64,000 nucleotides of DNA from Euprymna scolopes (GCA_053919585.1 CM132798.1); one strand, 5' to 3'; positions 1 through 64,000 are shown, numbered from the stretch's first letter. Numbers and translations: made by a program. The notes: generated by a model from the letters alone, not told the origin.

Positions 1-280
1 TTCTATTTATAAACAATGCTGCTAGGAACTGACGAATCAAAATTATTCACGTCCTGCTACCAACCAAGCAGAAACCAGAATTGCTTCATAAATATTAAAC
101 CTTTCTGTAGCAATTTCGCATATGTTGTTTTCCTGTCAACACGAGAAGAAATTTTGCTCTGTTGATTCCAACTCGAGAACTGTCTATGCAAACCAGGCAA
201 CTCTCAGGACTTGTGTAGAACAACCAACCATCTGAAATTGCTCTGAAATTAAACATGGCTTACACTTCTAGAAAAGACAT

Positions 281-313
<33 letters not shown>

Positions 314-870
314 TTAAGCCAGATCTTTATTTGAAATAGGAGTCAAAGACAATTGCTTCCGCCTTGTCAACTTTAGTGCAGACTACCAGATTCTTATGAC
401 ATACATTAACATTCAACTCCATACCAGATAAAGACTATCTGGTGGTAACCACGCTCTAAGCTCTTGCGCATATTGGACTACACTATCTGTCGCTTCAGAG
501 ACTTCAAAAGGTTATACACGCTCTATGCCAGGAGCAGAGGATTGTTTGTCTGACAAGTGATTATATTATTCCCAAAACGCTTCTGTATACAACGATCTAA
601 GGCAAATAATGTTAACGCACAACAGTTCCAAGCCCCAATGGCGGCAGAAGCGATGCAGAGCATATTGCCGCATCTAATAAATCTTACCAACAATGAATAT
701 CTGTCTCGCACCTTGAAACTATATGCAAATCTGTCATAGAAATGCGTGGCTATATAAAAAAAAACTCCCCAAAACTGGTTTTATGACAACAACTAGGAAA
801 TACCCTGTATAATCGACAACAAATGAAGAACAAATATTGTGCATTATAACAACAACACGGAACTACTATC
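1..870 (+). mobile_element. Highly decayed RLE-type (R4/Dong-like) non-LTR retrotransposon, C-terminal remnant
   Basis: Fragments read FKRLYTLYARSRGL (~501-543, cf. RLYxxRxxGGRGL) and AMQSILPHLINLTNNEYLSR (ORF 557-739, cf. ETxxHIxxxCxxLAxxEYxxRH). Many stops and frameshifts. Confidence 0.4.
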
Positions 871-1117
871 TATCAACTCAATACAAGATGTCTCAAAAAG
901 CTTCGTAACAAACAAAATCGCTTATGAGGAAGGAAACTAAGGGAACTTCAGCAGTGCAAAGACGCCCTGAATATTGGAAGCTATGTCTTTTGAGTCAAAG
1001 AGATATACCTTCTTGTCAGAGTGTGAAATTAATTAAATATGTTTACAAGTACATAAATAGGGCATCTAATGCTTTCTTTATAAAGATGTTAGTGCTGAAG
1101 TTAGGCGATATTAAGTC

Positions 1118-1168
<51 letters not shown>

Positions 1169-4100
1169 TAGCACAAGTGAAGCATTTTAGTATATTTTGG
1201 GGTGTTCATATTGATGACAGCAATCCCCAATCTTACTGCTTGCAGTCCATCCTAAAATTAGTTGGAGGTTTCATTTCACAAACAAATATATTGTCCAAGT
1301 CGTTCTTAAATCACAAATATACAAGTCTTTCAGCATTTTTAAATTGTAAACACGTGATCAGTTTGAAAAAACTTTTATTTATAATCAGTTTTAATCTTAT
1401 TACATATGATGCAACAACATATAGCACAGGGGAAAATGAGGTGTATATTGTGAGGGTCATTGAAGTGTAAAATTTTACCCTAAAATTAGAAGTGTTTATA
1501 CTGTGCACCCAAGTCTGACCCCCAAGATCGCCATGGGCATGGAATATGTGGCTACATTAAATATGGCTTCCCGTGTGGCAGGAATATCTCTAGAGAAGCT
1601 CCTAATTTACCATCTATGTGTTACTTGCTAATTTACCATCTATATGTTGCACTTGCTAACACCACTGCATTTACATTTGCCCTCTATCGGCCCCACAACA
1701 GCGGAGTTATTATCTTTAAGTGCATATCTGAGAAAATAGACCACATCCTGTCTGCACATCCCTCGGCTAACATCCATGTCTGTAGTGACTTCAACGTCCA
1801 TAACGTGGAATGGCTGACCCATTCAAATAAGACAGACGATGAGGGGAGGTTTGTCATGATTTTGCCATTGCTTATGACCTCAGATTGTTCGCGAACCCAC
1901 CCGTGTGCCCGATACTCCCGGTCAATATGCAAGCCTCGTAGACCTTTTTTTCTCAACTTCCCCTGAGCTATGTTCATGTTCCGTTCATTCTCTTCTAGGA
2001 TCCTTCGACCACTCCGTTCTATCAGTTAAGATAAAAACAAAATGTAATAAGTCCCCAAACGTACCCCTCCACCGTACTGTATACCGATACTCTATGGCTG
2101 ACTGGGATAACTTCCGTACATTCATATCTGATTTACCTCTGCACTCGATGTTTAAAAATGAAGTGGCCTCTATAGTATCAGATCTGATCGAATGGTTAAT
2201 TGTAGACATAGACAAATTCATACCACCTAAAAAATTCCAACAAAAACCTAACAGCCAGCCATGGTTCTCCCCAGAATGTGCTGCTGCACAGAAATCACTT
2301 TTCCCATAGCTACCAACGAAATAGATGCACTGAGACTATAGCTGCTTTCAGGTCTGCCAGCAACCACTGTAAAAGAGTAATAAAAAATGCAAGAGAGCTA
2401 TATGCCCAGTCTGTTAAATCCAAGGTAGCTGATCAGCGGCTTGGTTCCCACCAGTTTTGGCAAATAACAAATAGGATCCTGAACAAAAGTGTGTGTTCTA
2501 TCCCAACCATTATCAATGGACCAGAGGTCATCTCGTCAGCGTCAGACAGGGCCAAACTATTTGCAAAGAACTTTGCAGCTTATTCTACCCTATGCGACGA
2601 AGGCCATCAACTCCCCATATTTCCTCCTATAACACAGAACACGCTAGGTAACATACAAATATCCGTGCTTGAGGTCGCCACGCTAATCAAGAACCTTGAT
2701 TCCAGTAAAGCAACTGGCCCTGACGGCATCCCAATTATTGTGTTAAAAAGTTTCAACCAGAACTTGCTCCCATACTTACGAAACTGTTTAAGCGCTGCCT
2801 TAAAGAGAAGTGCCTTCAGACTCCCTGGAAACCTCATCAGTTTGACACGTATTTAAGAATTAATGTGATAAGTCATCTCCCTCTCAGTACAGACCAATAA
2901 GTCTCCTGTGCGTTATGAGTAAGTTTCTGGAATCCATATTAAATAGAGAAATGATAAACCACCTCAGCAGAAACAACCTTCTTAGTGACACACAATATGG
3001 TTTCCGCTACGCAAGATCTACCGCAAATGTGCTGACGGTTATATCTCACAGGATTAGTGAATCTCTTGACAAAGGCTTCCTTTCTAGGGCAATTTCTTTT
3101 GACATATCAAAGACCTTCGACAAGTTATGGCATAAGGGTCTACTTCACAAGATTTCCAGCTACGGTATCACTAGAAATGTTTTCTCAATCATTAATCATG
3201 TCTCTCCGATAGGATCATAAGAGTAGTAGTAGATGGACAAAAATCGAAGGGATGCATTATTAATGCTGGAGTCCCCCAGGGGTCAGTCCTGGGCCCTACT
3301 CTCTTCCTGATCTACATCAATGACCTCCCTATACACATACTTAAATCATTCGTTGACATCTATGCTGATGACACGACCATCTACGGCAACACATCAAAGG
3401 CTGTAAATGACAAGGTTCCCTCTGATTCTCTCTCCTCTGATCTCGAGCGTGTGGTTCAGTGGGGGGAGACGTGGTTGGTTACATTTAATGCATCTAAAAC
3501 AAAACTCCTATCCTTATATCATCAACGCTCTGATCCCCATCTGGCATCAATTGTTTCCAAGGTCGCTGGAAATATGGTGCGATCCTTCTACCGCTCCAGA
3601 AGATATCTCACTACTGATGCAATTCTCTATCTATATAAAAGCCAAGTACGGCCAAGGATAGAATACTGCTGCCATATCTGGGCAGGAGCTGCTAAAACAG
3701 TCTATCCTGCCTTGATAGAATACAAAATAGACTTCGTGGCTTAGTGGGGGATGCCCTTTTCATTACCGTGCAACCTCTCTCCCACAGAAGAGACGTTGCG
3801 AGCCTATCCTTGTTTTATCGTTATTTCCATGGCAGGTGCTCGTCTGAACTCAAATCTCTGGTTTCCCCCTCGCCAATCTTTCACGAAACATCCGTCTAGC
3901 TTAATCCACTGTGAAAATTTTCCCCACTCTTTATCTGTGCCTAAATCAAAACGTGGATTCTGTGAACAAAGCTTCTTTCTTAGAACTGCACGCCTGTGGA
4001 ACTCTGTTCCGTCTGTCTGCTTCCCACCTGACTGCAACTTGTATGTCCTCAAGTCCAACGTTAACAAATTCCTAATGCACCGCCGCATTAGTAAACACTT

Positions 4101-5549
4101 CCTCAAATCTCCCCACTTACGTAATGTACTTGCAATAACCCTTATCCCTGTGTGGCTTCCGGGCCTTGATAAGTGGTGACCACTGTGTGAAAAAAAAGTC
4201 AATGTTAATGTTTATTTTTTAAACTCTTTCCTCGTGAATTATAGGACGGACTTCATTTTCTTTCTACGAACTATTGATTGACAAATTAATTACATGAACG
4301 CCTGTTTGACTTAAAATTTGCACGAAAATGGCAATTACTGGGACAGAAGTATGGCTTATGCTACAGTGCCACACACATCTGTTACTTAAGAATCCTTTAT
4401 GCAATAATCTCAAAAACTGTGAAGTAAATAATCCATTAGCGCTATATCAGAAATAATAGGATTACTATAAATATTAGCAGTAACAGAGTTCTTTAGAGAG
4501 AAATAAGTTTAAGAGAAAAGGCATATAAGTTAACTTTGATTATTATTGAAGTCCACGTAATCGAAATGCGAGAGGAGGAGCTCTACACATTTGGATTCGC
4601 TGAATCTAATTTAAGTTAAGATATTTTGCAAGAACCTTCATATGATATTGATTCGCTGACCAGATTCATTAATGGAAACCTGCTGAAAATTTTGCTAAAC
4701 AAACAACACGCATATAGAACAATCATTGAGCACGTGTCCTGTAATCAAGGATTATAATATTTTTAGATGTACCAGTAGAACCTATGAAAATTATTGTAAC
4801 AAATATATTGCTGTAGAAAGTCAGACAGAGAAAAGATAGACTTAAATGTATCAAGTTCTGTAATTGCAAGGAATGTACTTTCTGGAGGTCGAACAGATAA
4901 CACGTCATTCACGTTTTTTTAGTACAACTGAAAAACCTGTTTGCAGTATAAGTACAAATTCTGGTATTGCTGAAGTTCTGATCAGGTGTTCTTTATCATG
5001 TGGTACAAAGTTACAATAACTCATGAAAATCTCTAAAAGCTGTAAAAAGTACACTGCAGTATTTGCGTAATTCCAACTATTTGATAGGAGATCTAACTGT
5101 AGTGATTTTAGGTAAACTATGTCAGTTAATTCCAGGAAAACTTAAGCAGATAAATTGAACCCATGTTTGAAATCGTCTGCACTGTGGGACCATGTCAAAC
5201 ATTAAAAAACTTCTGCGAAAATGAGGGCATATTTACCTGGAGATTTTCTGTCTGGACGATTTGCTTATACCCTCTCTAGACTTGGAGAAAACAAAACTGA
5301 ATATAAATCGGAAAGGTTAAATGAATTCATCAGAAACTCCCACCTTTGTAAATTAAGTTGAGGAACTAATTAAAAAAATACTTTTTCGTTATTAATTTAA
5401 AATGTTACAAGTAAGATACATAAAAGAGAAATTATGACCCACCACCCAAATTTCCATCATAACCTTTACACCCGCTTCCATATCATCATAAAACAGAGTC
5501 TATTTTTAAAGGTTCTTTTTGATCTCAGTCAACGACGGGCCTTCTGCTA

Positions 5550-5550
<1 letters not shown>
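870..5550 (+). mobile_element. Decayed Helitron (RepHel pseudogene), split by a LINE insertion and a (TA)n tract
   Basis: Rep motif-3-like CQSVKLIKYVYKYINRASN (~1013-1070). IRSVYTVHP (~1485-1510) resumes after the LINE with a GPTSF..LRT-like linker (~4200-4460). PIF1-like motifs: IIFLDVP (cf. FLDAPGGTGK, ~4751), LSGGRT (~4878-4896), CLKSSALWDHVK (~5164-5200). The 3' terminus caacgacgggccttctgCTAG (5547-5550) is followed by T. Confidence 0.85.
1516..4195 (+). mobile_element. 5'-truncated CR1-group (CR1/L2/Daphne-like) LINE with decayed APE endonuclease + reverse transcriptase ORF2
   Basis: APE motifs LYRPHNS, HVCSDFNVHNVEWL and DH. RT motifs KATGPDGIP, YRPISLL, QYGFR, DISKTFDKLWH, GVPQGSVLGPTLFLIYINDL, YADD, then YKSQVRPRIEYCCHIW and RTARLWNSVP. 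Short A tail (4190-4197). TSD AAGTC at 1511-1515 and 4196-4200. Multiple frameshifts. Confidence 0.95.
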
Positions 5551-5613
<63 letters not shown>

Positions 5614-5628
5614 AGAGAGAGAGAGAGA
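5551..5628. repeat. (TA)n(GA)n microsatellite, representative of ~20 long (TA)n tracts in the window
   Basis: Other tracts at ~1120, 18777, 19625, 20595, 25418, 27159, 41735, 45693, 50673, 50917, 52606, 54027, 55381, 57328, 57787, 58095 and 62914. Confidence 0.97.
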
Positions 5629-7382
5629 AGGAGTGTCAGAGATGTGTAACGATATAAATACATATGTGGCAAAGCTTGGTGCAATACTAAGTAGATTTAA
5701 TCCACATGCGACTTAATGCAAAGCCTCTCGCCACACTGAAACCAACAATATCAAGGTCTAACTTTTAAACACGTCTCCTTACCTCTTCTCGCTGTCTCTG
5801 TCACATCCTCATCTGTATATAAGCATTTGATATTTCTTCTGTGGGTGTGATTGAGACCATAGCAATCAATCACGCACGAAACACGATCCAAATTTTCAAG
5901 GTAGTCAACGTAATTATGTTTTGCACGTGTTATGACAAAATACTGTTACTCATCTCGCCACTGCCTTTAGATTGCTGTCTGTGTTGGCGGGTTTAAAGTG
6001 AAACAATTATATTGTATGTACAATAAACATTTGTTTAATATTGTAAATATCAAATGATGTGGATTAAACTTTTTAGTTGCCTTTTATCATATTGAGTAGC
6101 ACCAATTTCATTAAATAGATGTGAAGACATAATTTTATTTCTTTTTTTCATCCATTTATTATAATTACCGAACCAGCAATTTTTGTACTGTATCCGTGCT
6201 GATCAGAACTTGCACAATGTGCAATTACTTTCGCATTGAACATATTCTCATTATGAAGCTTATGTCTCTGTACAAATAGAAATTTGACAATTTGAAAGAA
6301 CACTCGTTTAAGAAAAACATTTTATAAATAGTTCATATTTGTGATGCCCTTTCGTATTCGGCGACATTGATAGTAAGTTTATGATCATAAATACATGTTG
6401 CTTTAATTATAAGAAAACGCCAGCTACGGATTGAGAGACACTATAACTCTTTTAGTTGATTATATCACGGATTTATTTAAAACAACGTTATTTCAACGTT
6501 TCTGGATTATTGTAATAACATTATTTCGTTAATTTGCATTTACTCTCTTTATTTACATCAAATTTTATACGTTAAGAATTTTTAGCATGATTATTCTGGT
6601 CAATTCAATTCAAGTTTTTCATATCAATCCGGAAATTTCTATAACGATGTAAAAAAAAACAGTACCTGTTAGTGAGAGTTATAACATATATCGATAGTCA
6701 GCGCCATACAAAGATCTTCAAACAGCTCTAATGTATGGAACATTAAATAAGCTTCAAAAGGTGACAAGCCTATAAAATCGTATACACGTTTAATGTAGCC
6801 AAAGCTAATAACTATTCGTTTCACGTGCTCTCTACCCTTAAGACTGTCCTCTCATGCTGGTTTTATGTGACATTTTGGGCCATTTTTACCTTATCAACAC
6901 GATATCGATGGTTTTATCTGATCGTCAAATTTTAGCATAAATGGATGTAAAATTTGAGATGAAACGAATACTGTTATATCTGAGCCGAGATTATCCAATC
7001 CATATTGGAATCAAAGAAAACAACAAAATGAAACGTGCAGAAAATATGTATATAAACGACGGTGCGTTCACATAAATGCATTCATGAAAGTATATTTTGA
7101 TTATCTAATTTACTTTTGTTTTTATTTATGTTAACTTTATAAATGGATGCAACCGCAATTTCNNNNNNNNNNNNNNNNNNNNNNNNNNNNNNNNNNNNNN
7201 NNNNNNNNNNNNNNNNNNNNNNNNNNNNNNNNNNNNNNNNNNNNNNNNNNNNNNNNNNNNNNNNNNNNNNNNNNNNNNNNNNNNNNNNNNNNNNNNNNNN
7301 NNNNNNNNNNNNNNNNNNNNNNNNNNNNNNNNNNNNNNNNNNNNNNNNNNNNNNNNNNNNNNNNNNNNNNNNNNNNNNNNNN

Positions 7383-7500
7383 TTAAACACGTCTGATTGA
7401 ACACAGCGAAGCTATACCTTTTCCCGATCGTTCTGGAAATGTTTTCCGTTTGTTGAGCGGTCTTTTTTAAATTCGCAGTCATATTATATAGAATGACGCG
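7383..7500 (-). mobile_element. Penelope-like element ORF N-terminal fragment, related to the 10150-11300 copy
   Basis: Clear nucleotide similarity to ~11170-11290 (shared ccgatcgttctggaaat...gagcggtctttt). Translates as ENISRTIGKRYSFAVFNQTCL and runs into a gap. Confidence 0.65.
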
Positions 7501-7589
7501 TAAAAGTAGTTGTACGGCAAAAAATTCTTACGTAGGGTGGGTAATGTACAACGCATATTTAAAATCATTACCATAAGTTTATGTTGTGC

Positions 7590-8630
7590 TTAATGTTCGG
7601 TATGTCACAGGTAAGAGTGTGTTTGTTTTTTCATCATCAGAGTCATCAGAGTGCTATAGTTAAGAAGCACCTGATTTTTTATATGAATTTTATACTACTC
7701 GAATATATTACATGATTTTCGATTTTGATAACTTATGTACGTCACAGATAAAAATGTCTTTGCTTTTCATATGGGTACTTAAATTAATAAGTACCTTATT
7801 TCCTGAGTAGGATACTGTAGAAGTACTATCTTTTTAAATTTAAAAATGTAAAAACTCGACACTGTTAATTAATTTTCTGTTGCGCTAAATGTTCTGTGCG
7901 TCTAGAGTAAGAATTTTTTTGTGAAGAATCACCGTATTTCTCATTTAAAGCTCATTCTATTTGAATATATGAAGTGATTTGGGTTTTTAATGACGTTTTC
8001 CCCGTCACAGGTACGATTTGTTTGTTGTTCATCAGTACTATATTACACAAGTACCTTATTTCTTGGGTAGGACAATTTGCAAGTACCTTATTTATAATAT
8101 ATAGATGAAACCACTCGATGACTTTACATAATCTTTTCTATTGCGAACTTTTCCGTACGTCATAGTTGAGAGTTTTCTTATAATAGAATGTTATGATAAA
8201 GAAGCACCTTCTTTCTTATATAAATGTCATACTATGCGAATATATTATATAATTTTCGGTTTGGATTACTTTTATGTCCGCCACAGGTAAGATTTTCTTT
8301 GTTTTTCATATGGGTACTATACTGTACAAGTACCTTTTTTCTAGGTTAGGATACTGTAAAGTACCTTTTTTATGTAAAAATTAAAGAACTCGATACGTTC
8401 CCAGTACGTTTATGTAATTTTCTGCTGCGTTACATTTTCTGTACGCCAGGGATAAGAATTTGTTTATTTCGTTATCTGTCTACTATGGTACCTTATGTCT
8501 CATATGTAAGTCATACTACTCAAATATTAAACGGTTTCAATAACGTTCATGTATGTCGCATGTCATATTTTCTTTGTTTTTTCATGAGTACTATACTACA
8601 CAAGCACTTTATTCCTTTCATAGAATTTCT
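7590..8630. repeat. Degenerate tandem array, ~130-160 bp units
   Basis: Recurring gtcacagg/gccacagg...gttttcat...gtactat...aag(t/c)acctt blocks at ~7604, 7741, 8005, 8159, 8280 and 8445. Confidence 0.75.
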
Positions 8631-8699
8631 TGTACACGCACATACATTAAAAAGTGATCATTGCATGCGGTTTTGGGAATATTACTGGTCAAATATGCA

Positions 8700-9590
8700 A
8701 ACATATATAATGCATTAAATTTATAATGCTCAGTTAATTAGTATAGGAATAAATCAAATACATACAAATATATAAGTATATACGTATACCAAGCATTCAC
8801 ATTGATCGGTTATTTAGTTTAGGAGTGAATCCATAGAAATATATACACATATAAACATAATTATAGTGCTCAATGATCGGTGAATTAGCCTAGAAGTGAA
8901 TAGATTACATACAAATGTATAAACACATACACATAATTAAAATTAATAATGATCGGTTTATTAGTTTAGAAGTGATTTTCCAATAGATAACATTATATAT
9001 ATACACATATTTAAAATTTATAATGGTTGGTTAATTAGTTTAGGAGTGGATCTAATAATAAAAATATATAAACATATACACATGATTAAAATTCAGAATG
9101 ATAAGTTAATTAGTTTAGGAGTGGATCTAATACATACAAATATATAAACATATACACATGATTAAAATTAATAAGGATCGGTTAATAAATTTAGGAATGA
9201 TTTCAATACATAAAAATATAAATACATATACACACAATTAAAATTCATGATGATCGGTTTATTAGTTTAGGAGTGAATTCAATACATACAAATATATACA
9301 TATATACACATAATTAAAATTCATAATGATTTATCAATTAGTTTAGGAGTGGATCCAATACATATAAATATATAACCATATACACATAATTAAAATTCAT
9401 AATGATCGGTTAATTAGTTAGAGAGTGGATCCAATACATACAAATGTATAATCATATAAACATATTTAAAATTCATAATTATCTGTTAATTAGTTTAGGA
9501 GTGAATCCAGGGCATAGAAATATATAACCATATACACATAATTAATAGTATTAATGATCGATTAATTAGCTCAGGAGTAAATCCAATACA
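8700..9590. repeat. Minisatellite, ~75-76 bp unit, ~12 copies
   Basis: Core gatcggttaattagtttaggagtggatccaatacatacaaatatataa recurs, with aggagtg-like anchors at ~8821, 8892, 8968, 9042, 9117, 9193, 9269, 9345, 9421, 9497 and 9573. Confidence 0.92.
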
Positions 9591-9599
9591 AATGTCATT

Positions 9600-10148
9600 A
9601 CTTGATCTTCTTACGTGATTTTTGAAATGTAACAAATAAGCTGATATATCATATATAGATTTGAATATGCTATTTTCGTTACTAAAGAAAAAGAAAATTC
9701 CTCTGTATTTGTTAATTAAAGTGTTATTGTGTGTTCATTATATGACATCGAAAAATCAAGAATATCGGAATGTAAAAAAAAAAACAAAGAAAAGAAATGA
9801 TAGGGATCGAAACCGCACAAAGTCTGCTAGAAATCGGCCACATTGGCCGTTGCAACAAACGGACAATCGTTTCAAAGCGTTGTGAAATATCTTCATAAAT
9901 ACATTTCTTTTTTACTCGATGTAACGCATGCGCATATAGACGTCATTGTGCTATACGCGTCAAGGTGTTATTGCTTTCAAGTTTGAACTCTTTTTTGAAG
10001 CCCTTAGCAATTATCTTAATCGATGAAATGCCGCTAATAAAATTCTACACCAAAAATGCAATCTTTTCAGCTATTGCACATCCGTATAGGAGGAGATACA
10101 GGTTGTAAAACAGACAGACACACACCCACAGACATAGATATATAAGAT
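9600..10148 (-). mobile_element. Non-autonomous Helitron/HINE-like element end with a tRNA-like module
   Basis: Ends in ...ccgtataggaggagata...acagacagacacacac...tatataagat (minus-strand ATCT start). B-box-like GGTTTCGATCCC on the minus strand at ~9802-9813. Confidence 0.5.
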
Positions 10149-10149
10149 T

Positions 10150-11300
10150 AATTTAGGTTCATGTAAGTTATTAAATACTGTTCGTATTTTTTCCCGGTGT
10201 TAAATGTGATCCGTTTTAAAAAGAGATGCACTTTTTGTTTTTAATTGTTTTAGCGATATTATATACAGGGGTGGGGATTTGAGAGATTATAGGTTTTAGT
10301 AGGTATCGTATTTTGTGAGTTTTTATTTTCCCGCATATTTAGCCCAGTTTATATCCTCTATTACAATTTTATTGTTTCAATTTCGTGCGTTGTTTGCTGA
10401 TATAATTTGGTTAATTGTTTTTTTAGTTGTTTCATGGGATTTTTTGTGAGTCGTTTAAATTTGGTTTTCGCACAGAAGAATGTATATTTTCCGATGGTGG
10501 TCATTTTTTGTTTAAGATCGTGTACATATTGTATTTGTCGGCTATTCGTATAGTGGTGTCGGTGTTGTTTTAAATTTATTTGGCTGTTTCTTTTAGTTTG
10601 GGGGTTAGCAGGAGGCTAAGTTGTCGGCGATTGTATCGATTTTTATATCGTTCTCCTTTTAAGAGATCTTTGGGTTTGTGGTGTGTGGACATTTTGTTTT
10701 GTTTTTTTTAGATCTTGAATTTTTTGGTAGATTTCGATTTCGCACTGTTTAACGTTTTGGTCGTAATTTTTCGAGAGGTGGAAGTTGGAGGCAAGGTTAA
10801 GGAATTGCTTTGTTGTTCGCTAAGTGTTGTGTTCGATAAGGTTAGCTAGTTTTCTTGGGTTGGGAAGGAAGATCTGTCCTGTGTATAGTCGGTTCAGTTT
10901 TTGTCGAAGTTTTATTTTGTGTGTTTAAGTTAGACATCATAGGAGCAGTCGGGATTGTGCTAAGGATGCTTTGTAACTGAGTTTCAGTTGTACTTTCTTT
11001 GAGTCGTAGTTTAATTGTTTGAATTTCTTAATTATGTGTTTGGATAGCCTCGTTGGGGGGTGATATTTGCTTCGGATCAGGTGTTTCTTGAATTCGTTAG
11101 TAAATGTTTCAGTGTGCAATGCTGGATCGTGTAGTTTTATATTTGTATATTTTGGCAGCAACTCATTATTTAAACACGTTTGATTAGACATGACGAGGTT
11201 ATTCTTTTTTCCGATCGTTCTGGAAATCTTTTCTATTTGCAGAGCGGTCTTTTAAAATTCGGCAGGCATAGTAGATAGAATGGCGCCCCAAAACTGGTGA
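10150..11300 (-). mobile_element. Decayed Penelope-like retroelement (N-terminus to start of RT)
   Basis: ORF 10937-11191 NQTCLNNELLPKYTNIKLHDP is a typical PLE N-terminus. The minus strand at ~10250-10350 reads GKIKTHK..LKPIISQIPTPVYNIAK (cf. PKTHK..PLRPIISQIPTPTY.LAK). Confidence 0.85.
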
Positions 11301-12025
11301 CCGGCCATATTTTTTCTCAAGAGCGTTCTGTCGTGCAGGCGATTATCGTCATTGTTGTTGTTTCTTTTTCTTTTCTTTTCTTTTGAGGCTTCGTGGATTT
11401 ATAATTTTTTAATTGGGGATAAAGGTGGGTGCAGAAGGGTTGGGGCGAATTATTTTTATTTTATTTTTATTTTTTGTTTCGATCTTCCTATTTTATATTT
11501 TATTAATTTAGTTCCATGTTAGTAATTAAATATATAAATATTAAATATATGATATATATATATATAAATAAACATATATAAACATAATATATACATGTAA
11601 ATATTAAGAAAATACAAAATATAAATATAAAAATTATGACAACCTGCAAATGTAGAAATAAAAACGCATGCTTTACAGCTTCCTGTAAAAGTAAAAGAGT
11701 AATTTAAAGATGCACAGTAACAAAATCGCATAGATATATTCTAATAATAACAACGACAGAGAATAAAACGAGCACACAATAAAATAACATCCTCGTGAAC
11801 CCAGCAAACAACTTAGTTAAACTAAACGTCTTGCATGACAATACCACTAATTATAAAACTAAAAGCCATTTTAATCTATTAAAAAAAATGCAATATATAT
11901 TAGATCTACTTCTGGACACGTATAACCCAGAAACTCAACACATAAACATTTTTTCAGAAAATATCCTTAAGAAACCAAACAGCATTAACAAGAAATATGT
12001 GGCACCTCAAAATATGAAATCCTCA

Positions 12026-12110
12026 AAGAGCCTAGTTTTTTTTTTCCATTTTATATTAAGGAGGATATAAAAGAGCCTAGTTTTCTCCATTTTATATTAA
12101 GGGGGATATA
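12026..12110. repeat. Short direct tandem duplication (~45 bp)
   Basis: aagagcctagtttt..ccattttatattaagg.ggatataa occurs twice. Confidence 0.85.
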
Positions 12111-12762
12111 ACCCCGGTGAACAATTCTGCACTTTTCGTAGATTTGAATTCCGTGGCTATATTGCAATTCACTTTCAATAAGTAAACGTGTTCTAACCAA
12201 AAAGATGAAATATTATCAGGATGCATACATAGACAATTGATGATTTTTCACGGATANNNNNNNNNNNNNNNNNNNNNNNNNNNNNNNNNNNNNNNNNNNN
12301 NNNNNNNNNNNNNNNNNNNNNNNNNNNNNNNNNNNNNNNNNNNNNNNNNNNNNNNNNNNNNNNNNNNNNNNNNNNNNNNNNNNNNNNNNNNNNNNNNNNN
12401 NNNNNNNNNNNNNNNNNNNNNNNNNNNNNNNNNNNNNNNNNNNNNNNNNNNNNNNATTATTACTAATATTAGTATCACTATTATTATTATTTGTGTTATT
12501 ATTTTATTATAATTATGTTATATATATATTATTATTATTATTATTAATATGAGTATTTGTATTATCCAACATCACAAAAATAAATAATTTATTCTTAAAA
12601 TAATTACACATATATAATATATCAATTCTTAATACTAAATTTAAAATTTAAACAGTTATCTCTCTTAGATTATTAAACTCTTTTCGTTTTTTAATAAAAT
12701 TTATTTTTCTTGCATTTTAAAATTAGCGTCCACTACTTAGACAGTTAGATATTGTTTATCAA

Positions 12763-12830
12763 TATACAAGGTGCCTTCAATAAGTTTCCAGACTTTTTGA
12801 CAAGTATTTTAAATTGTTCGAGACTCTTTA
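12763..12830 (+). mobile_element. Mariner-like terminal inverted repeat fragment
   Basis: TAtacaaggtgccttcaataagtttccagacttttt resembles mariner TIR ends (TA-CgnGGTG...AATAAGTTTCC). No partner TIR found. Confidence 0.35.
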
Positions 12831-13079
12831 AATAAATGTAGATAGTTAATTTAAAAAGATGTTGCCAAAATACCGAACATCATGCCCACAAACGTTCTGA
12901 CGAAATTCAAAGCAATTTTTATCCTACTCCATAAGTATTTAATAAATTCTCTCCTTTCTCATTTTTCTCTACTTCTCCTCACTTTTTATTTTTATTAGCA
13001 ACATAACATTTTCAACATTTTTCTCATATTTTAAAATATTTTAAGGATTATCCACCTTACTTACAACAAAAATTCTAGT

Positions 13080-15560
13080 TTTATTTTGGTGTCTAAAACT
13101 CTCCATTTCCTCTTTTTGCTTAGTAGGAGACTATATTCAAAAACTTGTGCAACCATTTATTAGTTGGCCAGTTGTATGTAAGTCCCAATAGTGATAGAGT
13201 CATTCTATTATGTCTGAAAGTGATATAATGTATAACAAACGAGATCGGAGATGGGCTTATGTACAACTCCTGCTTTCTACCGATTCAAGTTATGAGAAAA
13301 GAACTATCGGCAGTACATCGCTAAGTTGCCACGAATGATAGGGGTGTGCCGTGGATTATGAAAACAAAATTCCCCGTCATGGATATGGCCTTATGTCTGG
13401 TTTCAACTGAGTGTAACCTCATGTCACGTATAAGATTCTAAGACGAGTTATTTAAAACGCATATCTAAAGATGTTTTTTTAGTTTTAATCGGATGTTGTT
13501 AATATTGCACTATGGAAACTAATCAGATACTAGAGTCTATTAGAGGACGGTGAAATATAATACTTAAATAGTGAAAGTCATCTGGAAAACAATTGGTTTG
13601 GATATTTCAAAGGAAATGTTGAAATATTGCCACAGATTGGGATTTGAAAAGCTATTGAAGTGAATATTTGAAAATGAAGAAAGGATGGGAAGTAATTCCA
13701 CCACAAATGCGGATGTAAATGAAATTTTTAAGACCCTGTGGAGTTTGGATATGAGAAAAATCTTATTTAATTTTAGATAAAAACAAGCAAATATGTGTGT
13801 ACATGTTAATCATATATATTTATATAGAGAATAATATTATTCGAATTAGAACTAAGTCATTTCAAGTTTGATGTATTCAAATTTCCTCACATATTTGCAT
13901 GTCGAAATTAGTTCATGTTTTAATAGAATACGTTTTTACTTTGAGAGGATGCAAGTGTTTTAACTATCTCGGCGGTTCAAAGTTTACAGGATAAAGATAA
14001 TAGTACATTTTAGATATTAATTTTCTGATGAAGTTTTTCAGAGAATTATTATTATTAGTAGTAGTAGTAGTTGAAGGAGGAGTAGTTGTAGTAGTAGTAG
14101 TAGTAGTAGCTTTCATTATTAAGACAATGCATATTATTTGAGATTCTTACTTTAATTTATGTATGATATGCCGCCAATAGAAGTGTGAAATTTTAAATGT
14201 CCCTGGGTCCTATTGCTGTTGAGGAAAGGTCTTTGAGGTTAGAAGCGGAGTGGCTTCTGATTTTTATTGTCTTTTACTAAAGTTATTTTCTGAATTTAGA
14301 TACTTTATTCTCGAGGAAAATCACTGAGATAATAATTATTACGCTTATTGGGTAAAATACTAGTATTGTTAGTTGGATGATTTTGCTGATTCTCTGTGGG
14401 AAAGTTATTATTATGTTTGCTTTGACTATTTAGAATTGTCCAATATGAGTGGGAATATAGAAGTGTATTATATTCTGATTGTTAGATTATTATACAACTA
14501 TAAACCATCTTTATGGGTGCAATCACTTTTAGTGAACAATTATTCTTATATTGGAAATATCAGTTTGTTGACAGTAAATGGACTTGGTTTGTTTGAGCAT
14601 TTAAAATGTTTATATTATTTAATGTAATAATTGTAGGTGGCAAGTTAAATATAGTTGAATAGAGTATGTTATTATTTTTTTATTGAGTAGAGTATTTAAT
14701 TATTATAGAATAAAGAAATTGATAGTTCTTTATAAAAAAATCTCTGTAAGATTTAAAATTCGTGATAACGGGCGGCTACACAAAATGCATTTATTAGCTT
14801 AATGTGGTAACTTGTGTTTGAGATATTCTGAATAATATTAACGTTTTGATTATGTTGTTCTGGTGGGAATTATATTTTATTTCATTAAAGGATTTGTTCT
14901 TTTGGATTTTGTTCGAGTCATATATTGTGTAATTACAGATTTTAATTTAATTGTGTTAGAGTATGGGATGCAGTATTCTATTTTCTGTATATCTTGAATT
15001 TCTTTCTGCAGCATTATATAAAGCAGAGTTTTGATCAAAGTTTTTGTCAGTTTCAAATTCTGTAAGCGATAATCGGTACTATAGATTTACTGATTAAATT
15101 TAGGTGATTGTAATATTGATGCACATATAATATTGCCAGATTAGATTCGTGGTATGGGTTGTATGATTCTGTGTTTTCGTTAAGTGGATTATCTGAAAAT
15201 TCACATGTTGTCTTATTAGTGCTAATGTCAATGCAAAGACCGACATTTTTAATGCGTATTTTAAAAGTTTTTATATTGTTTCTGTATTATTTTGGTCTTG
15301 TTTGAATAACCAGTATTGCTTAATCTCTATAACGTTTATTGCACATAGTTTAATTCAAGTCAAGTTCTTTCAATAGATATAGCCCCACTATGGCAGTCAC
15401 TTGGGCAGTGATTGTAGACTCATAATTATATTTAAATAGTTAGTCGCAGTCCTTCTTACTAAATGTCATTTAAAAGATCTAATCAGGGAACGTCTTGCAA
15501 AAAAAAATTACACAACTAGCGGAACCTTTGGTTATTCCACCGCAGAATCTTTCATATATA
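13080..15560 (-). mobile_element. Very old CR1-like LINE remnant
   Basis: Only traces remain on the minus strand: FHRPLID (~13535-13557, cf. FVRPxLDY) and a PQ..GP-like stretch (~14200-14240). Strand-biased composition and no open frame. Confidence 0.35.
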
Positions 15561-15899
15561 ATATATTAGCATTCAGTGGATGTTCAGCCTGAATAGAGAC
15601 GCTCTGATAGTATTGTAGTTCTTTTGTTATAGCTGCAAAAGTCGTTATCTAAGCTAGCTGGGACGCCAGGCTTAGCGCGGTCGTAAGATATGCTTAAATA
15701 TGATATTTTAATTCAGGCAACTTTCATAAAAATATATATTCATATGATTTAAGTGCATAAGGTTGAAATGAAACACAAACCAAAATTTATATCGAAAAGA
15801 ATCACGGGAAACCGATGATTTTAGTTATAAAAAAAACTCCGCGAATATTTCAACAAAAAATATTCTGTACATAGAAACATTTGCTAAATTATGCCGTTA

Positions 15900-16883
15900 T
15901 GAATTATTTTGAAGCGAACAGTTATGACTGATAAATTATGGCCATTTTCATAGACACAGATTTTAAGCCGCTTTTTAAAGTGAACTTAAGTCCTCAATTC
16001 TCCAAGTGTGCGAGGTTTGCGAGTATAAACGCGTGTTTAAAAATCCCCATGGATAAAATATCCGCACACTGGTGGGTGCGGAGGCGACGGGCAATTTTCA
16101 AATCGTATAATGACATGATTAGGGAATGCAGCTCGAACAGAAAACATGGATACTCCTGCTGTATAAGCAGTGTCCGCATCTTTTCGAAGCCATATTGATG
16201 ATGTTTGATTCCTCCTTTGCGAAACTCAGGAAGGAAAATGCTTTCAAACATTTGAATATAGCGGTCCGAATTAATTGTTGCTCTCCTACTGCAAAACGAA
16301 TGGACCAAAATTCCTCATTTTTCCAAAACACACCAAACAGTTTGGGTTGTTTAGTCGTGGGTGAAGTAAATAACAAGGATTGTCCGAATCCCAATATCGA
16401 CAGATTTGCTTGTATACTGTAACATAAAGGTGCAATTGGGCTTAATTACTCATAATTAGGAAAAAATTCTCGTTTTTGTCAACCATGTCAAGCATTGCCT
16501 GGAAAAAAAACAAACGGCGGATTCAATTGTTGCATAGGTATAATTTTCTATGGCGGAAAGGTTAGGTCTTTATTTATGATGCACCCTGTCTTACTCCCAG
16601 TTCTGCAGAGTGTGGGAATTCAGATGATTGTCTCTCTCACTCGATCTAAATTTCTTGGTATTCTGGTGGTTTTGGCAGTGCTGGGTGATTTGGTTTTCAA
16701 TAATGAACCAGTCGTTCTAAGTGAACTAACCCACAGAAGAATGTCATTGCGGCTTTGGACATTACCGTGACGACCGGTGTTAAATATTCGCCTGAGGAGA
16801 CGTTGAATTTTTGTAAGTGATTCACTATTTTTCACGCAAGTGCCATAAGCAAACACACGGTGTTCTCGAATCCACAGTAGCAT
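15900..16883 (-). mobile_element. Tc1/mariner-superfamily transposase pseudogene with DUF4817-type N-terminal HTH
   Basis: ORF 16620-16883 EHRVFAY..CVKNSESLTKIQR..RR.FN.GRHGNV.SRN.IL.WV is followed by TINSDRYIQMFESIFLP and a decayed WPPRSPDL..DFFLWGYLKSRVY-like segment (~16025-16095). Confidence 0.85.
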
Positions 16884-17754
16884 GAGGGCAATAAACTGAA
16901 AAGAAAAACAATTAAATTAATAACTATTTAAAACATAATTTAACGTAAAAGATAACCAAATAACAACAAACTAAACATCATCTGAAGGTTTAAAGACTGC
17001 CGTCCTCACTTCCTATGTTTTACTCAGGGAGAGCAAGGAGCGTTAAAAACATCAATTTCCCGAGATGCACTATATATATAATGTTCTATTAGCTACAAAC
17101 TAAACCAAACCCAAAATTTATGAAGTGTTCTTGGTAAAATTATTTATAAAACTTAGATAACTTAAAGGCCATCAACTATAATCGAAACCGAAACATAAAC
17201 GTATGAAGACTCCGTGGTAAAATTATTTATTACAATACATGGAAGGGTATGCCAATAAAATAGCAGACACTCGGAAAAAAGAAATAAACGTAAAACAGAA
17301 AACAACACATAGCAATCGTATTAATATCTACATTTTGAAGTCTATGATCAGAAGGATTTTAGCGAATATTAGGGATTTGTGAAAGGAATTGGGAAGGATA
17401 ACTGATATTAATTATTGGTGTCGAACATAAGAACTACTATGCTCATGTTTAATGTTTTAGAACCATTTAATATTCGAATACGAACATTTCCAAATAGGGG
17501 TATTTATTGTTTTTCTTTATGGAGGGAAATCTACTATCTAGGATAGTTTTACTCTTAGAACCTAGGTCAGAGATGGATGAAGAAACCATCCTCATATAGG
17601 AATTGTCATGGAACATAGTTCATGGTCTTTCAAAGTAAACCTTGAAGTGCATAAAGTTAGTATTTCCGCTAAAGTTTGGATATCCGTTGATTTTAGCAGA
17701 TTTCGGCTTCATATTTGATATTATCATATGTATTGAATGGTAGTGTTTATGTTA

Positions 17755-17812
17755 TTAATTCGGTTACACTTAGATGATTTTATATGATTAATTCGGTTAC
17801 ACTTAGATGATT
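17755..17812. repeat. Short tandem duplication (~33 bp period)
   Basis: attaattcggttacacttagatgatttt occurs twice. Confidence 0.85.
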
Positions 17813-18378
17813 TTTTCATAAATGGTGTAATCTATCTGATTATAGTTTTTAGTTCTATCAGCAGGGACGAAAATATTCCAGTTCTTCTTGAAATTTATCC
17901 TTTTTAACTAATATAATCATTGAGTTTCAAACTCACAACGATGTGGATTCTGTTTCGGAATAGAAGTAGATTTTGCATATAGAGAACCGCGCGCATTCTT
18001 CAATCTATTTTACCTTTTTATTAACGGAGACATTGGCCAGTTTGAATTAGTTCATTGAAGTTCTTATTGATAAAATTCGATCCATAATGGTCGTCATTCA
18101 GCCTTACATTTTAATGTATTTGTTCAATGTGTGTATAAATTTATATAGGTATTGCTATATAGAAAGTAATGGGGTATTTTTATAAGACAGAAACATGCAC
18201 TACATTAATTTACAATTTTTATCCATGTATCTATCTATATTTCCAGTTACCTATCTGTATGCATTTTATTATTATTATTATTAGTAGTAGTAGTAGTAGT
18301 AGTACTTTTTATTATTATCATTATCAAAAGGGTTATTATTACTTCGCAAACAAATATACATTCGTTTCGTTCTATGCA

Positions 18379-18775
18379 CTAGTACACACTTCGCTGGCAC
18401 CCTTTCAGTAAGGGGATATTGTAAGACTCGCATGAAACATGACCTGACCCTTTTAACTTAACCTTGAAAATTTGTGTGCACCAGAATTATGGCAGATACC
18501 ATCATCATGTCAGGTTTAGTCATGATCAGTCANNNNNNNNNNNNNNNNNNNNNNNNNNNNNNNNNNNNNNNNNNNNNNNNNNNNNNNNNNNNNNNNNNNN
18601 NNNNNNNNNNNNNNNNNNNNNNNNNNNNNNNNNNNNNNNNNNNNNNNNNNNNNNNNNNNNNNNNNNNNNNNGGCTTTTAATTTAGAAAATACTGTGCACT
18701 ATCCTTGCCTAGGTTTGGGACTATTATCATTCCAGATTTAGTCATGATCGCTTCTGTGGTGTGGGCTGTATGAGA

Positions 18776-18776
<1 letters not shown>
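18379..18776 (-). mobile_element. Non-autonomous Helitron/HINE-like element spanning a gap
   Basis: Begins aCTAGt, has a tgacctgacccttt..accttgaaaat subterminal motif, repeats tttagtcatgatc on both sides of the gap, and ends in (TA)n. Confidence 0.4.
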
Positions 18777-18835
<59 letters not shown>

Positions 18836-19261
18836 CATGGAAAAATGCGCGCATGAAAAGTAATATTCTTAAGATTTTATTAACCCTGGAAAAGTAAAGG
18901 ACAAGAAATTCAACCTGGAAAAGTAAAGAACCAGATATTCTAGTAAAGTAAAAAATAAGAATTTTTTAGACTTAAAATATTGCAGCTAAAAATAAAATTT
19001 GAATATTGATAAATATTTTATTTATTATTTGCATATTTTGTTGTTTATTGTTGAGTTAGAAAGGGTGTCAGTCGCTGGATTGAACTTATTTCCCCTCCAT
19101 TATTTGCATATATTTATATAGTGAAAATTGTTTAAATAACATTAATTCATTTGTTAGTTAGTTAGTAGATGGAATTAATAATTTTATAATTTTATTATAT
19201 AATAATTAGGATCATTTAATTCTTTTTAACTCAACAATAAACAACAACATATGCAAATAAT

Positions 19262-19611
19262 ATTCAATTGGAGGATTATTGTCAGGAAGAGTGGGCTAAA
19301 ATTACTACTGAAGAGTGCAACAACTTGGTTGTAAACTATGAAAAGCGACTGAGGAAGGTAATCAAGGACAAAGGCTATACAATTGATTATTAAATAAATC
19401 GTGCCAATAATTTTGAACAAGGTTTTTTTGCAATTATGTTTGTTGTTCCTTTGTTATTTATTTTTTCTAAAATCCGATTGCTGCATCGGAAAGGCCAGTT
19501 AAAAATACATAATATACTTTGTTATTTTCTTTAATTTAATCCTTTTTTTAGAATTTATTAGACAAAATTTAACTTTTATTTTACCGTGCCAATAAATATG
19601 ATCATCACTGT
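19262..19611 (+). mobile_element. Tc1-like transposon 3' end (transposase C-terminus + right IR/DR)
   Basis: LEDYCQEEWAKITTEECNNLVVNYEKRLRKVIKDKGYTIDY* (~19268-19393). Direct repeats cgtgccaataa at ~19400 and ~19585. Terminus CACTG-TA at ~19606-19612. Confidence 0.88.
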
Positions 19612-19620
19612 ACATACATT

Positions 19621-19694
<74 letters not shown>

Positions 19695-20571
19695 AATAAT
19701 TGAAAGATATATGCATATAAGATATCCAAATCGAAGGGGACGTTATACAACGTAAACCAGGTTTAATAGTTTTGTTTTGATTTGTCCTCCACACAAGTAA
19801 AATTACTTCGGCCTTCAATGTAAATGTTTGTTGTAATTAGTTAACTTTACATATAAACATGCTTAAATAACATTTCTTGATTTACATATCTTTTGAAATA
19901 TAATAATTTCGTTTTATCTTATTTATAGAAACATTCGCGATTACATAATTTCGTTAGCATAGTATTTTAGTAAGCCATATTAGTTTTCTTTGCAATTTCT
20001 AGTTCTGTAAACTTTAAAAGATCTGATAAATTCAACAGGAATCTTTCCTGATTTAAACTACGTCTCAATAGTTTCAGAATTAGATTGCCTAAAACTATTA
20101 TAGTCAATACTTTGTTTCTATTTTAAATAAAGACAATTTCGCAATATTATAGTTCGGACCCCATCAAAATATAACATTATATTTGTATCAAATCACCTCG
20201 TGTGATCTGAATCAAAAGTGTGTGATTTTTTTTTTTTTAATCTCCGGAACATTTCTACCTATATTACATGTAAGATATTTTTCTGTTACCAATTTCTAAA
20301 TCTCCTCCTTTCTTTCATCTTTATTTTTACTTTAAATCCTAGGAGAGGATTGGGTAATTTTTCGAGATACTTATCGCTGTCACTGACTATTTGTTTAGTG
20401 AATTCTACACTTCAATGAAACACGTGCAAGACACAACATATTTGTAATAAAATGATATAAACGTGAAATAAATATATATATTGCTTTGGAATATTTACTA
20501 TCGCTATATATGATCGAATGTGTGCACCCCTTAAGATTCAGCGCAATAGACGCTGGCAAACTATGTAGAAC

Positions 20572-20658
<87 letters not shown>

Positions 20659-21912
20659 TCTTTCCATTTCCATCACACGAATTTCTCATAAGCTTGCAAG
20701 CCTCAGACGCAAGCACACTGATCGATAAATATAGCACTGGCTTAATCAATAGCAGGACAATTTTAGCGTTTGCTATCACTAATAAAAATTTAATGTTTTT
20801 TTCATCCTTAAGAACTGTGAATTGGATATTTTTTTCAGAGATAAGAACGTTGCACTGACTTTCATTAGCAGACTTCAAAATCTGTTCTTAATCGATTCAG
20901 CTTTTTACTACATTTACTTTTTTCCAATAATATTCCTATATGACAGAACATTGATTAGTCATATGTGTTGTAAGAAATTCAATAAAATATGAGCTAATAA
21001 AAAATATGATCATAAAATAACCTATGTGATTAATTTGCGAAATAATATGAAAATTCAGAGTAGTATGACAGATGAACTCTCCATAAAGTATTTTCACACA
21101 TGCATATATACATTATGCAGTTTCTTATATGCATATATACAGAAGTGGGTGCATGTATACTAAAAATCCGCTCTTATATTTTTTCCAAAAGCGCACATTT
21201 AAAATATAAAACATACCTATAAGAAGTAAGATAAAATAAAAATAATATAGAAAATTAGGTAAGAAAGTCTAAATAAATAAAACGAATGTAAAATAGAAGG
21301 ATGCTAACAAAAGCACATACCTACGCATAACGATATAGCAGGAAATCGAGTATAAGATTTTACATCATTCGGAATTTAATTTACATCCGGTAGCAATGAG
21401 TCAATAATATTATTTTAACATTATATATAAATACAAGTAAAACAAAAAATCACAATGAAAATATAAATTAATATATAGAATTAAGTGTGTGGAGTTTTAA
21501 ACATTAAGTTATTAATCATAAAATAACATAAACATAATATTAGATGTAGGGGAATTGACTCTTTTATTGTAATAAAATGATCCAGTTCATAATTTGAAAT
21601 AAGACAACTATGAAAAATCAGCATTATAAATGAATATAACACTTTGAAGAACACAGAACGTAGTGTCATAATCAATTGCTGAGGGTTTATGCTGTTTTAT
21701 TAAATAGTTTAAACATAAACCATCAGAAAGAAACTTTCAAAAAGATCAAAATACACTTCTAAAGTATATTTCTCCTAAGCATAAATATTAGGAAAGTTAT
21801 AATCTATTTACTATAGTAAATACGGACTGATTAACTATACACACGTTTAAAGCTAGGTATTTGTCGGATTGCAGTATGTAAATCTATTAAGTATTCGCTT
21901 TAAATCATAAAA

Positions 21913-21950
<38 letters not shown>

Positions 21951-23129
21951 AAATGAAAATAGTAGGTAACAAATGATTAAATATCCGGTCGAAATTTCCA
22001 TATAAAAATCCTAATATAATAAAATAATAATTATATTATAATTATAAGTGTTTACTTATATATTACTTTTATAAATGAAAATAAGAAAACAATTATCTAA
22101 TTACTGTATGTTAAAATAAATACTAGTGTAGATGAGAAGCATCCTCCCTCCTAAATAAACATACCTAAAACTTAAGCCGCATTGTCTCACTAACGCACTT
22201 TCTGCAGCGAATCCATTACCTTGCTCCAATTCCTACCCTAAACAGATATTTACCTCTTTCGTTATTTCTGGGACCACAAGACATATTGCCTTACGTCTAA
22301 GGTTTAAACTTTATTTTCATTTTCGTTTATCGTTATCGACGACATATTTACACTCAAAAATTTCTACTGCGAAAACCATCGGATTGTTTCCCACATAAGC
22401 AAGAGTTACATAGAAGACACCTTCATCATCTTTCAAAAAATATCTTTACTTTAGACCGGAATAGTACGGATGGAAATACCGATACTTTGGAATTAAAAAA
22501 AAAACGTTAAAAATTCCCATTTATACATAAAGAGAGGTGTACTATGGTGTTCATTATATAGTCGCTCAGAGACAGTAATAATCCTCCAAAACTGAACAAT
22601 TATATACAACCAACAATGACACGCGGTTTTGAACTAACATTAAACTGGATGAAAGATTTATCTCCACACAAAAAGATTTGTACTCGCCTGTTTTTGTCTG
22701 CATGAAAGTATGCCGTTATTTGTGTTGCATTCAACAAACATTCATTTTAAATACTTAACTTGACATCTCCACTTATTGCCGTAAAGAAGCCCCCCATCTT
22801 TATGTTTCCTGTTCATAGACGTTTCAATATATTTTATGTTTTGTTATACATTTTTAATCTTTTCATTTTTTTTATTTTGGTTTCTGTAATTTGACTCTTT
22901 ACGCCCCTTTATTTCTGCTTTGTATATGTCCACGTTTTCCTATAATGCATTTTTATTTATTTATTTATATCCACCTTTGATCCGATATATTATGTTTCAC
23001 TCTACCATATTACAGCAGTACGAATCCCTAATAACTATTATTTTTATATAATATTATCTATAAATACTCCATAATTCTTATATGTAAGTGATTCACTATT
23101 TTTCACGTAAGTGTCATGAGTAAACACAT

Positions 23130-23739
23130 TTGATCTTGTAACACTATACGTCCCTTCGGTATTTATCTAGCTTACACAATTAACACCCAATTACTATCCG
23201 CCCCTAGAATTCAACCCTTCACATTAATTCTCCCACTATGCCTCAACATAACCTACATTGCGTTTAAGCACTGATATTATCTAAGACACTCCTATCTATA
23301 AATCCACACACATAGCATAAACCGCCTATTTAATGTAAATCCCTCTCAATACGTACAACACATATGCACATTGGTTAAACTGAGTAACTTCTTTCAACCA
23401 AACTACCACATATCCCTGCTGAGATTTTAAGCAGACACACTGCCCACTTGCGTTAGGCCTACTGTTAAAAATGGTCTATATACAGGCATCCATTACACAA
23501 TGCAAACATCCATTACACAATGCACACTACATTCATCCTATATCAGAGAAATCACAGGTAGCTCCTCCAGATAGGCTTAATAGTCTATTTTGCTCCCAAT
23601 GATACTACCACTAGAAGTCGCATACCTATCATATTACATAGCGGCTTCTCCACTCTGCTGATGAGAAGCATTATGCTTCGAAATTTCATGGCATAAAGAG
23701 TTTCCACTTACCCGACACCCTAAATAAATGTGCACTCTA
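23130..23739 (+). mobile_element. Decayed Penelope-like element 3' end (GIY-YIG trace + pseudo-LTR with hammerhead)
   Basis: Trace of a YKIPC..C..YIG.T-like sequence at ~23330-23385, followed by a hammerhead motif and aataaa before the gap. Confidence 0.55.
23652..23701 (+). ncRNA. Type I hammerhead ribozyme motif (probably decayed)
   Basis: ACTCTg-CTGATGA-GAAGCA-tta-TGCTTC-GAAA-tttcatggc-ATA-aAGAGT: intact core boxes, perfect stem II, stem I ACTCT/AGAGT with a core-proximal mismatch, weak stem III. Confidence 0.65.
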
Positions 23740-25412
23740 NNNNNNNNNNNNNNNNNNNNNNNNNNNNNNNNNNNNNNNNNNNNNNNNNNNNNNNNNNNNN
23801 NNNNNNNNNNNNNNNNNNNNNNNNNNNNNNNNNNNNNNNNNNNNNNNNNNNNNNNNNNNNNNNNNNNNNNNNNNNNNNNNNNNNNNNGAATGTTCCTAAT
23901 TTTCGTAAGAAGGTCTGAGTTTGAAAATCTACGAAAACCATTTTAAGAGAATACACGTTATATTGGTGTAACATTTTTTCCATATTCCTTGCATATTTTT
24001 TCGGGATTTTATTCCCCGTTTCCTTCTTTTTCCCCTTGTTCGCCCGCCATAAAGTCCAAGAGATCAATTAAGCGCGCACTCATTTTGTGGCTGGCGGGTT
24101 AATGAGTGTAGCACACCAAAAACAAAAAAAGAATCCATAGGATTGCTCGATATCGATGATTGAAATCCGAAATTTGAATGTGTGTGTGTTTTTTTTGCGT
24201 TTTGAATTGTGAGATTCATTGAATATGGTATCAATATTTTTTCCTTCAGATGAGTATATGAAACAAATTTACTAAAATACTAAAATATGCTTGTGTAAAA
24301 ATAAATATCTTTTTTGAATGTGTGCACTTTCCCTCTACCAGTATATAAAGAATGCTGTAAAACATTGGTATCAACAAATAAAAAAAATAAATAAAAAAAC
24401 AGCGTGTGAAAGTTATATTAATTATATCTGCAAGTGAATTTTACCTATAAGTTTTTTTCAAGATATGATTTTAAAAAAGTGTTTAGCTTCTTTCTTGAAA
24501 ATTTCCTATAACAATTAAGACATAGATTTCCGTAGATGATCGGTGGCACACCCGAACAAGTTACATTACTAAGGACCACCAATTTCTAAGGAAAGTCGTT
24601 GTCAGCTTCAGTTATGAAATAAAGAATTAGGAAATTACACTATGATCTAGTTCATGGATAAAGCGTGTTGCTCAGTGTTTATTAATAATTAGAAATGAGA
24701 AAGGAAAAAATTATTTTAATCATGTAATTAGAAACGTACTAAAAGGGATATTAAAACTGAGAAATATAATGACAAAAATGTTGTTTGATGTAAAAATAGA
24801 AAGAAAAACAGTTTTCTTTATTTTAACAAGTCTTAGGAAAATTAAATCTTTATTGGTCAATTTATTAAATGAAAAATTATAAAGCAAATATTATATATTT
24901 TTCCACCAATTGCGTTTGAAATTATGATTTAATTCAGTTATTAAAAATCTATTTTCCTGTCTAGTTACATTAAAAGTCATGAAATCGCTTTACTAAATAT
25001 TTGGACCCGACTTTTTCCCATACCTACAATCCAAGGTTGCGCCGGTAGGTAAGATGTACGAGTTCATGATAAAAATTGGAATTATTATATTTTATTTAAA
25101 TATAAAGTAATTATACGGTAATATTTTTGCATATTTTCTAGCCAATTATAGTAAATTTTATTTAGATATAAGTAAGGTTAATTGATAAGTAAACGCTAGA
25201 AAAATATTGATATTTTATTTACATTATGCTAAACTAGTTTAAACGTGATTTTTGTAAAATTTTACTTAAAATTCTATTAAAAATTATAGAAAATTATTCT
25301 ACTTTTAACATAATAAACTTCGGTGTTTAGTATTTCTGGTGATAACAAAATTAGTTCAGAATTACCGAATCTTCTTAAATTTTAATAAGCTTTGGAAAAA
25401 GCAGTTTGACGG

Positions 25413-25495
<83 letters not shown>

Positions 25496-25499
<4 letters not shown>

Positions 25500-27156
25500 G
25501 GTTGGTGTAAAAATAATATCGCCTTCTCACATATGTAATTCATAAATGATATCTGAATTAATTCATTTATGTATACAGTTATATATATGTTATAGATCAT
25601 TTTGAAGCGCGTTTTTCACTCTATCAAATCGTGTTATTAGTTTTCGTTTTTACTCTCTATATGCTATTATTTTGCAAGTTGTTTGACAGAATGGATAAAA
25701 TTCAAATTCTCACGATTACTTGTTCCAGTTTTACTAGGAATAAAAACTGCTGAGACATCTCGTGATATCAAGTATGCGTTATGCTCATAACCCACTCCCG
25801 AAAAATGTGGCAAAACGATGGTTCAAGAAATTTTGCAAAAGTGACGAGAACTTTAAAGATGAAGACGGTCTCGGCCGGCCGACTGCAGTTGATAACGAAC
25901 ATTTGAAAGCTTGAATTATAGCCGGTACTCGCAAAACCACACGAGCATTTGCTGTTTAACTCGACGTCAACCTCTCAACAGGCCTTCGTTTTTTAAAGCA
26001 AATTGAGAAGGTAAAAAATGCTGGATAAATGGGTGCTGCAGGAATTGAACGATGAACAATAAAATCGTTTTTTGAGGTGTCTACAGTGTCTAAATTCATT
26101 CACTCCAACAAAAAACCTATTTCTTGAGCAGATTGTGACGTGTGATTAGAAGTGTCTTGTCTACGACTACGCGGGACGTTCGACACAGTAGTTGAATGCC
26201 GGAGAAGCACCCCACTTTCCCACAGAACCAAAATTCCTTAAAGAAAGGTTATGGTGACTGTTTGATTGTCCACGGCCGATCTCATCCATGACATTCTCTT
26301 GAATTCGTGCAAAACCATTACGCCGATCTGTTATGAAAGGGGACAGCCCCAGTAGTTAAGAAAGCAAAACTAGTTATATTTGAAAATAATATAAGAAAAA
26401 GGGTAGAATCGAACCCAATAAGAAAAGTTAAAAAAATAATACATATTGAAATCCTAGGAATTAAGAAAGATTGTCATTGTTCTCGCAAATAATTGAATAT
26501 TATTTCTGTCAGATATTTGATTTATGAATGCAGTTGATCGTTCATTCTTTTAGAAATAACTGGATATTTAATATGTCTGTTAAATGTATGGACATTACCA
26601 GATTTAGAAATAATTTTATGTGTTTGCGAAAAGTGTGGTTGGACATACATAAGCCAACTCCGCGTGAATAAACTTAACGTAGCTGGGGGTGCCTCTCACG
26701 TAATCGAGAAAGGAGATTTTCAATATATTGAGACGGGGTTCGCAGTAAGAAAAAGAATTGGAGTTAACCAGTTCGCAGACGAATGTCGGACAGCTACTTA
26801 GTGAGAGCTGATGTTCATCTGGGGGCGACAGGGCGGAGGAGGAGACAATGTAGTCGCAAAGGAAATATCTTACATTTGCCAATTGGTATCATACTTGCCG
26901 TCATTACAAAAGGAAACACTAAATGTGTGTTGTCTATCATCTTTTAAAAGAACTTTTGTATAAACCCCTCTTTGTATAATGTCTCCGATAAAATCTCCCG
27001 TCATACTCCCAATATGTACCTGCTACACAATACAAGTACTGCTGAATAATTGACGATATCCAGCAGAAACACCAACGTAATTTCCCAAGATTGGTCAATA
27101 TAAAGCGACAATTATCTTGCATATCAATGTCTAATCTCACATTGCTCAACTGACCC

Positions 27157-27221
<65 letters not shown>

Positions 27222-27330
27222 CTGCTACGAGGTTTTGTCTTATCAGCCATATTCACCGAACCATTCACGAACAGGTATCACTTTTTCAAGCATCTAGATG
27301 CAGCTGAATCGTTATTAAATGACTTTTTCG
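25496..27330 (+). mobile_element. Mariner (cecropia/Hsmar1-like) transposon remnant interrupted by an insertion and a (TA)n tract
   Basis: Left TIR-like TA-tggggttggtgtaaaaataat. MDKIQI from 25691; RWFKKFCKSDENFKDEDGLGRPTAVDNEHLK; LDKWVLQEL (cf. WVPHEL); IVTCD*K. Resumes ~27031 with KYC*IIDDIQQK..PRLVN, then YEVLSYQPYSP..FFKHLD (~27228-27300, cf. HPPYSPDL). Confidence 0.92.
26329..27029. mobile_element. ~700-bp non-coding insertion with TG...CA ends (possible solo LTR)
   Basis: The mariner reading frame stops at 26328 and resumes at ~27030. The insert starts TGTTATGA and ends ACACA. No clean TSD. Confidence 0.5.
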
Positions 27331-29699
27331 CTTCCGTTAAAATACCTTATTTTTCTGATGAGTCAAAAGAGTAAATGGCATATTGACGTAACAATACACA
27401 GTGGTTTCCGCGTTACGAAATAGGTGCTGTATAAATTTTAAACACTTGATACTTTTAAATAAATAAATTGTCAGATGAATAAAAGCCTTGGAATTTGGNN
27501 NNNNNNNNNNNNNNNNNNNNNNNNNNNNNNNNNNNNNNNNNNNNNNNNNNNNNNNNNNNNNNNNNNNNNNNNNNNNNNNNNNNNNNNNNNNNNNNNNNNN
27601 NNNNNNNNNNNNNNNNNNNNNNNNNNNNNNNNNNNNNNNNCGTATGAATATATATTGATAGAAAGATAGATAACTACTGACATATCTACAAGGCGTTTTA
27701 TAGTGTAAAAGTGTTGTTAAAAAAGGTTATGAATCCCTTTGTGTAATACAATGATATATGAAAAACAAAATACTTTTTCTATTAAAAGTATTTTTATTTT
27801 ATACACGTAGAATCGTTATCTGATGTTCATTTCATCTCCGCAATATAATTTTATATTATGTTGTCACTTGATACGTTGTGTACAAGAGAGCTGCACTACA
27901 CAGTAAAATGGTTGTGTGTAATTATACTTTTTTTATGATTTCTTTTTCCAGATCACGAAATTTAATTTTCCTACATTCGATTCCTGGTGAGTTCCCGACA
28001 TGTTAAAGACCTTGTTCCATCAAAGTCGATGCTATCAAAGGCAAGTCTTTTATCAAACAGCGAACCAGTATGAAAGAGGAAAAATTTTCCTTTCGTCGCT
28101 ATTATTATTATTTTTTTTTTGCAAGAAGGAAATTGAATTTTCAGACAAAATATAGAAGACGATTAAATATAAAGTATGACTGATATAAAGAAATGCAAAA
28201 TAGAACAGCAAAAATACTCGTTATTTACAAGAGGCAGCTGAATGAAGGAAACAAAATAAAAAGAAGAAAATTACTTTTATTTCCTTGAACGTTCATTTTC
28301 CTCTTAAATTATAAAATAATAAAAAAATAGCGTGCTGAAAAAATGGGAATGTTATAATTAGAAATAATACAATAAAAATGTATGTGTACAGTCACAACGC
28401 TATCGTCTGTAGCTAATCGTATAGGTTATATCGTTGCAGAAATAGAATTTATTATATGCATTAAAACCTATAATATTAGGAAATATTCCCTGGGTGAATA
28501 CACACATAAATACAGCGTATTAAGTGTATTTATATCAGTGTACATTATGATTTCTTACTCATGGTTTATCACTTTTTGCATATGATAAATACGCAGTTGA
28601 TTTTTCTCCCTAGATACATACATTTTCTCAATAGAAATCTGATCTCATATTTCTCACTTGAAATAAAAAAAAAATGCCTAGGAAGCTAAAATGTTACATT
28701 ATTTATAATTTGGCTTAAACTTTTCAGACTGTTTTCTTTTTACACGAGTAGTTTTATTAGAATCATGTTCAAATACAGTTACAAACTATATTCGTCAATA
28801 CCTTATGTGCAAACAGGCTTAGACATATTTTCTAAGCTAAACTCCTCGAAATAAAACACCGTTAAACAATTAGATACTTGTAGAAATATTTTAACGTTTG
28901 GATATATATTCTGCTTAGTTTAATCGTTTTATAATTTTATTGTAGCAAGTCTTAAACTATCTTATGTAAAGTATCTAATTTTAAGACATCTATATTTAAA
29001 TTATTTATATTTATACAAATACTGCAATACAAGTCATGAAACAGCTGAGAAATGAGATAAAATTACCAATATTGATTCGTTAAATTTATGTGCAGAGACA
29101 AGTAATCAGTAATTTATTATCGCGCTAAAAACTGGCTATATACCATATACGAGGATATGTTACACTACAGCCATCCCTCCTTGATAAATTCGTATTTGGT
29201 AGTTAAACTAATGTTTACAAAATGTGTTGTTTATAACATTGTTAACGGAAATTACGGATTAGGTAAAAACACCCACATCAACCCTTGTCAATATTGGCAT
29301 TCGAAAATTACGCCCCGATACACTCTCTCAATGAAGGTGAAAACCTGTGAAAGCTAGGGTTGCAATCCGAAAAACTTGCCCATATTATGTTATTTCGATA
29401 CATTCTTGAGAAATCGAAACAAATTATGAAGAATTTAAACTTTGGGGAAAAAACTTAACTTTATTATAGACGTGGCTTGTAAAACCCTTGTGAGAAATTG
29501 TATATGAATTTAACGGAGAAGATAAAGAAGCAAACAGGAAATATAAACAGTACTCATGCAGAATGTGAACAGTGCTGGAGTAATGAAATTATTATTTAGT
29601 AACCCATTCTTAGCACTGGGTGGGAGGAATGTAACAGTGATTAGAAACTGCCTATACATTACAGAAGATTCGATATGTTATGTTCATTCATCCCTCGTA

Positions 29700-30700
29700 G
29701 GTTCGTAGGGATATTATTTGCGAGGCAATGTCAGTTTTTATGATGTGATATATACCAGGAAAAAATGATAAAGATGGGAAAACGAAATACAAGTAGAAAT
29801 TGCAGAAAAAACAAATAAAAAACGCCGGTCATCCTGTCATTATGAAAATGTGTTTGTTTACAAACATGTGAGATCAAATAAGTAAACGGCCAAAAAATAT
29901 GAAAAATATGATGAAGAAGACCGTGGGGAAGATAAACAAAAAGAAAGGGAAAATAACGCGTGCGTTTACCTTCCTGTAAGAAAATATGTTTAAGGTTTGC
30001 GTCAGATGCGAAAAAGAGAGGAAGGAGGAGAATAAGAAGCAGACACGTAGCGTGAACAATCTATGAGATAATTTGAGTAAGTTCTATTTAATTGAAGGCA
30101 ACTTGTTATGTTTTTAAGCGTTTGAAAACATACCGGAAAACAGGATTCTGATATTTCAAGAATGCCGGACAGACAATTCGATTGGATGGACTTTTCGAAG
30201 GGAATGTCAACTGTATCTATCGATGACAAAAATACCGTCGGTAAAGTGGTAATATTTGCAAGCAATGTAAATAACTTAACAGGAAATAACAGGAGTGTAT
30301 AAAAAGAAAATAACCAGAGAGTAAAAATTGTGTTACCTGTGTTTACTAAGGCGTTTTTTAGATTGTGATATTCGAAGGAATTTATATAAGATTTTAGTAT
30401 AAAGGACAGATGTGACTGCAAATATTGGCAAATTTACGTAAGATACTGCCTAGCTGTCTGATCGTAAGTGATTTCAATGTTGGGCCTGCATGTGCCAATT
30501 ATAAAGCTGAAAAAACTTCCTAAAATAAATGAATTAATCTGAAACCTTTTGAAGGCTTATTGTCAGCCAAATTCTTGTGAAGGCAAAATGTTATTGCCAG
30601 CGAGAAGTCTATAGCAAATGACTATTGCGATTAAGCAAAGTCATTTGCAACGTTTATTTAACGTAATTGGGAGAAATAAACACAACTATTTGAACAGAAA
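29700..30700 (+). mobile_element. Possible decayed Mutator/MULE transposase remnant
   Basis: Weak traces only: a DG.F-like motif (~30185) and ILANLRKILPSCLIV (~30423-30470, cf. A...FP...I.GC.FH). Confidence 0.25.
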
Positions 30701-33529
30701 ACTGTTTTTAAAATATCCTATTTTTTATTTAAAGACACTACTGAAATGAAACAAATTAATTCATGGAACGGAATTTAATTGGATATGAAAGAGGTCACTG
30801 TGGAATTTTAACAGANNNNNNNNNNNNNNNNNNNNNNNNNNNNNNNNNNNNNNNNNNNNNNNNNNNNNNNNNNNNNNNNNNNNNNNNNNNNNNNNNNNNN
30901 NNNNNNNNNNNNNNNNNNNNNNNNNNNNNNNNNNNNNNNNNNNNNNNNNNNNNNNNNNNNNNNNNNNNNNNNNNNNNNNNNNNNNNNNNNNNNNNNNNNN
31001 NNTTAAGGGAAATCCTCTGGAAATGAATCCCATCCCCTTCCAGAGAGACGTTCATAATCGAAATCAGAATTATTATTATTATTGGCTCAAAAGTAGCTTC
31101 CACACAGGTCATCAAAGATCTATCCTTGTAAACAGCCTGGTGTGTTCCCTGGAACTGAGTGACAACAAGAAAATATTGACCGAAAGGAAAAACAAAAAGA
31201 CTTAGTTAAGAACATAGAGAGAGGGGGTTGTTTTTATACCAATTTAACGCAAGACAATAATCATCTATCGATCGCTTTAATTGTTTGCCGATGTTTAGAG
31301 ATAATTATTGTTGGTACGCCAGCGCGCTAGCGCACCGGCACACCGAGCCGCAGATTTCAATTCACCATTTTGTCTCACCAAAATGTACTTCGGTGCGCCA
31401 AATTTTACTCTGTCATAAAAACGATATCTACATAAGAAAACAACTTAGTTACACAACAAATTAGCATAAAAATACAGTTGAAAAACTAGGTATATTTTTT
31501 AATTCAACAATAAAGCTTACGAGGATATTTGTCTTAGAAAGCAAAACGAACTATTTTGATAGAATTTTCTATGGCGTAGCGCTAAAAGATTTATTCTAGA
31601 GGATAAAATTTAATAAACTAAATTTCTTTTAGAACCTTTTTTACATTTATCTAGCTAATAAAAATTAAATAATATATGAACGACCAAATTTATTATTTAC
31701 AACAAATCCAACTCATGCTAGGGTGATGAGGTTGATTTTTTTTCAAAACAAAACTGATTATTTGGCAAAAAAATGTGTGTGGCTAAAATATTTTTCGAAA
31801 AAATAAAATTGAATAAAATTATTGAATAAATTATTATTTGACGAGAATCTTTATACGTTTTAAATTAAAGAGTTGCAAGATATATGACCACTGGTTAAAA
31901 GTGAAGTCTTTTATAGTGATATATATACAAACAATAAGTTAGCTTTATTTAAAAAAAAATATCAAACTTATCTGACTTGCATAATGTTTTAATTTTTATA
32001 AGATATTACATAGAAATTAATTTAATAGTTTTCTTTAATTTAACATGTATTCGTAATATAAAAGACAACATTATCTTTTAAATATTTTATTTTAAGATTG
32101 TATTTTAAAAGAAAACGAAAAATTCACGATAGACTTGTAAATATTTAAATTAAAGATAATAAACCTTGTTTTTCATAGAGAATTTTATAATTATTGGCAA
32201 GCTAATTGTAAAAATATTTCATGAATATAAACTATATTCAATGTTATTCATTGGGAAACGATTTTAGTGACACGGTACACATAATTTTAACAAAACTTCA
32301 TCCTCGATAAAGAAGTTATTTTTTAAATAATAAACGTGTATTTTTACACCTAACTTATTTTTCTTCGCTAGATAAAATTAACATATATAAGTAAAAGTAC
32401 ACTCCGTTCAATTAAATTCTAAACAAAACTATTTTAGCAGTAGGTCACACATTTTTTCAAGACAAGTCAGTTACTTTTTAGATAAACAATCAATTTCATC
32501 CCCGCCGGAGAAGTTGGATTTAAGAAAAATAGCAAACATGGTGTTTCGTATAAAATTTTGTGTTTATTCGCTTGATAACCGTATCAAAAATTATCGTAAA
32601 TATAAACGTGTTTTCTTTTCAAAGTTATTCTTTAGAGCAAATATTTTAGCGGAACCCCACACAATTTTATCAAATTACGTCGGTTTCATTTTATAAATAA
32701 AACATCTGCGTAATTCTCGTTGCCATATTTTTTTTTAAAATAATGAACGTGGTTTTCATGAGTAATTTATGTTTTATTGCAAGAGAAAAATGTAAAAGCA
32801 TACATTTTTCGGTAGAAGTTTTATTTTGATAGGATAATTTGATACCTAACAACTTTAGACCTAACAAAGTGGCGGATTCAAATTTGGTGGCCTGACCTCC
32901 AGGCGTCCGAAAAAGAACTACTAGATGCTCAGTACATTTTGTTTCCATTAACTCTAAGTCCGATGTGCTGGTAAAGTAATCCTTTAGCAAATTTATACCC
33001 ACAAAGAATGAACATGGTAGAATTGATCACCCAGAGAAGAATTAGTTTTTAGTTGATTACTCTAAAACGCAGGAATATCTCGCAAATAACACCTTACTAA
33101 ACGTTAGATTTATATGTAACACTGTTCCCGCACTTCAAANNNNNNNNNNNNNNNNNNNNNNNNNNNNNNNNNNNNNNNNNNNNNNNNNNNNNNNNNNNNN
33201 NNNNNNNNNNNNNNNNNNNNNNNNNNNNNNNNNNNNNNNNNNNNNNNNNNNNNNNNNNNNNNNNNNNNNNNNNNNNNNNNNNNNNNNNNNNNCAAAACTG
33301 CTCTTATTTGATTGCTATTTATTTTTTCCAGAACGTTATAAATACGCATACTAATGAAAATTGCAATGCTTGTTTTTGTCATTAATTCGCAAATTTATCT
33401 TTATTGTGAAAGAAAAAAAAACGTGTGCATAGCTTTCTAACAGGAGACGGAAACGGACCTTGCGCAGTCGACTCAGTCCCCTCGTTTGTAAAAAAATTAA
33501 AATACGGTTGTTTTTGGTGGCTACTTGCC

Positions 33530-33700
33530 ACCTTCCTATGTTAAGAACAACTTCTGGAATATACACCCAAAATCTCTGCATGTTTAGAACGGCTTTTGGA
33601 ATAGACACTCAAACCCTCCGCATGTTAAGAACGGATTTCGGAGGAGACAACGCCAACCGCCTCATGTTTAGATTGGCGTTCAGAATAGACACCTCCACCA
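33530..33700. repeat. Minisatellite, 42-bp unit, 4 copies
   Basis: atgtt(a/t)agaac...ggaatagacac repeats at ~33538, 33580, 33622 and 33664. Confidence 0.85.
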
Positions 33701-33894
33701 CATCGAAAACACTTGTTTAAAATAAATGAGATTTTCGTAATCAGCATAGTCGAAAACTAAAAGTCGCCATGTCAAAGACAATTGTGGAGTTGGAGCTAAT
33801 GTAAACATTAGCCAATAAAAAAAAAACTAAAAAAATGTTATTGTTTTCTGCATCGAGCGACGCTAGCTAGATAAGTTTAGTTTGTATTCAGAAA

Positions 33895-34400
33895 GATTGT
33901 AATCTGTAAAGAGCGACTACAATCAGTTAATATTTTATATTTTTTTAGCGATGCAAATCGGTTAATATGTTCAACATTACTTTTATCAGCACAATTGTTA
34001 TCTGTAAAGAGCGACTACAATGAGTTAATATGTTTATATTTTGTTTTTTACCGCCGCAAATCGGTTAATATGTTCAACTGTTTAATCAGAACGATTGTAA
34101 TATGTAGAGTGCGGCGACAATCCGTCAACATGTTGAACATTGATGTTTTAACGACGCCAAGCGACTATTATATGCAATGTTGGATTTTTTTTTTAGCAGA
34201 ATGTGTATACATAAAGTGGGATGACAATCGGTTAATATGTTTAATGTTGTCTTTATTTGCGGGACGTCAATTTGTTTATATGTCTATTTTTTTATTCAAC
34301 ACGATTGTTATATATAGAGAGCGACAACTATCGGTTAATATGTTTATTTAATTCAGTTACTTTTTAGCACGATTTTCTTCTATAGAGAGTGACGCGATAA
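33895..34400. repeat. Degenerate tandem array, ~100-bp unit, ~5 copies
   Basis: attgt.at.tgta.agagcgactacaatc.gttaatatgtt recurs at ~33896, 33994, 34094, 34205 and 34304. Confidence 0.85.
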
Positions 34401-35299
34401 TCTATAATTTTTGTAGCGTTCGTTAATTTAGTGGAAAAATGAATTTTGAAATATGCGAAGACTCAGTACATTAAAAATGGGGAGAATTTGAGATGGGGGT
34501 ATTTATTTTTTTTCGGATGAGAAAATTGAAAGATTATGTAAGTTGCAAGTATGTAGTAACCATTTAATGAAAATGCAAGCACAATATTGTGAGAAAATAA
34601 AGAATAAACCTGGTCTTAACAGGTAGCGGGGGAAGAATATAATATCGAGAGAAAAATAGGAAATTCTTTCTATGTACATGTGATTGTCATCGTTTTGCTC
34701 ATCGGAGGTTATGTTGCACTTTATTATCACGAATGAAAGTGGCAGAAATGGTGGCCGTATGCTACATAAGATAGTAGCTGTCAGGGTAGATGTATTGAAT
34801 TTTATATGGCATTTGTTGTTGCAAGCCTACGTTACATTGGTCCGGAAGGGAACTTCTAAAGTCAAAATATTATATATGGAAATTAACGAAAAAGGATAAA
34901 CGCGATTTTCCATTTTCAAGCAATTACCAACAGCATGGAAAACTTAGTGGTAAAAATAAAGTAAAACACAACACCATTTTTCCATATATATTATCGTTAA
35001 ATTGTTACTTCTTTTACCTTACATAGTGTTTAAATGACATATAACCGATTTTGTTTGTTTTAAATTTGGGCCATATTAATGTTCCTTATCAACTTATAGA
35101 TTTGTCTTGTTTTTCATACTAACCATAGGTACGGTTGTTAATATGAAAATAAAGCTATTGATAATGTTTATAAGATTTTACCGTTCGGAGCAGGGTTAGC
35201 AATAAAAATGTATTAACTTACCTTATGTTTAGAATGTCCAAAAATAGAGAATGTTTTGCGTTACATTTATATTCGCAACACTCCTACACTCTAAATTAT

Positions 35300-35341
<42 letters not shown>

Positions 35342-35817
35342 CGTGTGTGTGTGTGTTTTGTGTATGTATGTGTGTGAACCTTTTTATTATATTGAGGACA
35401 AAATCATTATTATTAATCGCTGAACTATTTATTATTCTTTTTGACTTTGCAATATAATTTCAATTTTTTTTAAAACACACACACAGAAAACAAGCAACAC
35501 TTTGAAATAATGCATTTTCTTTTACTCATAATCGATGTAGTCCGCTCATGTAAAAGGAAATAAAGGATTACAAGTAAATAACAGACTAATTAAAAACTAT
35601 ATACAGACGTTTATCGGCCGAGATTGTTCACAGTCATTGTTGGCATAAGGATAAAATGCGTTTAAGAACGAAGTATATTGACTGAATAATTATTGGAACC
35701 GTGCAAAGTAAAAAAAAAAATAGTACGGAACAGAGAAAAAATAACAGAAGAGGAAAAGCAACTTGATCGTACACTCATGAGTAAAAAGTTATGAGCTTAC
35801 TCATTTTGATTGGACAA

Positions 35818-38398
35818 TGGTTAAGTGAAATAAATATCAAATGCCTAAACAATATTCAAATGTGTCTTTGAACCAAGCTTTGCGCATTACACTGACACTT
35901 TCGTGTGTATGCCGTCTGTGTAGATTTGCATGGAAATAAACGGTCATCAGTGACAGACTTATTAACTTTTAATTTTCCTGATTGTTGTAATTAACTGTGC
36001 ATGCGTCTCCAAGGGAAATACACTAAAATATTCTCAGCTTCGAACGTGTACTCTATACCCCCATAGTCAGATTTTTACTGATTATTAAAACAATCAAAAC
36101 ACAATACGGTACTGTAATGTGTAGTCTTATTTGTTATATTTTGTCATTCTTGAAAAAATATTATAATGAAGATATATTTTACTGGTAATAATTTTGTTTA
36201 AACAAACCTACGTCTAAAACAAGTGTTAATAATCTTATTAATAAAACGGATTGCATAGGTGAAAAATATCCTTTTTTTTATTTTTCCAAATTTTATTTGT
36301 GTCGAGTTGTCTTCTTACATTACCTTACATTGACATACTTAAATATCAATAAGTAGAACGGGTTTGCTGAATCTGAATTGCTTTATCAACGGTTACAAAA
36401 ACGAGATATCTGCGTGTGAAGATGGAGTATTGTTGGGATAATGTTTTATTTACCTTGGCCACAGGTATATCAATGGTTCTATTGAATTAAACTCTTTCCT
36501 CGAACAAGTTTACTATTATAACGCAACTAAATCCATAAAGTTTAATAAAGGGTTTATATTATAAACGGGAAAAGAGATCGACAACAACAATAACATCGGA
36601 AAGCTGATGACAGTACATCGTGGTGCTACAAAATGTGAACATTTAGACAATGTCAATATTATTCATACGACGCTTAAAACTGAAACCAAACTACAATCTC
36701 GCTTTCTCAAACTTTATACATAGGCATGACTTTCTAAAGAAATGCATGCCCATGTTTGTCCAGTGAGGCTCAACGATGAATAGTTTACCCAAAGTCTATA
36801 ATAGAACATGATCCTATGAGGCATATTGCTTCAATGTTGGTTCTGCACAACATGAATTTGATAAAGTAAGCTGAGATCTCCACCCGTGTGTTAATGATAT
36901 ACTCTGCATTATGAATTCGTGTCTTTTTTATTTAAATAATGTTTTCGTAGAGTTAGGTGTACTATGAACATTGTATATCTATATTCTTTTGATATACTTA
37001 TTATATTAATAACAATCTGCTCCTTAATGATAATATCTGAATCTATATCAATAGTCTTTATTCTTACCTAGGAATGCCGGGGTGATGAGTAAACTAATAA
37101 GTTTGTTGGTTAAGTGAAATAAATATCAAATGCCTAAACAATATTCAAATGTGTCTTTGAACCAAGCTTTGCGCATTACACTGACACTTTCGTGTGTATG
37201 CCGTCTGTGTAGATTTGCATGGAAATAAACGGTCATCAGTGACAGACTTATTAACTTTTAATTTTCCTGATTGTTGTAATTAACTGTGCATGCGTCTCCA
37301 AGGGAAATACACTAAAATATTCTCAGCTTCGAACGTGTACTCTATACCCCCATAGTCAGATTTTTACTGATTATTAAAACAATCAAAACACAATACGGTA
37401 CTGTAATGTGTAGTCTTATTTGTTATATTTTGTCATTCTTGAAAAAATATTATAATGAAGATATATTTTACTGGTAATAATTTTGTTTAAACAAACCTAC
37501 GTCTAAAACAAGTGTTAATAATCTTATTAATAAAACGGATTGCATAGGTGAAAAATATCCTTTTTTTTATTTTTCCAAATTTTATTTGTGTCGAGTTGTC
37601 TTCTTACATTACCTTACATTGACATACTTAAATATCAATAAGTAGAACGGGTTTGCTGAATCTGAATTGCTTTATCAACGGTTACAAAAACGAGATATCT
37701 GCGTGTGAAGATGGAGTATTGTTGGGATAATGTTTTATTTACCTTGGCCACAGGTATATCAATGGTTCTATTGAATTAAACTCTTTCCTCGAACAAGTTT
37801 ACTATTATAACGCAACTAAATCCATAAAGTTTAATAAAGGGTTTATATTATAAACGGGAAAAGAGATCGACAACAACAATAACATCGGAAAGCTGATGAC
37901 AGTACATCGTGGTGCTACAAAATGTGAACATTTAGACAATGTCAATATTATTCATACGACGCTTAAAACTGAAACCAAACTACAATCTCGCTTTCTCAAA
38001 CTTTATACATAGGCATGACTTTCTAAAGAAATGCATGCCCATGTTTGTCCAGTGAGGCTCAACGATGAATAGTTTACCCAAAGTCTATAATAGAACATGA
38101 TCCTATGAGGCATATTGCTTCAATGTTGGTTCTGCACAACATGAATTTGATAAAGTAAGCTGAGATCTCCACCCGTGTGTTAATGATATACTCTGCATTA
38201 TGAATTCGTGTCTTTTTTATTTAAATAATGTTTTCGTAGAGTTAGGTGTACTATGAACATTGTATATCTATATTCTTTTGATATACTTATTATATTAATA
38301 ACAATCTGCTCCTTAATGATAATATCTGAATCTATATCAATAGTCTTTATTCTTACCTAGGAATGCCGGGGTGATGAGTAAACTAATAAGTTTGTTGG
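35818..38398. repeat. Apparently exact 1289-bp direct tandem duplication
   Basis: 35818-37109 matches 37107-38398 with no difference noticed by eye. 3-bp TGG junction microhomology. Confidence 0.95.
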
Positions 38399-38700
38399 GC
38401 TAAGGTTTGACGAGAACATGTATTGATAAATCGATAGGGCAGCAATGAGAAGTCCTTTGGGGTCAATATTGACTACCGATTGTGTTAGATTTCAGATTGT
38501 AGCTTTTCGAAGCGGATATGCTATGTTCGTTATGCATATGACGATTTTGTCATAGAAGTTGAGGGGTCGTTCAGATAATTAAATTTAGTTCACCTTGCAT
38601 TTTTGTTTACTATAAAGGGTTGTATTAATTGCTAATTACAGTTCTTAGGTGCCCTCGTCGAACGATCGTGTCTTAGTTTTGTTGCCATCATATAAAAACC
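37850..38700 (+). mobile_element. Decayed Penelope-like RT fragment (5' part also present at ~36560-37109 through the duplication)
   Basis: KADD (cf. KADK), SLPKVY..PMRHI..VGSAQHE (cf. GLPKxHK..PLRPI), IDRAAMRSPLGSIL (cf. DGVAMGSPLGP), RY.DD trace, LQFLGALVER (cf. LPFLDVLV). Confidence 0.75.
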
Positions 38701-40719
38701 CTTAATGAAGAGGTCGAAACAATTCGCACTAAATGAGAAAATAAATCTGACCACAACTTTAGTAAATATAGATGTGTTGATTTGCTCTAGTAGTAAACTG
38801 AATATTGAACATCAACGCATAACTAAAATCCTTTGAATTGGGTATCATTTACATACAATTAAAGAATTTTAAATAAAAAAAAATATGTTTTTTATATTTG
38901 GAATGATTTTTACCTCTAAAAATGTCCTGTGTATACGAAACTCTCATGGTTTTGTGTAAACACTCATGAATTTTCACCCGAAATTTCTACGGGAGTTTCG
39001 CGTTGAGGTTTATTGTAATTAAGCGTCGATGTTTTAGATATTGCAGTTTATAGTGTAAATAGTTCGTGTAAGACTGACTACGAAGAACATACCACAGACA
39101 CAGATACCGCCAGAATTCGGGCGTTTACAAGCACATGCGTTTGTTTGTTTTCTTTTTAACATAGCGTGTTCGAAGACACATGAAAACATTTTTCGAGAGA
39201 CTGCTTTTAATTTAATCAACCGGTCTATTTATGCAGAAAGAATTTATATTTATACATTGAAACGCATGCAAACTTAGAGGTGGTCTATTTATTTTTGTTG
39301 TACTATTTAGTCTCATGTTTTAATGAGTTTTAACATCGATTATGGGTTATGAAAACCACAATTTTCGAAGTGTATAATAGTTTCCATTCGCTGTGACTAC
39401 TTTTCATCCGTTATAATATAAATGATATTTTTAAAAAAAGAATAACATTTGTCTGAAATATTAATAACAATCGCATATTTTATAGTACAATGNNNNNNNN
39501 NNNNNNNNNNNNNNNNNNNNNNNNNNNNNNNNNNNNNNNNNNNNNNNNNNNNNNNNNNNNNNNNNNNNNNNNNNNNNNNNNNNNNNNNNNNNNNNNNNNN
39601 NNNNNNNNNNNNNNNNNNNNNNNNNNNNNNNNNNNNNNGTACATACAGCATTCAAGGAAGAGAGACATATTTAATAGGCCAGTTGAAAACAAAACATGTC
39701 TTCTTATTTAAACATCTGACTAAGAATTATATCATATTTCAATCGGAGCTTTTTTTTTAGACATTATCGTATTCCGGGAAGGAGATAAATGTATATTATT
39801 TGTTGGTTGGCTCAACTAATGCTGATAACTTGCTAACTGGTTTAGTACATGAAAAAAATGGATAACATTACTATCGATAGACGTATATGAAAAGGTTAAA
39901 AAAATTCGTATGATACACTTTACATGCTCATTTTATTTTCAGTAATGCATTAAAAGACTACATTATAATATGCTATGTTTAGATTACTATACGTCTAAAC
40001 TATTCCTTGTTATTTACTACGTGAATGATGCTATTAAAATACATTCAGGCAATACCTTGTTGATAGCATGATTGCTTCCACCTTTACGTTAAAATAGAAG
40101 TAAATTATAATATAAAAGAAATGCAAGCATATCTAAATATATTTTACAAAAACAACTGATATATAGAGAGAAAGATTTGGAACAGAAAGAGACACTGAGG
40201 ATAGGAAGACAACGATAGTAATCTTTGATTAAAGGGGTGCTGAAATGAAATAAACACTAAGAAAATTAATTACATTATCATTGCTTTGTATAATGATTGT
40301 TCAGCCGATAGAATTCCTGTGCGTTTCCTTGGAGATTCTGGATAGATAAGAGAGAAAACGCTACGCAAATGTACTTACACTACTACGACGACTAAAAACA
40401 ATAATAAAAAGGTTTGCAATGTGAAAAACCTCATATTAATGAAGTATTCAACGGATTATCTGTGCTTTTAAACTTATCGTTTTGATCATTTCTAAAACGA
40501 CGCTAGAAAAGAGTTAGTAATCCATTATGAGAGAAAGATAATCGGCAAGAAGAAAGTAGAGGCATTAAATGAAACTAGAAATAAGAGTAAATAAATGGAA
40601 AGTCGTTTATAATATAATAAACTCAAAGGAGACACAAAGAATGATATTGTGATATATAGATAATGCAAATACATAGTGAGTGTGAGAAGATAATTTATAA
40701 TATGTGTTTATTAAAAACA

Positions 40720-41430
40720 TAAATGATGATTCATTTTTTTACTATTTTAACAATGCAGATGAAAATTGAAGCCTCCAAGCTGTAAAGCGTGTGGACTGTT
40801 TCTAATATTGAACACTTGTTTTTAAGTGAAGACATATTTACCAACGGTATTAGTTACATTTATTTTGTACGAAATAGACAACTATAGGCTTTGCTTATAT
40901 GTGACCGTAAGAAATAGTAGGAGCAAAGAAAGAAATATTTTTGAGAGTTGACTCTTTTTATGATTACTGTATTCGTTATGTTCGACTCCTTGGCGTGTTA
41001 GCTTTGCGGAAAAAAGTTACATGAATGGACTGAGATTGTAACATTTCTCAGAATATAGAAAATCACATTAAGCATGAAAGACATCTCATCCAATCTTCCA
41101 TGGATTGCTGAGTGAAGAGGTACAGTCGTTTCTAATATTACGTGGTTTACGAGTATATGCTTATTTTTTACATATGACGATTCGCTACGAACATTTTCTT
41201 TCTAAATTTATAACCTCTGCTAATCAGTGGAAGTTATCCACAACACAAGGATAAGTCAACCATGTAATGAGACGAGAAGATATATTGAATATTCTTTGTC
41301 TAAAACAAAAAAAAACAAAAAAATAAGATGATTCAATCTTTCCTTCTGTACCAATGTAGATGCAAATTATGATTTCCAGCTTTGAAGTGAGTGGACATAC
41401 ATATAACACTTGTTTTTAAGTAAAGACAAC
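40720..41430. repeat. Old degenerate direct repeat (~600 bp spacing, possible ~300 bp sub-period)
   Basis: gatgattca at ~40727 and 41328; aacacttgtttttaagt.aagaca at ~40811 and 41405; gtttctaatatt at ~40798 and 41128. Confidence 0.55.
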
Positions 41431-41733
41431 GAATTTATAATATTACTTAGATTTATATTTGTATGTAGCATACAATTACATTTGCATATAAGGAGAAAAA
41501 ACATAAGAAAAATACATTGAGTTGAAAAGCAGAGAAAGAGCACTGACGTTGTTTTTGCAGTATTGTTGAATGTGTGTTCATTTATTTAATTTACAGAATT
41601 ACACTATGGGAATATATTTTAGATTAAAAATAAGTTAAACATGTACCTCAAGGTGTATAATAGTAAATATTTACACCCGTAATTTGTGTGTTTTCTGCAC
41701 ATTATTTGGTTAACAAAACACGCACTCAGATAC

Positions 41734-41787
<54 letters not shown>

Positions 41788-41886
41788 GTACGTGTATATT
41801 TATAGCATTACATAGATTATCTTAATTGTGTAACATTTCTGAAAATTAACTGCCTCTTACGTTTAGGAGACATCATTTGTTTATAA

Positions 41887-42330
41887 CTAGCTGTACATAG
41901 CTACGCATCATTTTGGTGAGTTTGGTTAACTGGAAAACAATTCAAAAAGCAAAATAACATGCACGCGTCTTTATATGTTTATATTTTTTGTATTTGTGGT
42001 TACGCAATATTTTATGGCGTTCCATTTTCTATGTCGATATAAAGATTGTTCGACTTGCCCATTGTAGAACATACACCATATAATTCTGCACGGGAAAAGC
42101 CATCAATGTGTAGATCTAACTGAAAAAAAGCAAGGATTATCCTTGAGCCTTGTTGATGGTTATTGCAAACGGCAAGCGAACTGTGAAGTGAACTATCTTA
42201 AATTATTATGGTATGTCTGTTGAAATCATTCTATGCACGGTACCTGTGCTCGTTATTCCTGCGAACGAATAAGGGAAAATATGGGGACTTTATTTTACTA
42301 TGGGCGTGCATGCAAACACCCAGTTAATAT
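41887..42330 (-). mobile_element. Helitron 3' end with decayed PIF1 helicase C-terminus
   Basis: The minus strand reads MISTDIP..VHFTVRLPFAITINKAQG*S..LDL..DGFSRAELYGVCS (cf. FPVRLAFAMTINKSQGQ..FSHGQLYVACSR). Terminal CTAG at 41887-41890. Confidence 0.85.
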
Positions 42331-44909
42331 GTTAAATTAAATAGTTTTGCTGATTTTGTTTCACATGAAATTATTATCCATAATAAATCGATGGAAAAAA
42401 TGAAACAAAAACATTTTTTTGGAAAATAAACTAACAAGTTAGAGACTGATGGTTATTCAGAAGTAAGAAAGAAAAGGGAAAGGGATGTAAAAGTTTTTTT
42501 TTTAATGAAATAATATGGCAAACTGCTGTGTTTTTATTCTAATAAATATACTTATTTACCCACATTTAATAGAGAAATATTTCTTTCGAGGTATATCATC
42601 GTTATTGTAGTGTAAAATAAAAATGATATTTTTTTTAAGTGAAACCCATAGAACCTTCTTATTTGTTATGTCGTAGTAATCCAAATATTCAAAAATTACA
42701 AAAGACGACGAGGGAGTAAATTCCTTTTTAAAAAAGTCGTTTTCGAAGAAATCAGAAATTTTGACTATTTCCTTATGCGTACGTCACATGTCGCGTGCAA
42801 ACAAGTATGGCAGAGATTATTTCTTCCTTGAATCATGAAAGTAAATATTTATATCTAAAAACTACTTAGCTTATTGTGACATGCCAATTTGGTAGATAAT
42901 ATTAGTTGTTTAAAAAGTGGCAGAAATGTAAGTTTTTATTGTTTTATTTAAATTAAAAACTAACAAGCAAAAACCCATTTTCTTACTCGGTGACTGGAAC
43001 AATGAACACCTACCACATATATTTTCTTTATTTTCGTTATATTTTATTTTTGAGCGGGCAATTAGTGATAAGAGACTAATAAAACTCAATATTTAAAGAC
43101 ATTAAGAGGTGATCATTTTCCAATGGCAGGTTCTTGTATTTTTATTCCATTTTATGAGAATCATTCAACGGAAGCATGAAATCAAATCATTGGCCGGGTT
43201 GCTGAGAGATTGTTTTTGTCCCTATGAATGTTTCAGGAGAAAATATTTGGCAGACATTCATTAAGTAGAATCGGCAACAATTAAAAATATATATATATGC
43301 TAAAAGTTCGATATTTAAAGATTTTTAGCGTCACCTAGTTTCTAATACAACGTAAGTAAAAATAGAAGTTTGTTGTGGTTTCCCGATGAAACTTGTAAAT
43401 CTTAATGTATTAATGTTAAGTTAAATAGCTAAGTAAAATAAATTGTTCGAGTATTCATTTCCAAACTCGTTTCAATCTAAGTAATTATAGAAACTAAAAT
43501 AAGAATTAACCACAGTTAATACAATTCTGATCAAACAACGGCAAACAATTAAAAGACCTCTTTAATCAACCGATTTCATGTATCTTTCGAGAGTTTCATA
43601 TATAGGAGATAGATTTACTAGAACGATTTATTAGAAACTGCGTATCCCTTAAAAGTCATTAATTTTTTTTCACATTCTGTTTCTGCTGATGAAGAAATCT
43701 GAAAGAAAACGAAACAATATATAATTGTTGTTTGCATTGCACAGGTAAGAGTTTTTATCGATTAAATTATTAACAGATTTATGTCAGATAATAGCATGGA
43801 TGGGTATTGTGAACCAGGTGTAATTCAACGTTCGATTATCATTGGCCGGAACATGAAGTCGACATTCGTATTATATGGAGCACCGCCTATAAAATCATTA
43901 TTGCACAATGTAAAGAATAATAGCAAAAAATGTTGAAAGCAAAAAAAAAGAAAAGAAAAAAAAACGCCAACCATTATTTGGAGTTTTATTTTTAATTTTC
44001 TTTTAATAATAACTGCCAATAAAAGTTGAAAAATAATAATTGTGGGGAATACGTTTAAGGAAATATTTTTAAAAATTGTCAAAGAAAACGATCAAACATA
44101 TTTTGCCATTTTTATGCGTCAAATTCGTTTTTTATCAAGAATAAAAGGAAACAAAATTGTTATTTCCCAAGTATTGTTTAATCTGCGTTTAAAGATTCAA
44201 TGTATTAGTATCTTCTATGATTTGAATGTAAGAATTCTGTATTTATTTCTTCCAATAATTATCACAAATTCGTCTGTAAGGTGCGTGCTGCAGCCTTGTT
44301 ATAATTCTGGGTTCTGATTTGCGGATAGACATGTTACGTCAAACCGCAACAATACCCAAGCTGTTGCTCTACAGAATCCTACTGTTGACGTCATAATGTA
44401 GGCAAAACTGAGCGAATGTGAAGATACGTATTACCCAAATATGTTATTATTCATTTGGATGTATGTATTTCTTTTATAAAATTAATTATATAGGATATAT
44501 TTATATGCAAATATACATAAAAAAACAAACGGTTTATTTAGAGTCTGCAGCAATTTATTCTTGTGAAAATGTGTCTGTATGAACTCATCGTTTAAGAAAA
44601 TACTGTGAAATTTGATATTTTATTAGTCTAACATGGCCGATGAATCACCAACGGTGATATTTCCCACACAATAAAATTTGCATGTCGTTACAAGAGAAAA
44701 CTACTTATTTTGTTATATAAAAATTAAGTAAAGCGTAATAATTAAAAACACCGATGTAAAACACGCATACTATGAGAAATTCCATATACAGTAGCCATCT
44801 TTCTTTTTGTTCAGCCGACCAAGAATTAATGAACGGCCGAAATTGGTTTAAATTTGAATGGGTCAGGTGATTTGCTTGGCGCGCTTTTTGTATAATGGTT
44901 CCCTTTTCA

Positions 44910-45505
44910 GTCTAGACAAAACTCGGCATCGGGATGGACTCAAAACCCAGCAACTTCCACGGGAGGGAGTTTAGACAATGCCTACATGTTGTAGCATCAA
45001 ACAGTTGGTGAACGAAGGACCACATCTCTACAAGGAGAGTCAAATTATCCTGCCGAATCTATCAAAATTAAGGATGACATTCAAGAACTGTTATTCATGT
45101 ATATCTACCAAATATTGAATCTTATCTCACTTAATTTTGAGTCCTAAATGGCGCACATTTACTTAATTATAGGGGTTAACATTCACGCCGAGTTCACCAT
45201 AAAGATCCATGGACCCTTCTGAGGAACAACGAATTACATTCCGACCATAGGAATTAATACTAAAAGCTCAAGGCAAATACGATCACCGTTTTGAAAGAAA
45301 TGCAAAACATTTTTAGTTTAAAAGGTATGGCTTTTGTATTTGTAGATTATTTTCCTTCTACCGGGAAGAAATTGAGATGTGAGAATTAATTTCTTACAAT
45401 GCATATGATTAAAATGATATCCCAAAATATTGTTCAGTCGGTTCTGTAGTTTTTAAATTAGCAATTAGTTACATAGGAACAATTGCATGTTTTATTCATA
45501 TAGAT
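44910..45505 (-). mobile_element. Non-autonomous Helitron-like element
   Basis: CTAG plus a GC-rich subterminal stretch (tctagacaaaactcggcatcggg) at the left end and ...gttttattcatatagat (minus-strand ATCT start) at the right end. Confidence 0.4.
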
Positions 45506-45688
45506 AGCAGCTGATATACCCGTTATTATTCATGACGTTATACAATAAATGATGTCATCTCCCCAAGCACACCAAAAGGCGAGCGAAATAGAGAGAATTT
45601 GGAAGTGAATATCTGATGCAGAAAACATAGAGAGGAAAATGAGGACAGGATGAGAGAATTGACGAAAGGACGTAAAGAAATAAAATAG

Positions 45689-45751
<63 letters not shown>

Positions 45752-47229
45752 GGGGTCGCGATTTCGAATCTCGCTAGATTCACCCACTCTGATTAGTCGT
45801 AGACAACAAAACACGTGTCAGCGGATAATTNNNNNNNNNNNNNNNNNNNNNNNNNNNNNNNNNNNNNNNNNNNNNNNNNNNNNNNNNNNNNNNNNNNNNN
45901 NNNNNNNNNNNNNNNNNNNNNNNNNNNNNNNNNNNNNNNNNNNNNNNNNNNNNNNNNNNNNNNNNNNNNNNNNNTAAAGGCGAAAATATGTAGACATATT
46001 TTATGTTGATTTTATAAGAGATGGAAAAATAAAATCGAGGGTTCGCATAGTAAGAAGAGAGAGGTTGGCGATGACAAATATTTAAGCATGGGTCGAAATA
46101 CACGTGAATTGAGAAGTAAGAAGTGTAGAATTTGACAGAATTGGAAAGTGATTATGTAGTAAACGTTGCGCCTGGGAGTTGTTTGCCACCCATGAGTAAG
46201 TAAAAACAAAACAAACAAATAGCAAAACAAAAACCATGAACTTTCAAGCGACATTTTGTCAAATTGTTTAATGAGGCAATACAGATGACTTATTAACAAG
46301 GACGAAGAGTTATCTTATGTAACAGTAGACATCGATCGTCGAATAGTTGATTCCCATACTTGGATTCATGCGATGGCGTGGTTTTAAAAAAAATCTGACT
46401 TAAAAGCTATTGCAAGAGATGGAGTGTAAAGTAGTTTACTTAAATCTGTGTAAATGCCATATGACTGAAAAGGATTTTAATAGGAAGGACTAAATTTCCG
46501 TATATAATAGTTTATCAAATCTGACATTTTCTCGTCCAGGTGGGATAGTAAAATATAGAGATAGCATCGGCTACGTTGCCCCCGTGCCTAAAGACTTAAT
46601 ATGCAATACTGGCAACAAGAACATGGCGTTGCGGCTCCGTCCACTACGGTGTAAATGAATTCGAAATAAATATGTGCCAAACATTATGCCTGTTTATTAT
46701 GTGTTTTCTGTATTGGAATCAAATGTCGAATGCATTCTGCTTCCAGCGTCAACAACGATTAGTGAGTATTAAACGTTGGCAACGAGAAACACGGCAAAAA
46801 ATCTCCCTACCTATCTCCAGCTGGAATGTGTTTTTCCTTGGTTTATTTGTGATTAATACGAAATTAAAATTACATCCTAGAAAATAATGGAAGCATTAAT
46901 AACCGATAAAATCAAAGATCATTTAAAACAACCGTGCATCATCACTTCTGTTCTGTGTCAAATGATAATGGACGTTTCTTGTAAGGATAACTGTGCGTTT
47001 AATTGGGAGAGTAAGCTTGACGAATCCCGTACAAAAGCTCTCTTAAATCGTATTGCGCGCGTATATTGTCACTGAGAAGTCCAGCACTTGGCATTCCGAA
47101 TGGTATTTTTTTAGTACGAACAAAGCTCAACACTGCTTGGTATCCGTAAGAAAACGGGAAATGTGTGTCAACGTGACTATGCTGTATATGTATATATATA
47201 AATGGTTTCCCTGACGGTATAATCTCTAA

Positions 47230-47551
47230 TCATATCCACCAATATCTTGCTAAATGTAATACCAAGCCTTTCTTTGGTCGGCTAAATGTCCAGTTTATCT
47301 GAACCTCCATTATATTGGTTCTATCAGCAAAGGGTGTCTATGCGCTGCAGCCTCGTGTGGTGTTCGGCACTAAAATTGCCTTCCCAGCGTTTAAGAATGA
47401 TATACTTCCCAGACTACACACATGTTTAGTTGTATATCAATTTAAATGCCAGTGTGATGCTGACTATGTGGGCCGTACGTTTCAACGTCTGGGAGTCAGA
47501 TTGGTACAGCATGTCCCGGCGTGTTTTTTAAAGTCCCAGCGTATTTTATAG
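47230..47551 (+). mobile_element. Penelope-like GIY-YIG endonuclease fragment
   Basis: ORF 47315-47551 reads VVYQFKCQCDADYVGRTFQRLGVRLVQHVP. Confidence 0.88.
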
Positions 47552-47899
47552 ATAATCTTAGTTAAGGCATAATATAGTTGTGGTCAAAATTATTTTGTGA
47601 ATTTAACATTTGAAGCAACAAATGTAATGTCTCCCTCGATACTTCACTTCAAAACATCTTACTTTACTGAAGTACATATAATTATATACATCTCATTAAT
47701 ACGCGATGTATGATATTTTCATTATGTGTGCCAACATGAATTGTTAGTGTGTTAATTATAATCTAGAATATCGTACATAACACTAACCACGAATAAATAC
47801 AGGTTTAGACACAGCTATTCTTAAACCTGTCCGTATAACATGGTAAGTATCATAACAAGACAGGATTTAAATTGTAAATTGTAAATGAAGCTTATTAAA

Positions 47900-48560
47900 T
47901 CAATTGCAAATTTCACAGATATTAGTATATCTTCCATAGTATTATCTACAGCGCAAAAAAATGATTGTTTTCTTATTATTTAATTCCAGGATAGTGTTCC
48001 AAGTAATTGATATTTATTAATTTCGCTAAAATTAAATATAACCAATCAATACACTAATGATCGGGTGTATATTCGATTATTCAGGTGAGATAAGTCCCAA
48101 TTTTTACAAGTCATCTTATAAGTAATTCATTAGATATAAACCGAAAACAAATTGCTTATACTGTCTAAAATATTATATCCAATGCGGTATGTCGATTGCC
48201 TTCCTTAAGTATTTAGTATGAATTTTCAAATCCCTTATCTTTTCATTAGCTTAATATTAGAAACTCTACCAGATGCAATAAATCATCTAATAATTCACAT
48301 AATCCAACTGAAATATAATGTTATGATATTATCCATCGCTTGAAACGAAATTCTTTTATAATCTCTTGAACTTGATTTAGCAAGTATATTTGCCAAGTAA
48401 TTTTGAAATCATTTTTCATGGACTCAGATTTTTCGTATTATTACTGATTTTATAGAGATTTCCTCACGGCTCCCCCTTCACTTAATTATGCATATACCCC
48501 TACGCTCATTTAAATTATTATTCAGAATAGGAGTTTCCGCTAGAGTTGTTGTACTTTTTG
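47900..48560 (-). mobile_element. Possible decayed LINE endonuclease remnant
   Basis: Faint GY....GG.V-like (~48455-48500) and GD...P-like (~48080-48105) traces on the minus strand. Confidence 0.25.
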
Positions 48561-50669
48561 GTGCTAAATTTTGTCACGTTTGAAAATTCCTTTTCCTAAA
48601 TTTACAACTGTAAGCAAGACATAGACATTGTAAATGGCGTTTGATAAATCTCGACAAGAACTTCCAGAACTTACTGCTACACTTGATCTTCAATGTTTAC
48701 ATCTGCTTCTATAGAGGTATTTTACACACACTATTGCATCTAGTCTAGTAGCTTTCATCGAGGAAACCCTCCACAGCATTAAAATAAGTTGGCTTTCGCT
48801 ATTTACTTCCCTCTGGCAGAACTAGTAATGGCAGTCGTTACACAGTTCACGAATATGCTTAACAAAATGATTAGCAAACGATCGTCTATGAGCAGCCATA
48901 AGCATTATAAATCTCTCCTGATGAACATAGAGCAATCTGAAGAGTTTTCTTAAATGTTATCGTAACTATTTCTCACTCTATCTATCTATATGCGCACACA
49001 CGCACATGCACNNNNNNNNNNNNNNNNNNNNNNNNNNNNNNNNNNNNNNNNNNNNNNNNNNNNNNNNNNNNNNNNNNNNNNNNNNNNNNNNNNNNNNNNN
49101 NNNNNNNNNNNNNNNNNNNNNNNNNNNNNNNNNNNNNNNNNNNNNNNNNNNNNNTACAATTAAAACACACTATTTGCGTATGATCTAGAAATGGGATCCA
49201 ATTCATATATAACTAATTAAGACTTAATTTAATACTCTCTTCAGTCGATACAATATTCAATATATACAACGTTCCATTCAATGGAATAATCATATTTTCA
49301 ACTAATAATATACCCAACAACATGTACTTCTTTTAATTAATGAGGCGTATGTTTATGTTTGAACAATGAACGAAACTTTAGAATGCTTTGCTATTTTTGT
49401 GGAGTATATGAATAGAATGTATATCCACGTGTGCAATTTAATATAATAAGTATATACACAGCTGCATAAATATAAATACNNNNNNNNNNNNNNNNNNNNN
49501 NNNNNNNNNNNNNNNNNNNNNNNNNNNNNNNNNNNNNNNNNNNNNNNNNNNNNNNNNNNNNNNNNNNNNNNNNNNNNNNNNNNNNNNNNNNNNNNNNNNN
49601 NNNNNNNNNNNNNNNNNNNNNCAGTCTATTATTAAGAGAACCTGCTAAATCCAAACATACTCACTCAAAGTTTGAAAATCATCATCAACTAAATATGCTT
49701 ATATATCAATAAACACATATATGCACGTTTTGTTAATGTATACCGATATATAATCGTAAATTTATTTATATATGTATAACTAGGTGAATACTTATATATT
49801 TTTATTATTACATAAACACATTAATATAGCTGCAAAACTGTAGATGCTAATAAACAGTACACACCGGATGTTTTCGTCAGGCGACTAAATAAATGGTTAC
49901 ATTCCACAAAATATTACAATATCCAGTGTCGAAACCACGTAGACGTGTTTATATTAACAAAATATATCCTGCTTCTTTCTTATTATGCACTTTTGATAAA
50001 CTCGTTAAATTCAGTTGTTATTACTCGTGATACATATAGCCTAGTGTATGTAAATATATATATATATGTGTGTGTGTGTATGTGTGTGAGCGTGTGTATA
50101 TAGGTGTATGTGTGTGTTTGTGTGTGTCTGTACAGAGAGATTGAGAGAAGGTAGGGGAGAAGTAGCCCGCAAGAGAAAACAGAAAAATTTAAATATAGAT
50201 AGACATGTATATGTGTGGGCCGATCTCCCATGTGTGTGTCAGGTTTTATTTTTTGTAATTCTCATAGCTTCTCGCAATTCGATATAGGAAAGCCTCGTTG
50301 CATGCACATAAAACTGATTTATGAATAATTGCTGCCTTTTGAAATATTTAGCAAACGAATGAGGGTTCGGATGCGTGCGATCCACAAAGGGACCCCATGG
50401 AATTGGCAAGGCAATCAGCCGCACTAATGTGGATCGTTAATCAAATATATTATGCAAGATATAATAAAAAAAAACAATTGCAAATCACACGGAGATTGTT
50501 TAAAATATAGAAAAAAGGAAATGGAGAAAGAAAATCGAATCACATGCACAACAGCATTAATATGTGATGTACATAAAAAATCGTGCACTAATCGCTTTAG
50601 GAAAGATTTATCCACAAAACATATCAAATCAGTATACCAACCGTTACTTACTGATGAAAACATACATTA

Positions 50670-50738
<69 letters not shown>

Positions 50739-50913
50739 CATGTGTGTGTTGTGTAATTGGGGGGGCCTGTGCGTGCATTAAGCTGTAAGATATGTAGCAT
50801 ACTACCAGTTTTCTGAATTAGTTTCTGTTACTATACGATATGGTCCATATATTATTTATTTTTAAGATCTGCTAACATACTTGGAACTAGAACATGGCGT
50901 TGTAATTTAGATA

Positions 50914-50998
<85 letters not shown>

Positions 50999-51175
50999 AG
51001 ATAAAATTAAAAGCCAAGAACAATGCGAGATTTTTTTTTTATATATAGAGTAAAATTAAATGCAAACAAAAGAAATAAAATTCTTTTTTTTGTTGTTTGT
51101 TTTTTCTTTTTCACACAAATTTTAACTCTAAACAACAGTATTTTTTTTTTCTGTTGTATTCAATGGTGTTGTAAA

Positions 51176-51215
51176 TCTCAATATATTTCAGACTTATTAG
51201 TCCATTTTCAAGAGA
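51176..51215 (-). ncRNA. Minimal type I hammerhead ribozyme (U3-A8 variant) in the 3' pseudo-LTR
   Basis: Exact reverse complement of 52344-52383. Confidence 0.75.
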
Positions 51216-52343
51216 AGACAGCGGAAGAGTGTTCAAAATTGGAAAAGTAGCCGCAGAGTTTGCCACGTGATACCGCGAAATATAGAACAAAAAATGACGT
51301 TAGGAGAACGTTAAAATAAATCAGTTGATGTTTGAAATACTTGTTGCGTTTGTGAATCAAGGGAGATGACTATTCAAGCAAGGTTTTTTTTTTTAATTAT
51401 TGTTTTTCTTATGTTTTAAACTTATATTATAAAAGCGGAGCTACATTCCAGTCTATTGTTTAATGTGGGAGTATTTTTTGAAATAGTTAAAGATTCGAGG
51501 ATACGAAGTTGACCTACGTTTCTTGAAGAAGCAAGAATGTTGATGTGAAAATCTGGTTCTGAATTAATGCAAGTGCGAATATGTTTATAGAACGACGAAG
51601 CAGTAGTGTTTAAGTGCTCTTTAATGCGGTGATGAAGCAATCTGGTAGTGCTTCCGATGTAAGATGCACTGCATTTGGCGCATTGTAGGTCGTAAACAAC
51701 GTGGTTCTTAAAGCATAAACCTGTGTGTGATATTGGGCAATTAGAGAGTGAACAAGGGGAAGGTGTATGCGATGGATGTTTTCGGTTGAGCTGTTGTCTT
51801 AAAGTAGATCCAGTGTGGATGAGTTGAATGTTGAGCCCCTCGCTGCGGATGGCTTTTCGGATTGAAGATGAGATTTTGTCACTGAGGAAGGGTAGTTTTA
51901 GAAAACAATTGTTAGAGAAGGGTCGGGTGTTGCGTTTTTTTCTTTTTAAGTGAGGATAGGATCGTATTAGGGTAGCCGTTTAGTGAGAGGGTCTGTAGGA
52001 AATTGTTAGTGTGTGTATGTTTGTCGGAGATGTTAGTGCATTTGTCTTGTATGCGTGAGATTTCGGCATGTGCGTAGTTTAGTTTGTCCTTGAGAGGTAG
52101 CGCAGATTTGAAATGTACGAAGAGGCGTTTGCTGGCGGGTTTTCTGTAGAATTCAGTGCATATAAAAAAAAAACACCTTGCTTGAATAGTCATCTCCCTT
52201 GATTCACAAACGCAACAAGTATTTCAAACATCAACTGATTTATTTTAACGTTCTCCTAACGTCATTTTTTGTTCTATATTTCGCGGTATCACGTGGCAAA
52301 CTCTGCGGCTACTTTTCCAATTTTGAACACTCTTCCGCTGTCT

Positions 52344-52383
52344 TCTCTTGAAAATGGACTAATAAGTCTGAAATATATTGAGA
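52344..52383 (+). ncRNA. Minimal type I hammerhead ribozyme (U3-A8 variant) in the inverted pseudo-LTR
   Basis: TCTC-TTGAAAA-T-GGACT-aata-AGTCT-GAAA-TATA-TT-GAGA: stem I TCTC/GAGA, stem II GGACT/AGTCT, palindromic ATATAT stem III. Confidence 0.75.
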
Positions 52384-52601
52384 TTTACAACACCATTGAA
52401 TACAACAGAAAAAAAAAATTACTGTCGTTTAGAGTTAAAATTTGTGTGAAAAAGAAAAAAACAAACAACAAAAAAAAGAATTTTATTTCTTTTGTTTGCA
52501 TTTAATTTTACTCTATATATAAAAAAAATCTAGCATTGTTCTTGGCTTTTAATTTTATCTTATAATTTTCTTCAACAATGCTTCAAGCAAATTACAACCT
52601 A

Positions 52602-52655
<54 letters not shown>

Positions 52656-52674
52656 CTTCCATACGCAGTACTGT

Positions 52675-52990
52675 TTTGCTGTATCACAGCACATCAGTGG
52701 TGCTTAACAGGCAACTACTTTAAGCCAGGATCGAAACTCGACTATCCAAACGGGCATTACACCATAAGGCTGCAACTGTGCGTTTATTGAATTTACGATG
52801 TTTTAACATCATCCAAATGCTAAAGCTTGATTTTTTCACCAAGAGCATCGCTAATAGAAGATCGTATATCACTACACAATATGCTCAACCCCCATCCACA
52901 TACAATAATATTTCGCTGCATCACAGATAATCAGTACTACTCCTACCTAAAGTCAGGATCGAAACCCAACAGACCAAACGAAAGTCAAAA
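52675..52990 (-). repeat. Two ~227-bp-spaced units with tRNA/SINE-like B box
   Basis: atcacag...aag.caggatcgaaac.c.ac...ccaaacg at ~52684-52752 and ~52920-52980. GTTTCGATCC on the minus strand. Runs into a gap. Confidence 0.55.
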
Positions 52991-53279
52991 NNNNNNNNNN
53001 NNNNNNNNNNNNNNNNNNNNNNNNNNNNNNNNNNNNNNNNNNNNNNNNNNNNNNNNNNNNNNNNNNNNNNNNNNNNNNNNNNNNNNNNNNNNNNNNNNNN
53101 NNNNNNNNNNNNNNNNNNNNNNNNNNNNNNNNNNNATGAATCAAATGCTGCTGAAAAAGACAAATCTATTTTAATGTAATATTTTTTTCCAATTTATAAT
53201 TTTTAGCTTGCGCTTAAATTCGCTAATATTTTGCAACATTAATAAAGGCTACTGTTGGCTAGACAGATTTTTCTTAATC

Positions 53280-54020
53280 CTAGCACGTTGCAACTACGCT
53301 TAAACATGATTTTATTTTATGTTATGCAGATTGCATATGTATTAATATAGGCTCCGTCATTTATTGAATCTTCTAATATATTACGAGGATCGGTTTTCCT
53401 GCTTTACTAATAGATAATAAAATAACAATATTATAATGATAATTTCGTCCATCAAATTCCCTCTGTGTTTGTTTACAAAATAACGCCAGATAGTATTTCG
53501 GCTTGATTATTAATGCCCTGGAAATGTAACTTCTGATTAATTCTTACCTTTTAAATATGCAAACGATGAAATGCTTTGCGGGGAATTTAATTGCCGTTCC
53601 TTTATCGTTAATTTAATTCATTATCAGGAAAAGAACTAAAATAAAATGGCAAGGTAAACCCAGGCTTGAACAGGGGATCATACGATCTGCAGTCGAATGC
53701 TCTACCAGTAAGTTATATTTCCAGATGACAATAATTATTTTTTTAAGAATGAATCATTTACTTAGATTTAATTTTTCCTTAGCCGGTGTAATATAAAACA
53801 TTCCCCTATAGAACGTCTTCATTTTATCTATGAGATAAAAAGACTATTTTAGTGATCGGACTTTTCAATTTTTGATACTTACCTAATGAATTATGTGCAA
53901 ACCTTATTTAAGAAAACTGCCAGGCGTATAAATTAGATTTGTGTTAAATTTTCAAAAGATAGACACAGCTGTATCGGAACCTATGAGGAAGGGACTCAAA
54001 CGCAAACAAAATGTGTTTTC

Positions 54021-54030
<10 letters not shown>
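53280..54030 (-). mobile_element. Non-autonomous Helitron-like element enclosing the tRNA-Cys copy
   Basis: cCTAGcacgttgcaactacgc at the left end. The right end aaattttcaaaagat...ggaacctatgagg...caaacaaaatgtgttttcttataatata runs into (TA)n, similar to the ends at ~10140, ~45500 and ~55380. Confidence 0.4.
53651..53722 (-). pseudogene. tRNA-Cys(GCA) pseudogene / tRNA-derived module
   Basis: Minus strand GGAAATATAACTTACTGGTAGAGCATTCGACTGCAGATCGTATGATCCCCTGTTCAAGCCTGGGTTTACCTT. The anticodon arm TCGA-CTGCAGA-TCG matches metazoan tRNA-Cys; acceptor, D and T stems carry mismatches. Confidence 0.85.
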
Positions 54031-54115
<85 letters not shown>

Positions 54116-54449
54116 GTTTCGCATTAGATTTGCGAGTTTCAGGAAAGTGTTTGTCCTAGTCAATATTCTGATTTTATTTTATGATGTCTCTATAGAAACA
54201 GCTGTAAAACATGTAATATTTAGCAGCAAGTTGGTAAATATATAGCAGATATAAATGGTCGACAAAATATATGTTCACTTTTCTATGACTACGCTATCCA
54301 TACAGTTCTATTTTTCAAATGGCTAACCACATATCAAGCGCCGGAGGGCTACTCGAGAATAAGGGTGTATGTGTATTTTTTTTCATTAGCATAGTTGCAT
54401 AAAAATCGTTTATAGAATTAATTTGGTATAAATAGATCATTTACGAGGA

Positions 54450-54925
54450 TGGCAACAAAATCTTTTTTACGTTTAACTTGAAGGTAATGATATTGTAGTC
54501 AGCTAGAAAGAACACCAGCGGAACGCATTTTCACAGGGTGGGAGGCAATTCTAAGGGAGAAACTCACTATATATTATCCATGTTTAAGTTTTAAGCAACT
54601 AATGAGATAGTGCTTTGGCTAGTCGAGTGTTATTTGTAAAGGGTTGCTGGAGGGGGCATGGATTAGAGCTCAATTACTATGAAAAAAAAACGATAGAGAA
54701 GGGACAGACTCGGAACGTCTTCTTGTGGGAAAGAGGTTCCAGAAAAGCGAAAGCATCTCCTACTATATTAGGAAGGCAACGAAGGATAAAAGCTTTGAGC
54801 AACTCCAGCCCAGATGTGGTAACAGAATTTGCGATCTTAGAACGTACTTGGCTCTCATATAGAGAGTGAATTGCTTCGGCACTGATATATCTACTGGGAG
54901 GTAGATGCTCCAAACATTTTTCTAA
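54450..54925 (-). mobile_element. 3' fragment of a CR1-group LINE related to 1516-4195
   Basis: ORF 54677-54913 SRYISAEAIHSLYESQVRSKI...IVGDAFAFLEPLSH parallels SRRYLTTDAILYLYKSQVRPRI...LVGD...QPLSH in the first LINE. Confidence 0.85.
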
Positions 54926-55019
54926 CGACGTTGGCTACGGATTTTATGTGTGTACCTTATTTAAGATAAGGCGTAAAGGTCAGAACAAGAAGTTTCTCTA
55001 AACAGTGAGAGCCATTCAT

Positions 55020-55377
55020 TCAAAAAATAGAACACTCGAGCTGAGATCGAAACCAAACCCAGCGACAAGAAATCAGGTACGATCTCAATTAGGCCAGCTT
55101 GACAGTACCTCCAAAAATATTATTCTTATTTGGAATATAATGTGAACGATTAGAGCATGCGCAAACGTGAAACACCCAGCAAAAACAAAAATTCCACGGC
55201 CCCTCCGTAATTTGTTCAATTTGGCCCCTTATTATCTCGTTTCTCGAGATGAAAAACTGATCCTAAAAAAATATCTCTATGCTTGATTTTCCCATATACC
55301 AAATTATTAAACTGTCGATCAGAAATACGTTGAGTATATAGGTTAAGAAGTGCCCTCATACACACATTCTCACTTTT

Positions 55378-55385
<8 letters not shown>
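55020..55385 (-). mobile_element. Non-autonomous Helitron-like end with a tRNA-like module
   Basis: Minus-strand A-box-like TGGCCTAATTGAG and B-box-like GGTTTCGATCTC (~55043-55097). Ends catacacacattctcacttttct then (TA)n. Confidence 0.4.
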
Positions 55386-55449
<64 letters not shown>

Positions 55450-56059
55450 ATCAGTTATGGATAATCAGTTCCAAATAATTATTCATAACTCTTTAAATAA
55501 TTGGAACGTAAATATTGCAATTATATTTTACTTACACATATTTTTTAAAAAGAACCCCCTTTTTTGGAAAAATAGGAGTTAATTCATTTGTTGTGTTGTG
55601 AGGGTTTCGTGTCTGGATAACATATAACAGGGGACTCAGAACGAAGGGTAATTATGCCATTTATATAACAGTTAGTTTTACATCAGAAGAGGAGTCATTA
55701 TTAATGCTAGCGAGAACACATAATTCTTAAAGGTGTTATGCAAAGTTCGTTTACAAGACGATACACAAACACATTTACATTTTCTTTTTGTAGAATGACG
55801 ACAGACGAATATGATTCTTTATTCACACCAGCTGATCATGACAGTTGTGCTGGGATTTAAGATGTTAAGACTACACTGTCTTCTCTCACTCCTCTCTCGC
55901 CTCAAAGGGGACGTGGGTTTCCATTCTGGCAGATTCTTTCTTTGCTCTGTGACTGTGTCTAACTTCGAACCCTGACTCAATATGTTGGAAATCTCCTTTC
56001 TGGATGACGCCAGAGGCGTGGCTCGCCATGTGAAATTTTGTTACGTAGACTCTATCTAT

Positions 56060-56600
56060 GTATGTCTAAACACAATTTTGATAAACAAAAGGTTACTTTA
56101 ATTACATTGTCTAGTTTAACCTATTTGTTAATCATTATCTCTAAACTCATATTGTCCTGGCATATTTAATATCCAGTTATTTCTTAAAGAATGACCACTT
56201 TCTAAATTACATATCTATCTCTGACATACATCATATTTAGCTATTTGCAATAACAATGACAATCCTAATGCATTCCTAGGATTTCAATAAGTATTCTTTT
56301 TGAAATTTTCTTACTGGGCTCGATTGTAACCTTTTCCAAATATCCTTTTCAACTTATCTAGTTTGCTTTCTTACTTACTGGGATCTGTCTCCTTTTATAA
56401 CACATTTTATACTAGATTTCTTGGCACGTATCCAGCTATACATCCGTTTCTTAGTAACAAACATAACTCACTGCACAGTCGAAAATAACAATGTCGATTT
56501 CTCATCGCACTGTTTTTTATCGGCAAGAAAATACAAAAACTCGTTTCCGGTCACTTTTCATACAACCTATAACGGCTATAGCCTGTCAGAAAGACGGTGT
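56060..56600 (-). mobile_element. Decayed CR1-like LINE 3' fragment
   Basis: Minus-strand LEKV trace (~56328-56340) followed by an ALGL-like segment, typical of LEKVQRRATK...LGL. Confidence 0.35.
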
Positions 56601-57323
56601 TAAGGTTATAGATTCTATTTGACAATACAAGTAATTGCTTTTCTTCCCTATCTCTTTGAATGTATGTTCGGTGTGTTGGGAACGAAGAGGCAATAAAAAG
56701 ACAGAGATAGAATTTCACAAGAAGAATCAATAAGATGTTGCAATTTGCATAAATTTATCATTTCTACATTTTTACGATATGGCGTTTGATGGGTGCAAAT
56801 GTATCTGGCAGTTGATCAGTGTTACGATTTTTTCATTGACGAGACATCATATATTTTTATTTCCAATAATTCTTACAGATCGACCTATATAAATATACAT
56901 CTGACAAGCTGTCCGTCTATCCATCTATATCAATATCGTAATAAGCCAAGAATGCTGTAGATAAGAAAGGATTTACAATAGATTATGATAGATTAGCTGA
57001 CGAAATAATATTTTATAATATTTAAATTATTCAGTCTAAAGTTCTAATAGTAAGTATTGTTCTAAGCTCCCTCCCATACTCTTCTAGGTGCATCTAGGTG
57101 GGTATTCTGGTTTGTTTCTATCAAACTCGGAAAAGACGCAGATTTCGATAGAAACATTTCTGATTTAAAAAGAATGCACTCAGAGACAGGCAGCCGTAAC
57201 ATCGATCGAAAGGTTTTGTGAATACTCAAGATATCAACAGTAGTTCTATCAATCAAAATACTATGAATTATCAATTGTCATATTTTATAACACTGCTAGG
57301 TTCTACTTACGTATTCAACACTA

Positions 57324-57375
<52 letters not shown>

Positions 57376-57784
57376 TAGTGTTATATATATATATACACAT
57401 TTTAAGTTTTAAATGCGTTCATTTTGCAATAAAAGACAAAAAAAGTACCATTGAAAATCGCTACAAATTATACATTACTTTGCATATTCTTTAAAGTAGA
57501 CTATTCGATGGCATTCGAAGTCAAACCCAGATAGCAGCTGCTGTGATATTGTGAACAAACACAGACGGTATTTATTAAATAACATTACCATTATTGTATT
57601 TTTTTATGTTTTAAGATTAGTCCCGCGGGAAAATTATTTCTCGAAATATATAAAAATCAATCGGGATTTGATTCAATAATGTTTCATACACTATCGAGAT
57701 GGATTAAAATATTATGTGTACGCATATAGTATGGTCGACCAACGCTGGGCTGCCAGTAAGTCCTATAATAGAGTATACTAATAT

Positions 57785-57838
<54 letters not shown>

Positions 57839-57945
57839 GTATAACTACATAATTTACTCACATAAAATTAATATACGAAAGTATAGAGTTATACGTAAAC
57901 GTGAAGTATTTTCTTCAAACGTGCTCAATACGTAGGTAGAGCTAA

Positions 57946-58082
57946 TTAGTAAGTTATAAAATGTATATGGCGATAAAGCTACACTGAATATTTCGCGTTT
58001 CATCCACTATGTGCGCCTGAAGAGTCCTAGAGTGGATGAAACGCAGAATATTCAGTGTAGCTTAATCGCCATATACATTTTA

Positions 58083-58093
<11 letters not shown>
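57946..58093. repeat. Long hairpin (~63-bp arms, 22-nt spacer) containing a hammerhead-like core
   Basis: 57946-58008 is nearly the reverse complement of 58031-58093. CTGAAGA-GTCC-tagagt-GGAT-GAAA-CGC at 58017-58044. Confidence 0.85.
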
Positions 58094-58157
<64 letters not shown>

Positions 58158-58333
58158 TCGCTGATCAAATTGAACATTCAACAATATTGTTTGATTGCAT
58201 ATTAGATTACTGTACACACACAATTTAAAAAAAAATAGAAATCGTCCGTTCAAATTGCTAAACAAATTGGCTGTTAAATGCCGAAAACACCACTTAATAA
58301 AATGTCAATCAAGTTAAAATTAAACGAAATATT

Positions 58334-58335
<2 letters not shown>

Positions 58336-58396
<61 letters not shown>
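58336..58396. repeat. (AAT)n microsatellite
   Basis: About 20 perfect AAT units. Confidence 0.95.
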
Positions 58397-58399
<3 letters not shown>

Positions 58400-58602
58400 C
58401 AGAAGAAGAATAAGAAGAAACTAAACAACTCTTTACTCGTAACTATAAATAATATTACTCATAGTTTAATTAAAAATGTGATTTCTTAAAATTAAAAAAA
58501 AAATCAAATAGTTTTAAATAGAGTTGGATTTCTTTAATAGATTTATCGTTAATTATATCTGAAAATATGCTAAACTAAGTTGCGAGCACATACTATAATA
58601 TT

Positions 58603-58972
58603 AATTTATTTATTGTGGACTATTTCCTCATCTTTCTTAGTTGTTGTTTAACGATGTTTCGGCCAACTATTCATCTGGCCTTCGTCAGGTTGTAGCCGCG
58701 ACTGCATATTGACTCAGAATCTTTTAACTGTATTACCTAGAATTACTACTATCAATAGTTGCTGTTGTCTCACCACGTTTTGGCCAAGTAAACCTCTGGC
58801 CGACTTTGGGAAGTATTGCAACCGCTATCTTAAGACAATTCTCATCTGGCACCGTAGAGATTCAACCTCTATATCCACTACGCTTTGGGGCCCGAAGCCC
58901 AGAGGAATAGTCGGCCGAAACCTCGAGAAACAAAAACGTAGAAATATGAGGATAATAGTGCGCAATAAATAA
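58603..58972. mobile_element. ORF-less inverted pseudo-LTR mini-element (PLE-derived) with hammerhead motif
   Basis: ~58605-58685 and ~58893-58972 are diverged inverted repeats. The minus strand 58693-58649 reads ACAAC-CTGACGA-A-GGCCA-gatgaatagt-TGGCC-GAAA-CATC-GTT. Confidence 0.7.
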
Positions 58973-59804
58973 GCATATAAATAATACTCATCTCAATAAT
59001 CAATTCCAATTTAATAATATATATATATATATATATATATAATATTGTTAGTTATTTAACTGTCTCATAAATTCAGCAATAAAAGGTTGCAGACATTTGC
59101 ATTTAGTTGAATATATCGGAATAAGATATTAAAAATACTGCTGCTCATTAAAATAACGATTATCACTAGTGGGCAAATTTAGATGCACAGCGCGTCATGT
59201 TTTATTGGGTTTGTGGCGGCATGCAAGTTGGTAAGTAAAAATAATACACATTTACATGTTAACCATGTTTTGGATTATGCCAATGCTTATTTTACTAAAA
59301 TATGTTTTTCTCACATAATATACATGCACTCATGTAAAAATTTACGAATTTAACACAAATTGACAGGTAACATTGTAAATGACACTAAGCGTATTCTGAT
59401 CATCTTGGGCATTTTCCACCTTTGATTCGGTTAGTGCACACGTATACAGACTGTTATGCTTTAAGATACATCATGAGATAAACAGAATGTTAGTCCTGTA
59501 TTTATTAAAGTAGACTATGCTAATATCTGCTATAAAACACCAGGACGACATATAAAGTTTGCTTGTAAGTTATTACAGTTTTAAAATATCTTGAACTTAT
59601 TCTAACAGCACCAAGGAATAAACTCTGATACGTTAAATAAACCGACTGATTGAAAATGACAGCGCGTAAATTGTAATGCTCGACAAGAAAAACATTGATT
59701 GAATGCTTAACGAAAAGGTAAGCGCGAAGTGGAAACATGTAATACAGGTTCATATCATGTTAAAAGGAAGATTTGGTGACATAGTTAAAAAAAAAATGCA
59801 TGAG

Positions 59805-60200
59805 TAAAAGGAAAATGGCGGAGTCTAATTTCCCGCGCAAATGCGATCAATTTCCCGCTATTTGGCCTGTCACGAAACAGTCAATCGTTTATAACATTTT
59901 GCACGAAAACTCGCTTTTATTCCACAAGGACGGCCGATGCGATATCAATCAAACGGAAAGAGAGCAGCGAAGAAAAACTGACCAACGAGATATTACATGA
60001 AAGACGCGAGGTACGTTACAAAGACCGGAAGTAAACAGGGGCAAAAACAAGGAAAATGATACGAGATCAACTTTGGCGTGTTCCTTTGTCGTTTAATGCA
60101 TTTAAAGATGGCGGAAATTGTTGGTGCGTTGCTTTGAGAAACAACAGGATAAAAAGTAAAAAAAAAAAAAAATAGCATCTATCACATCACTTCCGCCGCT
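59805..60200. promoter_or_regulatory. Candidate housekeeping-type promoter motif cluster
   Basis: YY1-like AAAATGGCGG (59812) and AAGATGGCGG (60105); E2F-like TTTCCCGC (59829, 59851); ETS-like CCGGAAGT (60025) and ACTTCCG (60189). Locally CpG-retaining. Confidence 0.35.
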
Positions 60201-61059
60201 TAGAAATAAGAGATACGCTTGCTAATAACTTTAACAAGGGAAAGTATTTTGCAGGAAACCGACTCACTCGCAGAAAACGCTCATTGCACGCTTCGATAGA
60301 GTCGTTTTCTATGTAAAATTATCACATCCACATGTTTCTTCCAATGTCGGTTTAATATAATTCTACATAATATCGTTCTATTACTATACTAATACAAATA
60401 TACTCTTAGTGATACACGGCTTTGCCCGGGGTAATGGAACACAAAAGAAGATGTAAAAACTGTGTGTAATATGTTTACACTTAAATTCTCACCTTTTATG
60501 TGTCGCAGTTCCCTTCTCTATACTTCTGTTATTCAATTCCTCTTTCAGCTAAACCAAGCCAATTATTCTCTCTTTTATTCGGGCATAAAAATAGGAATAG
60601 ACGCCAATTAACTTATCGTTCAGTGTTGAAGTTATTTACCCAAATGCCACACCGAGTTACTCATGCTCGATTTCTTCTTTAAAAATTTTTGGACACCAAC
60701 TTTATTATAGTATATCCTCTATAAGTTTTTGATTTCCTCTTCACTTTCCAGCATATAGAACATAATTAGCAGCATGTTTTAATATATAAAACTAAGGCTT
60801 CCGAGTAACTTATCTTTTCTGTTATGAAATTGCATATAAAAAAATATAATGAGCATATTTCTTTCGAGAAAAAATAAAATGATTTTGTAGGATTTCTGCA
60901 TATAGATTATTGATGAGACCAATATATAGTCTATTGGCTTATTTGTATAAACTATGACGCTTACAGAACATAATACTCTATAATTAATCTCATGGTGTCT
61001 GGTCAATATCGTGGAAACAAAATACACATTGTTTCCTCCAATCTATTCTGCATTCATCA

Positions 61060-61686
61060 GGTCTGATTTTTTTTATACAAAGGAGACAATAGATACCAAG
61101 GCCTGGAGGCCACAGATCAACAAAATTTCAGACCACGGTTACAGTCTTTTGTTTAGTTTCAAGTCAGGGCCAAATCACCTCACCTCACATCTTCGGAGTT
61201 AGTTTGAAAGTAAATACCAATGTGTACCTAGATGCATTGCAAAGTGTGGTTATTCCCTGGTACAATCAGGTCTCAGCTGGAAGACTCTGAGAGGTAGGAG
61301 GACAAGGCGCCGGACCATAAGACAATACTTAATAGGACATGACTTCAGAATGGCTACTCACTGACCCCCTGCTTTCCCGACTTAAATCCGCTGGACCACT
61401 TCGTTTGGTCATACTGCGAGAACATCACACACATGAACTTTAACAACACCAAAGACAGCCTGATCGACGCCATCTGCCGAGCTCCCGCCGGTACTTGTGA
61501 AATAGACATGTTTCCAGTTCCGGGCTCGTATAGAGGGTGTGATTGAGGCTTAAAGCATCCACACTGAATAGGTGCAAGCTCTACTACATAATCAAGTTAC
61601 CTAAATTGATGTTTTCAATAAATGTGTTGAAATCAAGGTACACTGTTATTTTCTTTAAAGCAAAACATTTATCGTTCAACCCTGCA
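61060..61686 (+). mobile_element. DD37D/maT-like Tc1/mariner transposase 3' remnant
   Basis: LKVNTNVYLDALQSVVIPW, EDKAPDHK (cf. QDSAPAHK), PDLNPLDHFVWSY, NNTKDSLIDAI. The end caaccctg resembles a CAGGGT TIR. Confidence 0.8.
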
Positions 61687-61821
61687 GAAGGCTCCTATCA
61701 CTTTTGAGATTTGTACACAACTGGTTTACTAGTAGACGGGCTGCAACAAAAACAAAACAGTCTTCAAAACGGAAAGAGAATCATGTCGTGTTTTCTTGGG
61801 CGACAATTTTATCGTCCTGTT

Positions 61822-61862
<41 letters not shown>

Positions 61863-62480
61863 ATATATATATAAATATATATATAGAGAAATATATATAT
61901 ATATATACAAAAATATTACTATGTCAGTACAGATTACCAGATCTATTCTGCGACATGTTAACTTTAACTTACTAAGTTGATCCTTAAGTTTATCCTTTTT
62001 ATTTTTTATTTATCTTTTTTATATATTAGTGCAAATATTAACCGTATTATTGCACATTTTCTCGTTGAAAAAGTGGTATTATTCTCTGGAGAGCCATGTA
62101 ATTAACAACCGTCCTGTTTTAAAAGGCGAGAGACATTCAAACTCCCGTTTTCTATTTACAAAACTGCAGTTAATATATTCTCTTTCATCCTTATATAGTA
62201 AAATTCTCTTTTATGAATGTAAACCTTTGAGAAACCGGCTCATGCAACTGCTATGCTTATTTCTCTTTAACAATTTTAGATAGAGCCTTTTTTCCTTTTT
62301 TTTTCTCCTTATGTAAATTAATATTCTTTTGTAATAATAAACCTTTTAGAAGTTGGGTTGTGTACGTGCTAAGTCTGCGATAATTTAAAGTTATTTTCTC
62401 TTTTTCCGGGAATGTAATGAGTATTCTTCATTTTTATTCTGACATAATTAATGTAATACACACACACACAAACACACACC

Positions 62481-62517
<37 letters not shown>

Positions 62518-62909
62518 GTGGGGGGGGGTATCTAAAGACACAATGGGATAAGCATTAAGTTACATTTAAACTACCCTATATTATTATGTCAATACGATGA
62601 AGGCCGACCACATTAATAAGGGAAATTTAGGGAACCTTTTTAGTTCATGAGATTTAAAGCGTAATTCTTCTTATCAGAAGAGGAGAAAAAGGCAGTATTA
62701 TAGAAAAGAAACTGCAAAATTCAAATATCAATTTTGTATACATTTTAGGTTAGAAATGAAGTATTTGTAGGGCATTAAATAAACAGAAGAGGGGAGTGAG
62801 AGCATTAAAAAATGACCGTTCATTATAACTTGTATATATGGCACCAAATATAGAAGTTCGAAGACAATACGAAAAAAGCATTCCAATACGGCATATGCAT
62901 CACAAAAAC

Positions 62910-62978
<69 letters not shown>

Positions 62979-62981
<3 letters not shown>

Positions 62982-63691
62982 AGCAATTCATCCCTATGTA
63001 CTCTACATGTCCCGGACACCTACAACTGTTTAGACCCAAAATGTGCGAAGAAGTTTGGTAGACTCTCCAAAACCCAACACTTTCAACTTTGACAACCAAA
63101 TCCATTCCCCAAAACTGATTAATAAGTTTGATTCATTTCTGAATTCACTTTATGTAAATTTCAAATGTTTAGACAAAAATTTGCTGAATAGTTTGCTAGT
63201 GACTGTAAAGATCAAATTTTATGAACGTTGAGCCATTGGCAGCCACATTTTCGGCCAAAAACTAATAAAAAGTATTGCCCTATAACTGAATACACTTTAC
63301 GTTGAGTTTCAAATGTGTAGAACAAAAATTGGTTCATTAACCTGATAGAGACTGCTGAGTTTTAATTTTTTTAAACACTGACACCAATTTCGACCTCTAA
63401 ACATTTATTGTTACGGGCGCAAATACATTTCAAATGTTTCATCCATGCCCAATAGCCTACATCTAAAATTGTATGTGTTTAGGCCGTTTATTAGCGGAGG
63501 AGTTTGGTAGAGTTTCCAAAGGTCAAATCGTTGAACTTTGATCCCTTGACAGCAAAATTACTGACCGAAAAATGATATAAACGATTTTTTTTTAAATCTT
63601 AATAGCCCTTGTGTCAAATGTCGAGTTTGTAGAATTAAAATTGATAGAGTAGATTAGTAGGGTAATGTACACATACAGCTACACACACTGA
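62979..63691 (-). mobile_element. Non-autonomous Helitron/HINE-like element with internal repeats
   Basis: Starts aCTAG right after (TA)n(CA)n. Internal repeats tttcaaatgt.taga.caaaaatt at ~63158, 63307 and 63428. Ends in an acatacag..acacac tract before the gap. Confidence 0.45.
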
Positions 63692-64000
63692 NNNNNNNNN
63701 NNNNNNNNNNNNNNNNNNNNNNNNNNNNNNNNNNNNNNNNNNNNNNNNNNNNNNNNNNNNNNNNNNNNNNNNNNNNNNNNNNNNNNNNNNNNNNNNNNNN
63801 NNNNNNNNNNNNNNNNNNNNNNNNNNNNNNNNNNNNNNNNNNNNNNNNNNNNNNNAATTTTCAAACACGATCGTTTACTTAAATTTTTGATTATCCTAGT
63901 TTTCCTGGATAAATTGAACCACGTTTTCCATTACATATATATTAACTATAGTGTATAATTATTTTTAAGTATATGACGCATTAAAGAATGTGGAAACGTA

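What the first reader, a model, noticed from the sequence alone, without database searches (positions are those of the whole stretch)
50995..52563. Very young Penelope-like element whose inverted pseudo-LTRs each carry a minimal U3-A8 variant hammerhead
Seen: ~400-bp near-identical inverted arms flank an almost intact thumb + GIY-YIG coding segment with one A-run frameshift. Each arm has TCTC-TTGAAAA-T-GGACT-aata-AGTCT-GAAA-TATATT-GAGA. Known: PLE pseudo-LTRs carry minimal hammerheads, the C3-G8 core pair can covary to U3-A8, and a palindromic stem III suggests dimeric cleavage. Inference: this is a recently active family whose ribozyme a strict CTGANGA search would miss. Because the arms are inverted, a read-through transcript from either strand would carry one sense ribozyme and could fold into ~400 bp of dsRNA, a possible endo-siRNA source.
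Basis: partly seen in the sequence, partly recalled or inferred. Interest (0 to 1): 0.75.

Follow-up and report, generated by a model that had tools for sequence, protein, structure and literature searches.

The report
Penelope retroelement pair with variant hammerhead
This is an ordinary, very recent insertion of a highly repeated Penelope-like jumping gene in a probable cephalopod genome: two truncated copies lie head to head, and each carries a small hammerhead-ribozyme motif with a U3-A8 core swap that was already published in 2014.

Summary
The arms, 50995-51397 and 52162-52564, differ by 4 substitutions and 3 homopolymer indels. The interior codes on the minus strand for the post-palm region plus the GIY-YIG endonuclease, and it has one extra A in an A-run. 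The quoted 40-nt motif is present in both arms.

The interpretation needs two corrections.

- **Structure.** This is not one element with inverted pLTRs. It is two 5'-truncated copies (1,167 nt and 445 nt) joined head to head inside a (TA)n microsatellite. The right copy runs on to 52606 and includes the ORF start, which is the PLE "tail". Among the first 100 genome-wide motif hits, 30 close pairs are head to head and none has the opposite orientation.
- **Novelty.** PLE minimal hammerheads with an unpaired base before helix II, a palindromic loop III and a U3-A8 core were described by Cervera and De la Pena (2014).

The motif is not a chance match: my descriptor gives 0.007 hits per simulated window. 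Sister lineages change it only at the unpaired base or in ways that keep pairing. Whether it cleaves RNA is untested. A sister family with a U3.G8 core is even more abundant, so efficient cleavage may not be needed for spread.

This scan has already reported the same thing on other DNA of this genome (s1-288505, s1-280711).

The parts
50914..50994 (.). (TA)n microsatellite, left half of the insertion target
   Evidence: 33 of 35 family 3' ends examined abut (TA)n.
50995..52161 (-). Left copy: 5'-truncated PLE copy of 1,167 nt (post-palm region, GIY-YIG EN, stop codon, inter-ORF pLTR). Its 3' end is at the 'short' site (unit position 264).
   Evidence: 98.4-99.2% identical to other copies over the interior
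51915..52160 (-). Open frame for the RT post-palm ('thumb'-like) region, upstream of the frameshift
   Evidence: Corresponds to residues after the RVT_1 match of the longer copy in L031. Homologous clusters carry PF26215.
51935..51941 (-). A-run with one extra A relative to 12 other copies; it shifts the frame
51425..51979 (-). Open frame with linker and GIY-YIG endonuclease (the C, C, H, H residues are readable); stop codon at 51422-51424
50995..51397 (-). pLTR (inter-ORF region) of the left copy; this is the left inverted arm
51176..51215 (-). Hammerhead-type motif of the left copy, in sense with its ORF. The predicted cut is between 51180 and 51179 on the minus strand.
52162..52606 (+). Right copy: 5'-truncated PLE copy of 445 nt (pLTR plus tail), head to head with the left copy. 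Its 3' end is at the 'long' site (unit position 308).
52344..52383 (+). Hammerhead-type motif. Helix I 52344-47/52380-83. Core U3 U4 G5 A6 A7 A8 A9 at 52348-54. Unpaired U at 52355. Helix II 52356-60/52365-69 (the closing pair is G.U). G12 A13 A14 at 52370-72. A15.1 at 52373, UAUA, U16.1 at 52378. U17 at 52379.
52565..52606 (+). 'Tail': 42 nt present only at this end, holding the element's ATG (52578) and its first codons
   Evidence: Craig et al. 2021
52604..52653 (.). (TA)n microsatellite, right half of the insertion target

Best explanation
The region 50995-52606 is one insertion event of a young, abundant, canonical (C-terminal GIY-YIG) Penelope-like element into a (TA)n microsatellite.

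How it arose (inferred from anatomy and published biochemistry): the element's endonuclease cut both strands of the target. Each DNA end primed reverse transcription at an internal UUAUA site of the element RNA, one 12 nt before the ATG and one 30 nt after it. The two incomplete cDNAs, 1,167 nt and 445 nt, were then joined 5' end to 5' end. The 'inverted pLTRs' are the 3' parts of these two copies.

The motif (shown at sequence level): each copy carries, about 200 nt upstream of the ATG position and in sense, the lineage's minimal type I hammerhead motif. It is a true homologue of published PLE hammerheads, with the published U3-A8 core covariant.

Likely role (inferred, about even odds): in tandem copies (pLTR-ORF-pLTR, unit about 3,030 bp) and in the 256-bp tandem arrays derived from this element, two motifs pair through the AUAUAU palindrome. 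Probably with help from the element's protein, they then cut multimeric transcripts after U17. In this head-to-head copy the ORF is frameshifted and only one sense ribozyme lies on any transcript, so the motif here is a passive relic.
For: Protein identity:
- RVT_1 plus GIY-YIG lie on one strand of the longer copies, and GIY-YIG lies in the window.
- The nearest named protein is from Octopus bimaculoides, at 50% identity.
- Atlas neighbours are animal RT/GIY-YIG clusters.

Architecture:
- The 35-nt motif has 1,050 exact genome hits against 0 for the reversed control. Among the first 100 rows there are 30 close (-,+) pairs, 0 (+,-) pairs and 4 same-strand pairs about 3,030 bp apart.
- 3' ends fall at two discrete unit positions, 264-266 and 308. 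33 of 35 are followed by (TA)n, and each of 6 pairs has one short and one long end.
- This matches published PLE features: an adjacent inverted 5'-truncated copy, a 30-40 bp tail at one end, a (TA)n bias, cleavage and extension of both target strands, and internal initiation.

Motif:
- It is the only descriptor hit in the window, against 0.007 expected.
- The isolated 40-mer folds into helices I and II as its minimum-energy structure.
- Across 8 lineages of the same element the motif varies at only 3 positions: the unpaired base (U/A), U-A to U.G, and G.U to G-C. All three keep pairing.
- At least 10 different fully complementary helix II sequences occur in the same frame across families.
- Genome census of core states in that frame: C-G 2,834, U.G 4,963, U-A at least 3,658, and the non-pairing C/A only 263, all scattered.
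- Helix I of 4-5 bp, an unpaired base between positions 9 and 10.1, a palindromic loop 3 and the U3-A8 core are all in Cervera and De la Pena 2014.
Against: - No cleavage or expression data could be obtained.
- Rfam hammerhead models give no match even at E<=10.
- The closing pair of helix II is G.U here, not the conserved G10.1-C11.1.
- In 71-nt and 141-nt contexts another fold is more stable than the hammerhead fold.
- A distantly related PLE family (endonuclease about 29% identical) with a U3.G8 wobble core is the most abundant of all.
- Published work shows that catalytic hammerhead mutants do not impair PLE insertion in vitro, and that hammerhead-free PLEs proliferate well. Cleavage may therefore be dispensable.
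- Within the young subfamily the motif is no better conserved than several other 40-nt stretches of the pLTR.
- My descriptor was written after I had seen the motif, although from published features.
Confidence: 0.85

Rival explanations
1. The motif descends from a hammerhead but no longer works as a ribozyme in this lineage. It persists because it is part of the RNA region that the reverse transcriptase needs (binding or folding), or simply because the family is too young to have lost it.
For: - The U3.G8 sister family is the most abundant.
- The closing pair of helix II is G.U here.
- A competing fold is more stable in context.
- Catalytic mutants do not affect PLE insertion in vitro, and no RNA ends were seen at the cut site in Anolis.
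- Hammerhead-free Naiad PLEs thrive.
- The 256-bp derivative arrays keep the motif together with the ORF start, where the reverse-transcription start sites lie.
Against: - Only pair-capable 3/8 states found large families; C/A does not.
- Lineage differences keep helix II paired.
- All other core positions and the palindrome are intact in 1,050 copies.
- From my own knowledge, U3-A8 is isosteric with C3-G8 and such double mutants retain activity.
Confidence: 0.35
2. One reading: a single element framed by inverted pseudo-LTRs. Its read-through transcript folds into about 400 bp of dsRNA and feeds an endo-siRNA pathway, or ADAR editing.
For: The arms are about 99% complementary over about 403 nt, so any transcript spanning both would form a long hairpin. 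Hairpin-derived small RNAs are known in other animals (my own knowledge).
Against: The structure is a by-product of the insertion mechanism. It is found at dozens of loci with arbitrary inner junctions, so it is not a designed feature. No evidence of transcription across this locus could be obtained.
Confidence: 0.1
3. The hammerhead resemblance is a chance match in AT-rich sequence, or the inverted repeat is an assembly artefact.
For: The sequence is AT-rich (window GC 32%). Helix I has 4 bp and helix II has 5 bp, including a G.U pair. Rfam finds nothing.
Against: The descriptor expectation is 0.007 per window. There are 1,050 identical copies against 0 in the control. The same architecture recurs in families with unrelated helix II sequences. 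The head-to-head layout recurs on many chromosomes.
Confidence: 0.02

Closest known systems
Minimal hammerheads of metazoan Penelope-like elements, including the U3-A8 variant of Schistosoma mansoni Cercyon (Cervera and De la Pena 2014, PMC4209133)
   Same: Type I motif in the pLTR. Helix I of 4-5 bp. An unpaired base between A9 and 10.1. A palindromic helix III or loop 3, implying a dimer. U3-A8 in place of C3-G8. Motif pairs on opposite strands a few hundred bp apart. Thousands of copies per genome.
   Different: The host is probably a decapodiform cephalopod, and I found no paper describing these motifs there. Helix II is only 5 bp and closes with G.U in this subfamily. All copies are nearly identical, as in D. 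virilis and unlike the variable schistosome sets.
Canonical PLE insertion architecture (Evgen'ev and Arkhipova 2005; Craig et al. 2021, PMC8557442)
   Same: 5' truncation, partial tandems forming pLTRs, an adjacent inverted 5'-truncated copy, a 30-40 bp tail at one end, and microsatellite (TA)n targets.
   Different: Nothing essential. Here the tail is 42-44 nt and both 3' end sites are UUAUA sequences that match the (TA)n target.
PAc (Poseidon of Anolis carolinensis) in vitro system (Frangieh et al. 2024, PMC11167929)
   Same: Cleavage and extension of both target strands, AT-rich targets, reverse transcription starting inside the RNA near the ORF start, and a hammerhead at the pLTR-ORF junction region that needs protein to cut.
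   Different: PAc has a C3-G8 core and its hammerhead overlaps the start codon. Here the motif lies about 200 nt upstream of the ATG. Nothing here was tested biochemically.
Animal non-LTR retrozymes (Cervera and De la Pena 2020, PMC7229834; Li et al. 2026 preprint)
   Same: The 256-bp tandem arrays that carry this same hammerhead (L068, L070-72, L075) look like retrozymes derived from a PLE pLTR.
   Different: The window element itself is a coding PLE fragment, not a retrozyme. The arrays keep the first 75 nt or so of the ORF.

Membership tests
Penelope-like element (C-terminal EN+) | Reverse transcriptase followed by a C-terminal GIY-YIG endonuclease in one ORF | tested here: met
   The window holds GIY-YIG (E=2.7e-4, just under the Pfam cut-off). 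A longer copy has RVT_1 and GIY-YIG in one 335-aa frame. Family copies have open frames of 863 aa. Homologues carry RVT_1, PF26215 and GIY-YIG.
Penelope-like element (C-terminal EN+) | pLTRs formed by partial tandems | tested here: met
   There are same-strand motif pairs about 3,030 bp apart. L031 shows a partial upstream pLTR, then the ORF, then the pLTR.
Penelope-like element (C-terminal EN+) | Adjacent inverted 5'-truncated copy | tested here: met
   The window has copies of 1,167 and 445 nt head to head. Genome-wide there are 30 (-,+) pairs and 0 (+,-) pairs in the first 100 hits.
Penelope-like element (C-terminal EN+) | 30-40 bp tail at one end; microsatellite or AT-rich target | tested here: met
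   The ends fall at unit positions 264-266 or 308. Each of 6 pairs has one of each. 33 of 35 ends abut (TA)n.
Penelope-like element (C-terminal EN+) | Clade assignment (Penelope/Poseidon, Neptune, Nematis, Hydra) | not tested
   No phylogeny was made. The linker has C-x4-C but not an obvious CxxC.
Hammerhead ribozyme, PLE minimal type I | Core U4 G5 A6 N7 A9, G12 A13 A14, A15.1-U16.1, H17 | tested here: met
   Read directly at 52349-52379.
Hammerhead ribozyme, PLE minimal type I | Position 3 pairs with position 8 (C-G, or the published U-A covariant) | tested here: met
   U52348 and A52353. U3-A8 was described in 2014. The canonical C-G state is not present.
Hammerhead ribozyme, PLE minimal type I | Helices I and II flank the core, with an unpaired base between A9 and 10.1 | tested here: met
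   Helix I has 4 bp and helix II has 5 bp, with U52355 unpaired. This is the minimum-energy fold of the 40-mer, but not of longer contexts.
Hammerhead ribozyme, PLE minimal type I | Conserved G10.1-C11.1 pair | tested here: not met
   The window has G52356.U52369. Sister lineages (L070-72, L075) have G-C.
Hammerhead ribozyme, PLE minimal type I | Palindromic helix III or loop 3 that allows a dimer | tested here: met
   AUAUAU at 52373-52378. Other families have ACGU, AGCGCU or AGGCCU.
Hammerhead ribozyme, PLE minimal type I | Match to curated covariance models (Rfam hammerhead families) | tested here: not met
   No hammerhead match at E<=10 in 3 kb or in 81 nt.
Hammerhead ribozyme, PLE minimal type I | Site-specific self-cleavage after position 17 | not testable with these tools
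No biochemistry was possible.
Hairpin-RNA endo-siRNA locus | Transcription through both arms and small RNAs from the stem | not testable with these tools

The most novel reading that the evidence does not exclude
In this genome the hammerhead 3-8 pair occurs as a natural series. C-G, U.G and U-A are each the founding state of families with thousands of copies, while the non-pairing C/A never founds a family. Selection would then act on pairing at 3-8, with a wobble intermediate, even in elements where fast self-cleavage seems dispensable. The 256-bp arrays derived from this very element would define the minimal RNA its reverse transcriptase can mobilise: the hammerhead plus the two start sites around the ATG.
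Probability: 0.3. Interest if true: 0.5.

Novelty: new member of a known kind. Interest (0 to 1): 0.22.

Why it matters
For annotation: this family, with at least 1,050 intact motifs and a 3.03-kb unit, is young enough to cause assembly and gene-model problems, and its derivatives share that risk. Its hammerhead escapes Rfam, so ribozyme counts in cephalopod genomes are underestimates.

For biology: it adds a mollusc example to the known link between Penelope-like elements, minimal hammerheads and retrozymes. It also offers a clean parent-and-derivative pair for testing what PLE reverse transcriptases recognise. It does not open a new question by itself.

Tried and rejected
- **Rfam scans**: no hammerhead match. 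I take this as a limit of the models for minimal PLE motifs, not as evidence against the motif.
- **Conservation within the subfamily**: 1 substitution in 1,240 motif sites against 63 in 11,725 elsewhere (Fisher p=0.03). Several other 40-nt stretches are just as clean, and the copies are the best-scoring ones, so I give this little weight.
- **Counting lineage variants that break or keep pairs:** too few events for a meaningful test, so I did not pursue it.
- **A covariance model built from other families of this genome:** rejected as circular, because those instances were selected with a pattern that shares helix I and the core with the query.
- **Chance match and assembly artefact:** both considered and rejected.

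Full report
**What is there**

The window has two arms, 50995-51397 and 52162-52564, that are reverse complements of each other. The repeat finder reports 258 nt at 99% and 79 nt at 97%. A gapped alignment gives about 403 shared positions with 4 substitutions and 3 homopolymer-length differences.

The 764 nt between the arms code on the minus strand.
- One frame (51915-52223) holds the region after the RT palm.
- The other (51425-51979) holds a linker and a GIY-YIG domain (PF01541, E=2.7e-4, 21.6 bits against a cut-off of 22.6). Its stop codon is at 51422-51424.
- The two frames are offset by one extra A in the A-run at 51935-51941, relative to all 12 other copies compared. Otherwise the interior is 98.4-99.2% identical to those copies.

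**What the structure really is**

A longer copy elsewhere (L031) shows the unit. A pLTR carries the motif, the ATG lies about 200 nt downstream of the predicted cut site, and an ORF of about 860 aa follows. The ORF has a weak RVT_1 match and GIY-YIG, and then the pLTR comes again.

In the window the right arm does not end at 52563. It continues to about 52606 and contains that ATG (52578) and the first codons. Read in the sense of the ORF:
- The left part (52161 down to 50995) is a 1,167-nt 5'-truncated copy.
- The right part (52162-52606) is a 445-nt 5'-truncated copy of the same element on the other strand.
- Their 5' ends meet at 52161/52162.
- Their 3' ends point outward into (TA)n on both sides (50914-50994 and 52604-52653).

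This layout is the rule for the family.
- The 35-nt motif has 1,050 exact matches in the 5.9-Gb genome and none for the reversed control.
- In the first 100 rows there are 30 close pairs in the (-,+) order, none in the (+,-) order, and 4 same-strand pairs about 3,030 bp apart, which gives the unit length.
- Inner junctions differ from locus to locus.
- The 3' ends fall at two discrete unit positions, 264-266 (12 nt before the ATG) and 308 (30 nt after it). Both are UUAUA sequences.
- 33 of 35 ends are followed by (TA)n, and each of six pairs has one short and one long end.

These are the published marks of PLE insertions: an adjacent inverted 5'-truncated copy, a 30-40 bp tail at one end, and (TA)n targets (Craig et al. 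2021). The Anolis PLE protein cuts and extends both target strands and starts reverse transcription inside the RNA near the ORF start (Frangieh et al. 2024).

I therefore read the 'inverted pseudo-LTRs' as the product of priming from both ends of one target break. This is an inference from anatomy plus that biochemistry. It was not shown here.

**Host and age**

- The nearest named protein is an uncharacterised Octopus bimaculoides protein at 50% identity. With 5.9 Gb in 925 contigs and numbered contigs up to at least C46, a decapodiform cephalopod is likely but unproven.
- The best-matching arms are 97-98% identical with gaps, and about 99.5% identical at substitution level.
- The two arms of this insertion differ at 1% of sites.
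- Several family copies have open frames of 863 aa. I do not single any out.
- The family is thus very young and may still be active.

**The motif**

In standard numbering the motif reads as follows:
- Helix I: 52344-47 with 52380-83 (4 bp).
- Core: U3 U4 G5 A6 A7 A8 A9 at 52348-54.
- An unpaired U at 52355.
- Helix II: 52356-60 with 52365-69 (5 bp; the closing pair is G.U).
- G12 A13 A14 at 52370-72.
- A15.1 at 52373, UAUA, then U16.1 at 52378.
- U17 at 52379, with the predicted cut after it.

*Chance.* I wrote a descriptor from published PLE features: helix I of at least 4 bp, 0-1 unpaired base, helix II of at least 4 bp, GAAA, a palindrome and H17. It hits only these two places in the window, and simulated windows give 0.007 hits. 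I wrote it after seeing the motif.

*Folding.* The isolated 40-mer folds into helices I and II as its minimum-energy structure (-5.7 kcal/mol). In 71-nt and 141-nt contexts another fold wins.

*Rfam.* It finds no hammerhead even at E<=10.

**Comparative evidence inside the genome**

*Lineages of the same element.* These are autonomous copies 93-97% identical (L069, L074) and 256-bp tandem arrays made of the pLTR from about 18 nt upstream of the motif to about 75 nt into the ORF (L068, L070-72, L075). In the motif they differ at only three positions:
- the unpaired base (U or A);
- the inner pair of helix II (U-A to U.G);
- the closing pair of helix II (G.U to the canonical G-C).

All three changes keep pairing. 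By my rough estimate that has about a 2% chance, so the evidence is modest.

*Across families.* The same frame occurs with at least ten unrelated, fully complementary helix II sequences and with different palindromes. 14 of 25 sampled instances close with at least 5 pairs, against 4.6% with at least 4 pairs after shuffling.

*Census of core positions 3/8 in one common frame:*

| Core state | Hits | Reversed control |
|---|---|---|
| C-G | 2,834 | 2 |
| U.G | 4,963 | 12 |
| U-A, unpaired base not U | 2,608 | 28 |
| U-A, this subfamily (exact 35-mer) | 1,050 | 0 |
| C/A (cannot pair) | 263 | 20 |

The C/A hits are scattered decay products of several families. So the three states that can pair each found large families, and the one that cannot pair does not.

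The motif class is real, and this motif belongs to it.

**What remains open is function**

Several points argue against a need for efficient cleavage:
- The U.G family, whose endonuclease is only about 29% identical to ours, is the most abundant.
- The closing pair of helix II is G.U in our subfamily.
- A competing fold is more stable in context.
- Catalytic mutants do not impair insertion in vitro, and no RNA ends were seen at the cut site in Anolis.
- Hammerhead-free PLEs proliferate well.

Within the young subfamily the motif has 1 substitution in 1,240 sites against 63 in 11,725 elsewhere (p=0.03).

My best guess, at about even odds, is dimer-dependent and protein-assisted cutting of multimeric transcripts from tandem copies and from the 256-bp arrays. 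At this locus no two sense motifs share a transcript and the ORF is frameshifted, so the motif here is a relic.

**Comparison with what is known**

Cervera and De la Pena (2014) already described each of these features:
- minimal hammerheads in PLE pLTRs, with helix I of 4-5 bp;
- an unpaired base before helix II;
- a palindromic loop 3 and a dimer model;
- low activity in vitro;
- pairs of motifs on opposite strands 100-700 bp apart;
- a U3-A8 core covariant, with about 1,300 hits in Schistosoma mansoni.

That is the only paper in the library using the term U3-A8 with hammerhead. I found no paper describing these motifs in cephalopods.

Earlier notes of this scan on other DNA of the same genome reach the same conclusion (s1-288505, s1-280711). 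My tests agree with them.

**Limits**

- For both reasons I could not make cross-species comparisons or inspect the older sister families.

**Verdict**

This is a correct observation of an ordinary thing: a new member of a known kind.

Noticed in passing
L039-L067 (e.g. L062:2285-2323); genome-wide: A second, very abundant and young PLE family (endonuclease about 29% identical to this one) carries the same motif frame but with a U3.G8 wobble core. It has helix II GCCCG/CGGGC and the palindrome ACGU. The frame gives 4,963 pattern hits against 12 in the control, nearly all from this family. Its A8 variants also occur.
   Followed up: partly
L068:1040-4921; L070, L071, L072, L075: Tandem arrays with a period of about 256 bp (16 units in L068). 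Each unit is this element's pLTR from about 18 nt upstream of the hammerhead to about 75 nt into the ORF, minus 62 nt. This is a retrozyme-like non-coding derivative of the same PLE. Some arrays have the canonical G10.1-C11.1 pair.
   Followed up: partly
L001-L030: The family's 3' ends fall at only two sites (unit positions 264-266 and 308). Both are UUAUA next to the (TA)n target, and each head-to-head pair has one of each. This suggests start sites set by microhomology with the nicked microsatellite.
   Followed up: partly
window 23658-23685 (+), 58017-58050 (+), 58653-58688 (-): Three further hammerhead-like cores (CUGANGA, a helix II of 4-6 bp, then GAAA) from other families. The one at 58017 lies inside the palindromic element at 57946-58093 that was noted earlier on this window (s1-288691).
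   Followed up: no
window 52715-52752 and 52943-52980: Two 38-nt segments, 79% alike and 228 bp apart, just right of the insertion. They contain a tRNA B-box-like GGATCGAAAC, possibly heads of the tRNA-type short elements reported elsewhere in this genome.
   Followed up: no
genome-wide: Many C3/A8 hits are CUGACGA cores turned into CUGACAA. This is decay at a CpG, which fits methylation-driven loss of the core in old copies.
   Followed up: no
genome-wide: The first-look scan finds 15,395 candidate GIY-YIG matches in the genome, so PLEs are a major repeat class here.
   Followed up: no
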